64,000 bases of DNA. Source: a virus. Shown piece by piece: positions 1-64,000 of this stretch (positions within the stretch are counted from its first letter, which is position 1; every line of letters starts with the position of its first letter). The position numbers and the translations under genes are program-made. The stretch lies in IMG/VR virus record IMGVR_UViG_3300009545_000002, positions 9,388-73,387 of that record; one strand, 5' to 3'. The notes beneath the pieces are model-generated. The model was not told the DNA's origin and did not search any database. It was given only the letters and a program-made list of their open reading frames with translations.

Positions 1-2
1 AG

Positions 3-1280
3 GAGTACGACACCCTCGTCGCCGAGATCAAGAGTCTCGACACGCACATCGTTCGCCTCGAGCAGCATGAAGCGCAGATCGTCAGGACCGCGGTCGCGGT
101 CACCGCCGGCGCTGCTGCCGGCGCGACTGCCGGCGCCGAACACCATGGCGTCGAGGTCCGCGGCGGCGTCATCAGCGTGCGCCCGAACATCGCCAAGGGA
201 ACGGCCTTCGTGCGCTACGCGCTGATGAAGCTGCAGGCCAACGGCGACCCGGGCCGCGCCGCCGAGCTCGCCAAGCGCTTCAAGGACACGACGCCGGAGG
301 TCGCCGAAGTGCTGCGCGCCGAGTACTCGATGGGCGAGAGCGTGCTGAAGGCGGCGGTCGCGGCCGGCAACACCACCGACACGACGTGGGCTGGCCCGCT
401 GGCCTACTACAACAACATGGCGGGCGAGTTCATCGAACTGCTGCGCCCGAAGACGATCCTCGGGCGCATCTCGGGTTTCCGTGCGGTGCCGTTCCTGACG
501 CGCATCCCGCGGCAGACCTCCGGTGTGTCGGGCAAGTGGGTCGGTGAAGGCAGCCCGAAGCCGGTTCAAGCGATGGGCTTCGACGCGATCACGCTGGCCT
601 TCTCGAAGGCCTCGGTGATCATCGCGCTGACCGAGGAAATCGTCCGCATGTCGACGCCTTCGGCCGAGGCGCTGGCGCAGTCCGACATGATCAAGGGCGT
701 CTCGCAGTACCTCGACGTGCAGTTCATCGACCCGTCGGTCGCGCCGATCAGCGGCGTCAGCCCTGGGGCCATCACCAACGGCTTGACCGCCGTTGCGTCG
801 AGCGGCTCCACGCTGGCGCAGATCGAGGCGGACATCTCGGCGGTGATGATGAAGCTCGTCAACGCAAACCTCGATCTGTCGACGGCGGTCTGGGTGATGA
901 ACCCGCGCACCGCGCTCTACCTGTCGTTGGTGCGCACGACGCAAGGCCCATACGCCTTCCCCGGCATCAACGTGCAGGGCGGCGTGTTCCATGGCCTGAA
1001 CGTGATCACGTCGAACAACGTGCCGGTCTCGGGCTCGCCCGGCACCACGATCATCGTGCTGATGGATCCGAGCGAGATCCTGATGGCCGATGACGGCGCG
1101 GTCACCGTCGATATGTCGCGCGAGGCATCGCTGCAGATGAGCGATTCGCCGTCGGCCGGCGCGCAGCAGCTGGTCTCGCTGTGGCAGAACAACATGGTGG
1201 GCTTGCGGGCCGAGCGCTACATCAACTGGCAGCGCCGGCGCAACGCTGCGGTGGGGCTCATCTCCGGCGTCGCGTACTGA
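3..1280 (+). CDS. HK97-family major capsid protein (5' truncated by window edge)
   Basis: Frame open from base 3 (EYDTLVAEIKSLDTHIVRLEQHE coiled coil, delta-domain-like); HK97 motifs WVGEGSPKP, WVMNPRT, SLWQNNMVGLRAERYINW; adjacent to portal. Confidence 0.93.
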   Translation, partial: EYDTLVAEIKSLDTHIVRLEQHEAQIVRTAVAVTAGAAAGATAGAEHHGVEVRGGVISVRPNIAKGTAFVRYALMKLQANGDPGRAAELAKRFKDTTPEVAEVLRAEYSMGESVLKAAVAAGNTTDTTWAGPLAYYNNMAGEFIELLRPKTILGRISGFRAVPFLTRIPRQTSGVSGKWVGEGSPKPVQAMGFDAITLAFSKASVIIALTEEIVRMSTPSAEALAQSDMIKGVSQYLDVQFIDPSVAPISGVSPGAITNGLTAVASSGSTLAQIEADISAVMMKLVNANLDLSTAVWVMNPRTALYLSLVRTTQGPYAFPGINVQGGVFHGLNVITSNNVPVSGSPGTTIIVLMDPSEILMADDGAVTVDMSREASLQMSDSPSAGAQQLVSLWQNNMVGLRAERYINWQRRRNAAVGLISGVAY

Positions 1281-1465
1281 TGTCGGCCAAGCGCTCACCC
1301 GCCGCCTCCGGGCGGAAGAAGGGCGACGACAAGGCGCGGCCGGCCGGTGCAGTCGAGGCGACACGTGGTCGCGCCTCTGCACCGGCCGGCAGCCAGACCA
1401 CGGCCGTCGGCGACGCGGCGCCCGTGGGTCGATACCGGCGTCGAGACATGCGTGCGGTCAAATGA
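1280..1465 (+). CDS. small basic head-region protein
   Basis: TGATG overlap with capsid stop; ends YRRRDMRAVK; overlaps portal start. Confidence 0.6.
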   Translation: MSAKRSPAASGRKKGDDKARPAGAVEATRGRASAPAGSQTTAVGDAAPVGRYRRRDMRAVK

Positions 1466-2940
1466 ACCTCTTCGGCTTGCAGATTTCACTCGGCAAGGCC
1501 GGGCCGCCGGCAACGGTCCCCGCGCCGGTGATGAACGGCGCTGCCTCGGTGTTCGGCTTCATCCGCGAGAGCTTTGCCGGCGCCTGGCAGCGCAATATCG
1601 AGGTCGACTCGCGAGAGTCGGTCCTCGCCTTTGCGGCGGTCTATGCCTGCGTGCGCCGGATTTCTTCGGACATCGCGAAGCTGCCGATCGACCTGGTGGA
1701 AGAGCAAGACGACGGCACCTGGCCGGTCGTGCAGATCAACTCGCCGTTCCTGCCGGTGCTGGCCAAGCCGAACCGCTACCAGACGCGGATCCAGTTCATC
1801 GCCGACTGGATCATTGCCAAGCTCCTCTACGGCAACGCCTACATCCTCAAGGAGCGCGATGCCCGCGGCATTGTCATCGCGCTTTACCCGCTGATGCCGC
1901 TGCGGGTCACGCCGCTGGTCGGCATCGACGGTTCGGTCTGGTACCGCCTCGGCCAAGACCTGCTCGCCGGCGTCGAGGACCAGTACATCGTGCCCGCGAG
2001 CGAGATCATCCACGACAAGGACGTGACGCTCTTTCACCCGCTGATCGGCATCTCGCCCATCTATGCCTGCGGGTCTTCCGCCACGCAGGGCAACCGCATT
2101 CAGGCGAACTCGGCCAAGTTCTTCGAGAACATGAGCCGCCCGAGCGGCATGCTGACGGCGCCCGGCACGATCAAGGAAGACACCGCGGCGCGCCTGAAGA
2201 AGCACTGGGAAGAGAACTTCTCGGGCTCCAATCTCGGCCGCCTGGCGGTGCTCGGCGATGGCCTGACCTATGCGCCGATGACCATCCCGCCGCAGGATGC
2301 CCAGCTGATCCAGCAGCTCGGCTGGACGGTCGACGACGTGGCGCGCGCCTTTGGCGTGCCGCTCTACAAGATCAACGCCGGGACCATGCCGACGCACACC
2401 AGCGTCGAGGCGCTCGATCTCCAGTATTACACCGGCTGCCTGCAGGTGCTGATGCAGAGCCTCGAGCTCTGCCTCGACGAAGGCCTCTCGCTGCCGCCGC
2501 GCTACGACGTGCGCTTCAACCTGGACAACCTCCTGCGCATGGACAGCGCAACGCGCTTCATCGGCTACCAACAGGCGATCAATGCCGGCTGGATGAAACC
2601 GAACGAGGCGCGCCTGCGCGAGAACCTGGCGCCTGTCCCCGGCGGCGGCACGCCGTATCTGCAGGTGCAGAACTACTCGCTCGCCGCGCTCGCACGGCGC
2701 GACCAGCTCGCCGAGCAAGGCGCTCCGGGCCCTGCCAACGCACCGAGCGACCCGACGGCGGCACCGACGCCCGACGCGACCCCGGTGCTGCCCGCCGCGC
2801 CGAACCCGGGGGCAGGGCAGGCCGCAGCTGAAGCGGCCGCTGCCGCCAAAGCCATGGATGCCGAGTGCGTCGTAGCCGTCGCCGAGGTGATGCGCGGCCT
2901 GCTTTTGCCTGACGATGAGGAGCACCACGAGCATGTTTGA
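1462..2940 (+). CDS. HK97-family portal protein
   Basis: AVYACVRRIS, LLYGNAY, GISPI, FFENMSRPSGML, VARAFGVP, PNEARLRENL motifs. Confidence 0.95.
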   Translation: MNLFGLQISLGKAGPPATVPAPVMNGAASVFGFIRESFAGAWQRNIEVDSRESVLAFAAVYACVRRISSDIAKLPIDLVEEQDDGTWPVVQINSPFLPVLAKPNRYQTRIQFIADWIIAKLLYGNAYILKERDARGIVIALYPLMPLRVTPLVGIDGSVWYRLGQDLLAGVEDQYIVPASEIIHDKDVTLFHPLIGISPIYACGSSATQGNRIQANSAKFFENMSRPSGMLTAPGTIKEDTAARLKKHWEENFSGSNLGRLAVLGDGLTYAPMTIPPQDAQLIQQLGWTVDDVARAFGVPLYKINAGTMPTHTSVEALDLQYYTGCLQVLMQSLELCLDEGLSLPPRYDVRFNLDNLLRMDSATRFIGYQQAINAGWMKPNEARLRENLAPVPGGGTPYLQVQNYSLAALARRDQLAEQGAPGPANAPSDPTAAPTPDATPVLPAAPNPGAGQAAAEAAAAAKAMDAECVVAVAEVMRGLLLPDDEEHHEHV

Positions 2941-4480
2941 CGGCAAGGTTTTCGGCGAACAAATAACGCTCGTCGTGCGCGCCTACATGGCGAAGGCGCT
3001 CGGCGGTCTCTCACTGCGCATCGCCGAGCTGGAGCGCCGCATGGCCGCGCTGCCCGAGCCGCGGCAAGGCGCGCCTGGCAAGGACGCCGATCCTGCGCTC
3101 ATCGCGCGCGAGGTCGAGGCGGCTGTCAAGGCGCTACCCGGCCCGGACCTGGCCGCGATCGCCGATCTCGCGGTGGCGCGGATGCCGGCCCCGGCCGCCG
3201 GCAAGGATGCGGATCCGGAGGTGATTCGGGAGCAGGTCGCCGCCGCGGTCGCGGCGCTGCCGACGCCTGATCTCCACGCGATCGCTGCGCTGGTGCCGCC
3301 GCCCAAAGACGGCCAGGACGCCGACCCCGCGGTGATCGCCGAGCAGGTGGCTGCCGCGGTCGCGGCGCTGCCGGCGCCGGACCTGGCCGCGATCGCCGCG
3401 CTCGTGCCGCAGCCGGATCCTGCGGCGATCGCGGCCCTCGTGCCGTCGCCCAAGGACGGGCGCGATGCCGACCCGGCGCTGATTGCCGAGCTGGTCAGTG
3501 AACGCGTCGCCGCCGCCGTGGCCGAGCTCCCACCGCCCGAGGCGGGCAAGGATGGCAAGGACGCCGATCCGGAAGTCGTGCGCGCGCTGGTGCTGGAGGC
3601 GGTCGCACAGATCCCGGCGCCGCGCGACGGCCAGGACGCCGATCCGGAGGTGCTGCGTGCCGAGGTCGAACGTGCCGTCGCGGCGCTGCCCGCTCCGGCT
3701 CCCGGCAAGGACGCTGACCCGGAGCTCGTGCGGAGCCTGGTGCAGGAAGCCGTCGCCGCGCTGCCCGCGCCGAAGGACGGTCAGAGCGTCAGCCTCGACG
3801 ACGTGCGGCCGCTGCTCACCGAGGAGGTGGCCAAGGCTGTCGCGCTGGTGCCCAAGCCGAAGGACGGCGAGAGCGTTCCGATCGAGCAGGTGCAACGCAT
3901 GATCGATGAGGCGGTCACGATCGCTGTCGCCGCCGCCGTCTCGAAGGTCGTCGACGCGATGCCGGTTGCCAAGGACGGCCGAGACGCCATGCAGATCGAG
4001 ATCCTGCCGGCGATCGACCCGCAGCGCTCCTATCCGCGCGGCACCTTCGCCACCCACGCCGGCGGCTTGTGGCGCGCCTTCGAGACCACCACCGAGATGA
4101 AGGGCTGGGAGTGCATCACCAACGGCATCGAGCACATCGGCGCGAAGGAAGCCGGCGACCCGCGCCACTGGGTGGTGTCGGTCAGAACCTCGAACGGCAA
4201 ATCGCTCGACTTGCCTTTCAGCACGCCCGCGATGATCTACCGCGGGATCTGGAAGGAAGGCCGCTACGAGCACGGCGATGCGGTCACCCGTGACGGGTCG
4301 ACCTGGCACGCCAACGTCGACACCGTCGGCGTCCCGGGTTCTTCGTCCGACTGGCAGCTCTGCACCAAGCGCGGCCGCGACGGCAAGGACGGGCTGCGCG
4401 GCTTGAAGGGCGACACCGGCGCTCCTGGCCGGCCTGGCCGCGATCTCACGCAACTCCTCTTCGATGGGCACAAGCAATGA
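2933..4480 (+). CDS. repeat-rich head-associated protein (GKDADP repeats, collagen-like C-terminus)
   Basis: About 10 repeats of P-x-(P/D)GKDADP-x-x-I-x-x-x-V-x-x-AVAALP; C-terminal YRGIWKEGRYEHGDAVT and G-X-Y triplets; follows portal. Confidence 0.75.
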   Translation: MFDGKVFGEQITLVVRAYMAKALGGLSLRIAELERRMAALPEPRQGAPGKDADPALIAREVEAAVKALPGPDLAAIADLAVARMPAPAAGKDADPEVIREQVAAAVAALPTPDLHAIAALVPPPKDGQDADPAVIAEQVAAAVAALPAPDLAAIAALVPQPDPAAIAALVPSPKDGRDADPALIAELVSERVAAAVAELPPPEAGKDGKDADPEVVRALVLEAVAQIPAPRDGQDADPEVLRAEVERAVAALPAPAPGKDADPELVRSLVQEAVAALPAPKDGQSVSLDDVRPLLTEEVAKAVALVPKPKDGESVPIEQVQRMIDEAVTIAVAAAVSKVVDAMPVAKDGRDAMQIEILPAIDPQRSYPRGTFATHAGGLWRAFETTTEMKGWECITNGIEHIGAKEAGDPRHWVVSVRTSNGKSLDLPFSTPAMIYRGIWKEGRYEHGDAVTRDGSTWHANVDTVGVPGSSSDWQLCTKRGRDGKDGLRGLKGDTGAPGRPGRDLTQLLFDGHKQ

Positions 4481-5103
4481 ACAATCTCTGGAGCGTGCCG
4501 CGCTTTTGGCGTGGCAAGACGGTCGCCATTCTCGCGAGCGGCCCTTCGATGTCGCCGGCGGTCGCGGCGGCGGTGCGCGCGTGGCGCCTGCCTTGCATCG
4601 TGATCAACGACACGTTCAAGCTCGCGCCGTGGGCGGACTTGCTCTATGCCGCCGATGTCGGCTGGTGGGATTGCCGGCCGCAGGCGCTGGACTTCGACGG
4701 CCTGAAGGTCAGCCTGCAGCCAACGTCGGGCCGGCTGCCTGCGCAGGTGCTGCAACTCCTCAACAGCGGCGAAACCGGGTTCGACCCGGATCCGCACTGC
4801 CTGCGCACCGGCGGCAACGGCGGCTACCAGGCGCTGCACCTGGCCGTGCACGCCGGCGCCGCGCGCGTGCTGCTGTTCGGCTTCGACATGCGCGGGTCGC
4901 ACTGGCATGGGGACCATGAAGCCCCGCTGCGCAACCCCAAGCCGCACCAGTTCGCCAACTGGATCGAGCGGTTCGCGGCGGTCGCGCCTGAGCTCGCGCG
5001 GCGCGGCGTCGATGTCGTCAACTGCACGCCCGATTCGGACTTGACGTGCTTCCGCTTCGCGTCGCTCTGCGACCTGCGGCAACTGGACGCGGTCGCAGCA
5101 TGA
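4477..5103 (+). CDS. glycosyltransferase-like protein (DUF115/MptE-like fold)
   Basis: VAILASGPS, IVINDT, GNGGYQALHLAVHAGAARVLLFGFDM, VVNCTPDS. Confidence 0.7.
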   Translation: MNNLWSVPRFWRGKTVAILASGPSMSPAVAAAVRAWRLPCIVINDTFKLAPWADLLYAADVGWWDCRPQALDFDGLKVSLQPTSGRLPAQVLQLLNSGETGFDPDPHCLRTGGNGGYQALHLAVHAGAARVLLFGFDMRGSHWHGDHEAPLRNPKPHQFANWIERFAAVAPELARRGVDVVNCTPDSDLTCFRFASLCDLRQLDAVAA

Positions 5104-5993
5104 GGCCGCTCTACGTGGCCGGGATGCACGGCCTGGGCGACAACCTGCATCAGCGCGCGGTGATGCGCCAGCTCGTCGAGCGCCGCTCCGTCTGGCTCGA
5201 GACGCCGTGGCCCTGCCTCTACGAAGACATCCACGGCCTGAACGTGGTCGGCAAGGGCTCGCACCTTCGCACGCAGGCGCGCAACGCCGCGCGCGAGGCC
5301 GATCGCTACAGCAAGGAGCCGGTGCCGAAGGATGCCGAGCTGCTCGAGGTGCGCTACATGCCCGACGACGTGCGCCGCCTCGGCTCGGTGCTCGCGGCCA
5401 TGTGCAAGACCTGCGGCGTCGACTATGCCAAGGCCGACTTCCGCCTCGACGTCCCCTCGGCCTGGCGCAAGAAAGGCGACGCCTTCCTGCGCAAGCTCCG
5501 TCCGCAGAAGCCGCTGATGATCTTCCGCCCGCTCGTCGAGCGCGCCGAGTGGGGCGGCAACGCGCCGCGCAATCCCGACCCCTACGCCTACCGCGACCTG
5601 TACCTCGGGCTGCGCGATCGCTACCACGTGCTCAGCATCGCGGATCTCGAGCCGCACGCCGAATGGATGGTCGGGGAGCGGGTTCAGGCCGACACCGAAC
5701 TGCATCGCGGCGAGCTCGACATCGAGACGCTCGCCGCGGTCTTCGCGCAGGCGGCGCTCGTCTTCACCGCGCCGGGCTTCCCGGTGATCCTCTCGCAGGC
5801 CGTCGGCGTGCCGGTGATCGTGCCCTTCGGTGGCTACGAAAACTCCTCCTCCTACAGCGCCGGCGCGCGCTACAGCCCATACCTCGGTCTCGACGTGATC
5901 CGCCCATGCCAGTGCTTCAGCCATCGCCACGACTGCGACAAGCGCATGGACGTGGCGGCCGCGCGCACGCGCATTCAGGAGTTCCTCCGATGA
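5100..5993 (+). CDS. GT9/heptosyltransferase-like glycosyltransferase
   Basis: N-terminal MHGLGDNL; C-terminal LAAVFAQAALVFTAPGFPVILSQAVGVPVIVPFGG and PCQCF...CDK. Confidence 0.7.
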   Translation: MRPLYVAGMHGLGDNLHQRAVMRQLVERRSVWLETPWPCLYEDIHGLNVVGKGSHLRTQARNAAREADRYSKEPVPKDAELLEVRYMPDDVRRLGSVLAAMCKTCGVDYAKADFRLDVPSAWRKKGDAFLRKLRPQKPLMIFRPLVERAEWGGNAPRNPDPYAYRDLYLGLRDRYHVLSIADLEPHAEWMVGERVQADTELHRGELDIETLAAVFAQAALVFTAPGFPVILSQAVGVPVIVPFGGYENSSSYSAGARYSPYLGLDVIRPCQCFSHRHDCDKRMDVAAARTRIQEFLR

Positions 5994-6520
5994 GCAGCAT
6001 CCTCGGTGAAGTCAAGTTGCAGGCGCTGCGTGGTCTGATGGCGCGTGCCGCTCACGTGCCCGGCAGCGTGGCCGAGTGCGGCGTCTATCGCGGCGGCACC
6101 CTGTCGGAGATGCTGCGGGCCTTCCCGGGCCGCACCGTCTACGGCTTCGACACCTTCGAGGGCCTGCCGGAGCAAGCCTGGGCGCCGGGCGAGGTGCATT
6201 CGCCGGGCGACTTCGCCGACGTGCCCGGACTCGAGGAGATCGCCCGCGGCGCCGCCGGCGCGCGGCTCGTGCCGGGCATCTTTCCGGAAAGCGCCGACGG
6301 CATCGAGGGCCCGTTCGCGTTCGTGCACGTCGACTTCGACTTCGAGGCTTCCACGGTCGCCGCGATCGACTGGTTCGTGCCGCGCATGTCGCCCGGCGGC
6401 CTGATCGTCTTCGACGATTACAAGTGGGAGCATTGCCCGGGCGTCGAGCGGGCGATCACCGCGGCTGGCCTGGCCATCACCGAGTCGGCCGAGTACCAAT
6501 GCTTCTGGGTGGCACCATGA
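5990..6520 (+). CDS. TylF/MycF-family O-methyltransferase
   Basis: AECGVYRGG, YGFDTFEGLP, FVHVDFD, GGLIVFDDY..CPGV. Confidence 0.88.
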   Translation: MSSILGEVKLQALRGLMARAAHVPGSVAECGVYRGGTLSEMLRAFPGRTVYGFDTFEGLPEQAWAPGEVHSPGDFADVPGLEEIARGAAGARLVPGIFPESADGIEGPFAFVHVDFDFEASTVAAIDWFVPRMSPGGLIVFDDYKWEHCPGVERAITAAGLAITESAEYQCFWVAP

Positions 6521-7134
6521 CGCCCCTCGCGAACCTGCGCCAGATCGGCGGCCCGACGGCCGAGCCGCTGACGTTGCTGGAGGCGCGCATTCACCTGCGG
6601 CAGGACTTCGACGGCGACTCGCCGATGCCGCCGGCGCCCGACGACTCCTGGCTCTCCGACAAGATCACCGCGGCGCGCGAGTTCGCCGAGGACTTCATCG
6701 GCGTGCCGCTCACCGACGCGACCTACCTCTGGCGCGCCGATGCCTTCACCGACAACTTCCCCTTGCCCGAAGGCACCGCGGAGGTCGTCGCCGTCAGCTA
6801 CCTCGACGCCGACGGCACGACGGTGGCGACCGTCGATCCGACGATCTACTACTTCGACGAAGGCGCGCCGCAGCTGGTGCTGCTGCCTGGCGCCTCGTGG
6901 CCGGTGATCAGCACGCTGCCGGGCGCGGTGCGCGTGACGCTGCGCGGCGGCTACGGCACGGGCGACTCGCCGCCGGCGCCGGTGCCGGCGCGCGTGCGCC
7001 ACGCGATGCTGCTGCTCATCGGGCACTGGTGGCTCAACCGCGAGGCGGCCGTCATCGCGCCGGCAGCAACTGATATTCCATTCGGTGTCGAAGCGCTGCT
7101 GCGCCCGTTGCGGGTGCGGCTCGGGATGGCCTGA
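6517..7134 (+). CDS. head-tail connector (gp6-like)
   Basis: EPLTLLEARIHLR, AAREFAE, AMLLLIGHWWLNREA, PFGVEALL. Confidence 0.88.
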   Translation: MTPLANLRQIGGPTAEPLTLLEARIHLRQDFDGDSPMPPAPDDSWLSDKITAAREFAEDFIGVPLTDATYLWRADAFTDNFPLPEGTAEVVAVSYLDADGTTVATVDPTIYYFDEGAPQLVLLPGASWPVISTLPGAVRVTLRGGYGTGDSPPAPVPARVRHAMLLLIGHWWLNREAAVIAPAATDIPFGVEALLRPLRVRLGMA

Positions 7135-7475
7135 TGCGTGTCGGACAACTCGACTGCCGCATCCGCTTGCAGCGCCGCGTGAAGAACGAGGACAAGCTCG
7201 GCACCAACGACTACACGTTCGCCGATGTGGACGTGCGCCCGATCGTCTGGGCGGCGGTGCAGCCGCTGCGCGGGCGCGAGTTCTTCGCGGCCAGCGAGAT
7301 GCAGAGCGAGATCACGACGCGCTTCACGATCCTCTACCGCAAGGACATCGACAGCACCATGCGCGTCATCTGGGGCGGCGTGCCGTACGACATCGCGGCG
7401 CCGCCGATCGACGTGGGCGGCAAACGCGTGTGGCTCGAACTGATGTGCAAATCTGGAGTGGGCGATGGCCGCTGA
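7134..7475 (+). CDS. head closure protein (SPP1 gp16-like)
   Basis: VWAAVQPLRGREFFAA, RFTILYRKDI; synteny. Confidence 0.88.
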   Translation: MRVGQLDCRIRLQRRVKNEDKLGTNDYTFADVDVRPIVWAAVQPLRGREFFAASEMQSEITTRFTILYRKDIDSTMRVIWGGVPYDIAAPPIDVGGKRVWLELMCKSGVGDGR

Positions 7476-7953
7476 ACGCTTTCAACTGACGATCACGGGG
7501 CTGGACCAGACGCTCGCTGCGCTGCACCAAGTGCCGATCACCGTGCGCGACAAGATGCTCGCCAAGGCGCTGCGCGCCGGCGGCCTGGTCGTGCGCGATG
7601 CGGCTCGCCGGGTCGTGCCGATCGGCCGGCGCGTGGTGAGACGCGGCCGCGTCGTGTCCTTGCCCGGCACGGTGCACGACGCGATCTCTGTGCGGGTCAG
7701 CAAGAACGACGCGGCCCTCGGCCTGGTCGGCGTCTTCATCAACGTCAGGCCGGCGCGGGGCCTCAACCGCGGCCGGAACAATCCGAATGACCCGTTCTAC
7801 TGGCGCTTCATCGAGTTCGGCACGAGCAAGATGGTCAAGCGGCCCTTTCTCGAGCCGGCCGCGCAGACGCTCGGCGGCCCGGTCATGGACGCGATCACGA
7901 CGTCGATGACCCAACAGATCGCCCGCATCACACCCAAGGGGACGCTCCCATGA
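7465..7953 (+). CDS. HK97 gp10-family neck protein
   Basis: FYWRFIEFGTSKMVKRPFLEPA. Confidence 0.88.
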   Translation: MAAERFQLTITGLDQTLAALHQVPITVRDKMLAKALRAGGLVVRDAARRVVPIGRRVVRRGRVVSLPGTVHDAISVRVSKNDAALGLVGVFINVRPARGLNRGRNNPNDPFYWRFIEFGTSKMVKRPFLEPAAQTLGGPVMDAITTSMTQQIARITPKGTLP

Positions 7954-8339
7954 ACCTGAAGGGAATGAGCGGCAGCGAGATCGTGCGCACGGTGCTCGCA
8001 ACGCCCGACACCAGTGTCAACGGCGTGGTCTACCCGACCGACGCCGGGCTGCGCGTGCGCGCCGACGAGGCAGAGCAGGGCGAGCCTTTCCCGTTCGTGA
8101 TCTTTCGCCGCGTCGCGATCGAGCGCGACTTCGGTCTCGACAACACCTTGCTCTCGACGATGGAGACCTTCGCGATCGAGTGCTGGGGCGACACGGCGGC
8201 CAGGGCGCAGGCGCTGGAAGCACAGGTCGTCGATGCCCTCCTCGCTCAGGGCATCCCGCCCTCGCACAACGAGCCAGACGGCAAGGACCCCTACATCGGG
8301 GTCAATTGCGTCGTGATTCGCGCGGACATCTGGACCTGA
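7950..8339 (+). CDS. tail terminator/completion protein (DUF3168-like)
   Basis: PFVIFRRV, FAIECWG; position before tail tube gene. Confidence 0.7.
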   Translation: MNLKGMSGSEIVRTVLATPDTSVNGVVYPTDAGLRVRADEAEQGEPFPFVIFRRVAIERDFGLDNTLLSTMETFAIECWGDTAARAQALEAQVVDALLAQGIPPSHNEPDGKDPYIGVNCVVIRADIWT

Positions 8340-8363
8340 CGACCCGCACCACGTTCCCCCACC

Positions 8364-8393
8364 AACCCCGGCCTTCGTGCCGGGTTCTTTTTT
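8364..8393 (+). terminator. hairpin plus U-tract before tail tube gene
   Basis: CCCGGC-cttcgt-GCCGGG followed by TTCTTTTTT. Confidence 0.55.
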
Positions 8394-8411
8394 GCCTAAA
8401 GGACATTCAAC

Positions 8412-9077
8412 ATGACTGAAGTCGTCAAAGGACGCAACGTACGCGTCGAGATCGGCAGCACCGAGGGCTCGCCGAAGACCGTCACGGCGGTCTCGCTCGG
8501 CAACCCGGGCATGGCTACCACCAGCGTCGCGCACGGCCTGGCGGTGGGCTCCGTCGGCTATTTCAGCCAGGTGCAGAACATGGCGCCGCTCGATGACCAG
8601 GCGGCGCGCGTCGCCTTGCCGGGCGGTTCGCCCCCTTCGTCGAGCCAGTTCGACATCGAGGGCATCGACACGACCGACTTCCCGGCATTCACCACCGGGC
8701 TCTTCGTGCCGATCACGGCCTGGGACACGCTCGCGCAGTCCACGCAGTACCAGCTCGGCGGCGGCGCCCCGAAGACCGAGGACATCACCTGCCTGCTCGA
8801 CAAGTTCGAGCAGATGGACACCATCATGCTGGCGGCCGAGACCGTGACGATCGACATCCGCTCGCTCGAAGAGGACAACGATGCGCTCGCCCTGATTCGG
8901 AAGTACTCGCGTGCCCTGAAAAAGATGGTGTTCCGCATCACGCTCAACGGCGGCGCGCAGCGCATCTTCCGCGGCACGGTGAGCCTGCCGGGTGAGAGCG
9001 TTGCGCACGGCGCGACCGGCACTGGCCAGCTGACGGTCACCGTCAAGGGCCAGATCTGCTACCTGCCGGCGCTCTGA
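8412..9077 (+). CDS. major tail tube protein
   Basis: AAAGGA RBS; GGGAPKTEDITCLLD; position between neck and chaperone genes. Confidence 0.82.
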   Translation: MTEVVKGRNVRVEIGSTEGSPKTVTAVSLGNPGMATTSVAHGLAVGSVGYFSQVQNMAPLDDQAARVALPGGSPPSSSQFDIEGIDTTDFPAFTTGLFVPITAWDTLAQSTQYQLGGGAPKTEDITCLLDKFEQMDTIMLAAETVTIDIRSLEEDNDALALIRKYSRALKKMVFRITLNGGAQRIFRGTVSLPGESVAHGATGTGQLTVTVKGQICYLPAL

Positions 9078-9082
9078 TCTCG

Positions 9083-9457
9083 GTGGACGCGAAAGAATTG
9101 GTCCTCGCGCTTCGGCGCCGGCGCGAAAGCTGGGTCACGCTCGCCGAAGGCAAGCGCGTGAAGATCCGCCGGCCTCCCGAGACTGGTCTGCGCGAATTTC
9201 TGACGATCGTCGACGGCAAGCGCACCTGGCTGGTCGGACTCGAGGCCGTGCAGCGCCACGTCGTCGACTGGGATGGCTTCACCGAGGCCGACATCCTCGG
9301 CGCGTCCGTCGGGTCGTCGGATACCGTCCCCTTCGATGCCGACCTCTGGTCCGAGCTCGTCGCGAACAACATCGAATGGCTCAACGATGTTGCCGCGGCG
9401 CTGCTCAAGGACATCGTCGACTTCCTCGCCGCGAAAGATGAAGTCGCAAAAAACTGA
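9083..9457 (+). CDS. tail assembly chaperone (G-like)
   Basis: Position; ends GCA AAA AAC TGA (slippery site). Confidence 0.8.
   Translation: MDAKELVLALRRRRESWVTLAEGKRVKIRRPPETGLREFLTIVDGKRTWLVGLEAVQRHVVDWDGFTEADILGASVGSSDTVPFDADLWSELVANNIEWLNDVAAALLKDIVDFLAAKDEVAKN
9448..9454 (+). other. programmed -1 frameshift heptamer A AAA AAC
   Basis: X XXY YYZ heptamer just before the chaperone stop; the -1 frame runs into 9457..9693. Confidence 0.8.
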
Positions 9458-9693
9458 TGGCGCTACTGGACACGCAGGACGGCGTGCGGTGGGACGGTCC
9501 TGATGCGCCCGTACAGACCCCAGACGATGCGCTTGCCATCCATGTGCACAACCACCTGTCCAACGGCATGGGCGGCATCGACTGGGCTGGCCTGCCGCTT
9601 GTCGTCGAGCTCCTCGGCGTCATCGACATCGAGATGCTGCTGCATCGCCTGCTCGTGATCCGTAGCCACACGCCTGACACCACCTCGCCATGA
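9457..9693 (+). CDS. tail chaperone frameshift extension (T-like)
   Basis: In -1 frame relative to upstream ORF; GGIDWAGLPLVVELLGV. Confidence 0.75.
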   Translation: MALLDTQDGVRWDGPDAPVQTPDDALAIHVHNHLSNGMGGIDWAGLPLVVELLGVIDIEMLLHRLLVIRSHTPDTTSP

Positions 9694-12600
9694 CTCAACA
9701 AATCGGCCACCTCGGCATCGGCATCACCGCCGACCCCTCGGACCTGGTCGGGGGGATGGACAAGGCTGCGATCGCCACCGAACGCGCCGCGGCGCGCATG
9801 GCGGCGTCGCAAGACAAGTTCATCGCCAAGCTCGAGAAGGCCGCCGACCGGGTCGGCAAGGAGAAGGCCGAGCTGCTGGCGCTCGAGGCCGCCCAGCGGG
9901 GTGTCACCGATCGCGCGCAGCCGTTCATCGACAAGATCGCGCAAGCCGGGGCCGGCCTAGAAAAGGGCGCCCACATGAGCTCGGGCATGACCCGCGAGCT
10001 CATCGTGCTCGGCCACGAGGCGGCCACCGGCAACTTCAGCCGCTTCGGCGGTTCGTTGCTGGTGCTGGCCGAATACAGCACCACCGCGACCAAAGCGCTG
10101 TCGATCCTGGTCGGCCCGGTCGGTGCGCTCGTCGCGGCGGTGGGCCTGTTCGCCCTCGCGGTCTACCAGGGCGCTCAGGAGAGCAAGGCCTTCGCCAACT
10201 CGCTGGTGCTGACCGGCAACTACGCCGGCATCACCGAGGGCCAGTTCAACGCGCTGGCCAAGTCCGTCGCCGCCGCCTCCGGTTCCACCATCGGCTCGGC
10301 GCGCGAGATCGCGCAGGGCCTGGTCAGCACCGGCAACATCGGCTCGCGGGCGCTCGCGCCGTTGGCCGCGGTGGCCGTGCAGTACGCCAGGCTCAGCGAC
10401 CAGACGGCCGAGGAAGTCGTCAGCGACTTCGCCAAGATGGGCGACGGTGTCGCGAAGTGGGCGCTGGAGCACAACAAGTCGCTCAACTTCCTGAGCGGCC
10501 CGCAGTACGACTACATCAAGCGTCTCGAGGAGCAGGGCAAGACCGAAGAGGCCGAGCTCGTCGTTGCGAAGGCGCTGAGCGACCACTTCGGCCAGGTCAT
10601 TCCGAAGAATCTCGGCTACTTGCAGCAGGCGCTCGCCTCGGCTGGTCATTTCTGGGATGACTTCTGGGACAAGGCCAAGGGCGTGGGGCGCGCGCAGACG
10701 CTCGACGACAAGCTGGCCCAGATCACGTCCCAGCTCAGCGCGAAGCCGAAGACTCAGCAGAACTCGTCATGGCTCGGCGATCCGCTCCCGCAGGACTACG
10801 AGAACTACCTGCGGCAACAGCGCGCGGCGCTCGAAAGCGCCAAGCGTTTCGCGGAGGCAGGCGCGGCCACGCAAGCCCAGTCCGACAAGGACGCCAAGGC
10901 GCACCAGGCTGCGTCGGACTACCTCGATGCGCTGAACAAGCAGATCAAGGGCGTCGATCTCCTGAAGGAAGCGCTGGCCAAACTGCACCGCGAGCAGGAC
11001 GCCTTCCGCAAGGACGGCGGCATCATCACGCCGGAGCAGGCCGCTGCGCAGGAAGCGCAGGTCATCAAGGACAACTCGCCGCCGGCCGGCCCGAAAGACC
11101 ACTCGCAGGATCGGCTCGAGACCGCCTTCACCAACCGCATGAACGCGCTCGGCGAGGAGGGCATCAAGCTCGATGCCGAGCGAGAGAGCTGGGAGCGCTA
11201 CGGCAAGGCGGTCAGCAACAGCCGGGCCGCGGTCGTCGAGTTCGACATCGAGCAGGGCAAGCTCGCCGGCAAGAACGGCGCGGCGCTGACGAACGAGCAG
11301 ATGTACGAGGTCTGGGCGCGCGCCTACGACGACGACCTGAAGCAGGAAGCGGTCGACCAGGCCAAGCTCAACGCCGAGCTCGACAAGCGCATCACGAAGC
11401 TGCAGGCGACTTCGGACGCGCAGGCCATGAACGCGCGCCAGAGCCAGATCGCGAGCGAGCTCGCGGAAGCCGAGACCAAGGGGCTCGTCAAAGGCTCTGC
11501 GGCCTACACCGACTACGCCGCCCGGGTGGCGATCGCGGTCAACGCCCAGGCCGACCAGGCGCTGCAGCGCAAGCTCGCCTCCGAGCAACTCTCCACCGAT
11601 GACGAGGTGAGGGCACTCGAAGCGCAGGCCCGCGCGCTCGGCATGTCGACGCTGGAGCGGCAGAAGGCCGCAGCGGCCCTCAAGCTCTACGACACCGCGC
11701 AGAAGGACATCGCGGCCAACCCGGACCAGGAAACGGCGATCCTCGCGGCGGCGACGTCGAAGTACAACGCGCTGGCCGCGGCCATGGACCGCAACCTGGC
11801 CGCAACGCAGTCCTTCGAGCTCGGCTCGAGCGCCGCCTTCACGAAGTACCAGGAGAACGCGGCGAACGCTGCGTCCTATGCCGAACAGATGATCGGCGGC
11901 GGCCTGAAGAAGACGGAAGACGCGATCGTCGCTTTCGCCGAGACCGGCAAGCTGAAGTTCGGCGATGTCTTCAAGTTCATGGCCGACGAGTACCTGCGCC
12001 AGCAAGCGCGGATCCTGGTCTCGCAAGGCGCGGGCGGGCTGAGCTCGCTGCTCGGCGGCATCGGAGCAGGCTACTTCGCCAGGAACACCGGCGCCGCGAC
12101 CACGGTGGCGAACGCGCTGCCCGGCGACAGCATGGACAACCTGATGAAGGTGACGGGCGCCTTCGGCACGTCCGGCGCTGCCAGTGCCGCCGGCGGCGCC
12201 GCCGCGCAGACGACGGCCACCGCCAGCCTGACGGCGCAGATCACCGCGGAAAGCGCGGCGACCACCGCGATGACCTCCGCGCTCACCGAGCAAACGGTCA
12301 CGCTGACGGCGTTCGGCACGGCGAGCTCCGATGCGGGCGCGCTGGTGCTCACCCTGGGCACGGCCGCCGAGGCAGCCACGCAGGGCCTCTATCGGGTCGC
12401 AGCGGCTGCGGCGGCTGGCGGCGGTGGTGGCGGCCTGGGCGGCTTCTTCGGCCTGTTCTCCGGGTCTGGCGGCAGCGGCGCCGGTGCGGGAGCGTCGACG
12501 GTCGGCGCCGATGTCATCGATATGTCCGCGATGGCAGCGAAGGGCCGTGTCTTCGATGGCGCCGGCATGCAGGCCTTCGGGCGCGGCGACGTGTTCCACA

Positions 12601-12938
12601 GCCCGACCCTGTTCCGCTTCGCGCAGGGCGGCGGCTTCGCCACGGGCGTGATGGGTGAAGCCGGCCCCGAGGCCGTGATGCCGCTGCACCGCGGGGCCAA
12701 CGGCAAGCTCGGCGTCGTGCTGAACGGCGGCTCGCAGCAGCCGCAGATCAACGTGCAGGTGCTGAACAACCATGCCGGCGCGCAGGTGACGACGCGACCG
12801 AAGAGCGGCGGCGGCCTGCAGGTGATCGTCGACCAGATCGAGCAGCGCATGGGCGACAACATCGACAACGGCGTCGGGCTCGCGCGCAACGTCGGCGGCC
12901 GCTTCGGACTCAACTCCGCCGCCGGCCTGGCGCGCTGA
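9690..12938 (+). CDS. tape measure protein (lambda-like)
   Basis: 1082 aa Ala-rich helical protein; LVLTGNYAG; C-terminal GVMGEAGPEAVMPL. Confidence 0.93.
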   Translation: MTQQIGHLGIGITADPSDLVGGMDKAAIATERAAARMAASQDKFIAKLEKAADRVGKEKAELLALEAAQRGVTDRAQPFIDKIAQAGAGLEKGAHMSSGMTRELIVLGHEAATGNFSRFGGSLLVLAEYSTTATKALSILVGPVGALVAAVGLFALAVYQGAQESKAFANSLVLTGNYAGITEGQFNALAKSVAAASGSTIGSAREIAQGLVSTGNIGSRALAPLAAVAVQYARLSDQTAEEVVSDFAKMGDGVAKWALEHNKSLNFLSGPQYDYIKRLEEQGKTEEAELVVAKALSDHFGQVIPKNLGYLQQALASAGHFWDDFWDKAKGVGRAQTLDDKLAQITSQLSAKPKTQQNSSWLGDPLPQDYENYLRQQRAALESAKRFAEAGAATQAQSDKDAKAHQAASDYLDALNKQIKGVDLLKEALAKLHREQDAFRKDGGIITPEQAAAQEAQVIKDNSPPAGPKDHSQDRLETAFTNRMNALGEEGIKLDAERESWERYGKAVSNSRAAVVEFDIEQGKLAGKNGAALTNEQMYEVWARAYDDDLKQEAVDQAKLNAELDKRITKLQATSDAQAMNARQSQIASELAEAETKGLVKGSAAYTDYAARVAIAVNAQADQALQRKLASEQLSTDDEVRALEAQARALGMSTLERQKAAAALKLYDTAQKDIAANPDQETAILAAATSKYNALAAAMDRNLAATQSFELGSSAAFTKYQENAANAASYAEQMIGGGLKKTEDAIVAFAETGKLKFGDVFKFMADEYLRQQARILVSQGAGGLSSLLGGIGAGYFARNTGAATTVANALPGDSMDNLMKVTGAFGTSGAASAAGGAAAQTTATASLTAQITAESAATTAMTSALTEQTVTLTAFGTASSDAGALVLTLGTAAEAATQGLYRVAAAAAAGGGGGGLGGFFGLFSGSGGSGAGAGASTVGADVIDMSAMAAKGRVFDGAGMQAFGRGDVFHSPTLFRFAQGGGFATGVMGEAGPEAVMPLHRGANGKLGVVLNGGSQQPQINVQVLNNHAGAQVTTRPKSGGGLQVIVDQIEQRMGDNIDNGVGLARNVGGRFGLNSAAGLAR

Positions 12939-12942
12939 CTCG

Positions 12943-13524
12943 ATGAGCACCGACATCGCCTTCCCGGCGCAGCTGCCGGTCGGGAAGCTCGCCGGGCACG
13001 TGATCGACGCAGTCGACATCTCGGAGCGCACCATCTATGAGGCTGGCGAGCAGCGCGTGCGCCGCCTCTTCACCATCGTGCCGCAGAAGGCGTCCGTGTC
13101 GTGGTTCCTGAGCCAGGAGCACTTCGACATCTTCGACGACTGGTACGAGAACACGCTGCTCGCCGGCAGCTTTCCCTTCGACGTCCAGGTCGCCGGCGAG
13201 GGCGTCGTGGGCGTCGTCTGGTACACGGCCAACTTCATCACGCCGTACACGATGGAGACGGTCGCGACGCGCTGGGGGCCGATGTACCGCATCGGCACCT
13301 CGCTGCTGCTGATGGGCGAGTCGTTCGGCTCACGCGTGGCCACATCGCTCTACAGCACCATCGGCTTCAGGATCGGGCTGAACGCCGCGCTCTTCGGCGC
13401 GCCGGTGGCGCTGCGCAGCGCCATCAGAGCCGACCTCTCGATGCGGCCGGTACCGACCGTGCCGTCTGCCGGGCTCCACAGCGAGTTCGACGTGTCGCAG
13501 ACGCTGCGCGGCACGCTGAGCTGA
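12943..13524 (+). CDS. distal tail (Dit/gpM-like) protein
   Basis: Follows tape measure; SVSWFLSQEHFDIFDDWYENTLLAGSFPF. Confidence 0.65.
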   Translation: MSTDIAFPAQLPVGKLAGHVIDAVDISERTIYEAGEQRVRRLFTIVPQKASVSWFLSQEHFDIFDDWYENTLLAGSFPFDVQVAGEGVVGVVWYTANFITPYTMETVATRWGPMYRIGTSLLLMGESFGSRVATSLYSTIGFRIGLNAALFGAPVALRSAIRADLSMRPVPTVPSAGLHSEFDVSQTLRGTLS

Positions 13525-13559
13525 CGGCTTTCACCATTCAACTTCGATAGGGGCAACCA

Positions 13560-13940
13560 GTGGCCATCATCCTCGGCACGCTCGGCGAAGAGATGAACCT
13601 GCAGATTCGCCAGGGTGCGACCTTTGGTCCGTTCCTCTTCGCCATGAAGAACCCGGACAACACGCCGGTCGACCTGACCGACTGCTTGATTCGCGGCCAG
13701 ATCCGAAAGACGCCGAAGAGCCTCGAGTGGACCGATCTCGACGTCAGCATCACGGCCCCGTCGCTCGGTGAGTACCAGATCGGTCTCAGCCTCGAGATGA
13801 CGACCGCGATGGATGCGGGCACGACGATCACCAGCCAGGAGAGCCTGTACGTCTGGGACCTCGAGCTCATCGATTCCATGGGCCTGACCACGCCGCTCTA
13901 CTACGGCACGGCCACGGTGTTTCGCGAGGTCACGCGATGA
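13560..13940 (+). CDS. tail/baseplate accessory protein (BppU N-terminal-like)
   Basis: IRQGATF, PVDLTDCLIRGQIRK, YVWDLEL, LYYG. Confidence 0.65.
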   Translation: MAIILGTLGEEMNLQIRQGATFGPFLFAMKNPDNTPVDLTDCLIRGQIRKTPKSLEWTDLDVSITAPSLGEYQIGLSLEMTTAMDAGTTITSQESLYVWDLELIDSMGLTTPLYYGTATVFREVTR

Positions 13941-14416
13941 GCGATCGTCAGGTCACGGTGCTGCTGCCGCCGATCATCCGCACCACGCTGCTGACGCCGC
14001 CGGTCCCGCGCCTCACGACGCTCACGGTCGGCCAGGGCCCGGCCGGCGCGCAGGGTGCTTCCGGCGACCTGCTCGAGCGCATCGTCAGCACCGCGATCGG
14101 CGGGCACCGCGTCGTCGTCTCGATCGGTGGAGAGATCTTCTACGCCGACGCCACCAACGACGCGCACCGCGGCCATGTGCTCGGCCTGACTCTCAATGCC
14201 GCGAGCGCCGGCGGCACGGTGCAGATCCGCAGCAGCGGCGAGGTGCTCGAGCCGTCGTGGACCTGGACGGTTGACGACCCCGTCTATCTCGGCACCAACG
14301 GCGTCATGACGCAGACCCCGCCGACCGCGCCGAGCTGGTTGCAGATCGTCGGCTTCGCGACCGCGACGAACCGTCTCTTTCTCGACTTCTTGCCACCGTT
14401 CATCCTTTCGGAGTGA
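13937..14416 (+). CDS. virion structural protein (cement/fibre-like)
   Basis: GQGPAGAQG; VLGLTLNAASAG; PVYLGTNG.MTQTPP. Confidence 0.55.
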   Translation: MSDRQVTVLLPPIIRTTLLTPPVPRLTTLTVGQGPAGAQGASGDLLERIVSTAIGGHRVVVSIGGEIFYADATNDAHRGHVLGLTLNAASAGGTVQIRSSGEVLEPSWTWTVDDPVYLGTNGVMTQTPPTAPSWLQIVGFATATNRLFLDFLPPFILSE

Positions 14417-14422
14417 TTGACC

Positions 14423-15025
14423 ATGGGTACCGCATCGAGCAAAAAGATCCTCAAGCAAGTCGCCGGAGCACTCACCGAGGAGGCGGCTCTGCTGACCTCC
14501 GCCGGCGCCGGCGACGCCAACCGCATTCCGGCGCTCAACGCATCCGGCGTGCTCGACGCGACGATCGTCAACGCGGTGGTCGTCAGTAGCGGCGCGGGAT
14601 CGGCGGGACAGCTGCCGCAGCTCAACGGCTCGGGCTTGCTCGATGCCACCGTCATGCCGCCCGGCATCGCGGCCGACGTGGCGGTCATCACGGCCAGCGA
14701 AGCGCTCTCCGCCGGCGACTTCGTCAACATCTGGTCGTCGACGGGCTTCAAGGTGCGCAAGGCCGATGCCACGGTGGCCGGCAAGCACGCTCACGGCTTC
14801 GTGCTCGCCAGCGTGTCGTCTTCCGGCGCGGCCACGGTCTACCTGAGCGGGCCCAACGTCGGCGTGTCCGGCCAGTCGCCGGGTGACGCGTGGCTGTCGA
14901 CGACGGCAGGGCAGGCCACCTCGACGCCGCCGAGCGGCTCCGGCAACGTGGTTCAGTCCCTCGGCTCGGCCACCAGCGCCACGTCGATCGACTTCAACCC
15001 CGGCCGTCCGATCACGCTGGCGTAA
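14423..15025 (+). CDS. virion structural protein
   Basis: Internal repeat (IPALNASGVLDATI / LPQLNGSGLLDATV); ASEALSAGDFVNIW, VRKADA. Confidence 0.6.
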   Translation: MGTASSKKILKQVAGALTEEAALLTSAGAGDANRIPALNASGVLDATIVNAVVVSSGAGSAGQLPQLNGSGLLDATVMPPGIAADVAVITASEALSAGDFVNIWSSTGFKVRKADATVAGKHAHGFVLASVSSSGAATVYLSGPNVGVSGQSPGDAWLSTTAGQATSTPPSGSGNVVQSLGSATSATSIDFNPGRPITLA

Positions 15026-15028
15026 GTC

Positions 15029-15229
15029 ATGGCGCTGAAGCCCCCTCTCGCCGCCTACGCCGGCGCACTGACCGAGATGCCGGCGACCGACACCATTCCG
15101 CCGGCCAATCTCGGCACAGGCACCACCGGCGACGCGACCTACGTGCTTTGCTCTGACGGCGTGTTCCGGCAGGTGTCTGCACTGGCGGCCACCAACATTG
15201 CCTACTACTCCTTTGCAGGGGGATTCTGA
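15029..15229 (+). CDS. small tail-fibre-like protein
   Basis: ANLGTGTTGDATYVLCSDG; translationally coupled to next gene. Confidence 0.5.
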   Translation: MALKPPLAAYAGALTEMPATDTIPPANLGTGTTGDATYVLCSDGVFRQVSALAATNIAYYSFAGGF

Positions 15230-15648
15230 TGGCCGGCACTTCGACCCCAATTTTTCCGCAGACGATCAAGAACTACTGCGCCCAGATCCTGCCCGCCGAC
15301 GCCAGCGCGGTGAAGACCATCGTCACCGGCGCGGCCAACGGCTCCAAGATCGAAGCCTTGACGATCGCCTCGACGGACACGTCGGCGCGTGACGTGCAGC
15401 TGGTGCTGACGATCAGCTCGGTGACCTACATCCTCGCGACGATCGCGATCCCGCTGAGCTCCGGCAACACCAACTCGGCTGCCGCCGTCGACGTGCTGCG
15501 TTCCGCGCTGTGGCCAGGGCTCGCCTATGACGCGAACGGCAACAAGTGCCTCTTCATCGCGAACGGCGCGGTGCTCGGCATCAAGGCGCTGACGACGGTC
15601 ACGACGGCCAAGGAGATCGACATCGTCGCGGTGGGCGGAGACTTCTGA
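15229..15648 (+). CDS. tail-associated protein (paralog A)
   Basis: Begins MAGTSTPIF, ends VAVGGDF; similar to 16530..16949. Confidence 0.6.
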   Translation: MAGTSTPIFPQTIKNYCAQILPADASAVKTIVTGAANGSKIEALTIASTDTSARDVQLVLTISSVTYILATIAIPLSSGNTNSAAAVDVLRSALWPGLAYDANGNKCLFIANGAVLGIKALTTVTTAKEIDIVAVGGDF

Positions 15649-16511
15649 TGTTCGGCACCGTCTCGCCGCGACTCAAGGGCGGCCTGAACCGCGTTCTTGC
15701 AGCGGCTTCGGCGAGCTACTACATCTGGAAGGGCCCGCCCGAGGTTGACTTCCTGATCTCGGCCGGCGATGCGCCCGGCCGCGCGACCTCGCCAGGCGTG
15801 GGGCGAAACCTCGTCTTGCAGGCCGGCACTGGTCCTTTCGGGGTCTGGAACACATACCGCGGGGATGGCGGCACGCTCTACCTTTACGGCGGCCCGGCGG
15901 GTGGCTCGTATGGCAATGGCGGCAGCATCGTCATCCAGAGTGCCGGGCCTGCGAGCTCCGGCGGTACGGCTGCCAGCACCATCACGATCACCGCGGGGGT
16001 AGGGGTTGTCGACGGCACCGGTGGCGCCATCGCCGTCACGGGTGGGCAAAGCGGGGCCCAGGTCTCCGGCGGCGGCAATGGCGGTCCTGGGACCGTCCAA
16101 GGCGGCGACAGCACCTACTACAACGGGACAGGCGGCGCCGGCACCGTCATCGGCGGTCACGGCGGCAGCACGGGCACTGGTGGCACTGGCGTCGTCGAGG
16201 GCGGCAGCGGCGGCTCCTACGGCGGCAACGCGATCGTCCGCCCCGGCTCGGGGAGTTTCCGCAGTGGCAACGTCTTGCTCGATGGCGGGCGCGGCGTGGC
16301 ATTGGCAACCAGCGCGGTCGCAGGCTTCGTGATGTTCCCGACCTGCGCCGGCGTTCCCACTGGCGCACCCGCAGTCATCCCGACCGGCTCCGTAGCCCTT
16401 GTCTGGGACTCCACGCATCGCCGGCTCTACTCCAACTCAGGTAGCGGCTGGTCCAGCAAGGTGACCGCGGGGCGGCAATTCGCATTGGCCAACCGCATCA
16501 ACGCATTCTGA
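15648..16511 (+). CDS. glycine-rich tail fibre-like protein
   Basis: Repeated GG-x-x-x-I-x-x-G motifs; TGATG coupling. Confidence 0.6.
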   Translation: MFGTVSPRLKGGLNRVLAAASASYYIWKGPPEVDFLISAGDAPGRATSPGVGRNLVLQAGTGPFGVWNTYRGDGGTLYLYGGPAGGSYGNGGSIVIQSAGPASSGGTAASTITITAGVGVVDGTGGAIAVTGGQSGAQVSGGGNGGPGTVQGGDSTYYNGTGGAGTVIGGHGGSTGTGGTGVVEGGSGGSYGGNAIVRPGSGSFRSGNVLLDGGRGVALATSAVAGFVMFPTCAGVPTGAPAVIPTGSVALVWDSTHRRLYSNSGSGWSSKVTAGRQFALANRINAF

Positions 16512-16529
16512 CCAGCAGAGACACCCCAC

Positions 16530-16949
16530 ATGGCTGCAAACACCGACCCCATCTTCTCGAGCGCGCCCGACGTGCAGTTCGGCTCGATCGCCTCGGGGGC
16601 GAGCGCGAACACGGCACTCGATGGCACCGGCACGGTCACCACCGTTTTCACGGCAGACGCGACCAATGGCGGCTTCCTGCAGCGCTTGCGCGTCAAGGCG
16701 CCGAGCGTCTCGACGCCGACCGTGATGCGGATCTTCATCAACAACGGCTCGACCAACGCCACGGCCTCGAACAACTCCCTGTTCGAGGAGATCCTGATCC
16801 CGACGATCACGGCAACCAACGTCGCCTCGACGATCTCGATGGAAGTGCCAATGAACATCGCGCTGCCGGCTGGCTACAAGGTCAACGTGTGCCTGGGCAC
16901 GTCCATCACCGGCGCGGTCTACGTCACTGCAGTGGGCGGGAAGTTCTAA
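16530..16949 (+). CDS. tail-associated protein (paralog B)
   Basis: Begins MAANTDPIF, ends VTAVGGKF; 139 aa like paralog A. Confidence 0.6.
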   Translation: MAANTDPIFSSAPDVQFGSIASGASANTALDGTGTVTTVFTADATNGGFLQRLRVKAPSVSTPTVMRIFINNGSTNATASNNSLFEEILIPTITATNVASTISMEVPMNIALPAGYKVNVCLGTSITGAVYVTAVGGKF

Positions 16950-16952
16950 GCC

Positions 16953-17927
16953 ATGTTCGATCTGCAGCACATGCCGGGGGTCATGGACCCGCGTGCTCCC
17001 CAGCTCTACGTGGGCGGACTTGCCGGCAACCAGTCGACGTCCACCGTGGACTGGCAGTTCTGGGAAAAGCCGAGGGGCATCCAATGGGTCTTGGTCTACC
17101 TGTTCGGGGCTGGCGGCGGCGGCGGCGGTGGCTTTGCCAATGCGGCCTCTTCGCAGGCAGGCGGTGGCGGCAGCGGCGGCGCCGGAGGCACGACACGCTT
17201 CATGATCCCGGCCGCACTGATCCCTGATCGCCTTTGGTTGCACCTTGGCAAGGGTGGCACAGGAGGTGCGAACAGCGCCAATGGCTCGACTGCAGAGGCG
17301 AGCTACATCTGCATGTACCCGCACATCAGCGCGTCTCTCTCTGCGGGCAGCCCGGAGACAGCCGGCGGTGGCGGTGGACAGACTGGTACAGCTACCACCG
17401 GTGGCACCGCGGGTTCCTCGGGAACGATTGGCGGTGTCGGGGGCGGCTCTCGCATCTTCTTGGCATCGGGAGCCAACGGGGCCCCGGGCGTTGTCGGCGG
17501 TGTGAGCAGCACCGGCACTAACGTAGCCGTCGCCTGGTCACAGATCACCAGCGCGGCAGCAAGCGGGGCCGGTCAAGCGGCAACGGCCGCAGCAGCACCG
17601 GGCGGCCTCGTCCAGGTCGGCAACAACACCTACATGGACTACTCCGGCCTCACTGCGAACTACACCGCGGTCGCGGGCGGCGCAGGCAATGCCGCCGGCA
17701 ACGGCAGTGCAGGGCAGGACGGGTACCTGATCTGGACCCCGCAGATCCGTTCGCTCGGCGGCGCGGGCGGCGGCAATGCGGCCGGCACCGGCGCGATCGG
17801 TGGCGCCGGCGGCAAGGGCGGTCCCGGCTGCGGCGGCGGCGGCGGCGGAGCTTCAACGGGCACCAGCGCCGTGGGCGGTGCTGGTGGCGACGGCGGCCCG
17901 GCCTTTGCGCTCGTCTGGTGCTTCTGA
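16953..17927 (+). CDS. glycine-rich tail fibre-like protein
   Basis: WEKPRG, VYLFGAGGGGGGG and C-terminal GGAGGDGGPAF, typical of phage Gly-rich domains. Confidence 0.7.
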   Translation: MFDLQHMPGVMDPRAPQLYVGGLAGNQSTSTVDWQFWEKPRGIQWVLVYLFGAGGGGGGGFANAASSQAGGGGSGGAGGTTRFMIPAALIPDRLWLHLGKGGTGGANSANGSTAEASYICMYPHISASLSAGSPETAGGGGGQTGTATTGGTAGSSGTIGGVGGGSRIFLASGANGAPGVVGGVSSTGTNVAVAWSQITSAAASGAGQAATAAAAPGGLVQVGNNTYMDYSGLTANYTAVAGGAGNAAGNGSAGQDGYLIWTPQIRSLGGAGGGNAAGTGAIGGAGGKGGPGCGGGGGGASTGTSAVGGAGGDGGPAFALVWCF

Positions 17928-17957
17928 TCTCGGCAAGCACTTGATCGCGCGCACTCG

Positions 17958-21053
<3,096 letters not shown>

Positions 21054-21064
21054 AGACTCTTTCC

Positions 21065-22783
21065 ATGCTTCGATTCATTCTGGCGATGCTGCTGTGCCTC
21101 GCTGGAGGAGGCGCGCACGCCACGCACCTGCAGAACGCCTCCTCCGGCCTGTGCGCGAAAGTGGATCTCACGCAGGCGACGTGCGCGGCATCGAGCACGC
21201 AGGACGCCGCCTTCGACCCGATGTCCGGGGGCAAGTACCGCATCCGCTTCGGCGCGGCGTTGTGCCTGTCGGCGAGCGCAGGCACGGTCGGCTCGAGCCT
21301 GAGCCTGGTGACCTGCTCGAGCTCCACGAGCCAGCTGTGGACCGTCTACAAGCGCGCCAGCAACAGCCCGTGGCGCCAGTATCAAAACGACCTCGGCAAC
21401 TGCCTCGGCGTCGGCAACAGTTCCGACGCGGCGGGCGCCGCGCTGAAGATCGTCAAATGCAACTCGCACTCGGCGAGCTGGACCACCAAGCTCGAATACG
21501 TCTACTCGCAGACATCCGCGTCGACGACGCCGATCTTCGTGATCAGCGGCGGCGTGATGGGAGCGAAGGCCTCCGGCTCGGCCGCCGTCGACGCCGAATG
21601 CGACTGCTCCACGTTCTCGAGCGGCGCCTATTGCGCGCTCGCCGCCACCCCGACGCGCGCGGCGCTGTGCCGGCCGTTCAACGCCCGCGTCAGCGCGAGC
21701 AACGAGCCGCTGACGCACACGACGCGCGCCGCGCCGAGCATCCCGACGCCCGAGACCATGGCGGCGTTGTCACTGACCCCCTCGGGGCGGATCGACGTCA
21801 CGAGCGGCACGCCAGGCTCGCCGCACATCTACGAGAACTTCGCGTTCATCGGCCCGGCCAACGGCTCGCCGTGCGTCTACGTGCCGACCGGCGCGCACGA
21901 CATCATCATCCGCAACAACTGGTTCATTCGCTGCACGGTGGCATCGCCGACGGATACCGACCTTGGGGTGCGGGACTTCGGCATTCTGATCGCCGCCGCG
22001 GCGGACGGCATCGTGATCACCGGCAACGTGTTCGAGAACACGTCGGTGCCGATCTACTCGACGGGATCCCAAGGGATCTCGGTCGACCACAACTTCTTCG
22101 CCAACTCGCTCGGCCCGACCTGGGGCGGCAGCGGCGTCCAGCTCGCCAACATCACCCCCGGGACCAACCCGTCGCGCATCACCTGCAACATCTTCGACGG
22201 GCGCTGGCCCGGCGCGACGCAGGTGCGGTCGACGTTCAACCTCGATCACATCAACATCAGCGGGCCCAGCCATGGCACGTCGAGCGTGCCGATCGATTTT
22301 TCGTTCAATCGAATCCTCGGCGCGAGGACGGGCGGAGACGACAGCGGCACTGGGATGCAGCTCTGCGATTCCAGCAACAACACCTGCGGCTATTTCAACG
22401 TCCACGACAACACGGTCGTCTACACGGAAGGCCACGGCATCAGCGTTTCGGGTGGCCATGACCATTCGATCACCAACAATCGGGTCGACAACCGCGGCGA
22501 GAACACGCTCACCAATACCGGGCCGTCATTCACTTGGCGCAACTACTATTCGAGCGGCGGCGGCATTTGCACCAACATCACGGTGACGGGCAACACGGGC
22601 TCCTACATCCAGTGGTACTTCAGCGGTGCCAACGAGGGCGTGCTCAACCCCCTTGGCAACAGCGCCGAGGAGGGCTCCGGCAGCAACGTCTGCACCGGCG
22701 TGACTCAGAGCGGCAACACGTTCAACAGCACAGCACTGACAGGCATCGATATGTTCGACGAAGAGTATCCGGACTGCGACTGA
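21065..22783 (+). CDS. signal-peptide protein with ricin-B-like lectin and parallel beta-helix domains
   Basis: MLRFILAMLLCLAGGGAHA signal; SGLC, LCL, SQLW, NCL ricin-type motifs; repeated I-x-x-N-x-F rungs. Confidence 0.65.
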   Translation: MLRFILAMLLCLAGGGAHATHLQNASSGLCAKVDLTQATCAASSTQDAAFDPMSGGKYRIRFGAALCLSASAGTVGSSLSLVTCSSSTSQLWTVYKRASNSPWRQYQNDLGNCLGVGNSSDAAGAALKIVKCNSHSASWTTKLEYVYSQTSASTTPIFVISGGVMGAKASGSAAVDAECDCSTFSSGAYCALAATPTRAALCRPFNARVSASNEPLTHTTRAAPSIPTPETMAALSLTPSGRIDVTSGTPGSPHIYENFAFIGPANGSPCVYVPTGAHDIIIRNNWFIRCTVASPTDTDLGVRDFGILIAAAADGIVITGNVFENTSVPIYSTGSQGISVDHNFFANSLGPTWGGSGVQLANITPGTNPSRITCNIFDGRWPGATQVRSTFNLDHINISGPSHGTSSVPIDFSFNRILGARTGGDDSGTGMQLCDSSNNTCGYFNVHDNTVVYTEGHGISVSGGHDHSITNNRVDNRGENTLTNTGPSFTWRNYYSSGGGICTNITVTGNTGSYIQWYFSGANEGVLNPLGNSAEEGSGSNVCTGVTQSGNTFNSTALTGIDMFDEEYPDCD

Positions 22784-22792
22784 GTCTCTCCC

Positions 22793-23362
22793 ATGCCAAC
22801 CTATCTTCCCCCACGCGTCGGCATCTCGCTCAGCGAGGCGCTGGCGGAGACCTACGCGCTCTCGAACGTCGACGAGCCGGTGCTGGTGACGCTCGAGATC
22901 CATCACCCGGACTTCCGGCTGCCGAGCGGTGCGCCGACGGCCGCGCGCGTCGTCAACGACTGGCAGAACCTGACGGCGACGCTCGAGGCCGGCGCGCCGC
23001 TCAACGCCGGCGAAGCGGTGCTGTTCACGGCCTGCCCGTTCACCTACACGAAGCCAGAGCAGACCGACAGCGGGGCGCCGGCGTCCGTCTCCATCGTCAT
23101 CGACAACGTCTCGCGGCAGCTGACCATGCTGCTCGACCAGGCGGCCGAATCGATGATTCCGGTGCTCGTCATCGAGCGCATCTACCTGCCGAGCGACACC
23201 AGCGCGCCGCACGAGATGCCGCCCACCAGCATGTACCTCTCCGCGCCGCAGATCACCCCGACCACCGTCACGCTGACGGCCAGCTTCGGCAACCTGACGA
23301 ACCGGCGTTTTCCCGGTGCCCGCTACAAGCGCAAGCAGTACGCCGCGCTGAGCAGTCGATGA
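22793..23362 (+). CDS. minor tail protein (DUF1833-like)
   Basis: TLEIHHPDF, IVIDNVSR, RIYLPSD, NRRFP. Confidence 0.82.
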   Translation: MPTYLPPRVGISLSEALAETYALSNVDEPVLVTLEIHHPDFRLPSGAPTAARVVNDWQNLTATLEAGAPLNAGEAVLFTACPFTYTKPEQTDSGAPASVSIVIDNVSRQLTMLLDQAAESMIPVLVIERIYLPSDTSAPHEMPPTSMYLSAPQITPTTVTLTASFGNLTNRRFPGARYKRKQYAALSSR

Positions 23363-23772
23363 TGGACCAGCCGCAAAAGCACTGGGCTGCGCGCTACATC
23401 GGGCTGCCGTGGGTGCTCGATGCGCAGGGCCCGGACGCCTACGACTGCTGGGCCCTGGTGCGTGCGGTGCAGCGCGATCATTTCGGGCGCACGCTGGCGC
23501 CGCTGGATGCCGGCATCGAGGCCGTCACGGCCGGCTGGCGGCTGCTCCTGAGCCTCGACAGCGGCGGCACCGAGGGCGACATCGTCGAGATGCGCAGTGC
23601 CCGCGGCCCGCACGTCGGCGTGCTCGTCTTCGCGGATGGCCGCTGGGGTGTGCTGCACGCGGTCGGCTTCCGGGATGGTGACGGCGTGGACCATGGCGAC
23701 GTGACGTTCACGCCGTTCCCCGACTTGATCGCCTTCGGCCTCGGGCGGGTTCGCATCTGGACACCGCAATGA
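23359..23772 (+). CDS. NlpC/P60-like tail assembly protein
   Basis: YIGLPW, AYDCWALV, HVGV, VLHA. Confidence 0.82.
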   Translation: MMDQPQKHWAARYIGLPWVLDAQGPDAYDCWALVRAVQRDHFGRTLAPLDAGIEAVTAGWRLLLSLDSGGTEGDIVEMRSARGPHVGVLVFADGRWGVLHAVGFRDGDGVDHGDVTFTPFPDLIAFGLGRVRIWTPQ

Positions 23773-26651
23773 ACAGCATCGCAGACGCCCCGCAACAGAT
23801 CCTGCTCGCGCAGCGGCCGCCGGTGTACGCCGTGGCCGACGGCATCGAGGTGCATCCGGGCATGTTCCAGCGCGTGCCGGACGGCGCGTCGATCGCGGAC
23901 CTCTGCCCGCCGGGCGTCTGGCTCTGCCACGCCAGCGGCGAATGGATCAGCCGCAACGACTGGTGGCAGCCGCCGCGAGGTGGCGATGTCATCGTCTTCT
24001 GCCGCGCGCCGACCGGCAAGGACGGGATCCGCGTGCTGCTGACGATCGCGGTGATCGTCGCCTCGATCTGGACCGGCGGCGCTGTCGGCGCGGCCTATGG
24101 CTCGGCCGCCTATGGCGCCGCCGCCGGCGCCGCGGTGTCGATCGTCGGCTCGGCGCTCGTCAACGCCCTGGTGCCGCTCGATGTCGGCAACCTGCAATCC
24201 AGCACCGACACCTCGCCCACGTACAGCGTCACCCTGCAGGGCAACCAGGCGCGCCTCGAGCAGGTCCAGCCGGTGCTCTACGGCTATAACAAGACCTACC
24301 CCGACTACGGGTGCCAGCCCTATTACCGCTTCGACAACCCTTCCTTCGATCAGTATCTCTTCGCCTGCCTCCAGGTCGGTCTCGGGCAGTACCAGGTTCT
24401 GCGCGTTTCGATCGACGACACGCCGCTCCAGAACTTCGAAGACATCGACTTCAAGATCGTCGGACCCGGACAGGCCATCACGTCGCTTGCCGACCAGACG
24501 CTGGTCGAAACGAACATCATCAGCGCCACCGAGGTCAGCGGGCAGACGATGGTCTACAACGTCTGGGTCGGCCCGTTCGTGGCGACCTCGCCGCAGCAGA
24601 CGGTCACGGTGATCGAGATTGACATCGTCTTTCCCTACGGCTTGCAGGGCCCGACGCCGAACTACGCCGTGTCCTGGCAGGTCCACGCGCGGGCCGTGAA
24701 CGACTTCGAGCAGGCCGTGGGCGTGTGGTTCTCGCTCGGCAACGAGACATACGCTGAAGCCAGCGCGAAGCCGATCCGCCTGACCTACCGCTATGCCGTC
24801 CCGGCGGCGCGCTATCAGGTGCGCGTGCGCCGCACCTCGACGCGCACCACCAACCCGGCGGAGCCGCACGACATCGCCTGGGCCGGTCTGCGCTGCACCC
24901 TCTCGCGGGCCGGCGTGGTGAACACCGACGCGACCTTCGTGGTTGTCAAGATGCGCGCCTCGGAGCAGCTCAACGGCCTGAGCGCGCGGCGCATCAGCGT
25001 GCTCAGCCAGCGCATGCTCCCGGTGTGGAACGGCAGCAGCTGGTCCGCGCCAGTTGCGACGCGCAGCATCGCGTGGGCCATGGCCGACGTGCTGCGCAAC
25101 ACGGTCTATGGGCGCGGCCTGAGCGACGCGCAGATCGACCTGCCCGCGTTGCTCGCGCTGGATGCGGTGTGGAGCGCGCGTCAAGACCATTTCGACTTCG
25201 TCTTCGACAGCGACAACGACACCTGGTCCGCCTTGGCCATCGTGCTGCGCGCCGGCCGGGCCGTGCCGTTGATCCGCGGCAGTCGATACACCGCGGTGCG
25301 CGATGCCTTGCAGACCCTGCCGGTGGCCGGCTACACGATGCGCAACATCACGCAGGGGACCTTCACCCTGAGCTACACGATGCCGGAACCGGACGAGGTC
25401 GACTGCATCCGCCTCGAGTACCAGGATTTCCGGGTGTGGGACTCGGCGCAGGCGGTAGCGCAGGTCGTCGGTGGATCGATCATCGGCTACGCGATCAACT
25501 TCGACGGCGACACGCCAGCCGGCGTCCCGGAGCCGGCGAACCCGGTGACGATCAAGATGCCCGGCATTCGCGGCGTCAGCCAGGCGCTCCGCGAGGCCGC
25601 CTACCGCCTGGCCGACCTGCGCTATCGCCGGCGGGTCGCCACGTTCACGTGCGAGATGGACGGACGCCTACCGGCCTTCGGCTCGCTGGTCAGCGTGGCG
25701 CACGACGTGCCCGACTGGGGCCAGAGCGGGGATCTGGTCGACTGGGACACGGACACGCTCACGGCGTACACCTCCGAACCGCTCGACTGGTCCGGCTCCG
25801 CGCCGTTCTTCATCCGCCTGCAGACACTCACCGGCGGCCTCACGGCGGCGATCACGGTCTCGCCGCTGTCCGGCGATGCGAGCGGCTGCGTGCTCGCTTC
25901 CAATCCTGGCTTCACGCCGTTGACGACCGACCCGTCGCGCGAGCGCACGCGCTACCTGTTCGGCCCGAGCTCGAAGTACGGGGCTGACTGCCGCGTGAAG
26001 GCGATCAAGCCGACCGGCCCGAGCGACAACACGCTGACCGTGGTGCTCGAGGACAACCGCGTGCATGCGGCCGACGCGCCCTGGCTGCCGGGCTCCGGCG
26101 TGCAGGATCCGATCAACGACGGCAGCGTCAGCCCGGACACCGACGCTGGCGATACCGGCGCCATGGTGGCGCTGTCGCTCTACAGCCTGGCGGCCGTCGG
26201 CGAGACCGACATCCCGACGCCGCCGCGCGTCACGTACACGCTGCGCTCCGACGGCGTCGTCGAGGTCAGTTCCTTCGGCGGCCACGGCACCTTGTCGGAC
26301 GCCACCCTGACCGCGCAATGGCTCAACCCGCAGCCGATCGCGCCGGCGATCGCCGGGACGTACCAGGCGCGCGCCACCGCGCTCACGGTCATCGGCCCGG
26401 CACCGGAGGGCGCGCTCAACACGTGGCAGCCGCTCAGCACGAGCCGCACCTGGGCCATCGAGGGCTACACCGAGACCATCAGCGGCGGCGGCGACAGCGG
26501 CTTCACGACCCTGTACTCCCAGCACATCGTCATCCTGTTGATCGAGATCCGCGACACCGCCGGCGTGGTGCAGGGCTCGGCGCGCATCTCGATGGTCGTG
26601 CAGCCTGCCGAGGGCGGCGGCGGCGAGGGCGACGGCGGCGGCGGTTTTTGA
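23769..26651 (+). CDS. TipJ-family host specificity/tail tip protein
   Basis: NQARL.QVQPVLYG, YQVRVRR, ATRSIAWAMAD; follows DUF1833 and NlpC. Confidence 0.88.
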   Translation: MNSIADAPQQILLAQRPPVYAVADGIEVHPGMFQRVPDGASIADLCPPGVWLCHASGEWISRNDWWQPPRGGDVIVFCRAPTGKDGIRVLLTIAVIVASIWTGGAVGAAYGSAAYGAAAGAAVSIVGSALVNALVPLDVGNLQSSTDTSPTYSVTLQGNQARLEQVQPVLYGYNKTYPDYGCQPYYRFDNPSFDQYLFACLQVGLGQYQVLRVSIDDTPLQNFEDIDFKIVGPGQAITSLADQTLVETNIISATEVSGQTMVYNVWVGPFVATSPQQTVTVIEIDIVFPYGLQGPTPNYAVSWQVHARAVNDFEQAVGVWFSLGNETYAEASAKPIRLTYRYAVPAARYQVRVRRTSTRTTNPAEPHDIAWAGLRCTLSRAGVVNTDATFVVVKMRASEQLNGLSARRISVLSQRMLPVWNGSSWSAPVATRSIAWAMADVLRNTVYGRGLSDAQIDLPALLALDAVWSARQDHFDFVFDSDNDTWSALAIVLRAGRAVPLIRGSRYTAVRDALQTLPVAGYTMRNITQGTFTLSYTMPEPDEVDCIRLEYQDFRVWDSAQAVAQVVGGSIIGYAINFDGDTPAGVPEPANPVTIKMPGIRGVSQALREAAYRLADLRYRRRVATFTCEMDGRLPAFGSLVSVAHDVPDWGQSGDLVDWDTDTLTAYTSEPLDWSGSAPFFIRLQTLTGGLTAAITVSPLSGDASGCVLASNPGFTPLTTDPSRERTRYLFGPSSKYGADCRVKAIKPTGPSDNTLTVVLEDNRVHAADAPWLPGSGVQDPINDGSVSPDTDAGDTGAMVALSLYSLAAVGETDIPTPPRVTYTLRSDGVVEVSSFGGHGTLSDATLTAQWLNPQPIAPAIAGTYQARATALTVIGPAPEGALNTWQPLSTSRTWAIEGYTETISGGGDSGFTTLYSQHIVILLIEIRDTAGVVQGSARISMVVQPAEGGGGEGDGGGGF

Positions 26652-26678
26652 CATCCACGAACGAGCGAGAGAGCAACC

Positions 26679-27137
26679 ATGTCTGACCTGACCAACTACG
26701 CGGAAAACAAGCTCATCGATCTGCTGATGCGCGCCGTAGACCCCGGCTTGCCCTCGAGCTGGTACATCGGTCTGCTGACCGCGATCACCGACGCCGAGGT
26801 CGGCACCGTGACCGAAGTCTCGGGCGGGTCCTATGCGCGCGTGGCGACTGTGCGAAGTCTTACCAGCTGGTGCGGCACGCAGGCTGCCGGCAGCACGACG
26901 AGCAGCAACGGCACCAGCGGCGTCTCCAGCAACAACGCCGCGCTGACCTTCCCGGCGCCGACGGCCGACTGGGGAACCATCGTCGGCGTCGGCCTCTATT
27001 CGGCTTCCACTGGCGGCACGCCGTGGGCAGTGCACGTGCTCGTCAATTCGGTCGGCGCCACCATCACGCGCGCGGTGCTGAGCGGCGATGCCGCACCGTT
27101 CTTCGACGTGGCGGCGCTGCGCTTCGCGCTCGATTGA
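26679..27137 (+). CDS. phage tail fibre-associated protein
   Basis: LTNYAENKL, EVSGGSYARV, TFPAPTADWGTI.GVGLYSASTGG. Confidence 0.75.
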   Translation: MSDLTNYAENKLIDLLMRAVDPGLPSSWYIGLLTAITDAEVGTVTEVSGGSYARVATVRSLTSWCGTQAAGSTTSSNGTSGVSSNNAALTFPAPTADWGTIVGVGLYSASTGGTPWAVHVLVNSVGATITRAVLSGDAAPFFDVAALRFALD

Positions 27138-27335
27138 CCGTGTGCTTTTGCCGTGATCAAGGTCACTGCCGGGGCAGAAACCTTCGAGCCGACTTGACCC
27201 AGATCAAGAAAGCGCCCTCTCGTGCTTAAGCACGCAAGCGCCAGGTCGATTGAACCGGTGCGCCATGTGGCGTTCTTATGTTGACGCCTCATGTCGAGTT
27301 CTACCGTAGCCGTCTTGCCTAGCCGCTTTTCCCCG

Positions 27336-27749
27336 ATGCTGGATACCCTCACCCAACAGATTGCAGGCATTGCCGGCGCAGTCACTGCCGCTGTCGGCGG
27401 GTTGGCGGTGATGCGGCGCCGGCTGAGCAGGGATCGAACCGAGATGACCAAGGACCGTGTCGAAAGCGACTTCTTCAAAGTGCTGCTCAAGGAGCGGGAC
27501 GAGGCCTTGGCCCAGGCGCGCGAGGCCTGGTTGGCGCGCCGCGTCGATGCGGAGTCGATCGCGAAGCTGACCGCTCAAAACTCCTACCAGCAGGCCGAAA
27601 TCGAGCGGCTCAAGCACGACTTCGCGGCGTTCAAGAGGTTGATCGTCCGGCTGTCTCCCTCGCTGCGCCCGTTCATGGAAAGTGAATTCGGCATCCCGAC
27701 CGACCTCAAGCCGGAGGTGCCCGCGGAGCTCCACACCGAACGAAAGTAG
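27336..27749 (+). CDS. lysis-cassette membrane protein (N-terminal TM plus coiled coil, holin-like)
   Basis: IAGIAGAVTAAVGGLAV TM segment then coiled coil; upstream of endolysin. Confidence 0.55.
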   Translation: MLDTLTQQIAGIAGAVTAAVGGLAVMRRRLSRDRTEMTKDRVESDFFKVLLKERDEALAQAREAWLARRVDAESIAKLTAQNSYQQAEIERLKHDFAAFKRLIVRLSPSLRPFMESEFGIPTDLKPEVPAELHTERK

Positions 27750-27755
27750 TCCACC

Positions 27756-28250
27756 ATGAGCCCGAACCTGCGCGCCTTCCTCGACATGATTGCCCACTCC
27801 GAGCTGGGCGCGGAGATCCTGGCCCAGAGCGACAACGGCTACAACGTGCTCGTGGGCTCGACGCCTGGCCATGTGCTCACGTTCTCGAGCTACGCGGATC
27901 ACCCGCGCCGGCGCATGTCGGTGACGATCAAGGCGCGGGACGGGGCGACTGCGATCATCGAGTCGACCGCGGCCGGGCGCTATCAGATCCTGCAAAGGTA
28001 CTTCGACGCCTACCGCATGAACCTCGGCTTGCCAGATTTCGGGCCTGGCTCGCAGGATCGGATCGCGGTGCAGATGATCCGCGAGTGCCGCGCGATCGCG
28101 AACATCGAGGCCGGCCAGTTCGAGACCGCCGTGCGGCAGTGCAGCAGCCGTTGGGCCTCGCTGCCCGGCGCTCCCTATGGCCAGCACGTGAACCCGCTTG
28201 CGCCGCTGCAGGCAGCCTACGTGGCGGCGGGCGGCACCGTCGTCGCTTGA
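27756..28250 (+). CDS. endolysin, lambda R-like lytic transglycosylase
   Basis: NLRAFLDMIAHSE, STAAGRYQ, DFGPGSQD, WASLPGAPYGQ. Confidence 0.95.
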   Translation: MSPNLRAFLDMIAHSELGAEILAQSDNGYNVLVGSTPGHVLTFSSYADHPRRRMSVTIKARDGATAIIESTAAGRYQILQRYFDAYRMNLGLPDFGPGSQDRIAVQMIRECRAIANIEAGQFETAVRQCSSRWASLPGAPYGQHVNPLAPLQAAYVAAGGTVVA

Positions 28251-28261
28251 GGACTCCGACC

Positions 28262-28864
28262 ATGAGCTTCGACCTGTCGACCGCGATTTCGAGCATCGCG
28301 CCCACGCTCGCCACGATGCTCGCCGGGCCGCTGGCCGGCACCGCCGTCACGGCATTGGAAGGCTGTTTCGGTCTCTCAGCTGGATCCGGTGTCCCTGGCA
28401 TCACCGCGGCGATTCAGGCCGGGCAGATGACGCCCGAGATCGTCGCGGCGATGCGCGCGGCCGACCAGCACCACGCCGAGGCGATGGGCCAGCAAGGGAT
28501 CGACCTGGTGCGCCTGAATGCGGACCACGACGCGGCGATGGAGACGAGCGCGGTGGCCGACCGCGACAGCGCGCGCAAGCTGCAGATCGCCAAGCCCTCG
28601 CCCTGGCCGGGCCTCCTGACGGCCTTGCTCACGGTGGCGGTGATCGGCGTCATTGCGGCGCGCATGACCGGGATGTCCCTGCCGAGCGATCCGGTCACCG
28701 TGCAGCTGATCGGGTCCTTGACGACCGGCTGGGGTCTGAGCCTTGCCTACTGGTTCGGCACCACGCGCGGCAGCCAGGAAACGCGCAACCTGCTCGCGCA
28801 GTCGGCCCCGACCGGCGTTGCGGCGGTGTCTATCTCATCGACCACCGGCGGCACGGCCCCGTAG
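28262..28864 (+). CDS. holin-like membrane protein
   Basis: IAPTLATMLAGPLAG, DRDSAR, TM segments, YWFGTTRGS. Confidence 0.7.
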   Translation: MSFDLSTAISSIAPTLATMLAGPLAGTAVTALEGCFGLSAGSGVPGITAAIQAGQMTPEIVAAMRAADQHHAEAMGQQGIDLVRLNADHDAAMETSAVADRDSARKLQIAKPSPWPGLLTALLTVAVIGVIAARMTGMSLPSDPVTVQLIGSLTTGWGLSLAYWFGTTRGSQETRNLLAQSAPTGVAAVSISSTTGGTAP

Positions 28865-28930
28865 GCTTGCCAGGATCACGCAGGAGGCGCGATCGGCTGG
28901 CGGGTGAGGGGTCGTGAGAGAATCGCGCCG

Positions 28931-29194
28931 TCATCGGATTGGTGTAGTCGGTAGCACGCCCGGTCCCGCAGTCGGAAAACCCGCTGCGCCGCTCGGTAGG
29001 GGAACGTTCAATTCGGTCACCGGTGACGCTTTGCGCGCGTTGACGGCCTGGAGCTCGAGCCAGCAGGCCGGGCAACGCCAGCGCCGCGAGATGTCAAGGT
29101 GGCTCCATCCCTTGGCTATCGCGGCGTCCTCGTCGGGCACCATGCGCTTGCAGCCGGCGGCGCAGGAGATCGGGTCGGGATCGCTCTGACTCAT
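28931..29194 (-). CDS. small Cys-rich hypothetical protein
   Basis: CAAGC and WRCPAC; AAAGGA RBS. Confidence 0.55.
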   Translation of the reverse strand: MSQSDPDPISCAAGCKRMVPDEDAAIAKGWSHLDISRRWRCPACWLELQAVNARKASPVTELNVPLPSGAAGFPTAGPGVLPTTPIR

Positions 29195-29211
29195 GGGTCA
29201 GTCCTTTGGGG

Positions 29212-29288
29212 TGGTTGCGGCGGATGGATTTGAACCACCGACCTCCGGGTTATGAGCCCGGCGCGCTGCCGGACTGCGCTACGCCACG
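29212..29288 (-). tRNA. initiator tRNA-fMet (CAT)
   Basis: Reverse complement CGTGGCG...CCGGG-CTCATAA-CCCGG...GGTTCAAATCC...CGCCGCA-ACCA: C1:A72 mismatch, three G:C pairs in anticodon stem, encoded CCA. Confidence 0.93.
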
Positions 29289-29481
29289 GGGCGGAAGTAT
29301 AGGGATCAGCGCTTCGGTGGTCTATGCAGATCGCGCGCAAGGACGGCGGCGACTTTCAGCCAAAAATCCCGGTGTTCTCCCGGGTCGTGAGCCATGGCAT
29401 GCCGCCTGCACATGGTGAGGGCCTGGTAGCCGAAGCGCAGGCGCCAGGACACCGCGGCCTCTTCGGCGGTGCGGCCCTTCT

Positions 29482-29727
29482 TCATTGCCGAAACAGCTGC
29501 CCGAGCTGCTCTTCGATGCTCTGTTGGATGTTCTGAATCGTCGCCCATTTGCCGGCAGGGAACCATTCAGGGCGGTCCGGTGCGCGCTTCGCAGCCTCGA
29601 CGATCAGCAGGGCGGTCGATACCTCGACGTAGGTTTGCACCAGCTCATCAGCATCATCAGCCGCGCGCATCATGTCGCGCAGCCCGTCGAGCGTGCGCGA
29701 GTGGCTGCTGAGCAAGACCGAGTCCAT
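29482..29727 (-). CDS. hypothetical protein
   Basis: Overlap-coupled ORF in leftward operon. Confidence 0.5.
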   Translation of the reverse strand: MDSVLLSSHSRTLDGLRDMMRAADDADELVQTYVEVSTALLIVEAAKRAPDRPEWFPAGKWATIQNIQQSIEEQLGQLFRQ

Positions 29728-29996
29728 CAAGCCCCCTCTTTGCGTATCGCCTGGACGGCGGCCATGCGGTATCGGATGAGCTGCATGCGGGCCTCCGCGG
29801 GCAGCGCGATGTACTCGTCGCCGCGCAACTCTCGCAGCGTCATGTCGTCGTTGAAGACGCACATCGTCGCGCAGAAGAGGCAGACCGCGATGTCGCCTGG
29901 GCCCGGCTTCTTTTGATCTTCGCTCGAGGCGTTGTCGGCGTGCTTGCCGCATGAAGGGCAGTGCGCCGCTTCGTTCGTGCCGAAGGTGTTCAGCAT
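29727..29996 (-). CDS. Zn-ribbon hypothetical protein
   Basis: CPSCGK and PGPGDIAVCLFC. Confidence 0.65.
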   Translation of the reverse strand: MLNTFGTNEAAHCPSCGKHADNASSEDQKKPGPGDIAVCLFCATMCVFNDDMTLRELRGDEYIALPAEARMQLIRYRMAAVQAIRKEGA

Positions 29997-30685
29997 GCCT
30001 GGGCCTCGGGCCAGATCTGCGCATCGAGCAGGGCTGTGGAGATAGCGCGCAGCCGGTCTAGCTCGCGCATCGCTGCATCGCCGCCCTCCTTGCGGTCTTG
30101 CTGCTCGCACTGCTCGACCAGGATATGCACGCCGCTCGCAATCGACTCGTCAACCTCGGCGCGCGTGGCCGGCCGGCCTTCCGCATACCACTCGATTGAC
30201 TCCGGCGGCCCGAAGCGGAAAAGCAGGCCTTCATTGCCTGGCTCGCCGCCGCGGCCGGCGCGGAACGCCTTGAAGGTCTTCGTCGTCCAGATCGCGATGC
30301 ACCCCGGGTTGCGCAGGATCGGGAAGCCGGCTTGATCGACTGCACCGGCTACCTCGCGGCGCTTCGCGTGCGGCCTGGTGATGAAGGGGCAGGCGGTGCA
30401 GGCGTAGCGGGCGCATTCGAGGTGCGAGGGCGGCTCGGAGATCGTGCCGGTGATGCTGCACATCGGGCCTATCACGAACGACTTGAACACGCCGAGCACG
30501 CCGCCGCACTGCCAGCACAAGCTGTGCTTCAGGGCAAGCGGAATCTTTTTGGCGTCCATCACGCGGTGATCCGGCTTGCCGTCGATCCAGTCGACAAAGA
30601 ACGGCACCGGAAAGCCGCGCTCGTCGATGTAGAGGCGCGACATCTTCGACGGCAGCGGCGGCAGGCCTGGGCGTAGCTTGTTCAT
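29990..30685 (-). CDS. Cys-rich hypothetical phage protein
   Basis: DERGFPVPFFV, LCWQCG, EPPSHLECARYACTACPF. Confidence 0.75.
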   Translation of the reverse strand: MNKLRPGLPPLPSKMSRLYIDERGFPVPFFVDWIDGKPDHRVMDAKKIPLALKHSLCWQCGGVLGVFKSFVIGPMCSITGTISEPPSHLECARYACTACPFITRPHAKRREVAGAVDQAGFPILRNPGCIAIWTTKTFKAFRAGRGGEPGNEGLLFRFGPPESIEWYAEGRPATRAEVDESIASGVHILVEQCEQQDRKEGGDAAMRELDRLRAISTALLDAQIWPEAQAC

Positions 30686-30891
30686 TTCGTGCTCCTGCCG
30701 GTCATCGCGGCTTCAGTGTTGGCGGCCTTGCACACGCCGCCGAGGGCCGCCGTGTTGTCGGTCGTGACCTTCAGGAACAGGCTTTCCGCGGTCGGGCCCT
30801 TGATGATCTCGAACGCATACCCGGACTGTTTCAGGTGGCGCTCGAAGATCGACAACTTCCACGAGTCGATGGCAATAACTCCGGATGACAT
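30682..30891 (-). CDS. hypothetical protein
   Basis: AAAGGA RBS; ATGA overlap with next gene. Confidence 0.6.
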   Translation of the reverse strand: MSSGVIAIDSWKLSIFERHLKQSGYAFEIIKGPTAESLFLKVTTDNTAALGGVCKAANTEAAMTGRSTK

Positions 30892-30908
30892 GGCGGTCCT
30901 TTCAGTGG

Positions 30909-31184
30909 TCACCGTGGCCTTGGGCCGCGAAAGTTTAGGGCTGCGAGACTGCCCCACAGCGCGGTCTGCAAGCCTGCGTTGATGAAGTCGACTGCCGTGT
31001 GGGCGACGAACAGCGCGACGATCGAAATGCCGGTCACGGCGAGCGCGCCCCACGCGATCTTGAGGCGCGAGTGCTCCATGTGGTTGGCCTCGCGCTCCAT
31101 GCGTTCGCGGACTTCTCTCAGCTTCGCGATCAGCTCGTCGAGCTCCGGCAGATGACCATCAGTTGATGGTTCGGTCTCGTCCAT
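30909..31184 (-). CDS. small membrane protein
   Basis: Two hydrophobic segments. Confidence 0.55.
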   Translation of the reverse strand: MDETEPSTDGHLPELDELIAKLREVRERMEREANHMEHSRLKIAWGALAVTGISIVALFVAHTAVDFINAGLQTALWGSLAALNFRGPRPR

Positions 31185-31578
31185 TCGCGGCCCCCTCGTT
31201 GTGCCCGCTGTCCTTCAGCACTGCGTCCAGATCGTCGCGTAGGCGCGTCAGGTAGGCCGCTGGAAAGGAGCGGCCCTGCAGCGCTTCGATGAGCCCCGCG
31301 CGCACGTCGTCGGTGTTGAGCATGCCGAGGGTCCGGCCGAGGGTCAGCATCAGCATTGCGACGCCGGCGCCCTGCGTCAGCTTGTCCGCGTTCGAGCGAA
31401 TCTCTTGCGCGACCACCTCCAGCCTATCCGGCAGCGACTCGTGCACTTCGAGCGGCCCCTGCACGCAGAACCCGCTGCCGTGCTCGCCTTCGACGACGAT
31501 CAGCACCACGCCCTTCGCCTTCGCGCCTTCGCGCGCTGCCGTGCATAGGCTGTCGTACACCCCTGGTCCGATCGGCAT
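31159..31578 (-). CDS. hypothetical protein
   Basis: AAGGA RBS; MPIGPGVYDSLCT. Confidence 0.6.
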   Translation of the reverse strand: MPIGPGVYDSLCTAAREGAKAKGVVLIVVEGEHGSGFCVQGPLEVHESLPDRLEVVAQEIRSNADKLTQGAGVAMLMLTLGRTLGMLNTDDVRAGLIEALQGRSFPAAYLTRLRDDLDAVLKDSGHNEGAANGRDRTIN

Positions 31579-31581
31579 GGC

Positions 31582-31803
31582 TCATTCCTTCCTGGTTGAT
31601 TCGAGTTCAGCGGCGAGCCGCATCCCCTGCGCGATGGTCACGCAGTCCGTTTTGTCTCGGCAGTGGATGACGCTTTGCAGCACCATGCCCTCGCTCATGC
31701 CGGCTTGCCTCGAGACGTCGATCGTGAAGATCCCGACCTTGACGTAGGGCCGCACTTCGCCGCACACGTGGCAGCGCAAGACAGCCGCCGTCGGATCGCT
31801 CAT
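31582..31803 (-). CDS. Zn-finger-like hypothetical protein
   Basis: CHVCGE and HCRDKTDC. Confidence 0.55.
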   Translation of the reverse strand: MSDPTAAVLRCHVCGEVRPYVKVGIFTIDVSRQAGMSEGMVLQSVIHCRDKTDCVTIAQGMRLAAELESTRKE

Positions 31804-32345
31804 ACGAAGTCCTTGAGCGAAATGTGAAGGCGCTGCGCGTCCCTGGCTTTGTCCCAGGTGTTCTTCGTGCCGCCGTCTTCCGGTACATCCCAGTCGCCGA
31901 ACGTGTAGGCGAGCAGCGAGTCGCAGCCCCTGGCCACGAGCGCATTGCGCGCGAACATGGCGCCGTAACCCTTGGCCGCCGGCTGCTCCGTCACCTCGGC
32001 CCCCTTGGCGATTGCCTGCGCGATCTCGGCGATGCCGTCGACGCGTGTGGCCTGCTTGAAGCGGGCGTGATAGTAGTTCGCCACCGAGCCCGCGCTGGCG
32101 TTCTTCGGTCCGGCGAACTGCCCATCCACCAGCGGCGCCGGCAGGTGAAGAACCAGGTGCTGCACGTCGCCATCGAGGTAGAGGCGCACCGCGAGATGGT
32201 CTGCCCACGCCGCGCCGCCTGATACCAACGTGTCGGTGGAGCTCACGCGAGCCTTCGCATCAGCGAGCATCGCGCGCCACAGCTCGGCTGTCATCGGACG
32301 GTTCTTGTCTCGGCCCGCGGTGCCGATGATGGCGACCACCCTCAC
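31800..32345 (-). CDS. SLOG/YspA-DprA-like nucleotide-binding protein
   Basis: VAIIGTAGR, LVSGGAAWAD, FARNALVA, GGTKNTW. Confidence 0.7.
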   Translation of the reverse strand: MRVVAIIGTAGRDKNRPMTAELWRAMLADAKARVSSTDTLVSGGAAWADHLAVRLYLDGDVQHLVLHLPAPLVDGQFAGPKNASAGSVANYYHARFKQATRVDGIAEIAQAIAKGAEVTEQPAAKGYGAMFARNALVARGCDSLLAYTFGDWDVPEDGGTKNTWDKARDAQRLHISLKDFV

Positions 32346-32707
32346 AGCGTCGGCTTCCCTCGCACGGTGAGCACCGCGCCGCTCTTGTCCTGCAGGCGCT
32401 TCAGCATCGCGCGCAGCCGCTGCTCTTCCTTCTTCAGCGCGTGCACCCGCTCGGTCACTTCCTTGACCTGGTTCTGCACCTGTCGGTAGCTGGACCAGGC
32501 GCTCTCGATCGTGCGCGCGTTCGACAGCAGGAAGCTGAACGGGTCGAGCGTCGCGCCGCACTTCAGGTTGGCGCAGATCACGGTGCGGTTGTGCTGGTCG
32601 AGCAGCACTGCCTCATGGCTGCAGTATTCCGGGTGCCGCGGCGCGATGGCCAGCGGGTTCTCCGGCAGGGTGTGGCCTGGGAAGGCCTTGATGATGTCGT
32701 CGCTCAT
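32342..32707 (-). CDS. Zn-binding coiled-coil hypothetical protein
   Basis: CSH and CANLKCG..LDPF. Confidence 0.65.
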   Translation of the reverse strand: MSDDIIKAFPGHTLPENPLAIAPRHPEYCSHEAVLLDQHNRTVICANLKCGATLDPFSFLLSNARTIESAWSSYRQVQNQVKEVTERVHALKKEEQRLRAMLKRLQDKSGAVLTVRGKPTL

Positions 32708-33243
32708 TTCCGTTTGCGGCCGGCCTGGCCGATCTGCGCGGCGAGCCGCTCGGTTTCGCTCTTGACGTAGGCGATGTCCTTGTACGTCTCCATGCCCCTG
32801 CTCTCGAAACCGAGCGCCTCGCGCACCGCGACCATGTCCGGCACCACGTCGAATAAGTGCCCGGTGTCGAAACCGATCCAGTAGCCGCGCTTCATCTCGC
32901 GGCGATTGAACTTCGTCGCCCAGCTGACGCCGCCGTGCACGGTCAAGCGGCTCAGGCGCCGGCCGTTGATGTCCCGGGTCGCGCGCCGCATGAAGGCCTT
33001 GTTCATCAGGTGTGGGCCTGGCCCATTTGGCGGGCGTAGCGGCGGCCGCCGGCAGCGCGGCGGCGGGTACATCGGATGCCCTCGTGGCACGCGCACGTAG
33101 CCGCACAGCTGGTGCACCGTGCCGCGCAAGATGGCGCACTTCAGCCCGGTGGCCTGATCGATCCAGTGCAGCCTATTCGGCTCGGAGTCCCAGGGTCCCG
33201 GGGCGCGCTGCGGTGGCCATTCCTGTCTCGCCTTCATCAGCAC
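32704..33243 (-). CDS. hypothetical phage protein
   Basis: GPWDSEP, LCGYV, VHGGVSW, WIGFDTGH. Confidence 0.7.
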   Translation of the reverse strand: MLMKARQEWPPQRAPGPWDSEPNRLHWIDQATGLKCAILRGTVHQLCGYVRVPRGHPMYPPPRCRRPPLRPPNGPGPHLMNKAFMRRATRDINGRRLSRLTVHGGVSWATKFNRREMKRGYWIGFDTGHLFDVVPDMVAVREALGFESRGMETYKDIAYVKSETERLAAQIGQAGRKRK

Positions 33244-33482
33244 GGTTTGATCTCCTGTTCGATAGTCACAACTTCGCCCAGCACCAGGTCGCGATAGACG
33301 CCGTCGTCATCCTGCAGCACCGGCATCGACCCGAAGTAGATGCCCTCAGATTCGCCACCCGACAGCGCACCATCGAAGCTGAACATCAGGCTCTTGCCGT
33401 TCGGCGAAGCGAGGATGACCATCGCCTTGACCGTCTCGCCGCCGTAGGTCAGCCGCACGAACTGGCCGCGTTCGAGCGTCAT
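33237..33482 (-). CDS. hypothetical protein
   Basis: GAGG RBS; VILASPNGKSL. Confidence 0.55.
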   Translation of the reverse strand: MTLERGQFVRLTYGGETVKAMVILASPNGKSLMFSFDGALSGGESEGIYFGSMPVLQDDDGVYRDLVLGEVVTIEQEIKPC

Positions 33483-33567
33483 GCGTCGCCTCTCGGAAAG
33501 CGCTGGGCCTGCAGCTGCAGCGCGAGCGCGGCGCTGGCGGCGGCAAGTTCGCGTTGTCGGGCGCGCG

Positions 33568-33810
33568 TCATTCGGCGAACCCGTCAAAGGATGGATGCTT
33601 GCGCTCGATGCACAGCCGGCACAGCGGCGGATGCGAGCAGCCGGCCAGCACCATCGCGCCGCAGTCCGGGCAGTGGTACATGCCGATCGGGCTGTTGGCC
33701 AGGAGCTCCGGCTTCTCGTCGCAGTTCGCTTCGAAGAGCGGGCCCTCGGCGTAGCAGCGGCAGCAGAGCGCGCCGCCGGCCAGGCCGCTCACGGTGAATT
33801 CAGTGGCCAT
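33568..33810 (-). CDS. Cys-rich hypothetical protein
   Basis: PIGMYHCPDCGAMVLAG. Confidence 0.6.
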   Translation of the reverse strand: MATEFTVSGLAGGALCCRCYAEGPLFEANCDEKPELLANSPIGMYHCPDCGAMVLAGCSHPPLCRLCIERKHPSFDGFAE

Positions 33811-34114
33811 CGCCAAACTCCCGGGCGAAGAACAGCTCGCGGATGCGCCACAAAAGCGGGATCGGGCGCGCTCGGTATCCCGGCGGCGTTTCGATCATCT
33901 GCCCGAAGCCGTCGACACCCCAAAGGCGCCGGTCGGCCGGGTCGAGCACGTTCATCACGGTGCCGCACCGCGTGCACTTGATGTTCATCATCCTGCCGCC
34001 GCGCGGGCCTGGCAGGTAGCCGGTCCCGTTGCAGCATGGCCAGCGGCCGCGCTGGTACCAGGCGTGTCGCTCTTCGCGGGTCATCTCGCGCATGACGACG
34101 TCGCACTCGCTCAC
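33800..34114 (-). CDS. Zn-ribbon hypothetical protein
   Basis: PCCNG...GPRGG...CTRCG. Confidence 0.6.
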   Translation of the reverse strand: MSECDVVMREMTREERHAWYQRGRWPCCNGTGYLPGPRGGRMMNIKCTRCGTVMNVLDPADRRLWGVDGFGQMIETPPGYRARPIPLLWRIRELFFAREFGDGH

Positions 34115-34338
34115 AGCCAGAGCTCCATGACGTACTTCTCGTCCCTCGGGTCGCGCGGCACCCTGTGCAAATGCCCTGGCAGCCTGGCGCGCACGTCTTC
34201 GAGCGAGCCACCGACGATCACGTCGGCCGTCGGTCGCGGGCCGGTGGGATGCACTTCATGCCGCCGCGCAACGTAGCACTCTGGCCGGTCCTTCGGATGG
34301 TCGTAGACCACCCAGATCGAGAGCACGTCTTCGTTCAT
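34111..34338 (-). CDS. hypothetical protein
   Basis: WVVYDHPKDRP...VARR; coupled ORF. Confidence 0.65.
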   Translation of the reverse strand: MNEDVLSIWVVYDHPKDRPECYVARRHEVHPTGPRPTADVIVGGSLEDVRARLPGHLHRVPRDPRDEKYVMELWL

Positions 34339-34577
34339 CAGTGGCCCCCCTCTTTGACGCCGGTCACCACCGTGTCCGGGCCGATCAGGTCGGCCAGTTC
34401 AGCCGCGATGGCTGTCTCGGTCGCGCCGTACATGATGTAAACCTCGCCTTTGCCGCCCATCGGCTCGAGCTGCACGAGGATCCCCTGGCCCCGCTTGAGC
34501 CGCCTGATGCTCTCTTCGGTGATGCCCAGCACGTAGATCGCGCGTCCGTCCGAACTGGTGGCGCTCGCCTTGATCAT
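34338..34577 (-). CDS. hypothetical protein
   Basis: GGAG RBS; LGITEESIRRLKRGQ. Confidence 0.6.
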   Translation of the reverse strand: MIKASATSSDGRAIYVLGITEESIRRLKRGQGILVQLEPMGGKGEVYIMYGATETAIAAELADLIGPDTVVTGVKEGGH

Positions 34578-34590
34578 TGTTCGACTCCAT

Positions 34591-34803
34591 TCAGAGGGTT
34601 GGTGCGCGCGCACCGCAGATGAAACACCGCTTGCCCGGCCGCAAATTGCATTTGCCGCAGGGCGCGGAAGGGTCCGGCCCGTCGTCGTCCGGCAGCGCCA
34701 GCACGCGCTCGATCTCTGCGATCCACTGATCACCGTAGAGCAACAGCGGGCGCGCGGTGCGCAACTCGTCGAGCAGCCTGCGCATCGCTTCGTACTTGAT
34801 CAT
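34591..34803 (-). CDS. small Zn-finger protein
   Basis: CGKC and CFICG. Confidence 0.55.
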   Translation of the reverse strand: MIKYEAMRRLLDELRTARPLLLYGDQWIAEIERVLALPDDDGPDPSAPCGKCNLRPGKRCFICGARAPTL

Positions 34804-34804
34804 C

Positions 34805-35050
34805 TCAGTGCTCCGTCGGTGGGCGCATCGTCCGCATCGTGTCGTCAGGGATCGGGCCCCACACGTCGATACCCGCTCGGATCAAGAGCTCGATGACCTC
34901 AGTCACCTGGGCCCAGTTCTCGAATACCACGACAGGCCCTACCGTGCTCTTGCTTTCGGCGTGCCGTAGCCATTCGAGCGTAACAACTCGCTCTCCGGGG
35001 TTGTTCGCGTTTTCGAGGACTTCGACGGCGGGCGTTAGAGGCGGCTTCAC
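34805..35050 (-). CDS. hypothetical protein
   Basis: GTGA overlap with upstream gene. Confidence 0.5.
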   Translation of the reverse strand: MKPPLTPAVEVLENANNPGERVVTLEWLRHAESKSTVGPVVVFENWAQVTEVIELLIRAGIDVWGPIPDDTMRTMRPPTEH

Positions 35051-35691
35051 GGCTTGATCCCTTCGAGCAGCAACTTGGCCAGGTTGTCGGCGCCGTAGAC
35101 GGTCATCGCGGCCGAGTGCTGGATCTCGGCTTCGAGGCTGAAAAGTTTTCCGACCTTGCCGCCCGGGTGCTTGTTCATGTCGCAGAGGTCCGGTTCGGTG
35201 ACCACCAGGTATTTGCGGCAGTTGCCGGGGCGGTGTTCGTAGACGCGGCAGGCGCGGTCTTCGCCGAGGAACACGCAGCGCTGATCCTCGATCGACAGTT
35301 CGCGCCAGGTGTCCGCGTTCTTCGTCGCCTGCCGTGCGAGCCGCGCATAGTCGATCTCGATGCCGTCGTCGTGGGCCAGCATGAGCAGTAGCTGCGCCTC
35401 TTGCGGAAAGACGTCCACGTGCACGTGGCAGCACGCGGCGCAGCCCTTGCGGCATTGCACGTTCGGCGCGTGCTCCGACGTAGCCAGCATGCGGCGCATG
35501 CTGTCGTCGACGGCATTGTGGATCGAGAATGCCACGCTCTCCGGTATCGCCTCGTGCTCGATGCGCACCCACTCTTTGCGGTAGTGCTTGAAGCACTCGA
35601 GCGCGACGCGGCGCTCATCGTCCTGCATTTGCGCCGTGGCTTCCTTGAGCGTGCTGCTGACGTAGCCCAGGGCAGGGTCAGTGAGCTTCAT
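35047..35691 (-). CDS. YkgJ/CxxCxxCC cysteine-cluster protein
   Basis: CRKGCAACC and CVFL....CRVYEHRPGNCR. Confidence 0.88.
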   Translation of the reverse strand: MKLTDPALGYVSSTLKEATAQMQDDERRVALECFKHYRKEWVRIEHEAIPESVAFSIHNAVDDSMRRMLATSEHAPNVQCRKGCAACCHVHVDVFPQEAQLLLMLAHDDGIEIDYARLARQATKNADTWRELSIEDQRCVFLGEDRACRVYEHRPGNCRKYLVVTEPDLCDMNKHPGGKVGKLFSLEAEIQHSAAMTVYGADNLAKLLLEGIKP

Positions 35692-35921
35692 TGCGCCACC
35701 CAGACCGCGCGGCCGACGAATTCCATTTCATCCCACAGCGGCCGGTAGTACGCCTGCCCGCCGGCTGTTTCGCGCGACTCGCCGAGCGCCTGCACGTAGC
35801 CCTGACAGCCGAACTTCTTCGGCTCGGACACGATGAGCATGCAGGCGGCGAAAGCCCGATTGCGGACGGTCTCTGGATTCAGCTGCACCACGTCGCCGGG
35901 CTGTAGGTCACGAGGTTCCAT
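35688..35921 (-). CDS. hypothetical protein
   Basis: LQPGDVVQLNP, GQAYYR. Confidence 0.65.
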   Translation of the reverse strand: MEPRDLQPGDVVQLNPETVRNRAFAACMLIVSEPKKFGCQGYVQALGESRETAGGQAYYRPLWDEMEFVGRAVWVAQ

Positions 35922-35923
35922 GG

Positions 35924-36475
35924 TCAGTGCGTTTCATGGCCGGGTGCGTTCTGCATGACGAAGCGGCCGACCCATTCGCCGCCCACAGGTATGGGTTTGA
36001 AGGTCGCGACGCGTTTGGGGCCGCTGATCGGGCACATGCCGGGGAAGCTGCGCTCGGCGGTGTGGACCGTGACCATGATCATCTCGCCGCGGTCCGGGTG
36101 GTCCTCGAGCGAGTCAATTCCTTCGTAGACATCCGGCGACTTCGACGCCAGGTGCCAGGCCTCGGTCAAGTGCACGACCAGCTTGGGCGCTCCGGACGTG
36201 CCAGTCATCCCGGCCAGGTCGGCGCCCATTTTCGAGAGCAACAGGCGGATGAACAGCATCAGCCGATCCTTCGACTCGCCGGTTTCTTGCAGATCGTTCA
36301 CCAGACTCGATTCGATGAAGGTCATGTCGCCGAGCGTGCCTGGCTCGTCGCCAAGGCAGACCGCGACCAGCTGCGGTTGGACTTTCTTCTTCTCGTTGAA
36401 GATCTCGACGGCCTTGCCGGCAAAGAAGTCGTAGGCGGCCGTGATGTCGGCGCCCTCGGGTTCGCGCGTGCTCAT
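35924..36475 (-). CDS. hypothetical protein
   Basis: HLTEAW, HPDRGE; sits in the leftward operon. Confidence 0.65.
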   Translation of the reverse strand: MSTREPEGADITAAYDFFAGKAVEIFNEKKKVQPQLVAVCLGDEPGTLGDMTFIESSLVNDLQETGESKDRLMLFIRLLLSKMGADLAGMTGTSGAPKLVVHLTEAWHLASKSPDVYEGIDSLEDHPDRGEMIMVTVHTAERSFPGMCPISGPKRVATFKPIPVGGEWVGRFVMQNAPGHETH

Positions 36476-36478
36476 GGT

Positions 36479-38080
36479 TCAGGCCGCCGCGCGTTGGAGC
36501 TCTTCGATCGCTTGGATCACATGGCCCGCGGTGGACTTGACGTAGATCGGTGAGATCCCGGCGGCCTTGATCTTGAACTTCAGCGAGTGCGGGACGCGCT
36601 GCGTGATCATGATGCAGTGCCGACCACGGTGCGGCGCATAGGTGCCGCTGTCGGGATCGAAGAAGCGCAGGTCGGCGCCGCCGTTGATGGCTGTCTTGAC
36701 CTGCTGTTCCATGCTGCCGTTGTTCAGGCCGACGACATCGACTTTGAGAAGGCGCACGCGCTCGGCTTCAGGCTGCGGTTCTGCTGCTGCCTCGGGCGCT
36801 GCAGGGACCTCCGGATATTCCATATCCATCGCCGGCGCGCTCACCGGGCCCAGCTCGGCCTCGACGATCTTGTGCACCGTCGCGCGCATGCTCTGCTCGA
36901 TCTGCTGCGCGATCTGCTGGCTCGTGATCGCGGCCATCGCGCTCATGCGTTCGGCGATGTTGTGCATCACGGACTGCGCGTGCACCGCCAGCAGGTCATC
37001 GAGTGCGCGCATGACGGTGGCGCCGAAGGCCTGGGCGGCCGCTGAGAGCGCGCGTGGCGGCTGGGTAGGGGGTAGGTGGCCGGTGGCCGGTTCAGGCGCT
37101 TGTGCGGCCTGCACGGCCTGCTGGGGCTCTGCTTGCGCCTCTGGTTCTGCTGCTTGCGGCTCGGGCTCCGCCTCGGCAGGTGGCGGGTCGGCCGGCAGCA
37201 GCCATTCGTTCGCTGTGCCGTGGGCGATCAGCTTCTCGAGGTAGCCTCCAGTGGTGCCGCTCTGGATGCTTGGGATGCTGCGGCGTCGGTCGATGTCGAG
37301 CACCAGTTCCTGCGCCTCGATGACGAGCCGCGATAACGCGCGAGTGTCGCCTTCGCTGCGCCATCGGTTGACCTGCCGGGCAATGCGCGCCTTCTCCATC
37401 GTGGTCCAACGGACAGCCCCTTCGCCGGAATAGTCACGGCCCTCGTCGATCGAACGCTTCGGTGTTTGTGTCGGCTTGAGCGGGGTTGCAGGTGCCGCTG
37501 CAGGCGCAGGCGTCTCCTGCTTCGCTGCCTCGAGCTCGAGCTCATGACGTAGCGTCAAGCGCGCCGCGTGCATCCCTGTCTCATACCAGTTCGCGAAGGA
37601 CTTCGCCTCGATGTTCTGCCGGCGTCGCTCGGGCGGCAGGACTATCTCTTGCGCACGAAAAAGGGCATCGCGTGGCTTCGCTTTCGAGAGTTCATCACGC
37701 GTCAGGTGGGCTTGCAGGCGCGCGATGCACTCACACAGCTGGCGCTTCTCGGCGTCGTTCCACTGGACCCGCTTGACGGTCTCTGGTTCGCCTTCAGACG
37801 CGCGATCGAGCCATGGGGTCACCTGAGTGGCGGCAGGCTTGTATTTCGCGCCCTTGGTGACGCCTGCTAGCTTTCGCTGCCTTCGGATGGCTCGGATCGC
37901 TGAGACGAACCATTGGATCTTCGCGGTTGTCGTCACCTTGCGTTGCCGGTCCGGCGGAAGGACGGTTGCTTGTGCCAGGTGGAACAGTTCGCTGATCGAG
38001 CTGATGTTTCCGGCGCGTTGAAGGCGGATCCCCTCGTCGCGGACGGCATGTACTTCGGCCTCTGTCCAGTAGATTCCCAA
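36479..38080 (-). CDS. large protein with three W(T/N)xxE...AQxxVLxxxRxR repeat domains
   Basis: AAGGAG RBS plus TTG start; three internal repeats, Pro/Ala/Glu linker, coiled coil. Confidence 0.75.
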   Translation of the reverse strand: MGIYWTEAEVHAVRDEGIRLQRAGNISSISELFHLAQATVLPPDRQRKVTTTAKIQWFVSAIRAIRRQRKLAGVTKGAKYKPAATQVTPWLDRASEGEPETVKRVQWNDAEKRQLCECIARLQAHLTRDELSKAKPRDALFRAQEIVLPPERRRQNIEAKSFANWYETGMHAARLTLRHELELEAAKQETPAPAAAPATPLKPTQTPKRSIDEGRDYSGEGAVRWTTMEKARIARQVNRWRSEGDTRALSRLVIEAQELVLDIDRRRSIPSIQSGTTGGYLEKLIAHGTANEWLLPADPPPAEAEPEPQAAEPEAQAEPQQAVQAAQAPEPATGHLPPTQPPRALSAAAQAFGATVMRALDDLLAVHAQSVMHNIAERMSAMAAITSQQIAQQIEQSMRATVHKIVEAELGPVSAPAMDMEYPEVPAAPEAAAEPQPEAERVRLLKVDVVGLNNGSMEQQVKTAINGGADLRFFDPDSGTYAPHRGRHCIMITQRVPHSLKFKIKAAGISPIYVKSTAGHVIQAIEELQRAAA

Positions 38081-38115
38081 TCGTCTCTCCTTGTTATGGC
38101 CCTCGAAGGGTAGGA

Positions 38116-38143
38116 ATGTATTGCCAACTGTCATCGAGTCAAA
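38116..38143 (-). promoter_or_regulatory. putative sigma70 promoter for 36479..38080
   Basis: TTGACT-N16-TACATT on minus strand. Confidence 0.45.
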
Positions 38144-38176
38144 GCCGTGAAGATTGCCACGCGCACGTCATGGACG

Positions 38177-38204
38177 AAAAAAAGCCGCCCTCAGATGGGG
38201 CGGC
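38177..38204 (-). terminator. intrinsic terminator downstream of integrase
   Basis: Minus strand GCCGCCCC-atctg-AGGGCGGC-TTTTTTT. Confidence 0.75.
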
Positions 38205-38296
38205 ATCGATCAAGGGGACAGTGGCACAGCGTAGCACCGGTGAGACTCCTTGGGTTTGTGGCGATTGACTTGAGACGGTCGGACGGTCTAAAGCGA

Positions 38297-39382
38297 TCAG
38301 CGCTTCTTCGGTCCGCGGCCCGACATCGCCACGCTGTCCGGCAGACGCTTGGCGGCCTCGCTCGCGTCGTAGTTGTAGTAGGTGTCGCGCAGCAGCCGGA
38401 TGTCCTTCGTGCCCACCGCCTTGGACAGCTCGATCACGTCCAGGAATCTGCACAGGCGCGTGCAGGCCTCGTGCTTCGTGTCGTGGAAGTGCAGGTCGAC
38501 GATGCCGGCCTGCTTCACCGCCTTGCGCCATAGCGCATCGCGCTGGCTGTCGTCGATGCCGACGATGTAGGGCTGGTCCGCGGGCATGGTCGCGAGCAGC
38601 TGCTCGATCAGGCGCCGCGCGCTGCCCGAGAGCGGCACGTTGCGGCTCGCGTCGACCGTGGCGCGGCCGCTCTTCGCGCCCTTGCGTCCGCCCTTCTCGA
38701 GTGCCGAGACGTGCACGTAGTCGTCTTCCGGGAAGAAGTCGATCGGGCGCAGGCGCAGCAGTTCGCCCGAGCGCATGCCGGTCTCCAGGCTGAGCAGGAA
38801 GCAGGCGCCGACGCGTGAGGTCAAGGTGCGCAGCTGCGGATCGAACTTGTAGCCGGTGGCGATGTTGATCGCCTCGACTTCCTTGTCGGTGAGCAGCGGC
38901 CGCTTGCGCGGCTTGCCCTTCGGCGGCCGGCGTGCGCCGTGGCAGGGGTTGACGTCGATCCAGCGGCGGTCCTTCACCGCGTAGGTGAACGCGCCGCTCA
39001 TCAGGTTCATCTCGCGGTTGACCGTCGCGTCGCTGACTTCCTCGCCGCGGCGCGCCATCCACTCGTTGATGTCGTGCGTCACAATGTCCGCGAGCCGCCG
39101 CTCCGCGAGCGGATCCAGACACCAATTGTCGATGCGTATCTTGTTCCACTTCGCCGAATCCGTCTTCAGCGCCACCGCATCGAGGTACGCCTCGAACAGC
39201 TGGCCGACCGTCACGCCGGCCGCCCTGGTCGGCGTCAGCTGGCCGATTTCCTTCTTCCGCTCCATCTTGTCCGCCCAGGCCTGGGCCTCGACCTGGGTGT
39301 CGAAGGTGGCGGTTTTTCGGGTGCCGCCCGGGATGCGGACGGTCACTCGAAAGGTGTCGCCGCGTGGGGTTATTGCTGCCAT
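38297..39382 (-). CDS. int: tyrosine integrase
   Basis: N-terminal KTATFDTQVEAQAWA; ATVNREMNLMS; LETGMRSGEL; HFHDTKHEA; TYY. Confidence 0.92.
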   Translation of the reverse strand: MAAITPRGDTFRVTVRIPGGTRKTATFDTQVEAQAWADKMERKKEIGQLTPTRAAGVTVGQLFEAYLDAVALKTDSAKWNKIRIDNWCLDPLAERRLADIVTHDINEWMARRGEEVSDATVNREMNLMSGAFTYAVKDRRWIDVNPCHGARRPPKGKPRKRPLLTDKEVEAINIATGYKFDPQLRTLTSRVGACFLLSLETGMRSGELLRLRPIDFFPEDDYVHVSALEKGGRKGAKSGRATVDASRNVPLSGSARRLIEQLLATMPADQPYIVGIDDSQRDALWRKAVKQAGIVDLHFHDTKHEACTRLCRFLDVIELSKAVGTKDIRLLRDTYYNYDASEAAKRLPDSVAMSGRGPKKR

Positions 39383-39549
39383 GGTGTCGTCCTTGGTGTC
39401 ATCGAGGGGCCTGCCCTGGCACCAGCGCCAACCTGGAAATCGTGGTGTCAGCGCTGGTGCCAGGGCTACCGACACTTTACCCGATTCCCCTGGGGCCAGG
39501 CCGGGCCCACTGGGGCCGGGTGACACCAAGACGGGCCGCACCGGACATG

Positions 39550-39587
39550 AAAAAAGCCCCGTAAATCAACGACTTACGGGGCTTTTT
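39550..39587. terminator. bidirectional terminator hairpin next to attP
   Basis: AAAAAAGCCCCGTAA-atcaacgac-TTACGGGGCTTTTT. Confidence 0.8.
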
Positions 39588-39599
39588 GCTTGCTTACCC

Positions 39600-39613
39600 T
39601 GGTGCCCAGGAGA
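39600..39613 (-). other. candidate attP core (tRNA-Leu 3' end)
   Basis: Minus strand TCTCCTGGGCACCA resembles the 3' end of proteobacterial tRNA-Leu(CAG); lies between xis and int and is followed by a terminator. Confidence 0.7.
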
Positions 39614-39739
39614 AGCACCCAAAGTGAGTGTTTATGCGGCCTGCAGAGAATTTGGTGTCGGACTTGACACCACAGAGTGAAAAGTAGGACTCGATCTCGA
39701 CTCGAAGCCCACTCCGGACTCACCTGGTCCGACTCCAAA

Positions 39740-40054
39740 TTAGCTTTCGACCTTGTTCCTCGGGCGGCCGATTTTGGCCTTGGGGGACTCGTACTCGTGG
39801 GCCGAGATCCACGTCAGGATCGCCGAGCGCCGCCACCTTGGACGGCTCTTTCCCTTGCCCGTCCCGGTGTCCAGATGGATCGCTTTCGGGAAGGTCGGCG
39901 AGTGCGCAAAGTGCTCGGTCACCGAGCGCGGCTCGCAGTTGATCAGGGCGGCCACGTCGTCGGTGTTGAGCAGCGGGTCCTCGATTTCGGCCCGGCGCAG
40001 CTCCTTGGCGATGACCTTGCCGAGGGCTTCGATTTCACTCGCGTCCATGTTCAT
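39740..40054 (-). CDS. excisionase/AlpA-like HTH protein
   Basis: LLNTDDVAALI, FPKAI, RPRWRRSAILTW; adjacent to att and int. Confidence 0.75.
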   Translation of the reverse strand: MNMDASEIEALGKVIAKELRRAEIEDPLLNTDDVAALINCEPRSVTEHFAHSPTFPKAIHLDTGTGKGKSRPRWRRSAILTWISAHEYESPKAKIGRPRNKVES

Positions 40055-40467
40055 GCTTCCCCTTCGGTTGGGAAAAGGTCTGTCGTGCGCGCCTGCAGCT
40101 TCCGCGTCATGTACGCGCTGGTGATGTGATGTGGTTGATCGTAGGCCAGGTGATGCCGCTGGCACCAGGCCCGCAAATTCTCGGGATCGCAATGCTCTGG
40201 CACGTGATCCAGATGGGCGATCGTCAGCACGATGCGGACGATGCGCTCGTCCTTCTCGATCGACTCCGCCAGCTCGAAGTCGAAGGTGCCCGGCGTGCTC
40301 GGGTGCACGATCTGCTTGAACAGCCCATCGCGCCAGACACCGACGGCAAGGTGTCGCGCGCCGCATCCTTCCCATTCGCAGCGGTAGCCGGCGCGGCTCA
40401 TGATCTGCACGCGGACGTCTTGCCAGTCGGCGGGGTAGCGGGCTTTGTTCTCGGGCTTGATCGGCAT
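40051..40467 (-). CDS. HNH-like protein
   Basis: RYPADW, RAGYRCEWEGC, VLTIAHLDH.PEHCDPENLRAWCQRHH. Confidence 0.8.
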   Translation of the reverse strand: MPIKPENKARYPADWQDVRVQIMSRAGYRCEWEGCGARHLAVGVWRDGLFKQIVHPSTPGTFDFELAESIEKDERIVRIVLTIAHLDHVPEHCDPENLRAWCQRHHLAYDQPHHITSAYMTRKLQARTTDLFPTEGEA

Positions 40468-40476
40468 GGGCAGGTC

Positions 40477-40698
40477 TCAGGTCGGGTCGGTGTGGGTGAT
40501 GGTTCGTGAAGCCTTGAGCGCGGCGTGAATCTTGGTCAGCGCCTTGTCGTACTGCTCGAGCCAGTAGCGGGCATCGCCGTCGACGCGGCCCATTGCGTCA
40601 CTGTGGCTGCGCAGCAGGATCGCCCGGTCGTGCTGGATGACATCCTTCGCGGCGAGCAGGGCGCGCCTGATGGTGGCATGGGCGGGTCTGTCTTTCAT
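40477..40698 (-). CDS. hypothetical protein
   Basis: ATG directly follows a repeat-derived GAGAGCGCC RBS. Confidence 0.55.
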   Translation of the reverse strand: MKDRPAHATIRRALLAAKDVIQHDRAILLRSHSDAMGRVDGDARYWLEQYDKALTKIHAALKASRTITHTDPT

Positions 40699-41506
40699 GG
40701 CGCTCTCTCTTTACGGTGCTCTCGCGCAAGGTGGCTCGCTCAGCTGAGGTGGTGCTCTCTTGGGATATGGCTCGCACAGGATCTTTGGTGCTCTCGCGCA
40801 GGGGTGGCTCGCTCACTGGGAGGTGGTGCTCTCGCAGATCGTGGCTCGCTCGCTTGACATGGCGCTCTCGCCCTTTTGGCTCGCTCGTCTGTCATGGTTC
40901 TCTCCCGCAGGGGTGGCTCGCTCCAGGGGTAAGGTTCTCTCGGTGAACTGGGCTCGCTCTCAGCTGATGGTTCTCTCTGAGCCGCTGGCTCGCTCCGTGG
41001 GATTGGTGCTCTTCTTCGCTATGGCTCGCTCATTGTCATTGGGGCTCTCCGTACTCATGGCTCGCTCATGGGTTTAGGTGCTCTCGCGCTGAGTGGCTCG
41101 CTCATGGACTCGTGGTTCTCTCTGAGTTCCTGGCTCGCTCCCGATACGTGGTGCTCGTGGTGCTCTTCGAGACGATGGCTCGCTCATCACCAATGGTGCT
41201 CTCGGACAGAATGGCTCGCTCTTGCAGCATGGTTCTCTGCTGGTTGACGGCTCGCTCAACTCGTATGGTTCTCTCGCACTTTGTGGCTCGCTCATGAGCT
41301 CTGGCTCTCTTTGGGCGTCTGGCTCGCTCGTTGTAGATGGGTCTCTCCGGATGAATGGCTCGCTCCGTTCCATTGGTTCACTCACGCTTTCAGGCTCGCT
41401 CGGCAGGTAGGGTGCCCTCTGAAGACTTGGCTCGCTTGCGATCGATGGTGCTCTCGCTAACCGGGGCTCGCTCTTGCAACTTGGTGCTCTCTCACTCAAC
41501 GGCTCA
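40698..41506 (-). ncRNA. TIGR-like dual-repeat guide array 2 (about 22 units of 36 nt)
   Basis: Alternating GAGCGAGCCA and GAGAG(C/A)ACCA repeats on minus strand, separated by variable 7-9 nt spacers. Confidence 0.88.
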
Positions 41507-42346
41507 ATGCTTCGGCTCGCGCAGATGCGCGTGCCCCTGGATCGCGATCGGGTACGGCAGCGGCGGCTCTTTGCCGAAGTGCGTTCGGTACCAGGTCGCA
41601 TGAAAGTCAGACAGGAACTGCTTCACCGCGTAGCGCTGCGCCCGCATGTCGATCTGACCTGGTGGCAGCTTGCCGGCGGCGTAGTGCTTGTGCGCCTCCG
41701 TCGTCTTGGCCACGCGCGCGAGTCCGGCCGCCGCGGCCGCGGTGTTGCCCAGCGCCTCGTTGCGCTCGACTTCATAGGCCTTGCGCTGGCGATAGAGAGC
41801 GCCGTACACGCATCCGGGCTGGTTGCTGAATTTCAGGAAGGACTGCCCGACCTTCCAGCACAGTACCTTCAGCTTGGCATTGAAGGGACGCTTCGTCTTC
41901 TTCTCCCACTTCGTGGTCGGATCGAGTCCGGCGAAGCGCCAGATATGGCCGACCGTCGGCGCCTTCGTGATATCGATGTGGGCCAGCAGTCCGGCTGCGA
42001 TCACCGGCCCGATGCCGTAGACCTCGTGCAGCCATGGTCCCATCGCATGCTGGCGCGAATAGACGTCGAGCGCGCGCTTGATCTCGTTCTCCATCGTCTG
42101 CAGCTGCTTGAACAGCCAGTCGAGCATCGCATGTCCGTCGCCCTGATCGGCTGACTGGTCGATGCTGCGCATCTGCGCGGACGATGCGATGCGGTAATCC
42201 TGGAGCTGGTAGTAGGCGTCGACCATGAAGCGGATCTCTTGGCCCTTCAGCGTCTTTGCCGCCTGCAGCACGTCGCGCGCTGGCCTGGCAATGGACTCGA
42301 GGGAGATCGGTGCCTCGGGGATGCCTTTGTCTTCGTCGTCGCTCAT
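41504..42346 (-). CDS. TasA-like Nop-domain RNA-binding protein (IS110 C-terminal-like, no nuclease domain)
   Basis: Coiled coil (YYQLQDYRIA...LQTMENEIKRAL), then VYGIGPVIAAGLLA, WRFAGLDP, FNAKLK, YGALYRQRK, RAQRYAVKQFL; no DEDD RuvC or HNH domain; flanked by arrays. Confidence 0.85.
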   Translation of the reverse strand: MSDDEDKGIPEAPISLESIARPARDVLQAAKTLKGQEIRFMVDAYYQLQDYRIASSAQMRSIDQSADQGDGHAMLDWLFKQLQTMENEIKRALDVYSRQHAMGPWLHEVYGIGPVIAAGLLAHIDITKAPTVGHIWRFAGLDPTTKWEKKTKRPFNAKLKVLCWKVGQSFLKFSNQPGCVYGALYRQRKAYEVERNEALGNTAAAAAGLARVAKTTEAHKHYAAGKLPPGQIDMRAQRYAVKQFLSDFHATWYRTHFGKEPPLPYPIAIQGHAHLREPKH

Positions 42347-42394
42347 TGGGTGTGGTCCTCTCGTGGTGATTGGCTGCATGCCAGCCCGGCATGC

Positions 42395-42875
42395 TGGGTC
42401 GCTCTACTTCGATGGGTGCTCTCGGCGTGGGTGGCTCGCTCAGGTTCGCTGGTTCTCTCTCAGTGTTTGGCTCGCTCGTTCACTATGGTTCGCTCCGATC
42501 GATGGGCTCGCTCAACACTGATGGTCCACTCCCACTTGTTGGCTCGCTCGGGGATGCTGGTTCTCTCGACCGCAATGGCTCACTCACTGCCTCTGGTGCT
42601 CTCGGTAAGTCTGGCTCGCTCAGTCGCAATGGTCCGCTCGCGAAACCTGGCTCGCTCGTCACGCATGGTTCGCTCGTTGAATATGGCTCGCTCGCAATGC
42701 TTGGTCCTCTCGCTCTGTGCGGCTCGCTCCGCGCTCTCGGTGCTCTCCGGTCTGTTGGCTCGCTCGACCATCTTGGTGCTCTCAGCGAATACGGGCTCGC
42801 TCGTTGTGCATGGTTCCCTCACGGCTCGGTGGCTCGCTCCGGCTTCGTGGTTCTCTCGTGATTTTTGGCTCGCTA
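42395..42875 (-). ncRNA. TIGR-like dual-repeat guide array 1 (about 13 units of 36 nt)
   Basis: Same two alternating 10-nt repeats with variable 7-9 nt spacers. Confidence 0.88.
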
Positions 42876-43316
42876 CTGCGGCGCCGCCAGCAAGTTCGCG
42901 GTGCTGACGTGCTCGAGGACTGTCCGGCCGTTGGGCAGCAGGATCTGACCCAAGAACGCGCCTTCGAAAGTCAGGATGCCGACTTCCACCGCAGTGACCT
43001 GGCCCTTGATCCAGTCGCGCAGCACCGAGCAGACCGAGACCTGGGCCTGGTCCAGCGCGCGCCGCTCGTGCTCAATCTTCGTTCGCCGGTGTCGGCTCGG
43101 GTTGTACGGGTACTCCTTGAGCCAGGCCGCGGCGTATCCGCGGTAGCTGGCCTTCACGGTCACGTCGCGAGTGCGATAGGTGAACTGCACGATCAGCTCG
43201 CCGAGCTCGTTGTCCGTCATCGTGCCGAAGCGCGAGCAGCCGAAGCGCGTCAAGACCTTGCGGATCTCGTCGAGCGCGCCGGCGCCCGAGGTCGCGCCTT
43301 CATACGGCAGGGCCAT
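42873..43316 (-). CDS. hypothetical phage protein
   Basis: EIRKVLTRFGC, SVLRDWIKGQVTAVEVGILTFEGAFL; stop codon overlaps first array repeat. Confidence 0.7.
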   Translation of the reverse strand: MALPYEGATSGAGALDEIRKVLTRFGCSRFGTMTDNELGELIVQFTYRTRDVTVKASYRGYAAAWLKEYPYNPSRHRRTKIEHERRALDQAQVSVCSVLRDWIKGQVTAVEVGILTFEGAFLGQILLPNGRTVLEHVSTANLLAAPQ

Positions 43317-43331
43317 CGCCAGCTCCCGCGT

Positions 43332-44042
43332 TCATGGCTGGCCGATGGCGCCGCTGGTGGTCGTGCCATGCCGCTCGACGAACTCGTCGGTCGCGTCCTT
43401 CGGCTTGCGCGACTTCTTGTCGGCGGGCTTGTTGATCGGCACGCCGTTGACCGCGCCAGAGCTCTCGGCAAACGGCCAGTTCGGATCGCCGCCGCTCTCT
43501 TCGCTGGGTGCGGAATCGAGCATCGCCTGGCTCTCGGCCGACGGCACCATCATCGCCTGCACTTCGTGCTTGAGCATCGCCGACAGCTTGCCGACCGCGC
43601 GTTCATCCGGCTGCGATCGTTGGACTCGCCAGGTCACTTTGACCGTGCCGCCCTGCTTGCACTCGAGCCTGAAGTTGTTCGCCTTGCAGTCGGTGATTTT
43701 CACGTTCGACTTGCCGGCCAGGCCGTACTCGAAGGTCAGCGTGCACCCTTCTTGATCACCGTGCCATTTCAGGACATCGAGCTCGGGGAAGCGCAGGTCG
43801 GGCGCGTCGTTCGGCTCCTCGAGCTCGAGCGGCACCTGGTCCGGGCGCGGCTGCGGCGTCTTCGACTTGAAGTAGAGCCAGGACTTCAGGCGCGGGTTGA
43901 ACAGCTTCAGCACGTCGTTGTGCATTTCCTTCGACAGCTTGATGTCGATGGCCGGCACCTTTTCGTCGCCGTGGTTCTCGTCGCGCAGGTTGATGTGCTC
44001 GATGATGACGGGCGTCAGATCGGGGAGGGCAAATCGGTTCAC
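43332..44042 (-). CDS. hypothetical phage protein
   Basis: AAAGGAG RBS plus GTG; NLRDENHGDEKVPAIDI, CKQGGTVKV. Confidence 0.7.
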   Translation of the reverse strand: MNRFALPDLTPVIIEHINLRDENHGDEKVPAIDIKLSKEMHNDVLKLFNPRLKSWLYFKSKTPQPRPDQVPLELEEPNDAPDLRFPELDVLKWHGDQEGCTLTFEYGLAGKSNVKITDCKANNFRLECKQGGTVKVTWRVQRSQPDERAVGKLSAMLKHEVQAMMVPSAESQAMLDSAPSEESGGDPNWPFAESSGAVNGVPINKPADKKSRKPKDATDEFVERHGTTTSGAIGQP

Positions 44043-44068
44043 TTTGGGACTCCTTTGATTGGGGCGAT

Positions 44069-45148
44069 TCAGACTTCTTGCAGGACGATGCGCTTCGACT
44101 CGATGAGGCCCCGGTTGACCTCGCCGAGCACTGCAATCCCGAGCTGACTGATTCCCTTGTTGGCCGACTGGGCCTTCGAGATTGCATCCATGAGCTTGTG
44201 CGCGCCGATCTTGCGCATGCGCGCATTGAGAGTCGGGTTCTCGACGCCGCCCTCGATGCGGCGATCGAGGTAGTCCAAGGCCTTGATCAGCTCGCCGAAG
44301 ATCGGCGCGCCGGGCGTGATGTCTTGCATGCAGCACAGCACGGCTTCGCAGCGCCGCATGTCGCGCTTCGCCATGCCGTAGACGTAGGCGATCGCGGCCA
44401 GCTGGTTGGCCCCCTTCGCTGCGCGAGCCACCACGTCGATGCCGAGTGCGCATAGGGCCTGGTCCAGCTGAATCGCGATCGGGTCTTCGCCTGTCACGAG
44501 CGCACGATATTTGTCGGAGGCATGCACGCCGCTGCGGTTGATGTTGATCGCCGCGAAGATGCGCGCTTCGTGGTTGATGCCCTGGCTCTCGAAGACAAGG
44601 CAGTTCAACTCGGTCAACTCGACTCGCCGCTGTGAAGCCATCCAGCGGTTTTGCCCGTCGACGATATAGAATTCGTCGCCGCGCTGCGCGACGGTCAGCG
44701 CGCCGAATGCAACCATGTCCAGCGCGGCGGCGATCTGATCGACTTTCGTCTGGCTGACGGTGTTGCGCTGGTAGGTCGTGCAGATGCTGAGCTTCGCCTT
44801 GTGCAAGCGCATCGGACGCAGTTCGCCGGTGATGGGGAGCCACTCGCGCTTGAGTGCATCGGCTGCCGAGTCGAGGGAGTGCTCAACGTAGGCCTCGTGC
44901 TGCGGCAAAGCGGGCGGTCCGGAGTCTGAAAGCTGCTGCACGTGCGGCAGCTTGAGTAGCCTCTGCCGGCGCCAGAACCCAGCAGCGCCAGACACCGTCG
45001 AGAGCCATTTGCCGAGTCCGGGATTCGAGGCCAGCATCTCTTTCAGGTAGTCGCGCGAGGTCCAGTGAGCGCGAGCGCCCTCGGGGATCCGCGCGCAGAC
45101 TCGGCGCAGTTCAGCTTCCGCTGTTTGTTGCCGGCGAGCTGTGTTCAT
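44069..45148 (-). CDS. ParB/Srx-like domain protein (DUF6551-like)
   Basis: YQRNTVSQTKV, FGALTVAQR, YIVDGQNRWMA, EARIFAAIN. Confidence 0.75.
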   Translation of the reverse strand: MNTARRQQTAEAELRRVCARIPEGARAHWTSRDYLKEMLASNPGLGKWLSTVSGAAGFWRRQRLLKLPHVQQLSDSGPPALPQHEAYVEHSLDSAADALKREWLPITGELRPMRLHKAKLSICTTYQRNTVSQTKVDQIAAALDMVAFGALTVAQRGDEFYIVDGQNRWMASQRRVELTELNCLVFESQGINHEARIFAAININRSGVHASDKYRALVTGEDPIAIQLDQALCALGIDVVARAAKGANQLAAIAYVYGMAKRDMRRCEAVLCCMQDITPGAPIFGELIKALDYLDRRIEGGVENPTLNARMRKIGAHKLMDAISKAQSANKGISQLGIAVLGEVNRGLIESKRIVLQEV

Positions 45149-46082
45149 CTTGTTCGCTCCGGTTGATGATGGTCAGCGTGTTGAGCACGTTGCGAAGGAA
45201 GGGCATCCCCATGTGCAAGTTAGCTGCGACTCCTATCCGCTGCTCGTGGGTGAGAACGCGCAGCAGCCCATCGGCCGACACATTGGCCCTTGCAAGCACG
45301 CGAAGCGCGTCAGCCACATTCAGCAGTCGCTCGGCAGTCTCGCGGGCGTGCTGGCGTTCTTCTTCCAGCGTGCGCCGAATGGGGACTACCACCGATGAAT
45401 GCTGGCCAGGCGCAAGCGCGGCGCGCCGCTGCGCCATGGCTTCTTCGCGTGATGCCTGCAGCGCGGCCTCACGGTCCTTCAGGCGATCACGCGAAGCGAG
45501 CCATGCTGATTCGATCGTCAGCTCGCCGGCAACCACGCGGACGGCCAGGTCAGGCGACACCTTGACGACGCGCCATAGCTTCTTCTGCGTGGCTTCGCAC
45601 AACGTGCGCTTGCCGAGATAGTCTTTCGCACGGTGCTCGATGTCGAGAGCGCATGGGTTTTGATTCCACTGGACTACGCGGGCGCGAAGGTCGCGGCTCG
45701 ACTTGCCTTCACGCTGCGCCCAATCGAGCATTTCGTCGGCTACGTCCCCAGGCAACGCAGCGACCTCTGCATGATGGGTGAATGAAAGAACTTGCCGGCG
45801 CCGGCAAGTTTCTTTGAAGGCCCTTGCGGTTGTGGCCGCATGAGCGCAAGTCTGAAACGACGGCCCGCGCCAGTCCGGCGCTTCGGTCAATGCCTTGCGG
45901 TTGCCATAGGTGCGATCACCATAGGCCCAGAGGTCGCCGAGCTGCCATTGGTGCCGATTGTGCTGTTCGCTGATCTGGTGAAGCGCGGCGAGCCAATCTT
46001 CTTCGGGCATCGGCTCCTCTGGCGGGAGCCATCCGTTTTCGGTGAAGGTACCCATATCCATCCTAGGCCCAGTCATTGTCAA
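45111..46082 (-). CDS. putative DNA-binding protein (LmbU-like N-domain)
   Basis: WQLGDLWAYG, LSFTHHAEVAAL, LDWA....SSRDLR. Confidence 0.6.
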   Translation of the reverse strand: MTMTGPRMDMGTFTENGWLPPEEPMPEEDWLAALHQISEQHNRHQWQLGDLWAYGDRTYGNRKALTEAPDWRGPSFQTCAHAATTARAFKETCRRRQVLSFTHHAEVAALPGDVADEMLDWAQREGKSSRDLRARVVQWNQNPCALDIEHRAKDYLGKRTLCEATQKKLWRVVKVSPDLAVRVVAGELTIESAWLASRDRLKDREAALQASREEAMAQRRAALAPGQHSSVVVPIRRTLEEERQHARETAERLLNVADALRVLARANVSADGLLRVLTHEQRIGVAANLHMGMPFLRNVLNTLTIINRSEQDEHSSPATNSGS

Positions 46083-46398
46083 AAGTGATCACCACGTCGC
46101 CGACGATCTCGTGCGTCGTGCCGGGCACGCAGTTCTGCCAATAGAGCTCGGTCGCCTTCCGGTTGACCGGCTTGAGCGCCTTGGTCGGGCGCTGCTCGAA
46201 GTGGCCCGGGCTGTGCTCGATCCACTCGACTTCGTAGCCCTGATCGTCGACGCACATCACCTGCAGCGGCGGGCCCAGGTGGCGCAGGCTGACCACGTCG
46301 ATCGTCCGTGCGCCTATCAGTCTGCGGATCTCGTCATGCGGAATCGGCTTGTCGAAATTCACCTCGGTGCCGTCGGTGCGGATGAGGCGCCGGCTCAT
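46063..46398 (-). CDS. DUF3846-like protein
   Basis: MCVDDQG, KPVNRKATELY, IVGDVVI. Confidence 0.65.
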   Translation of the reverse strand: MSRRLIRTDGTEVNFDKPIPHDEIRRLIGARTIDVVSLRHLGPPLQVMCVDDQGYEVEWIEHSPGHFEQRPTKALKPVNRKATELYWQNCVPGTTHEIVGDVVITFDNDWA

Positions 46399-47534
46399 GC
46401 TTCGCCCCACTCCTGCTTGTAGACGGCGGCCAGCTGCTCGAGCTCTTCGGGATCCAGCACGCCGCGCGCCTGGTCGAGCACCAGCGCCGCCGTCTCGGCG
46501 GATGTCGCGGTGCGGATGCCGTACTCGCACTCGGCGAAGGCGCGGACCGACTTTTCAGCGCCGGCGGTCTGCTGCTCTTGCTGGCTATGCTCGCGCTCCG
46601 CCGGCTCCTCGACGGCTGCGCCGCCGCTGCCGCCCTTGCGCGGCCGCGTGGCGCGCTGGCGCGGCGCCGGGGCATCGGGCGCCGGCGGCTGTGGCGGCGG
46701 ATCGATCTCGCCCGTGTCCTCGTCGATCGCGGCGAACGGCGGCGGGACGTACGAATTCGAGATCGCGTCCTGCAGGCCCAGCTGCTGCACGCCGCGCGAG
46801 GCCGCGTCGTCCAGCGCGAGCGCGCTCGCCAGCTCCGGCGACTTCGGCAGGTATTTGCAGATCCGGCGCAGCACCGTCTTGCGCGCCATCTCGTCCCAGT
46901 CGGTGTCCCAGGGGGTCTGCTTGCCGAAGCGGGACGCGGTCTGCACGTTCTGCGACCGCGCCTTGATGCGCTGGATGTCGGCGAGCGTCATGAGCTCGGC
47001 GTGCGAGCCGCCGCCCTTCAGGCGCGCCACGGCGTAGACCAGCCGCACCGGGCCGGCATCGCCGTCGAGGAACGGCCGGTGCACGATGCCTGGCTCGGTG
47101 CCCCACTGAACCTCGAACTGGTCGTTCGTGCGCACCAGGTGCGCCGAGATCGACTCCACCAGGCCGGAGCGGCGCACGAGCTCGAGCAGCCCCTGGTAGC
47201 CGATCTGCAGCGTGCAGATGTAGACGCCCTCGCGGTTCTTGTACGGGATCAGGTAGCACTCGCCCATCAGCCCCGGCCGCAGCCCGAGCTGCGAGGCCTG
47301 GATCACGCACGAGAACACCGAGATCGGCGGGCACTCGGCGAGCCGCGGGTTCAGCGAGAAGCACGTCAGCGCGATGCGCATCATCGTGTCGGCGTTGAGG
47401 TGCCGCGGCAAGGCGCGGGCGATCTCGTTCCGGCGCGCTTCGAGCATGGTGCGGAAGTTGTCCGCGCCGCCGCGTCGCGTGACTTCACCGGCGGCGACGT
47501 TCTTCAGCGTGGTGGTCGGGAGGGGAGCGTTCAT
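46395..47534 (-). CDS. recT: RecT single-strand annealing protein
   Basis: ALPRHL, ASQLGLRP, CYLIPY, IGYQGLLELVRRSG, DEMARKTVLRRICKYLPKS. Confidence 0.93.
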   Translation of the reverse strand: MNAPLPTTTLKNVAAGEVTRRGGADNFRTMLEARRNEIARALPRHLNADTMMRIALTCFSLNPRLAECPPISVFSCVIQASQLGLRPGLMGECYLIPYKNREGVYICTLQIGYQGLLELVRRSGLVESISAHLVRTNDQFEVQWGTEPGIVHRPFLDGDAGPVRLVYAVARLKGGGSHAELMTLADIQRIKARSQNVQTASRFGKQTPWDTDWDEMARKTVLRRICKYLPKSPELASALALDDAASRGVQQLGLQDAISNSYVPPPFAAIDEDTGEIDPPPQPPAPDAPAPRQRATRPRKGGSGGAAVEEPAEREHSQQEQQTAGAEKSVRAFAECEYGIRTATSAETAALVLDQARGVLDPEELEQLAAVYKQEWGEA

Positions 47535-47540
47535 CAGGTG

Positions 47541-47765
47541 TCATTCCTTCATGAAGGTTGTATTTGTCGGCAGTCCTGGCCATGAGCTGGGCTCGTGCGC
47601 GCGCTGCCGCAGCATCGCGTCGGCCATTTCGTAAGCGGCCTCGGCGACCTCGTCCAGGGTGATGTCCCCCTTGTAGGCCACCAGAAGCCCCTGCATCGCT
47701 TTGCCGGCAAAGTAGTCGCGCAGGTCGACCAGCATTCCGACCGGAGCTGGGTGCATGGCGGTCAA
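47541..47765 (-). CDS. small phage protein (LRDYFA family)
   Basis: DLRDYFAGKAMQG...AYEMADAML. Confidence 0.75.
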   Translation of the reverse strand: MTAMHPAPVGMLVDLRDYFAGKAMQGLLVAYKGDITLDEVAEAAYEMADAMLRQRAHEPSSWPGLPTNTTFMKE

Positions 47766-48700
47766 TCGCCGCGGTAGGTGAAGGCCCAGCCGGGCAGGTC
47801 GATCAGCTGGATCTCATCTCCGTAGCCTGGCCAGACGCCTCGGCGCCGGCAGGCCGCGTATCGATCGAGGTTTCGCCGGTAATCTTCACGGCCTTGCTCG
47901 CGGCTGCGATCGTCGAGCATCATCGCCTGCGCCAGAAACGGCCACTCGGTCTCCACCGCCACGAACACGAAGGCCAGCACGTCGACCTTCGCCGCGATCT
48001 CGTAGCCGTCGGAGTAGAAGGCGTCCTGCACGTGGTAGCGCTTGCGTGCGACCTGGCGGCGAAACTCGTTCGCGCTCGCGTCGGCGTAGGTCTTGACGTC
48101 GAGCAACCCGACGCGGCTGCCGCCGAAATCGGCCACCCAGTCCGGGCGGCAGCGGCACGCCTCGCCGGTCTCCTGGTCGATCCACATGGCCGAGACCTCG
48201 GAGCGGCCGTGCCCGAGCGCCTCGGCCACGTCCGGCAGCCGGCGCATGTTCTGCGCCTGGCGCATCGCGGTCTCGTACTGCGCGGCCGTGATGATCACCT
48301 TGCCGCTGTGGCGCTGGCCGAACTCGCTCCACCAGGCCATTGCGGCCACGCTCTCCGAGCTCGGGTTTTTGGCGTTCCACTGCGCCTCGGTCGGCCGGCG
48401 CGGCGCGTTCGGCGGCACGGTGATGTAGCGGGAAAGGAAGGCCTCGGGCTCGAGCAGTGCGCAATGCGCCAGCTGGCCCTCGAGCTGACCGGCACGTTCT
48501 TTACGTGGCGGCCGCATCGGATCGAGGTAACCCGCGAAATAGTGCGCAGGACTGCGGTTTATCAAGTCGAGTCCCGACTTCGAGATGCCGGGCATCGCGT
48601 GATACACATCGATGTCGATGCCGTGGGCAATACCCGGGAAAGTACTCGGTACCAGGTCGGCGGCAGTGGCCACATGCAGGCGTTCGACGACTTCGTTCAT
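47762..48700 (-). CDS. RecE/exonuclease VIII-like PD-(D/E)XK nuclease
   Basis: YHAMPGISKSGL, CRCRPDW, LLDVKT, RYHVQDAFY, FVFVAVE. Confidence 0.9.
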   Translation of the reverse strand: MNEVVERLHVATAADLVPSTFPGIAHGIDIDVYHAMPGISKSGLDLINRSPAHYFAGYLDPMRPPRKERAGQLEGQLAHCALLEPEAFLSRYITVPPNAPRRPTEAQWNAKNPSSESVAAMAWWSEFGQRHSGKVIITAAQYETAMRQAQNMRRLPDVAEALGHGRSEVSAMWIDQETGEACRCRPDWVADFGGSRVGLLDVKTYADASANEFRRQVARKRYHVQDAFYSDGYEIAAKVDVLAFVFVAVETEWPFLAQAMMLDDRSREQGREDYRRNLDRYAACRRRGVWPGYGDEIQLIDLPGWAFTYRGD

Positions 48701-48852
48701 GTCATGACTCCCGCGAGATAGCCGAGACCGAAAAAGACCAGGTAGATGATCGCGATGGTGAGTCTCGAGCACTGCCGGCTGATCGCGTCGGGCCGCACCT
48801 GCTCGACGGCGCAGCTGTAGTCGACGTCGTTCGCGTTCGGGCGCCCGCTCAT
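48697..48852 (-). CDS. small membrane protein
   Basis: C-terminal TM segment; ATGA overlaps. Confidence 0.45.
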   Translation of the reverse strand: MSGRPNANDVDYSCAVEQVRPDAISRQCSRLTIAIIYLVFFGLGYLAGVMT

Positions 48853-49166
48853 GACTGCCCTCTTCGGGCATTGATGACGCGTGCCAGGCAAAGCCAGGCC
48901 CGGTCAGGCGTGCGGTGCGGCCCCTGGCAGGGCACGTGCTCTCCCCCGATGAAGCACTCGTAACTGCTGCCGACCAGGCGCACCACGGCACTCGGCTCGA
49001 TGCTCAGGACGAGCGGTTTGAACTTCTGTCGGCGCGGCCGTAAATGCTTGTCTTCGGTGATCTTGAAGCGCGAGTCATACGCGTTGTCATGGCTGGCAAT
49101 GGCTTGCGCAAGCGAGTCTGTGCTGTCGCGCACAGACGTCCCACTGATCGTCTCCATCGACGTCAT
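48849..49166 (-). CDS. hypothetical protein, first gene of leftward arm
   Basis: Downstream of leftward promoter; start uncertain. Confidence 0.45.
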   Translation of the reverse strand: MTSMETISGTSVRDSTDSLAQAIASHDNAYDSRFKITEDKHLRPRRQKFKPLVLSIEPSAVVRLVGSSYECFIGGEHVPCQGPHRTPDRAWLCLARVINARRGQS

Positions 49167-49216
49167 CCCGTTGTTGTTGGTAGGGGTCGAGTCAATTCGA
49201 TGACTAGACCGTGACA

Positions 49217-49395
49217 ACCGTAGCAACAGAATGCCCGCAGTCAAGACCTCCACGATCGTCGCGGATATTCGAGGCCTGATGACAGCGTCGATCGATCCGC
49301 GTATAAGCGCGCGCGACCGCAGCGGGCGCCCTTCGCACTACGAGCATCAGGGCTTTCACGCTGGGTCTTGACGGGCGGGAAAGCGTTACTACGTT
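49217..49395. promoter_or_regulatory. back-to-back divergent promoters (PL/PR-like)
   Basis: Minus TTGACT-N16-TACGGT (49244..49217); plus TTGACG-N16-TACGTT (49368..49395); both are preceded by GGTC. Confidence 0.6.
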
Positions 49396-49403
49396 TGCAG
49401 GGG

Positions 49404-49727
49404 GTGGACACCTCACCCAACATCGATCTCACGTTCCCGTTCGACATCGGGGAACAGCGCAGGGCCCAGACGAAAGCGCGGCGGGCAACGCGGCGCACCG
49501 TTCGGGTCGATCTCGGCCTGGATCACGCCGTGCAGCAGCTGCTCGAGGAGCACCGCGGGCAGTGGCGTGCCATCGAGCTCGCGACCGGCGTGTCGCACTC
49601 GTGGCTGAGCAAATTCACCAACGGCAAGATCGTCAACCCGGGCTACGCGACGCTGAAGCACATCCATGCGCTGCTGAGCCAGCCGGAGCGACGCTCGTCG
49701 AGGTCCGCCGAAGCGGAGGCAGCATGA
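49404..49727 (+). CDS. Cro/XRE-like HTH regulator
   Basis: WRAIELATGVSHSWLSKFTNGKIVNPGYATL; first rightward gene. Confidence 0.75.
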   Translation: MDTSPNIDLTFPFDIGEQRRAQTKARRATRRTVRVDLGLDHAVQQLLEEHRGQWRAIELATGVSHSWLSKFTNGKIVNPGYATLKHIHALLSQPERRSSRSAEAEAA

Positions 49728-49746
49728 CCGGTCAACGGAGGTATTG

Positions 49747-50817
49747 ATGGCCCGAAGTCGCAACATCAAGCCGGGCTTCTATACCAACGAAGACCTCGCC
49801 GAGTGCTCCATTTGGGCACGCTACATCTTCCCCGGGCTCTGGATGATGGCCGATCGCGAAGGCCGGCTCGAAGACAGGCCGAAGCGCATTCAGGCCGAGC
49901 TCCTCCCCTTCGATGGCCAGCCGGTGCAGCCACTGCTCGGCGAGCTCGCGACACACGGCTTCATCCTGCGGTACGAGGTCAACGGGTCGCGGTACATCCA
50001 GATCCTGAACTTCGGCAAGCACCAGAACCCGCATCACCGCGAGACACAGAGCACGATACCGCCGCCTCCACCGCCGACTGACAAGCCCCCAAAGGGCACG
50101 CCTAGGCGCGAACCAGACGGCCCTGCATCAGGGCCAGAGGCACAACCTAGGCACGGCCTAGGACCCCCATCCAAGACATCAGAAGCCCAACCTAGGCACG
50201 ACCCTGACGGTCATGGCAACGGGTCAGAAGCACAACCTAGGCACGGCCTCGAACCTCATGCAACGGGGGATGAAGCACAACCTAGGCAAGGCCCAGCCCC
50301 AGGCCAGGCCCAACCTAGGCAAGGCCTAGCCGTGCTGATTCCTGATTCCGGATTCCTGATTCCTGATTCCTCCTCACTCCGTTCGGAGGCAAGGTCTGAC
50401 GACCTTGCTCGTCGCCAAGACGGCGACCCTCCGGCGCTGGCCCTCGTCGACAAGGCCAAAACCGGGCCGAAGACCGGGCCTCCGGACTGCCCGCACGTGC
50501 AGATCCTCGCCCTTTGGGCCGAGGTGCTTCCGCACCTGCCGCAGCACGAGGCGGAGCAGTGGAAGGGCACCCGAGCCGAGCACCTGCGAGCGCGATGGCG
50601 CGAGACAGCCGTGGTGAAGCGCTGGAAGGCGCCGGCCGATGGCCTCGGGTACTTCCGCAAGCTGTTCGGCTACGTCGGCACTTCCCGTTTTTTGACCGGC
50701 CGGGTACAACCCCGCGAGCCCGGAAAGCCGGCCTTCGTCGTGACGCTCGCATGGCTCGTCAAGCCCGAGAACTGGGCCAAGACGATCGAGGGCAACTACC
50801 ACCAGGACGCAGCATGA
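49747..50817 (+). CDS. phage replication initiator
   Basis: MARSRNIKPGFYTNEDL, GLWMMADREGRL, NFGKHQNPH; C-terminal TLAWLVKPENWAKTIEGNY; internal iterons. Confidence 0.88.
   Translation: MARSRNIKPGFYTNEDLAECSIWARYIFPGLWMMADREGRLEDRPKRIQAELLPFDGQPVQPLLGELATHGFILRYEVNGSRYIQILNFGKHQNPHHRETQSTIPPPPPPTDKPPKGTPRREPDGPASGPEAQPRHGLGPPSKTSEAQPRHDPDGHGNGSEAQPRHGLEPHATGDEAQPRQGPAPGQAQPRQGLAVLIPDSGFLIPDSSSLRSEARSDDLARRQDGDPPALALVDKAKTGPKTGPPDCPHVQILALWAEVLPHLPQHEAEQWKGTRAEHLRARWRETAVVKRWKAPADGLGYFRKLFGYVGTSRFLTGRVQPREPGKPAFVVTLAWLVKPENWAKTIEGNYHQDAA
50143..50370 (+). repeat. iteron-like repeats (probable origin of replication)
   Basis: CAACCTAGGCA at 50143, 50188, 50233, 50278 and 50311, followed by (CTGATTC)n repeats. 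Confidence 0.75.
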
Positions 50818-51182
50818 GCACCACCCGCAAGACCTTCGACCCGGACGACGAGACCGTGCTGCCGCCGCACGGCGAGATGCCGGCGACCGAGCAGCGGCTA
50901 CCTTGCCGGTTCTGCGGCACGTCGACGCTGCGCCCGATCCTGGTGCAGTACGGCGCGCGTTGCTACCGCTGCTACGTCGCCTACTGCGAGGAACCGCCGA
51001 CACGGCGCGGGCTCATTGCCGGCGACAAGCGCCAGGGCGCCAAGGCCTGGGCCTGGGCCCTGAAGGCCAGCGAGGAGCGCGACCCGGCCAGCGTCACGGC
51101 AAAGCAGCGCGTCGAGTGGCGCGCGGCACTGGCGTCCGAGCTCTCGCGGCAGCGGACCATCGACGAGGAGCTGGCATCGTGA
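50814..51182 (+). CDS. Zn-binding protein downstream of initiator
   Basis: CRFCG and CYRC; KAWAWALK. Confidence 0.6.
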   Translation: MSTTRKTFDPDDETVLPPHGEMPATEQRLPCRFCGTSTLRPILVQYGARCYRCYVAYCEEPPTRRGLIAGDKRQGAKAWAWALKASEERDPASVTAKQRVEWRAALASELSRQRTIDEELAS

Positions 51183-51574
51183 TCGCGGTGCCGCTCCGCA
51201 CGACCGGCTCGAATGCGCGCGAGACCTGGAAGATGCGGCATGGCCGCGTGAAGCGCGAACGCCGTGCCGTCGCCTGGCTCCTCAAGTGCTCGCCGCGGCC
51301 GTCGATCCCGTGCACCGTGCTGCTGACGCGCTCGGCGCCGTCGGCCGGGCTCGATGACGACAACCTGACCCACGCGCTGAAGGGCGTTCGCGACGAGGTC
51401 GCCGAATGGCTCGGCGTCAACGATCGCAACTCCAAGCAGGTGCGCTACATGTACTCGCAAGTGCGCGGCACCTGGGGCGTGCTGATCCAGTTCGGGCCGC
51501 CGGCGTCCGGTGCGCAGCTGGAACTGCTCGGCGAAGCGCGCATGCCGGTGATCGAACCCGAGGCGGCGTTTTGA
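51179..51574 (+). CDS. RusA-like endonuclease/resolvase
   Basis: VLLTR, LDDDNLTHALKGVRDEVAEWLGVND. Confidence 0.65.
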   Translation: MIAVPLRTTGSNARETWKMRHGRVKRERRAVAWLLKCSPRPSIPCTVLLTRSAPSAGLDDDNLTHALKGVRDEVAEWLGVNDRNSKQVRYMYSQVRGTWGVLIQFGPPASGAQLELLGEARMPVIEPEAAF

Positions 51575-51591
51575 TCCATGGAGCACGCATC

Positions 51592-52137
51592 ATGCTGAGC
51601 GAACTATCCCCGGAAGTCGCGGTCGAGACCGTGAGCGTCGAGCCTGCGGCCGATGGCGAACCGCGCGTCGACAGCCGCAAGCTCGCCGGCCCGATGGGCG
51701 TGCAACATCCGCACTTGTTCCGGCTGCTGAAGACGCACGAGGCCGATTTCGCGGAGATGGGAATAGTCAGTTTTCAAAACGGACTAACCGGCAAGCGCGG
51801 GATGCCACAGCGCTACGCCATGCTCAACGAAGACCAGGCGTATCTGCTGCTGGCCTATGTGAAGAACACGCCGGAGGCGCGCCAGCTGAAAAAGCATCTG
51901 ATCGTCGCCTTCCGCCGGGCACGTGAGGCGCTCGAAGGCCGCGTGTCGGTCGATAGCGTTTCGCTCGAAGAGGCATTCAAGATCGAACGGGCGCACGGCG
52001 CGGCAGAGGAGCGCGGACGCATCGGTGGGCACCTGCTCAGCAAGTGGCGATATCAGAAACCCATCTACGAAAACGCGATGCAGGCCATCAGGGTCGAGCT
52101 GCAGCTGGTGCTGCCATGGGGCCACAAGGAGCACTGA
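51592..52137 (+). CDS. Rha-family regulatory protein
   Basis: EPRVDSRKLA...VQH, YAMLNEDQAYLLL..VKNT..AR.LK..LIVAF. Confidence 0.85.
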   Translation: MLSELSPEVAVETVSVEPAADGEPRVDSRKLAGPMGVQHPHLFRLLKTHEADFAEMGIVSFQNGLTGKRGMPQRYAMLNEDQAYLLLAYVKNTPEARQLKKHLIVAFRRAREALEGRVSVDSVSLEEAFKIERAHGAAEERGRIGGHLLSKWRYQKPIYENAMQAIRVELQLVLPWGHKEH

Positions 52138-52427
52138 TGGGCGACATCGCCGACGCCATGCTCGACGGCACGCTGTGCGCCAGCTGCGGCGAGTACCTCG
52201 GATCCGGCCTCGGGTGCCCCACGTTGTGCAGGCGCTGCGCGAACGATCGCCGCTCCGATGGCCACAAGATCGTGCAGGCCGGCGTGTTCTTCATCGATGC
52301 GGGCCTGGAGAAGCCTGCCAGTGCGACGGCGCCGCTGCGCCGCGAATGTCCGAAGTGCGGCCGCATGGTCGCGGGCCTGGCCGACCACATGCGGGCGAAG
52401 CATCCCAGCCAGAACGACAACCTCTGA
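52137..52427 (+). CDS. Zn-finger protein
   Basis: MGDIADAMLDGTLCASCG; CPKCG...DHMRAKH. Confidence 0.7.
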   Translation: MGDIADAMLDGTLCASCGEYLGSGLGCPTLCRRCANDRRSDGHKIVQAGVFFIDAGLEKPASATAPLRRECPKCGRMVAGLADHMRAKHPSQNDNL

Positions 52428-52438
52428 GGAGATCCGCC

Positions 52439-52735
52439 ATGAGCTATTCCTTCATCGTCCGCGCTCCCGACAAGCTCGAAGCGCGAACCATGGTCGCAGC
52501 CGAATTCGACAAGGTCGTGCAGGCGCAGCCCATCCATGCGGCCGATCGGGCGCAGGCGATGGCTGCCGTTGGCGCCTATCTCGACCTGCTCGTCGACGAC
52601 GACAGCATGAACGTGCAGGTGAACGTGCACGGGTCGCTGACGTGGCTCACCGAGGCGCCGGCGTCCTTGATCTCCGCCAGCGTCGGCGTCAGCGCATTGC
52701 TGACTCCGCGGGCAGCCCCCACCGTCGTGGAGTAG
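52439..52735 (+). CDS. hypothetical protein
   Basis: GAGGAG RBS; MSYSFIVRA. Confidence 0.65.
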   Translation: MSYSFIVRAPDKLEARTMVAAEFDKVVQAQPIHAADRAQAMAAVGAYLDLLVDDDSMNVQVNVHGSLTWLTEAPASLISASVGVSALLTPRAAPTVVE

Positions 52736-52739
52736 CGCC

Positions 52740-53042
52740 ATGACCGACTGCCCGAATTGCGTCGCCGCGAGCGAGCGTGAATGGCACCACTACAACGCCA
52801 GCTGCATGGTTTGTGAAGCTCGACGCATCTCGCGCGGCAAGCTCTGCGCCGAAGCGAAGGCGCTGGGCGTCATCACGCCGGCGTACAAGGACGAGCTCTG
52901 CGCCGTCGCCGGCGACGTGCATTGGTACGCGGTGCACGAGCTCGTCTGCGCCTGGCAGCGCGGCGATGCGCTCACGCAGATCTCGTCCGACGCGGCTGCT
53001 CGGCTGCCGTTCAGCTACCGTCCTCGCGCCGCAGCGGCCTGA
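52740..53042 (+). CDS. Cys-rich hypothetical protein
   Basis: CPNC and CMVCEAR. Confidence 0.6.
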   Translation: MTDCPNCVAASEREWHHYNASCMVCEARRISRGKLCAEAKALGVITPAYKDELCAVAGDVHWYAVHELVCAWQRGDALTQISSDAAARLPFSYRPRAAAA

Positions 53043-53257
53043 TGGGGCGTCTCGTCTACCTGCACGACGGCACGCCGTGCGACAGCGGCAGCGAGGACTG
53101 GCGCCACGAGTGCGAGGCCCGCTTCATCGGCCTGCTCGGCCGCCGCGCGCAGTTCCTCTGGCTGCAGGACATCGCGATCAAGCGCGGTGCCGCTGCCGTC
53201 GTCGAGCTGCGCAAGACCATGTCCTCGATCGAACAATCCAGAAAGCGTCAAGCGTGA
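53042..53257 (+). CDS. hypothetical protein
   Basis: SEDWRHECEAR...KRG. Confidence 0.65.
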   Translation: MGRLVYLHDGTPCDSGSEDWRHECEARFIGLLGRRAQFLWLQDIAIKRGAAAVVELRKTMSSIEQSRKRQA

Positions 53258-53874
53258 GCGAATTCGTCACCGTCGGAGAGCGCTACATCGGCGCGGCGCG
53301 CAGCGGCAACCTGCGCATGGCTCACGGGGCCTGCGATGCGGAAGTGATCCTCGCTGCCGGCTACGCCACCGGCGTGACCTGCGGCCAGTGCAACGGAGTA
53401 GGGCGCATCGATCTGCACCGGTGCGGCGCCTGCGGCGGCGTCGGCCTGTTTCCGAATCGGCGCAAGGTGCTCGGCCTGAAGCTCTACCGCATGCAGGTCA
53501 CCGGCGACCTGGCCAACGTGGCCGAGGTCGAAACCGAAATGGCCCGATGGCTTGCCGGCCGGTTATCCCGCGGTGGACACAAACCCATGCCCGCGATGCA
53601 GCGGCAAGAGCTCGTGCGCGACGTCATCCGCTGGTGGATTCATCCTTCCTGCGACTACTGCGGCGGCCTCGGATACTCCATCCTCGAGGGCACACCATCG
53701 CTCAGCGAGGTCGAATGTCCGAACTGCTTCGGCATGGGCATGATTCCTGTTCGGCGTGCCGTGCCACCCCGCCTCGGCAGCCATGCTGTATTCCTGGTGA
53801 GCGAGCTCGATTCTCTCTGCGGCGCCGTGCTCGGTGATCTCGCTGATGTTCTTCGCCGCGGCATGGACCTTTGA
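53254..53874 (+). CDS. Q-like antiterminator with Zn ribbons
   Basis: Last gene of early-right arm; CGQCNGVG, CDYCGGLG, CPNCFGMG. Confidence 0.6.
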   Translation: MSEFVTVGERYIGAARSGNLRMAHGACDAEVILAAGYATGVTCGQCNGVGRIDLHRCGACGGVGLFPNRRKVLGLKLYRMQVTGDLANVAEVETEMARWLAGRLSRGGHKPMPAMQRQELVRDVIRWWIHPSCDYCGGLGYSILEGTPSLSEVECPNCFGMGMIPVRRAVPPRLGSHAVFLVSELDSLCGAVLGDLADVLRRGMDL

Positions 53875-54145
53875 GCGCCGGATCACGACCCTGGTCCAGT
53901 CGTGCAAAGGTGATGGAATCAACCTGCAGAAAGTCTATACTGCCGCGCAGCATACAAAAGGCGGGTGTTCCGTCTCTAACAGCAAGCGGCCATGAATCGA
54001 GCCGCCGGCGTGCTCGAATCAGTTCACTGCGGGCCAAGCATTGGTAGCGATGCGCGGAGCCTACCAGCCCCGAGAGTCTGGCTAGCGACCAGAGGCCCGC
54101 TCCACCACTTCACCACCCGCCGCGCCGCCGCCGATATTCCCCGGA

Positions 54146-54203
54146 TATCCCTCCGGAATGGATTCGCGGCCCAGCGCGGAAATCCTGTTGTGCCGAGCCC
54201 CGG
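54146..54203 (+). repeat. 58-bp conserved element, copy 1
   Basis: TATCCCTCCGGAATGGA-N14-CGGAAATCCTGTTGTGCCGAGCCCCGG. Confidence 0.8.
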
Positions 54204-54468
54204 GTGATTACCGTGCGGCCGCTGCCTCTCCAGCCGCCTTCACCGGCCACTCGCCGGCGACCCGTCGCCTCCCGGCGCCGCGTCGGCCCGGCCCGACCGC
54301 GACGGCCACCTCTCAGCGGACCGCCACCTCTCAGCGGACCGCCACGGCCATCGCCGTCAGCGCCAGCAACCGCCGCGACGGCGGCCACCGTGCCGTGGCC
54401 TCTCGAGCTGGAATTGCTCCACAGGCCTCAAGGCCCCTCGCGGAGGCCCTGAAGCTGGTGGAGAAAGA

Positions 54469-54699
54469 CTAGGCGCGGCGGGCCTCGAACGCGGCTTTGT
54501 CGGCGATGGCGCGGCGCACTATGAACTCGATTTCGCGGACCGCTGCGGTATTGCCGAGTCGTACCCCCAGCTTCTGGTCGCGAACGATCCAGGGATAGGC
54601 CTTGGACTCGCGGATCGCGTAGTACTGCGACTCCTTGCCGTCGATGCTGATATTGCGCAGACAGCCGAAGTCGACCGCCCGATGGACTGTGATTCTCAT
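54469..54699 (-). CDS. hypothetical protein (cassette 1)
   Basis: MRITVHRAVDFG; followed by hairpin at about 54430-54452. Confidence 0.55.
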   Translation of the reverse strand: MRITVHRAVDFGCLRNISIDGKESQYYAIRESKAYPWIVRDQKLGVRLGNTAAVREIEFIVRRAIADKAAFEARRA

Positions 54700-54737
54700 G
54701 TGGACTGGCCGCGCCTGCGGCCCCTTTGGTGGAGGGT

Positions 54738-54968
54738 TTACGGGAGGATCTTGACGACCGTGGTGACGCTGGGCGCCACGTCGGGACCGGCGCGCCTCTT
54801 GATTTCGGCCTTCGCTTCCTTCTTCGCCTCGCCCAGCGTGAGGAAGGTGGACGCAAACCAGGCTTCCTTGGAATCCTCGAATTCGAAGGCCCAGCTGCCG
54901 CGCACTGTGAAGCACGGCTCGCGGCCGTGGGAACGAACAAACGGCTGGGTGCAAAACTCGATTCTCAT
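54738..54968 (-). CDS. hypothetical protein (cassette 1)
   Basis: AAGGAG RBS; FVRSHGREP...GSWAF. Confidence 0.6.
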   Translation of the reverse strand: MRIEFCTQPFVRSHGREPCFTVRGSWAFEFEDSKEAWFASTFLTLGEAKKEAKAEIKRRAGPDVAPSVTTVVKILP

Positions 54969-55011
54969 ACCGCTACTCCTTGGGACGGGTCCGGTGATTA
55001 CCGGGCCAACA

Positions 55012-55045
55012 AGTTATTATATCCCGAATATTATCCCATACCCTT
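55012..55045 (-). promoter_or_regulatory. repeated AT-rich promoter motif
   Basis: Minus strand AATATTCGGGATATAATAA (TATAAT box); related copies near 55896, 57392, 57823 and 62167. Confidence 0.65.
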
Positions 55046-55082
55046 ATTAGAAGAAAATAAATATTCCGCAGCCCACCACGTG

Positions 55083-55105
55083 GAAAAGGCCCTGCTGGGC
55101 CTTTG
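55083..55105 (-). terminator. AAAGGCCC-N4-GGGCCTTT hairpin
   Basis: Related copies near 57059 and 57472. Confidence 0.6.
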
Positions 55106-55136
55106 TGGTGGAGGACGGGAGAAGGGGAAGGGAAGC

Positions 55137-55457
55137 TCAGCTGCTCCGGCTGCTGGTGCGCTTGAAGAACTCGCGGCCCGCCCGATACGGCCCCGCCCAG
55201 CGGTGGCACACGTACACCCGCTTGTCCGCGTCCTTCCAAACGGGGACGCTGCTGCCGTTGCGCGAACCGAGCTGCGGCACGTCCCAGCTGCGGGTGAAGT
55301 TCCGCCAGGCCGTCACCATCCGCGTGTGCTCGGCGCCGCTGCCGCGATCATCCCCGCCGGGGGTCTTGACGGCGTCCAGCCAGGTGCGCAGGTGCCGGCG
55401 CATCTCGCTCCGGATTAGGTAGCACTGGGCACGCGCTGCATCGTGTTCGAGTCTCAT
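55137..55457 (-). CDS. hypothetical protein (cassette 2)
   Basis: ATGA overlap; MRLEHDAARAQ. Confidence 0.5.
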   Translation of the reverse strand: MRLEHDAARAQCYLIRSEMRRHLRTWLDAVKTPGGDDRGSGAEHTRMVTAWRNFTRSWDVPQLGSRNGSSVPVWKDADKRVYVCHRWAGPYRAGREFFKRTSSRSS

Positions 55458-55678
55458 CGCGCTTCTCCCGTGCCCGTGTCCGCGGTGTAGACGGTGCAGT
55501 CGAAACTGAAAACGCCCGTCACGGTGTATTCCACGACCGCGTCGAACTCCTCGCTCGCGTGGCCGGTGCGATCTTCCGGCGCGTTCCGGAGGCGCGTCCG
55601 CGCGTTGATGTGGAGGATGCAATTTTCCAACGCGCTGCGCCGGTTGCACTCTTCGATCGCCTGGTCCAGATTTTCCAT
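55454..55678 (-). CDS. hypothetical protein (cassette 2)
   Basis: AGGAG RBS; MENLDQAIEEC. Confidence 0.55.
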   Translation of the reverse strand: MENLDQAIEECNRRSALENCILHINARTRLRNAPEDRTGHASEEFDAVVEYTVTGVFSFDCTVYTADTGTGEAR

Positions 55679-55942
55679 TTTCAACTCCTGGGGACTGGAG
55701 GCCGCTTCCGCGGCCGGTTACTGGTTAAACGCGGGTCCTGCGTTGAATACGCAGCTTCCAGATCCGCCAGGTTGCATTAACCCAGTGCGGATACGGTGCA
55801 AACAAGGCCAGATTGACCAGTTTCTGCGGCTTACTCCGAAGCATATTGGCGTCCTTCTGCGGTTCCGGGTTTGGCGACTACCAAACCAACACATTTATTA
55901 TATCCCGAATATTCGAGATACTCCGATTACCGGAGAAAAAAA

Positions 55943-56810
55943 TATGCCCTGGGCCACGCCGACCGTCTGCCGCGCGCCAGGTTGTCCGGCCCGCGTCAAA
56001 ACGCCCGGCTTCTGCGACGATCACCGGAAGGCCGCACACCGCGCCTACAACGCCGATCGCTCCGCGTTGAATGTGGAGAGTGATCGGGCCTACCGAACGG
56101 CCCGCTGGAGGGCGCTACGCGAGTCGGTTCTGCTCGAGGAGCCGCTGTGCCGGAGCTGCGCGGCCGATGGGAAGGTGGAGGTTGCCGTGCTGGTCGACCA
56201 CATCCAGCCCGTCAAGGCCGGCGGCGAGTTCTGGGACCGCGACAACCTCCAGCCGCTCTGCAACCTCTGCCATGAGCGCAAGAGCCACGCGGAGGGTTCG
56301 CGCTTCTTCAAGGTGGGCCCCAGGTCGGCCCGCTCAGCTGCGGATCTGGTGGAGGAGGCGCTTCGCGGCGCTCTCATGCCTGGCCAGTCGCTGCCTGCCT
56401 GGTTGCCGGCGCCGGCTGTGCCGGTAGAAGTCATCTGTGGTCCGATCGGCTCCGGTCGCGCTGCCCACGTCGCGCAGCACGCCGGCGCTGCCGACCTGGT
56501 GCTCGACATCGACGTCCTCGCGGCGCGGCTGACCGGCAAGCCGATCTTCCACGCCACGCTGCAGGAGATCTCCCGCGCTGTTCACGCCAGGAACAGCCTG
56601 CTCGCTCTGAAGCACGTCCCCTGGCCGAAAGCCTGGCTGATTGTCTCGGCCGGCTCGCCTGCCGCGCGGGAGTTCTGGAGGGACAAGATGGGCTCGATCA
56701 CCGTCCTGCCCTTCGACCGTCACGACTGCTTCGACCGCGTCCGGCGCGACACTCGCCGCCCGGCTGCCTCGCTCGCCGGCATCGAACGCGCGATCCTCGA
56801 TTGGCACTGA
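55943..56810 (+). CDS. HNH endonuclease fused to a P-loop-like domain
   Basis: CRAPGC...FCDDH; EPLCRSC, VDHIQP, NLQPLCNLCHERKS; then VICGPIGSGRA, VLDID. Confidence 0.85.
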
Positions 56811-56854
56811 CCGCTCGGCGGCGCACCGCCCGCCCGCCGCCCGGAATCCCGCTT

Positions 56855-56912
56855 TATCCCTCCGGAATGGACAAGGGCCTCTCCACGGAAAGCCTGTTGT
56901 GCCGAGCCCCGG
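56855..56912 (+). repeat. 58-bp conserved element, copy 2
   Basis: TATCCCTCCGGAATGGA-N14-CGGAAAGCCTGTTGTGCCGAGCCCCGG. Confidence 0.8.
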
Positions 56913-57094
56913 CTGAGTGCTTCCTTGCCGCGGCGCCACTCCTCGGCGCCACACCGCCTCTCCGCCCCTCCCGGGGCCGCCTGGGCCGCTCCATGGACCA
57001 CGCCAAGGCCACCCTGTGGCCACGTCGGTCCGGCGCGTATCAGATCCTCCACGACCCCAAAGGCCCCGTAGGGCCTCTATTTGGAGGAGAAGGG

Positions 57095-57346
57095 TTACGC
57101 CTGATCGAAACCCGGGAGTTGCCGGATCCGGTTCCACAGGAATTCGTCGATGGCCGCTTCGTCTGGACCGTCCGCCGGTTCCTCGTCGATAGGGACCTCA
57201 CCGAGGAAGTCGTTCCGGACCTCGGCTTGATGGTCGGAGGAGAATTGCAGGGTGCAGGAGATGGTGCCCATTTCCACCACATTGCCGATAAGGCCCTTGA
57301 GTTCGCCCTGGGTAACCTCGACCAAGGAACCGATTTCCAATTTCAT
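57095..57346 (-). CDS. small acidic KOW-like protein (cassette 3)
   Basis: GAGG RBS; IGSLVEVTQGELKGLIGNV. Confidence 0.6.
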   Translation of the reverse strand: MKLEIGSLVEVTQGELKGLIGNVVEMGTISCTLQFSSDHQAEVRNDFLGEVPIDEEPADGPDEAAIDEFLWNRIRQLPGFDQA

Positions 57347-57509
57347 ACCGACCTCTTCTGTTGCCGGTTCCAGGGGATCCGGAACCATAGAGTTATTATA
57401 CTCCGGATATTATGGCCCTACCCATTATCGGAGAGAATTATTTTCTGGGTTTACCGCGGCTCCAAACCCCGAAAGGCCCTTATGGGCCTTTGTTTGGAGA
57501 AGGTGAAGG

Positions 57510-57779
57510 TTAGACGTTACCCAGAACCTTGGAGAGCTCGTGGGAATCGATTTCGTGTTGGATACCGGCCAGGTCCAGCATCGTGATGATGGTTTCGAAG
57601 ACCTGAAGCCGAGCCATCCTCTCTTGGTGACTGAGGACCTCCCGGGTGTCTTCTTCTTCGCCGCCCACCTCGGCCCGGATGTTCGCTTCTTCAGCGGCGG
57701 CGAGTTCCTCCTCGAGAGAGGCAGCGCAATCCGCGAGGTCCTGGGCCGTATTTTGCCACCGGCAATAACTCATGTTCAT
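57510..57779 (-). CDS. small acidic protein (cassette 4)
   Basis: AAAGGAG RBS; MSYCRWQNTAQDLADC. Confidence 0.7.
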   Translation of the reverse strand: MNMSYCRWQNTAQDLADCAASLEEELAAAEEANIRAEVGGEEEDTREVLSHQERMARLQVFETIITMLDLAGIQHEIDSHELSKVLGNV

Positions 57780-57977
57780 TCCAAACTCCTTTGGCCAGTT
57801 CCGGGGGATCCGGAACCATGGGATTATTATATCCCGGATATTAGGGTGCGGGTGGATATTTGTAGAAAAGAATTAGCTGGTGGATTGAGGACGGGATGCA
57901 GTGTGGAATAGAACCTCGCCTGAGGCCCTGGTAGCTGGTGGCCTGGTGGTTGGAGTGGAGGAGGACGGATGGATGGG

Positions 57978-58322
57978 TGCACCGCGCCTCACCGCACCGC
58001 TCCACGCCACCACGCCGCTCCGCGCCTCACCGCCTGACCGCCTCTGCACCGCACCGCACCTCGGCACCGCCTCACCGCCTCACCTCGGCTGCGCCTCACC
58101 GCGCCGCCACACCGCCACACCGCCCTGACCGCTCCGCGCCGCCTCACCGCGCCGCTCCTCTCTCCGCACCGCCGCGCCGCAGCTCCGCCGCCGCCTCTCC
58201 GCCGCGCCGCCGCCACGCCGCCGCCGCCACGCCGCCTCTCCGCCGCCGCGCCGCGCCACCCTCCGCCGCGCCGTGCCGCCGCCGGGGGGGGGCCATCGCC
58301 TCTCCGCCCTTCCCTCCCGCCG
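57978..58322. repeat. extremely GC-rich low-complexity (CCG/CACCG/CCTC) tract
   Basis: Near-continuous C-rich degenerate repeats; no credible ORF. Confidence 0.75.
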
Positions 58323-58565
58323 AGAGCGATCGCGGAGTGAAGCGCACGTGACGGAGGGTTAACCTAGGGGAGGTTTCGACGGGCCACCACGTGGCTCTAC
58401 CTCTGCCTGGGGTGACCAGGTAGAGGCGGGAGGTCTGGCGGGGGTTGCGAGGGGAGGTGCCGGCCCTCTGGGGGTCTCGCTAGGAGCCTCTGGAGCCGGG
58501 TGGGGAAGGGGTAGGTATGGCCTGGGCGTCGATCGTGGCGTACGCGGCCGATACGCGGGCTGGTT

Positions 58566-59123
58566 TTACCGTCCCTCGGCCGCTCGCGCGGTGCAGTGCC
58601 AGTAGAAGGACTCGACGGCCAGCGGTTTGACAGCGCGCCGGCACAGCCGGACCCACTGCCCGGCCGGCGCCGTGAACATCAGCCGGCTTTGCGCTGGCAC
58701 GAACAGGTCGCGGTACCGCTCGGCCATCAGGGCCACCGCGGCCGCGTCGGTCCGGTAGCCGTTCGCGTTGCGGTCTGCGGCCTGTGGCGATCCCCATCCT
58801 GGGGTGGCCAGTTGTAACGCGTGGCTGACGTGCCGAAAGTAGCCGTCGCGGGTTTGCACGACATCGAACAGCCAGGGGCAGGCGATGCGCGTGCAACCGA
58901 GCTTGCGAACGCCGCAGAGGCTGCAGAGCTCGCGGGTGCCCGGCGGTTCGTCGGGTGGTGCTTCGTGGAGAATCTTCCGGACGGTCATCTGGCTTATGCC
59001 GAAGCGTTTGCCGATCGCTTCCATGCTCAGGCCGGTACTGCGGTAGTACCAGCGCACCTTCTCGCAGAGCTCCTCGCGGGTCGCGAAAGGCCCGGTGGTC
59101 GGCTTGCGGCCTCGGGTGCTCAT
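58566..59123 (-). CDS. HTH-containing hypothetical protein
   Basis: GLSMEAIGKRFGISQMTVRKIL; CSLCG. Confidence 0.6.
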   Translation of the reverse strand: MSTRGRKPTTGPFATREELCEKVRWYYRSTGLSMEAIGKRFGISQMTVRKILHEAPPDEPPGTRELCSLCGVRKLGCTRIACPWLFDVVQTRDGYFRHVSHALQLATPGWGSPQAADRNANGYRTDAAAVALMAERYRDLFVPAQSRLMFTAPAGQWVRLCRRAVKPLAVESFYWHCTARAAEGR

Positions 59124-59335
59124 AGGCCCCTCCCGTTGGTCCAGGGCTTCGAGTCGGGCCGGCACCAGGGGCAGAGGCCGATCTCGTGGCCGTTGCAGCG
59201 CCCGGCCGCGTAGTCGGATCCGCAGTCGACGCAGCGCCAGTAGTGGTACCAGGCCAGGCCGAGCTTGTGCTCACCGATGTGGCGCAGCGCGCCGGTCTTC
59301 GCGGGGCTGGGATCGGGTGTGGGCTGCGCGCTCAT
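59120..59335 (-). CDS. small Zn-finger protein
   Basis: CVDCG and CPWC. Confidence 0.55.
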   Translation of the reverse strand: MSAQPTPDPSPAKTGALRHIGEHKLGLAWYHYWRCVDCGSDYAAGRCNGHEIGLCPWCRPDSKPWTNGRGL

Positions 59336-59640
59336 GACGTCGCTCCTTGCTCGGCCGGATCCTGCGGGCAGATGTCGAGCACGGCGTTCTTCACCAGGGC
59401 GCCGCGCGGGCTCACATGCCAGGTAGCGAGGGCCGTTTCCGTGTGGTCGCCGCCGTTCAGCATGCTCGCGAGGGTCGCCTTGTCGGTCGGGATCTCGACC
59501 AGGTCGACATAGATGTCGCGCCATTGATGGTTGGGGTAGGCCCTGACATGCCGCCGCGCTTCGTCGAACGTCGTCTTGTACGCCGGCCTGCTTCGGATGT
59601 ACTCGTTCGTGACCTTGTAGAACTGCAGACGCGCGCTCAT
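59332..59640 (-). CDS. hypothetical protein
   Basis: ATGA-coupled to ParB gene. Confidence 0.6.
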   Translation of the reverse strand: MSARLQFYKVTNEYIRSRPAYKTTFDEARRHVRAYPNHQWRDIYVDLVEIPTDKATLASMLNGGDHTETALATWHVSPRGALVKNAVLDICPQDPAEQGATS

Positions 59641-60524
59641 AGCAGGGCTCCTTGCGCTGCCGAGTGCTGCAGCGCCTTCTCCATGTGGCCGAGGGCGGTT
59701 CGGATCATCCCGAGCTGCTGCACGATCGTGCTGGCGCGGTTCGGGTTGATCTTCTTGAGGATCACGACCTCGTTGTCGTGGATCCCGTCGTTGCAGGCGC
59801 CGATCAGGCGCTCGATCATTCGCTCGAACTTCGTGAGCGTGGCCAGTTCCTCGTCGGTCGGCGGTGGCGGGAGCTCGAACATCGAGGCTTGCTGCGCTGC
59901 AGCGACCAGGCCATCCGCCGCGGCGCGCAGCTTCGCGTAGGTGTCGCAGCGGCCGGCACGGATCATCTCGAAGAGGACGCGTTGGGCGCCAATCTCGAGG
60001 CGGGATAACTCGAAGGCCTGCGACGGTGCGATCGCACCGCGCTCGAGCAGGTCCTGATAGTCGGGGCGCAGGCGCATCAGCTGCAGCCGATCGGTCACCC
60101 GGTGCGGCTGCTTGATGCCGAGCCGCTGGGCAAGTGTAACCGGGGTGTAACCGGCTTCGATCATGCGCTGAAAGGCGCGGGCTTCTTCGAGCGGCGTGAT
60201 GTCGACGCGCTGGAGGTTCTCCACGATCGCGTTGATCGCGACCGCATCGTCGGTCATCTCGATGACGTTGCACTCGACTTCGGCCAGGCCGGCGAGCTCG
60301 TGGGCGCGCCAGCGGCGCTCGCCGGCGACGATCAGGTAGCGAGCGTCAGCGGCTGGCGTGAAGCGGCCGCCGGCGCCGCGCAGCGGGCTCGTGCGGCGCA
60401 CGGTGATCGGCTGGAGCAGGCCGTTCTGCTTGATCGACTCGGCCAGTTCGGCGAGTGCGACGGGTTCAAACCGCTTGCGCGGCTGGTCCGGGTTGGGCTG
60501 GATCTGAGTGATTGCGATCTTCAT
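59637..60524 (-). CDS. parB: ParB/Spo0J-family protein
   Basis: PNPDQPRKRF, LAESIKQNGLLQPITVR, IVAGERRWRA, ENLQRVDITPLEEA, HTH. Confidence 0.92.
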   Translation of the reverse strand: MKIAITQIQPNPDQPRKRFEPVALAELAESIKQNGLLQPITVRRTSPLRGAGGRFTPAADARYLIVAGERRWRAHELAGLAEVECNVIEMTDDAVAINAIVENLQRVDITPLEEARAFQRMIEAGYTPVTLAQRLGIKQPHRVTDRLQLMRLRPDYQDLLERGAIAPSQAFELSRLEIGAQRVLFEMIRAGRCDTYAKLRAAADGLVAAAQQASMFELPPPPTDEELATLTKFERMIERLIGACNDGIHDNEVVILKKINPNRASTIVQQLGMIRTALGHMEKALQHSAAQGALL

Positions 60525-60560
60525 GGCGGTCCCCTTTCGGAACTGAAGTGCGGGTTGAAA

Positions 60561-60710
60561 TCACCGGGTCGGCTTGGTGGTGCTCGAGGTCGACTGCGCT
60601 TGCGCCTCCGACAGCGTGTTGAAGGCGCTGCATAGCTGCTTGCCGACCGGGGCCAACAGGTTGCAGACCATCACGATGACGGCAACGGTGAGAAGCAGGT
60701 ATGCGCGCAT
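60561..60710 (-). CDS. small membrane/secreted peptide
   Basis: GGAG RBS; MRAYLLLTVAVIVMVCNLL. Confidence 0.45.
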   Translation of the reverse strand: MRAYLLLTVAVIVMVCNLLAPVGKQLCSAFNTLSEAQAQSTSSTTKPTR

Positions 60711-60720
60711 GGCAGGCTCC

Positions 60721-60954
60721 CTAGCAGCGGTCGACGGGCGCGAACATCTGCTGCATCATGTCCATCCACCTGATGTACGAGACCTCGAACTCGTCGGCCG
60801 GGATGCCGGCCTTCTGCGCGGTGCCCTTCATGCCCCAGTCGTAGACCGACTGGCGCAGCGCCGTCAGGCTCTCCGGGCTGATGCGGTCGTGACCGAGGGC
60901 TGAGATCGCCTTCTGGATGACGGCGGTGTGGTCGGGTTGCACGCTGGGGATCAC
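60721..60954 (-). CDS. hypothetical protein
   Basis: GTGA-coupled ORF with AGGAGG RBS. Confidence 0.5.
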   Translation of the reverse strand: MIPSVQPDHTAVIQKAISALGHDRISPESLTALRQSVYDWGMKGTAQKAGIPADEFEVSYIRWMDMMQQMFAPVDRC

Positions 60955-61193
60955 GGCTTCGCCTCCTGGATGAGGATGAAGTAGAGGTCGCCACGCCGGC
61001 GCAGCTTGCGCGCCAGGACCAGGGCGTCCATCACCTGCTCGAACTGGTGGAGCTCGAGCTGGCCCATGCAGGCCGCGTACATCGGGCCCGCCGGGGCGCC
61101 CATCGGGCCGGCCAGGCGGACGGTGTCGATGATCGCGTCGGCCAGCGCGCGGAGCGCCAGGATTGCTCGTTCGGGGGTTGGGGTGGCGCTCAC
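60951..61193 (-). CDS. small winged-helix-like protein
   Basis: GAPAGPMYAACM...LRRRGDLYF. Confidence 0.55.
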   Translation of the reverse strand: MSATPTPERAILALRALADAIIDTVRLAGPMGAPAGPMYAACMGQLELHQFEQVMDALVLARKLRRRGDLYFILIQEAKP

Positions 61194-61573
61194 AGCAGAG
61201 CTCCTTGCGCGGGCGCGGCCGGCGTGATCTCCAGTTCCGGGACAACGATCCCGAGCTCGCGCTCGAACCAGGCGGCGACCAGGCGGCGATGACACCAGTT
61301 CGTTTCGGTGAAGGGCGGCTTCTCGTAGCAGAGGAGCACCGGCTCGGCGCCGCCGGCCATTTCGACCAGCGTCTCGTGAACGACCTTCGGATCGAGCAAC
61401 CCGAGCTGGTCGGCGTAGAGCACTTCGTACTCGGCGCGCGTGACGCTGTTGAACCACGGGCCGGGCGCGAGCACTCTGCAGACGCGGAAGCCCGCCGGCG
61501 TGTTGCGCGGCGGGAACCGTGAAATCGACACTCGGCCCGGGCCGGTGTACGTGAAGAACGATGCGGTTTTCAC
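61190..61573 (-). CDS. DUF488-like protein
   Basis: RVSISRFPP, LAPGPW, VLLCYEKP...CHRRLVAAW. Confidence 0.75.
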   Translation of the reverse strand: MKTASFFTYTGPGRVSISRFPPRNTPAGFRVCRVLAPGPWFNSVTRAEYEVLYADQLGLLDPKVVHETLVEMAGGAEPVLLCYEKPPFTETNWCHRRLVAAWFERELGIVVPELEITPAAPAQGALL

Positions 61574-61590
61574 AGTGGGTTCCTTCTCGG

Positions 61591-62073
61591 TTAAATGAGC
61601 CCGCGTTCTGCGAAGCTCGTTGTCGACTCCACGGCCACGACCACGTGGTCCAGGACGCGGACATCGATAAGGGCCAGGGCGCTCTTCAGCGTCTTGGTCA
61701 GAAACTCGTCGGCCCGTGAGGGCTCGGGCACGCCCGACGGGTGGTTGTGGGCCAGGATGACGCTGCACGCGTTGTGATGCAGCGCGGCCTTCACGATTTC
61801 GCGCGGGTAGACCGACGTCTGGGTGAGCGTGCCGCGGAACATCTCTTCGCAGGCGATCAGCCGGCATTGCGAGTCGAGGAAGAGGACGACGAAAACCTCG
61901 TGCTCGAGCGCACCGATGCGCAGGCGCAGGTAGTTCTTCACGTCCGGCGGGCTGCCCAGCTGGATCGGGTTGTAGCGGGCGCGCTGCTCGAGCACGCGGA
62001 GGGCGTCGGCAATCAAGCGGTCGTCGGCCAGCGTGGCCAGGTCAGGTGCATGTGCGATATTCCGGGCAACCAT
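61591..62073 (-). CDS. radC: RadC-like JAB domain protein
   Basis: [45 protein letters not shown]. Confidence 0.93.
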
Positions 62074-62230
62074 GGGGACTCCTTTACAGTCTTCTGTGGC
62101 CAGAGGCCCCGGAACAGTTGGCGCTGCACCGGGGCTTCGTCTTTCAGTATCAGGGTGGGCGAGATACTATTATAGCGGAATACTCGCGAGATATTCGAGT
62201 ATTCGCGTGAATATTATCTCCCGAAAATAC

Positions 62231-62767
62231 TCACTCCTGAATGATTGCGTCGGCCGTGGCGGATGTTTCACGTGAACCGTCGGTCAGCCCCTTAGCAACC
62301 GCGTCGCGGTGCGCTATCAGGCAGCCGTGAACGGTGCGCGCTGTGTTCAGGCAGTTCTGCCAGTGCTGCTGCTCGTCGGGCTTGCTGAAGCGCAGACGCC
62401 GCTCCATCTCTTCGACCTCGGCCGCGTAGAACGAGAGGTCGCGATCAATGATCGACGTGCCGACCGGGTGCGTCTCGATTTCCGCGTGCTCGAAGAAGTG
62501 CTCCAGCGCATACGACCAGGCAGCGAGCTCGCTGTTGGCGGTCTCGCCCGTGTCGATGTCGGTGCGGCCCGGTGGGTTGGTCCAGCTGAACCAGAAGCCG
62601 TCGAGGACCTCGTCGTACTCCGGGCCCTCGCCGTCTTCGATCGGCGGGTCCTGCAGCTTCTTGCCCACTGCGGCGGTGAAATAGCCGTTGCCATGGGTCA
62701 TCGTGTAACCCTTCTTGGTCAGCAGTTCTTCGACCAGGTCGGCCTGGTCGTATGCGTCGTAGCTCAT
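62231..62767 (-). CDS. acidic hypothetical protein
   Basis: GGAG RBS; follows MTase in the same orientation. Confidence 0.6.
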   Translation of the reverse strand: MSYDAYDQADLVEELLTKKGYTMTHGNGYFTAAVGKKLQDPPIEDGEGPEYDEVLDGFWFSWTNPPGRTDIDTGETANSELAAWSYALEHFFEHAEIETHPVGTSIIDRDLSFYAAEVEEMERRLRFSKPDEQQHWQNCLNTARTVHGCLIAHRDAVAKGLTDGSRETSATADAIIQE

Positions 62768-62783
62768 TGCGTTCTCCCGGTGA

Positions 62784-63533
62784 TCAGGCGTAGGCCGTGA
62801 CGATCACGGTGTTGACGCCGGTGCCGGACTCTTTGAACGAGCCCTCCGGCAGCTTCTCGATCTCGCCGCCGCGCCGCTCGATCTCGTCGCGGAACTCGTT
62901 GGTCAGCCGATCGGTGCGGAAAGTGACGCCGGCCGACATGACAGCCACGAGCCGGCCGCCCGGTGCGAGGAAGCGCAGCGCGTGCATCACGTGGCGCACG
63001 TCGGCGCGGGCGGCGAATGGCGGGTTCATGACGATGCGCGCGTACTTCGCTTCGGGCTCGATCAGCAGGAAGTCGGCTTCGATGACCGAGTGAGCAAAGC
63101 CGGCCGCGCGCAGGTCCGCGATGTTGCGCGGCAGCAGCTCGATGCAGTCGACGATCCCGCCAGCGATGCAGGCCTCGCGCGCGATCGACCCTGTGCCGGC
63201 GCTCGGTTCGAGGACCAGCATGCCGGGCTCGATCGAGGCGCGCTGCAGGACTTCGTCGACGACCGCCGCGGGCGTCGGGAAGAAGCCGAACTCCTGCGCG
63301 ACCGACTTGCGCGCGCTGATCTCGCCGGTCAGCAGGATCGGCTCCATGATCTCGGCGGCGTCGCCGTCGAACACGTGGGCCTTGACCTTGCTGATCCACT
63401 TGGCGCCGGCGTCTTGCAGCACCTTGGCGACGCGCACGTAGAGCTTGCGCTCGAGCGGCTGGTCGATGACCAGATGGGCGCCGGACATGCGGCAACCGCT
63501 CAGAGCGGCGAGGACGGTGGTTTCGATTTGCAT
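62784..63533 (-). CDS. DNA N6-adenine methyltransferase-like protein
   Basis: FGFFPTP, VLEPSAGTG (motif I), IVMNPPF (motif IV), FKESGTGVNT. Confidence 0.88.
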   Translation of the reverse strand: MQIETTVLAALSGCRMSGAHLVIDQPLERKLYVRVAKVLQDAGAKWISKVKAHVFDGDAAEIMEPILLTGEISARKSVAQEFGFFPTPAAVVDEVLQRASIEPGMLVLEPSAGTGSIAREACIAGGIVDCIELLPRNIADLRAAGFAHSVIEADFLLIEPEAKYARIVMNPPFAARADVRHVMHALRFLAPGGRLVAVMSAGVTFRTDRLTNEFRDEIERRGGEIEKLPEGSFKESGTGVNTVIVTAYA

Positions 63534-63600
63534 GGTGAACTCCAGATCGGTACGAGGAGGCCAGCAGGGACGGACGCCGCTGCTGGCCTGGTTGGTTGAG

Positions 63601-64000
63601 TCAGGCGACCGTGTCGGCCAGCAGCTTCAGCGCGCTGTTCTTCATGCCCTCACCGGCACCGAACCAGGCCGAGGACAGCCGGGTATCGTCGCCGCCGCGG
63701 GTGTGGTCGACGTACTCGGTGACGGCGTTGAGCAGGCCGAAGGCGGTTCCCTTGGCCTCGGGCAGGTCGGAGCCGATCGCGCCGCCCTGGAACAGGCCCA
63801 TGATTTCACGGTAGGCCTTGCTCTCCTCCACCGACCGCGGGGGCTTGTGGCCTTCCTTGGCGGCCGCCGGCGCCGGCAGCAATGCCTTCAGGAAGGCGCT
63901 GGCGAACGTCTCGTTGACCTGCTGACGCGCGAGCTTGCGGGTGGTGGCCAGGAAGCGCTCCCACTGGTCGAAGACGATGCCCAGGTCAAGGCGCACGTCC
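63601..64000 (-). CDS. DUF932-family protein (5' truncated by window edge)
   Basis: KGTAFGLLNAVTEYVDH...RLSSAWFGAGEGMK. Confidence 0.85.
   Translation of the reverse strand, partial: DVRLDLGIVFDQWERFLATTRKLARQQVNETFASAFLKALLPAPAAAKEGHKPPRSVEESKAYREIMGLFQGGAIGSDLPEAKGTAFGLLNAVTEYVDHTRGGDDTRLSSAWFGAGEGMKNSALKLLADTVA

Follow-up and report, generated by a model that had tools for sequence, protein, structure and literature searches.

A nuclease-free TasA protein between two dual-repeat TIGR arrays in a temperate rhizosphere phage

The locus described here lies in the complete 73,387-bp genome of a temperate, siphovirus-like phage from root-zone soil, and was analysed within a 64-kb window, the whole stretch of DNA under study. 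It consists of tasA, encoding a 280-aa protein, flanked by two arrays with a total of 35 units (13 upstream and 22 downstream), all on the minus strand. The arrays are bounded by a 147-aa ORF upstream and a 73-aa ORF downstream, also on the minus strand. The features, with positions counted in the window, are as follows.

38297..39541, minus strand: integrase, about 1.2 kb downstream
40051..40467, minus strand: HNH endonuclease, 138 aa (phrog_1571, E 5.5e-24)
40698..41509, minus strand: downstream dual-repeat TIGR array, D1-D22 (22 units, parsed in register)
41149..41166, minus strand: 9-nt tandem partial duplication of the loop repeat in unit D10 (array parse)
41504..42346, minus strand: tasA, solo-Nop Tas protein, 280 aa (profile, structure and homologue comparisons)
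42347..42394, minus strand: leader of 48 nt between the upstream array and the tasA start (read from sequence)
42395..42875, minus strand: upstream dual-repeat TIGR array, U1-U13 (13 units, parsed in register)
44069..45148, minus strand: ParB-like DUF6551 protein, upstream (Pfam 4.5e-10; phrog_1033, 1e-7)

A preliminary description of this DNA had reported two flanking arrays of 13 and 22 units with a 36-nt period, and parsing in register recovered both at the same coordinates. The parse also bore out the strict alternation, in 18-nt steps, of two 10-nt repeats, GAGCGAGCCA and GAGAG[C/A]ACCA, both ending in CCA. Exact copies of GAGCGAGCCA number 24 in the 64-kb window (chance expectation 0.50; 24 copies reached in 0 of 100 shuffles), and 23 of them are on the minus strand within 40732..42839. 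GAGAGMACCA occurs 15 times in the window against an expectation of 0.32, with all 15 copies on the minus strand within the arrays. Both arrays start and end with a GAGCGAGCCA-type repeat, and edge repeats have been published as those that start and end arrays (PMC12045711). GAGCGAGCCA is the edge repeat and GAGAG[C/A]ACCA the loop repeat. The two share their ends, 5’ GAG and 3’ CCA, as expected of box D and box C; TasR arrays carry a 5’ UG instead, and divergence of the 5’ motif is tolerated when it is common to both repeats (PMC12045711).

The array boundaries are closely fitted to the neighbouring ORFs, with array ends overlapping two stop codons, that of the 147-aa ORF (TAG) and that of tasA (TGA), and one start codon, that of the 73-aa ORF (ATG). 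In the edge repeat that opens the upstream array, the first base is replaced owing to the overlap with the TAG stop; the last edge copy of this array is GAGCGACCCA (42404..42395). The last edge copy of the downstream array is cut short to GAGCG, which runs on into the start codon of the 73-aa ORF (ATG, 40698). The leader contains degenerate remnants of repeats, along with a loop-like copy, GAGAGGACCA (42362..42353); the GAGG of this copy lies 10 nt 5’ of the tasA ATG and so may be a ribosome-binding site. Repeat-like GAGAGG and GAGAG are found at ribosome-binding distance from the ATGs of tasA and the 73-aa ORF. A consensus scan revealed no terminator-like or promoter-like site near the arrays, although its promoter part says little because an E. 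coli-type consensus was applied to a phage of 66.5% G+C. The locus had no Rfam match at E <= 1.

The spacers are mostly unique and 8 nt long (7-9), as first described. Among the 70 spacers, 61 have 8 nt, seven have 9 nt, one has 7 nt, and one contains the partial loop-repeat duplication of D10, the sole unit whose length differs from 36 nt by at least 2 nt. Only one exact reverse-complement spacer pair was found (U10 spacer B and U12 spacer A, seen in 3% of shuffles), together with one direct pair matching at 8 of 9 positions (D17A and D20A, in 6% of shuffles). Spacer G+C is 54%, compared with 66% for the genome. CRISPR-Cas was considered and rejected, since two 10-nt repeats alternate with 8-nt spacers in place of one 25-36-nt repeat and spacers of comparable size, and no PADLOC family was found for TasA or five neighbours.

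The 280-aa gene product is identical to a protein called in a public collection (P0001), and an alternative start at 42379 would extend it to 291 aa. tasA is the only gene of the TIGR-Tas kind in the 73-kb genome. HMM analysis matched the product to NCBIfam NF052498, the TIGR_Tas_endo equivalog, with E 3.8e-62 and 210 bits against a cut-off of 100, over the whole profile (1-215 of 215), in agreement with the Nop-family and TIGR-Tas identity proposed at the outset. In a single-sequence search the best match among solved chains was TasR 9mty (E 2.4e-12), with TasH 21kl also matched; a profile of 35 homologues gave 8e-18 and 2.8e-14, respectively. An AlphaFold model (mean pLDDT 87.1, pTM 0.83) displayed the Nop fold and the coiled coil that had been read from the sequence, with a coiled-coil hairpin at residues ~35-99, a Nop core at ~100-257, and a flexible C-terminal loop containing Tyr265 and His272. 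TasH and TasR chains made up all of the top 10 Foldseek matches in the PDB, with E values from 3.5e-7 to 3.1e-6 and TM scores reaching 0.73; the IS110-family recombinases ISCro4 and IS621 came next, at ranks 12-17.

The reported lack of a nuclease domain was upheld, with no DEDD, RuvC or HNH family detected by Pfam at E <= 10. The Nop profile takes up 217 positions of the 291-aa ORF (residues 49-265), leaving no room for another domain, and only ~35 poorly conserved residues precede the coiled coil. The C-terminal loop reads LPY265-PIAIQG-H272, compared with PLY-VQEKLG-H in SpTasH, with a 7-residue spacing in both; the guide-processing pair of SpTasH is Y289/H296 (PMC13421893). His272 is invariant in 35 of 35 homologues, and the position of Tyr265 is occupied by Y in 31 of them and by F in the other 4. 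The pLDDT of this loop is low (51-60), as expected of a flexible loop. A symmetric TasA dimer held through the coiled coil is predicted, with a score of 0.45 against 0.00 for the best control and an interface at residues 22-92; because Tas dimers have already been solved, this score may reflect likeness to those complexes. Among proteins with solved structures, the mark that it reached was attained by 20 of 30 that are pairs of one chain and by 1 of 23 that are single chains, and the dimer runs had a contact agreement of at least 37% and a partner pLDDT of at least 76.

TasA belongs to a family of 5099 proteins of the same length at E <= 1e-3 (2972 cluster representatives). Relatives in bacterial genomes were found at 41 loci from many phyla, the best with 57% identity. 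At related IMG/VR loci, GAGNNNNCCA chains with 18-nt steps are present on the tas strand in 77 of 80 and on the other strand in 2 of 80. Analysis of 1003 distinct units gave, for edge positions 3:8, G:C in 678, A:T in 231, G:T in 34 and T:A in 26, and, for edge positions 4:7, C:G in 813, T:A in 134 and T:G in 19, the 4:7 figure being partly circular because the edge class was picked by 4:7 pairing. When the class was picked by entropy, blind to pairing, positions 4:7 were paired in 73% versus 20%. Loop positions 4:7 are A/A in 672 units and paired in only 7.9%. These compensatory changes support a putative two-base-pair helix in the edge repeat, with the loop centre probably unpaired and A-rich. 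No unit is common to the phage and its relatives (0 of 35 against 971 other units), and four single spacers are shared, versus 1.65 in shuffles.

These data bear on the possibility that the locus contains no working guides, being either the remnant of an IS110-type transposase with a flanking minisatellite or a translated repeat. The family is labelled ‘transposase’ by PHROGs (phrog_4285, 1.4e-52) and Pfam (PF02371, 1.2e-4), and long ORFs cross the arrays on both strands. However, no ORF keeps the repeats in one frame throughout, since 8 spacers with a 1-nt length difference shift the frame; this speaks against translation of the repeats as a conserved repetitive protein, which the preliminary description had named as contrary evidence. 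Moreover, the tasA ORF is intact and its family is large and conserved in length, pairing at the RNA level is conserved across loci whose spacers differ, and contigs of four other metagenome runs match the arrays with 0 differences. We consider a non-working locus hardly credible. An IS110-family transposase as such was rejected: PF01548 was not matched, PF02371 was matched only in part (profile 4-45 of 87), and the IS110 model NF033542 gave 26.3 bits against a cut-off of 140, at positions 191-264 of 343 only. TasA does share an RNA-binding Nop-like domain with IS621 (8wt6, profile E 9.5e-5) and ISCro4 (9t56, 9.4e-4), but differs from IS110-family recombinases in having neither a DEDD/RuvC-like domain nor transposon ends; the C-terminal part of the IS110 model is unmatched, and guide arrays flank the gene instead.

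The genes around tasA were then compared with those of its relatives. By tblastn, the genes for the 147-aa and 73-aa proteins, the HNH protein, the integrase and the ParB-like protein were each found beside tasA in 0 of 80 related loci. The ParB or DUF6551 Pfam family was absent from all 115 same-strand upstream ORFs of non-duplicate loci (ten near-duplicate loci were set aside beforehand, and of the 117 ORFs then selected the 2 belonging to a duplicate locus were dropped). The covariation in the edge repeat across the clade, with neighbours that are not conserved, shows that tasA and its arrays form a self-contained mobile module. A phage collection yielded no match at E <= 1e-5 to either DNA or protein, and a single-protein search with the locus returned nothing.

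Two alternatives assign TasA a partner among these neighbours. In one, TasA guides a trans-acting nuclease such as the 138-aa HNH protein encoded two genes downstream, in the manner of a split TasH. The HNH gene is on the same strand and in the same operon, 230 nt past the downstream array, but its product has no sequence match to TasH or any PDB chain at E <= 0.9, and a relative of it accompanies tasA in none of the 80 loci. Free-standing HNH genes are also common in phages, and despite the HNH-Nop fusion that constitutes TasH (PMC12045711) we judge a nuclease in trans to be very improbable. In the other, TasA serves DNA architecture, with RNA-guided bending of DNA aiding the nearby integrase or ParB-like protein, a role raised as speculation by Faure et al. 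(PMC12045711), who also reported tasParB-tasA operons with 10-nt repeats. The same-strand integrase downstream and the ParB-like gene upstream in the same orientation would suit this role. Nevertheless, no guide matches the phage genome, the attP side included, two unrelated ORFs and one array separate the ParB-like gene from tasA, and neither gene accompanies tasA in the relatives; an architectural role is quite unlikely.

TIGR-Tas is an already described family, with thousands of loci catalogued. In the 2025 description (Faure et al., PMC12045711), TasA is the solo-Nop form of Tas, dual-repeat arrays consist of two alternating 8-12-nt repeats that give 36-nt tigRNAs, and the dual-repeat FpTasA binds 36-nt RNAs. 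Compared by locus features, with the FpTasA sequence left out, the FpTIGR locus of Flavonifractor plautii (PMC12045711) closely resembles the present one: both have a solo-Nop Tas protein, a 36-nt unit, arrays on both sides of the gene and on the tas strand, repeats that end in CCA, an edge repeat with two paired positions and an A-rich loop centre. FpTIGR spacers are 9 nt, whereas those here are 8 nt; SpTIGR likewise has 16 nt in all. A further difference is that the repeats here have GAG in place of UG at their 5’ end. The 35 units exceed the number given as ‘most often 5 to 15’ and, unlike the typical layout published there, the arrays here are squeezed in between ORFs and the downstream one is not followed by a terminator-like site (PMC12045711). 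SpTasH from Salicola phage CGphi29 (21kl, 9w03; PMC13421893) is also phage-borne and has the Nop domain and coiled coil (Foldseek E 3.5e-7, TM 0.73), the C-terminal Tyr/His pair at 7-residue spacing and two 8-nt spacers, but it is a DNA-cutting enzyme with an HNH nuclease at its N terminus. The C-terminal GH motif of TaTasR (9mty) aligns with TasA, which lacks its N-terminal RuvC nuclease; TaTasR also differs in having spacers of 9 nt and repeats of the form UG...CCA (Faure et al. 2025, PMC12045711). The stem-loop proteins MbTasA and PlTasA, described in 2026 preprints, are nuclease-free and bind DNA through tandem spacers, and MbTasA represses transcription; in contrast to the dual-repeat locus here, in which the Tyr/His loop is kept, they use hairpin guides and lack this loop.

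TasR is reported to produce 8-nt 3’ overhangs, and on this basis the target site was deduced to read spacer A and then spacer B in reverse complement. The preliminary description had listed the phage’s own genome among the places in which paired spacers might find targets, but 0 exact sites were found in the 73,387 bp when 35 units were searched in 6 arrangements (both half-site orders, gaps 0-2) with the arrays masked. At one mismatch there were 2 sites, where 30 shuffles averaged 0.27 and never exceeded 2, and at two mismatches there were 6, against a shuffle mean of 6.1; single spacers occurred 190 times, versus 152 +/- 22 in shuffles. Self-targeting of the phage genome was rejected. The relatives’ loci, searched as 0.82 Mb together with the own genome, were not enriched for targets over wrongly paired controls: with the deduced arrangement, exact sites numbered 0 for the 1003 true units and 0 for the 1072 control units, and with the other arrangement they numbered 1 and 3. 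The idea of ‘tiling’, drawn from the complementarity of U10B and U12A, was rejected as a chance effect; the best genome match to either 24-nt tile had 7 mismatches. The two central 16-mers had 2 and 28 exact IMG/VR matches, the 28 coming from A+T-rich contigs that form a few groups, near-identical within each, and no flanks completing a tile were present among them.

The lack of a DNA target in the own genome or the relatives’ loci would suit an alternative in which the arrays act mainly in cis, with TasA cutting the operon mRNA and DNA targeting secondary or absent. The arrays would lie within a polycistronic transcript, flush with ORF ends, so cuts at 37 edge repeats would sever the mRNA and thereby tune tasA and the downstream 73-aa ORF, HNH and integrase genes. 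The overlaps with stop and start codons, the repeat-like motifs at ribosome-binding distance from both ATGs and the absence of terminator- or promoter-like sites around the arrays are in line with such a role, the promoter part of the last carrying little weight given the E. coli-type consensus. A cleavage site, however, would not need 35 different, mostly unique spacer pairs of fixed 8-nt length, and the neighbour genes are not conserved with tasA. On balance, action mainly in cis is unlikely.

The NF052498 match, the TasH/TasR-like fold, the dual-repeat arrays and the lack of a nuclease support the original TIGR-Tas/TasA-type reading. The locus is real and intact and falls within the known TIGR-Tas family, adding no new principle. 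It is probably a dual-repeat TIGR-TasA system in which 35 tigRNAs guide a non-cutting TasA dimer to DNA outside the phage genome. In the mechanism that we propose, the arrays are probably co-transcribed with the minus-strand early operon, since they lie on the tasA strand, flush between its ORFs. By analogy with SpTasH, TasA probably cleaves the precursor within each edge repeat by means of Tyr265 and His272, which would free 35 tigRNAs of 36 nt, each made up of half an edge repeat, 8-nt spacer A, the loop repeat, 8-nt spacer B and half an edge repeat. One tigRNA would be bound per TasA dimer, held together by the coiled coil, and spacers A and B would each pair with a different DNA strand, at adjacent half-sites of 8 bp within a 16-bp site. 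Since there is no nuclease domain, the complex would bind without cutting, blocking transcription or another DNA transaction. The targets would be outside the phage’s own genome, in the host or in rival mobile elements.

A stem-loop TasA, the only type known to repress, has been reported to bind target DNA and to repress reporter and chromosomal genes without cleavage (10.64898/2026.09.09.750476). The initial suggestion of repression or competition matches this activity, by analogy with a TasA of another type. Activation in human cells by a dual-repeat TasA fused with activators was only weak (10.64898/2026.07.30.739400). The present locus could also serve for testing dual-repeat TasA repression in bacteria, and bears on the role of nuclease-free TasA forms for phages.

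The phage locus recurs unchanged in several root and rhizosphere metagenomes, and among the runs listed as containing it none was an RNA run. The contigs with identical arrays come from samples labelled 2017 and 2025, which argues that the arrays do not turn over. Tentatively, and with more doubt than confidence, we suggest that this temperate rhizosphere phage carries its 35 nuclease-free guides as a fixed multiplex silencer of host or rival DNA rather than its own; if so, TIGR-TasA would be an inherited regulatory programme and not an adaptive memory. The spacers may be aimed at the A+T-richer promoter and intergenic DNA of a high-G+C host. In the TIGR-Tas literature natural targets are mostly not known, because the loci sit on fragments. 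The complete 73-kb temperate genome, the 35 guides and the unchanged recurrence make this locus usable for a natural-target search when a host has been assigned. For tail protein J of the phage, the nearest named relatives, from various Proteobacteria, show only 36-39% identity.

The locus is genuine and intact and carries 35 guides, and sequence analysis places it in the dual-repeat TIGR-TasA group as securely as such analysis can. The TIGR-Tas family is already published (a 2026 preprint counts 20,096 loci with tas and 4,126 arrays of the dual-repeat type), and the locus is a further member; 5099 proteins close to TasA and, in a separate search, 2972 cluster representatives were collected. 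We infer its expression, processing, binding and targets from relatives.

The virus record of 73,387 bp has direct terminal repeats and is rated complete, with the window corresponding to its bases 9388-73387. PHROG matches indicate a siphovirus-like layout: the structural genes (head, portal, tape measure, tail) are on the plus strand, an endolysin comes after them, and a repressor-like gene is also encoded on the plus strand. A tRNA-Met (CAT) gene (29212..29288, minus) separates the lysis genes from the early block of the minus strand. The TIGR locus is placed inside a minus-strand block with integrase, HNH, RecT and exonuclease VIII genes (PHROG), in the following order of transcription.

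Features around the TIGR locus
44069..45148, minus, ParB-like DUF6551 gene, 359 aa, head of the tasA operon (Pfam DUF6551 4.5e-10; phrog_1033 1e-7)
43332..44042, minus-strand block, 236-aa ORF (start codon chosen in this analysis)
42873..43316, minus-strand block, 147-aa ORF
42875..42395, minus, array U, 13 units, parsed in register
41504..42346, minus, tasA
41509..40698, minus, array D, 22 units, parsed in register
40477..40698, minus-strand block, 73-aa ORF
40051..40467, minus-strand block, HNH endonuclease (PHROG)
38297..39541, minus-strand block, integrase (PHROG)

A second, canonical ParB (ParB_N and HTH_ParB) is encoded at 59637..60524 (minus). A 438-aa ORF at 55494..56807 (plus) matches both HNH endonuclease and small-terminase families (phrog_4581 4.6e-36; phrog_144 3.8e-35), and could be either a fusion or an ORF called too long.

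The window contains 24 exact copies of GAGCGAGCCA, and 23 lie inside the two arrays on the minus strand; 0.50 copies would be expected by chance, and 0 of 100 shuffles equalled the count of 24. All 15 copies of GAGAGMACCA (0.32 expected) lie within the arrays. Parsing gave 13 and 22 units with the two repeats alternating at 18-nt steps, in agreement with the preliminary description of two arrays (about 13 and 22 units) of strictly alternating 10-nt repeats. Its account of mostly unique 8-nt (7-9) spacers also held: 61 of the 70 spacers are 8 nt, seven are 9 nt and one is 7 nt, while in the remaining one the loop repeat is partly duplicated over 9 nt, and pairwise comparison with shuffles indicated that the spacers are essentially unique. 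The 1-nt differences in spacer length shift the frame, so that no ORF keeps the repeats in one frame throughout, which argues against translation of the repeats, the alternative raised previously. The array ends are flush with the adjoining ORFs, with stop codons and one start codon inside terminal repeats, and a consensus scan found no terminator-like site 3' of array D; both are departures from the typical published TIGR layout.

Two spacer pairs lie at the edge of chance. The sole exact reverse-complement pair (obtained in 3% of shuffles) consists of U10B, spacer B of unit U10 (TCAGTGTT, 42522..42531), and U12A (AACACTGA, 42460..42467); if this pairing is real, guides U10 and U12 would tile a single 24-bp site. 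The sole 8-of-9 direct pair is D17A and D20A (6% of shuffles). The motif CCCCTGCG is repeated in D17A, D20A and partly D16B (40805..40941), and may be a remnant of unit duplication or a repeated target motif.

The 280-aa tasA product has an identical counterpart among the proteins of a public collection. Against the NCBIfam TIGR-Tas equivalog it scores 210 bits along the whole profile (cut-off 100); the IS110 model gives just 26 bits where 140 are required. In Pfam, Transposase_20 is matched in part only and no nuclease family is hit, in line with the lack of DEDD RuvC and HNH domains noted earlier. The top sequence matches among solved chains were TasR (9mty) and TasH (21kl), followed by IS621 and ISCro4. 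The AlphaFold model, for which 35 homologues were used (mean pLDDT 87.1, pTM 0.83), consists of a hairpin of helices (residues 35-63 and 73-99) and a helical core, and its C-terminal loop is of low confidence. The best 10 Foldseek matches in the PDB were TasH or TasR chains only, with IS110-family recombinases next. The initial TIGR-Tas assignment is supported. A predicted homodimer, with the hairpin (residues 22-92) as interface, clears controls (0.45 vs 0.00), a mark that 20 of the 30 solved homo-pairs and one of the 23 single chains also attained, but since Tas dimers are already solved, this score measures likeness and is not independent proof. Homodimer runs had at least 37% of contacts in common and a partner pLDDT of at least 76.

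The processing residues reported for SpTasH are Y289 and H296 (PMC13421893), and were located in the record of the phage that encodes SpTasH. Their Tyr-x6-Gly-His spacing is common to TasA, where it falls at Y265/H272; the His is invariant in 35/35 homologues, and the Tyr is kept in 31 and replaced by F in 4. Many cluster representatives (e.g. the homologues P0121, P0125 and P0139) match in two stretches, with a 40-100-residue insertion after about residue 150 of TasA, and a few are 689-783 aa, so the family includes members with insertions or fusions.

By the rules of Faure et al. (PMC12045711), GAGCGAGCCA is assigned as the edge repeat, because it opens and closes both arrays (truncated at 3/4 ends) and allows pairing at positions 3:8 and 4:7, and GAGAG[C/A]ACCA as the loop repeat, because its centre is A-rich and variable. 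Related loci support this assignment. A two-pattern IMG/VR scan gave 434 encoded relatives, of which 80 loci were kept; GAGNNNNCCA chains at 18-nt steps lie on the tas strand in 77/80 and on the opposite strand in 2/80. The edge consensus varies among loci through compensatory changes (GAGCGAGCCA, GAACGAGTCA, GATTGAAACA, GAGTGAACCC), and the loop is constant as GAGAGMACCA. Across 1003 distinct units, edge 3:8 is G:C in 678, A:T in 231, G:T in 34 and T:A in 26, and edge 4:7 is C:G in 813, T:A in 134 and T:G in 19 against 7.9% paired at loop 4:7, although the class was picked by 4:7 pairing and this count is partly circular. With the edge class picked by lower sequence entropy instead, 4:7 is paired in 73% vs 20%, and A:T occurs at 3:8 176 times vs 25. 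In 27 loci (e.g. L007, L017, L030) the edge is GAACGAGTCA, GAA...TCA with A:T at the box pair, beside a loop that is still GAG...CCA; in this clade the pair thus covaries within the edge repeat and not between repeats, and the box C/D letters differ between the two repeats of one array.

The 8-nt 3' overhangs reported in PMC12045711 give a deduced site in which spacer A is joined to spacer B in reverse complement, in that order. This search, proposed in the preliminary description, was run in both half-site orders; in the phage's own genome there was no exact site, and near matches were not in excess. The units of all loci, searched in 0.82 Mb of those loci plus the phage genome, matched no more often than wrongly paired controls. 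No 24-mer matching the U10/U12 tiling was found, no units are common to this locus and relatives, and comparison of the relatives named no host. The spacers have a G+C content of 54%, where the genome has 66%; over 67 loci, spacer G+C follows flank G+C only weakly (r 0.61, slope 0.46); the low value would fit A+T-richer targets, and equally could be an RNA constraint.

In four other metagenome runs from roots or the rhizosphere (labelled 2017 and 2025), contigs covered portions of both arrays and of tasA with 0 differences, for example 41096..41828, 41919..42534 and 42525..42952 from one run. No single piece covers the whole stretch and some studies may come from the same campaign; as far as these contigs reach, the arrays show no turnover.

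The cassette of tasA and arrays is self-contained. By tblastn, the ParB-like gene, 147-aa ORF, 73-aa ORF, HNH and integrase each have a relative in 0/80 loci, and the 236-aa ORF in 2/80. The 115 same-strand upstream ORFs of relatives are mainly replication and recombination genes, with none of the ParB or DUF6551 family, and the window's HNH does not match TasH. Since the neighbours are not kept and the HNH is unlike TasH, neither a tasParB-type nor a split-TasH arrangement is supported. A different HNH (PF01844), unrelated by BLAST to that of the window, is conserved as a 191-215-aa same-strand ORF about 1-2 kb upstream of tasA in loci L005, L012, L020, L028 and L030, which form part of one subclade of related phages.
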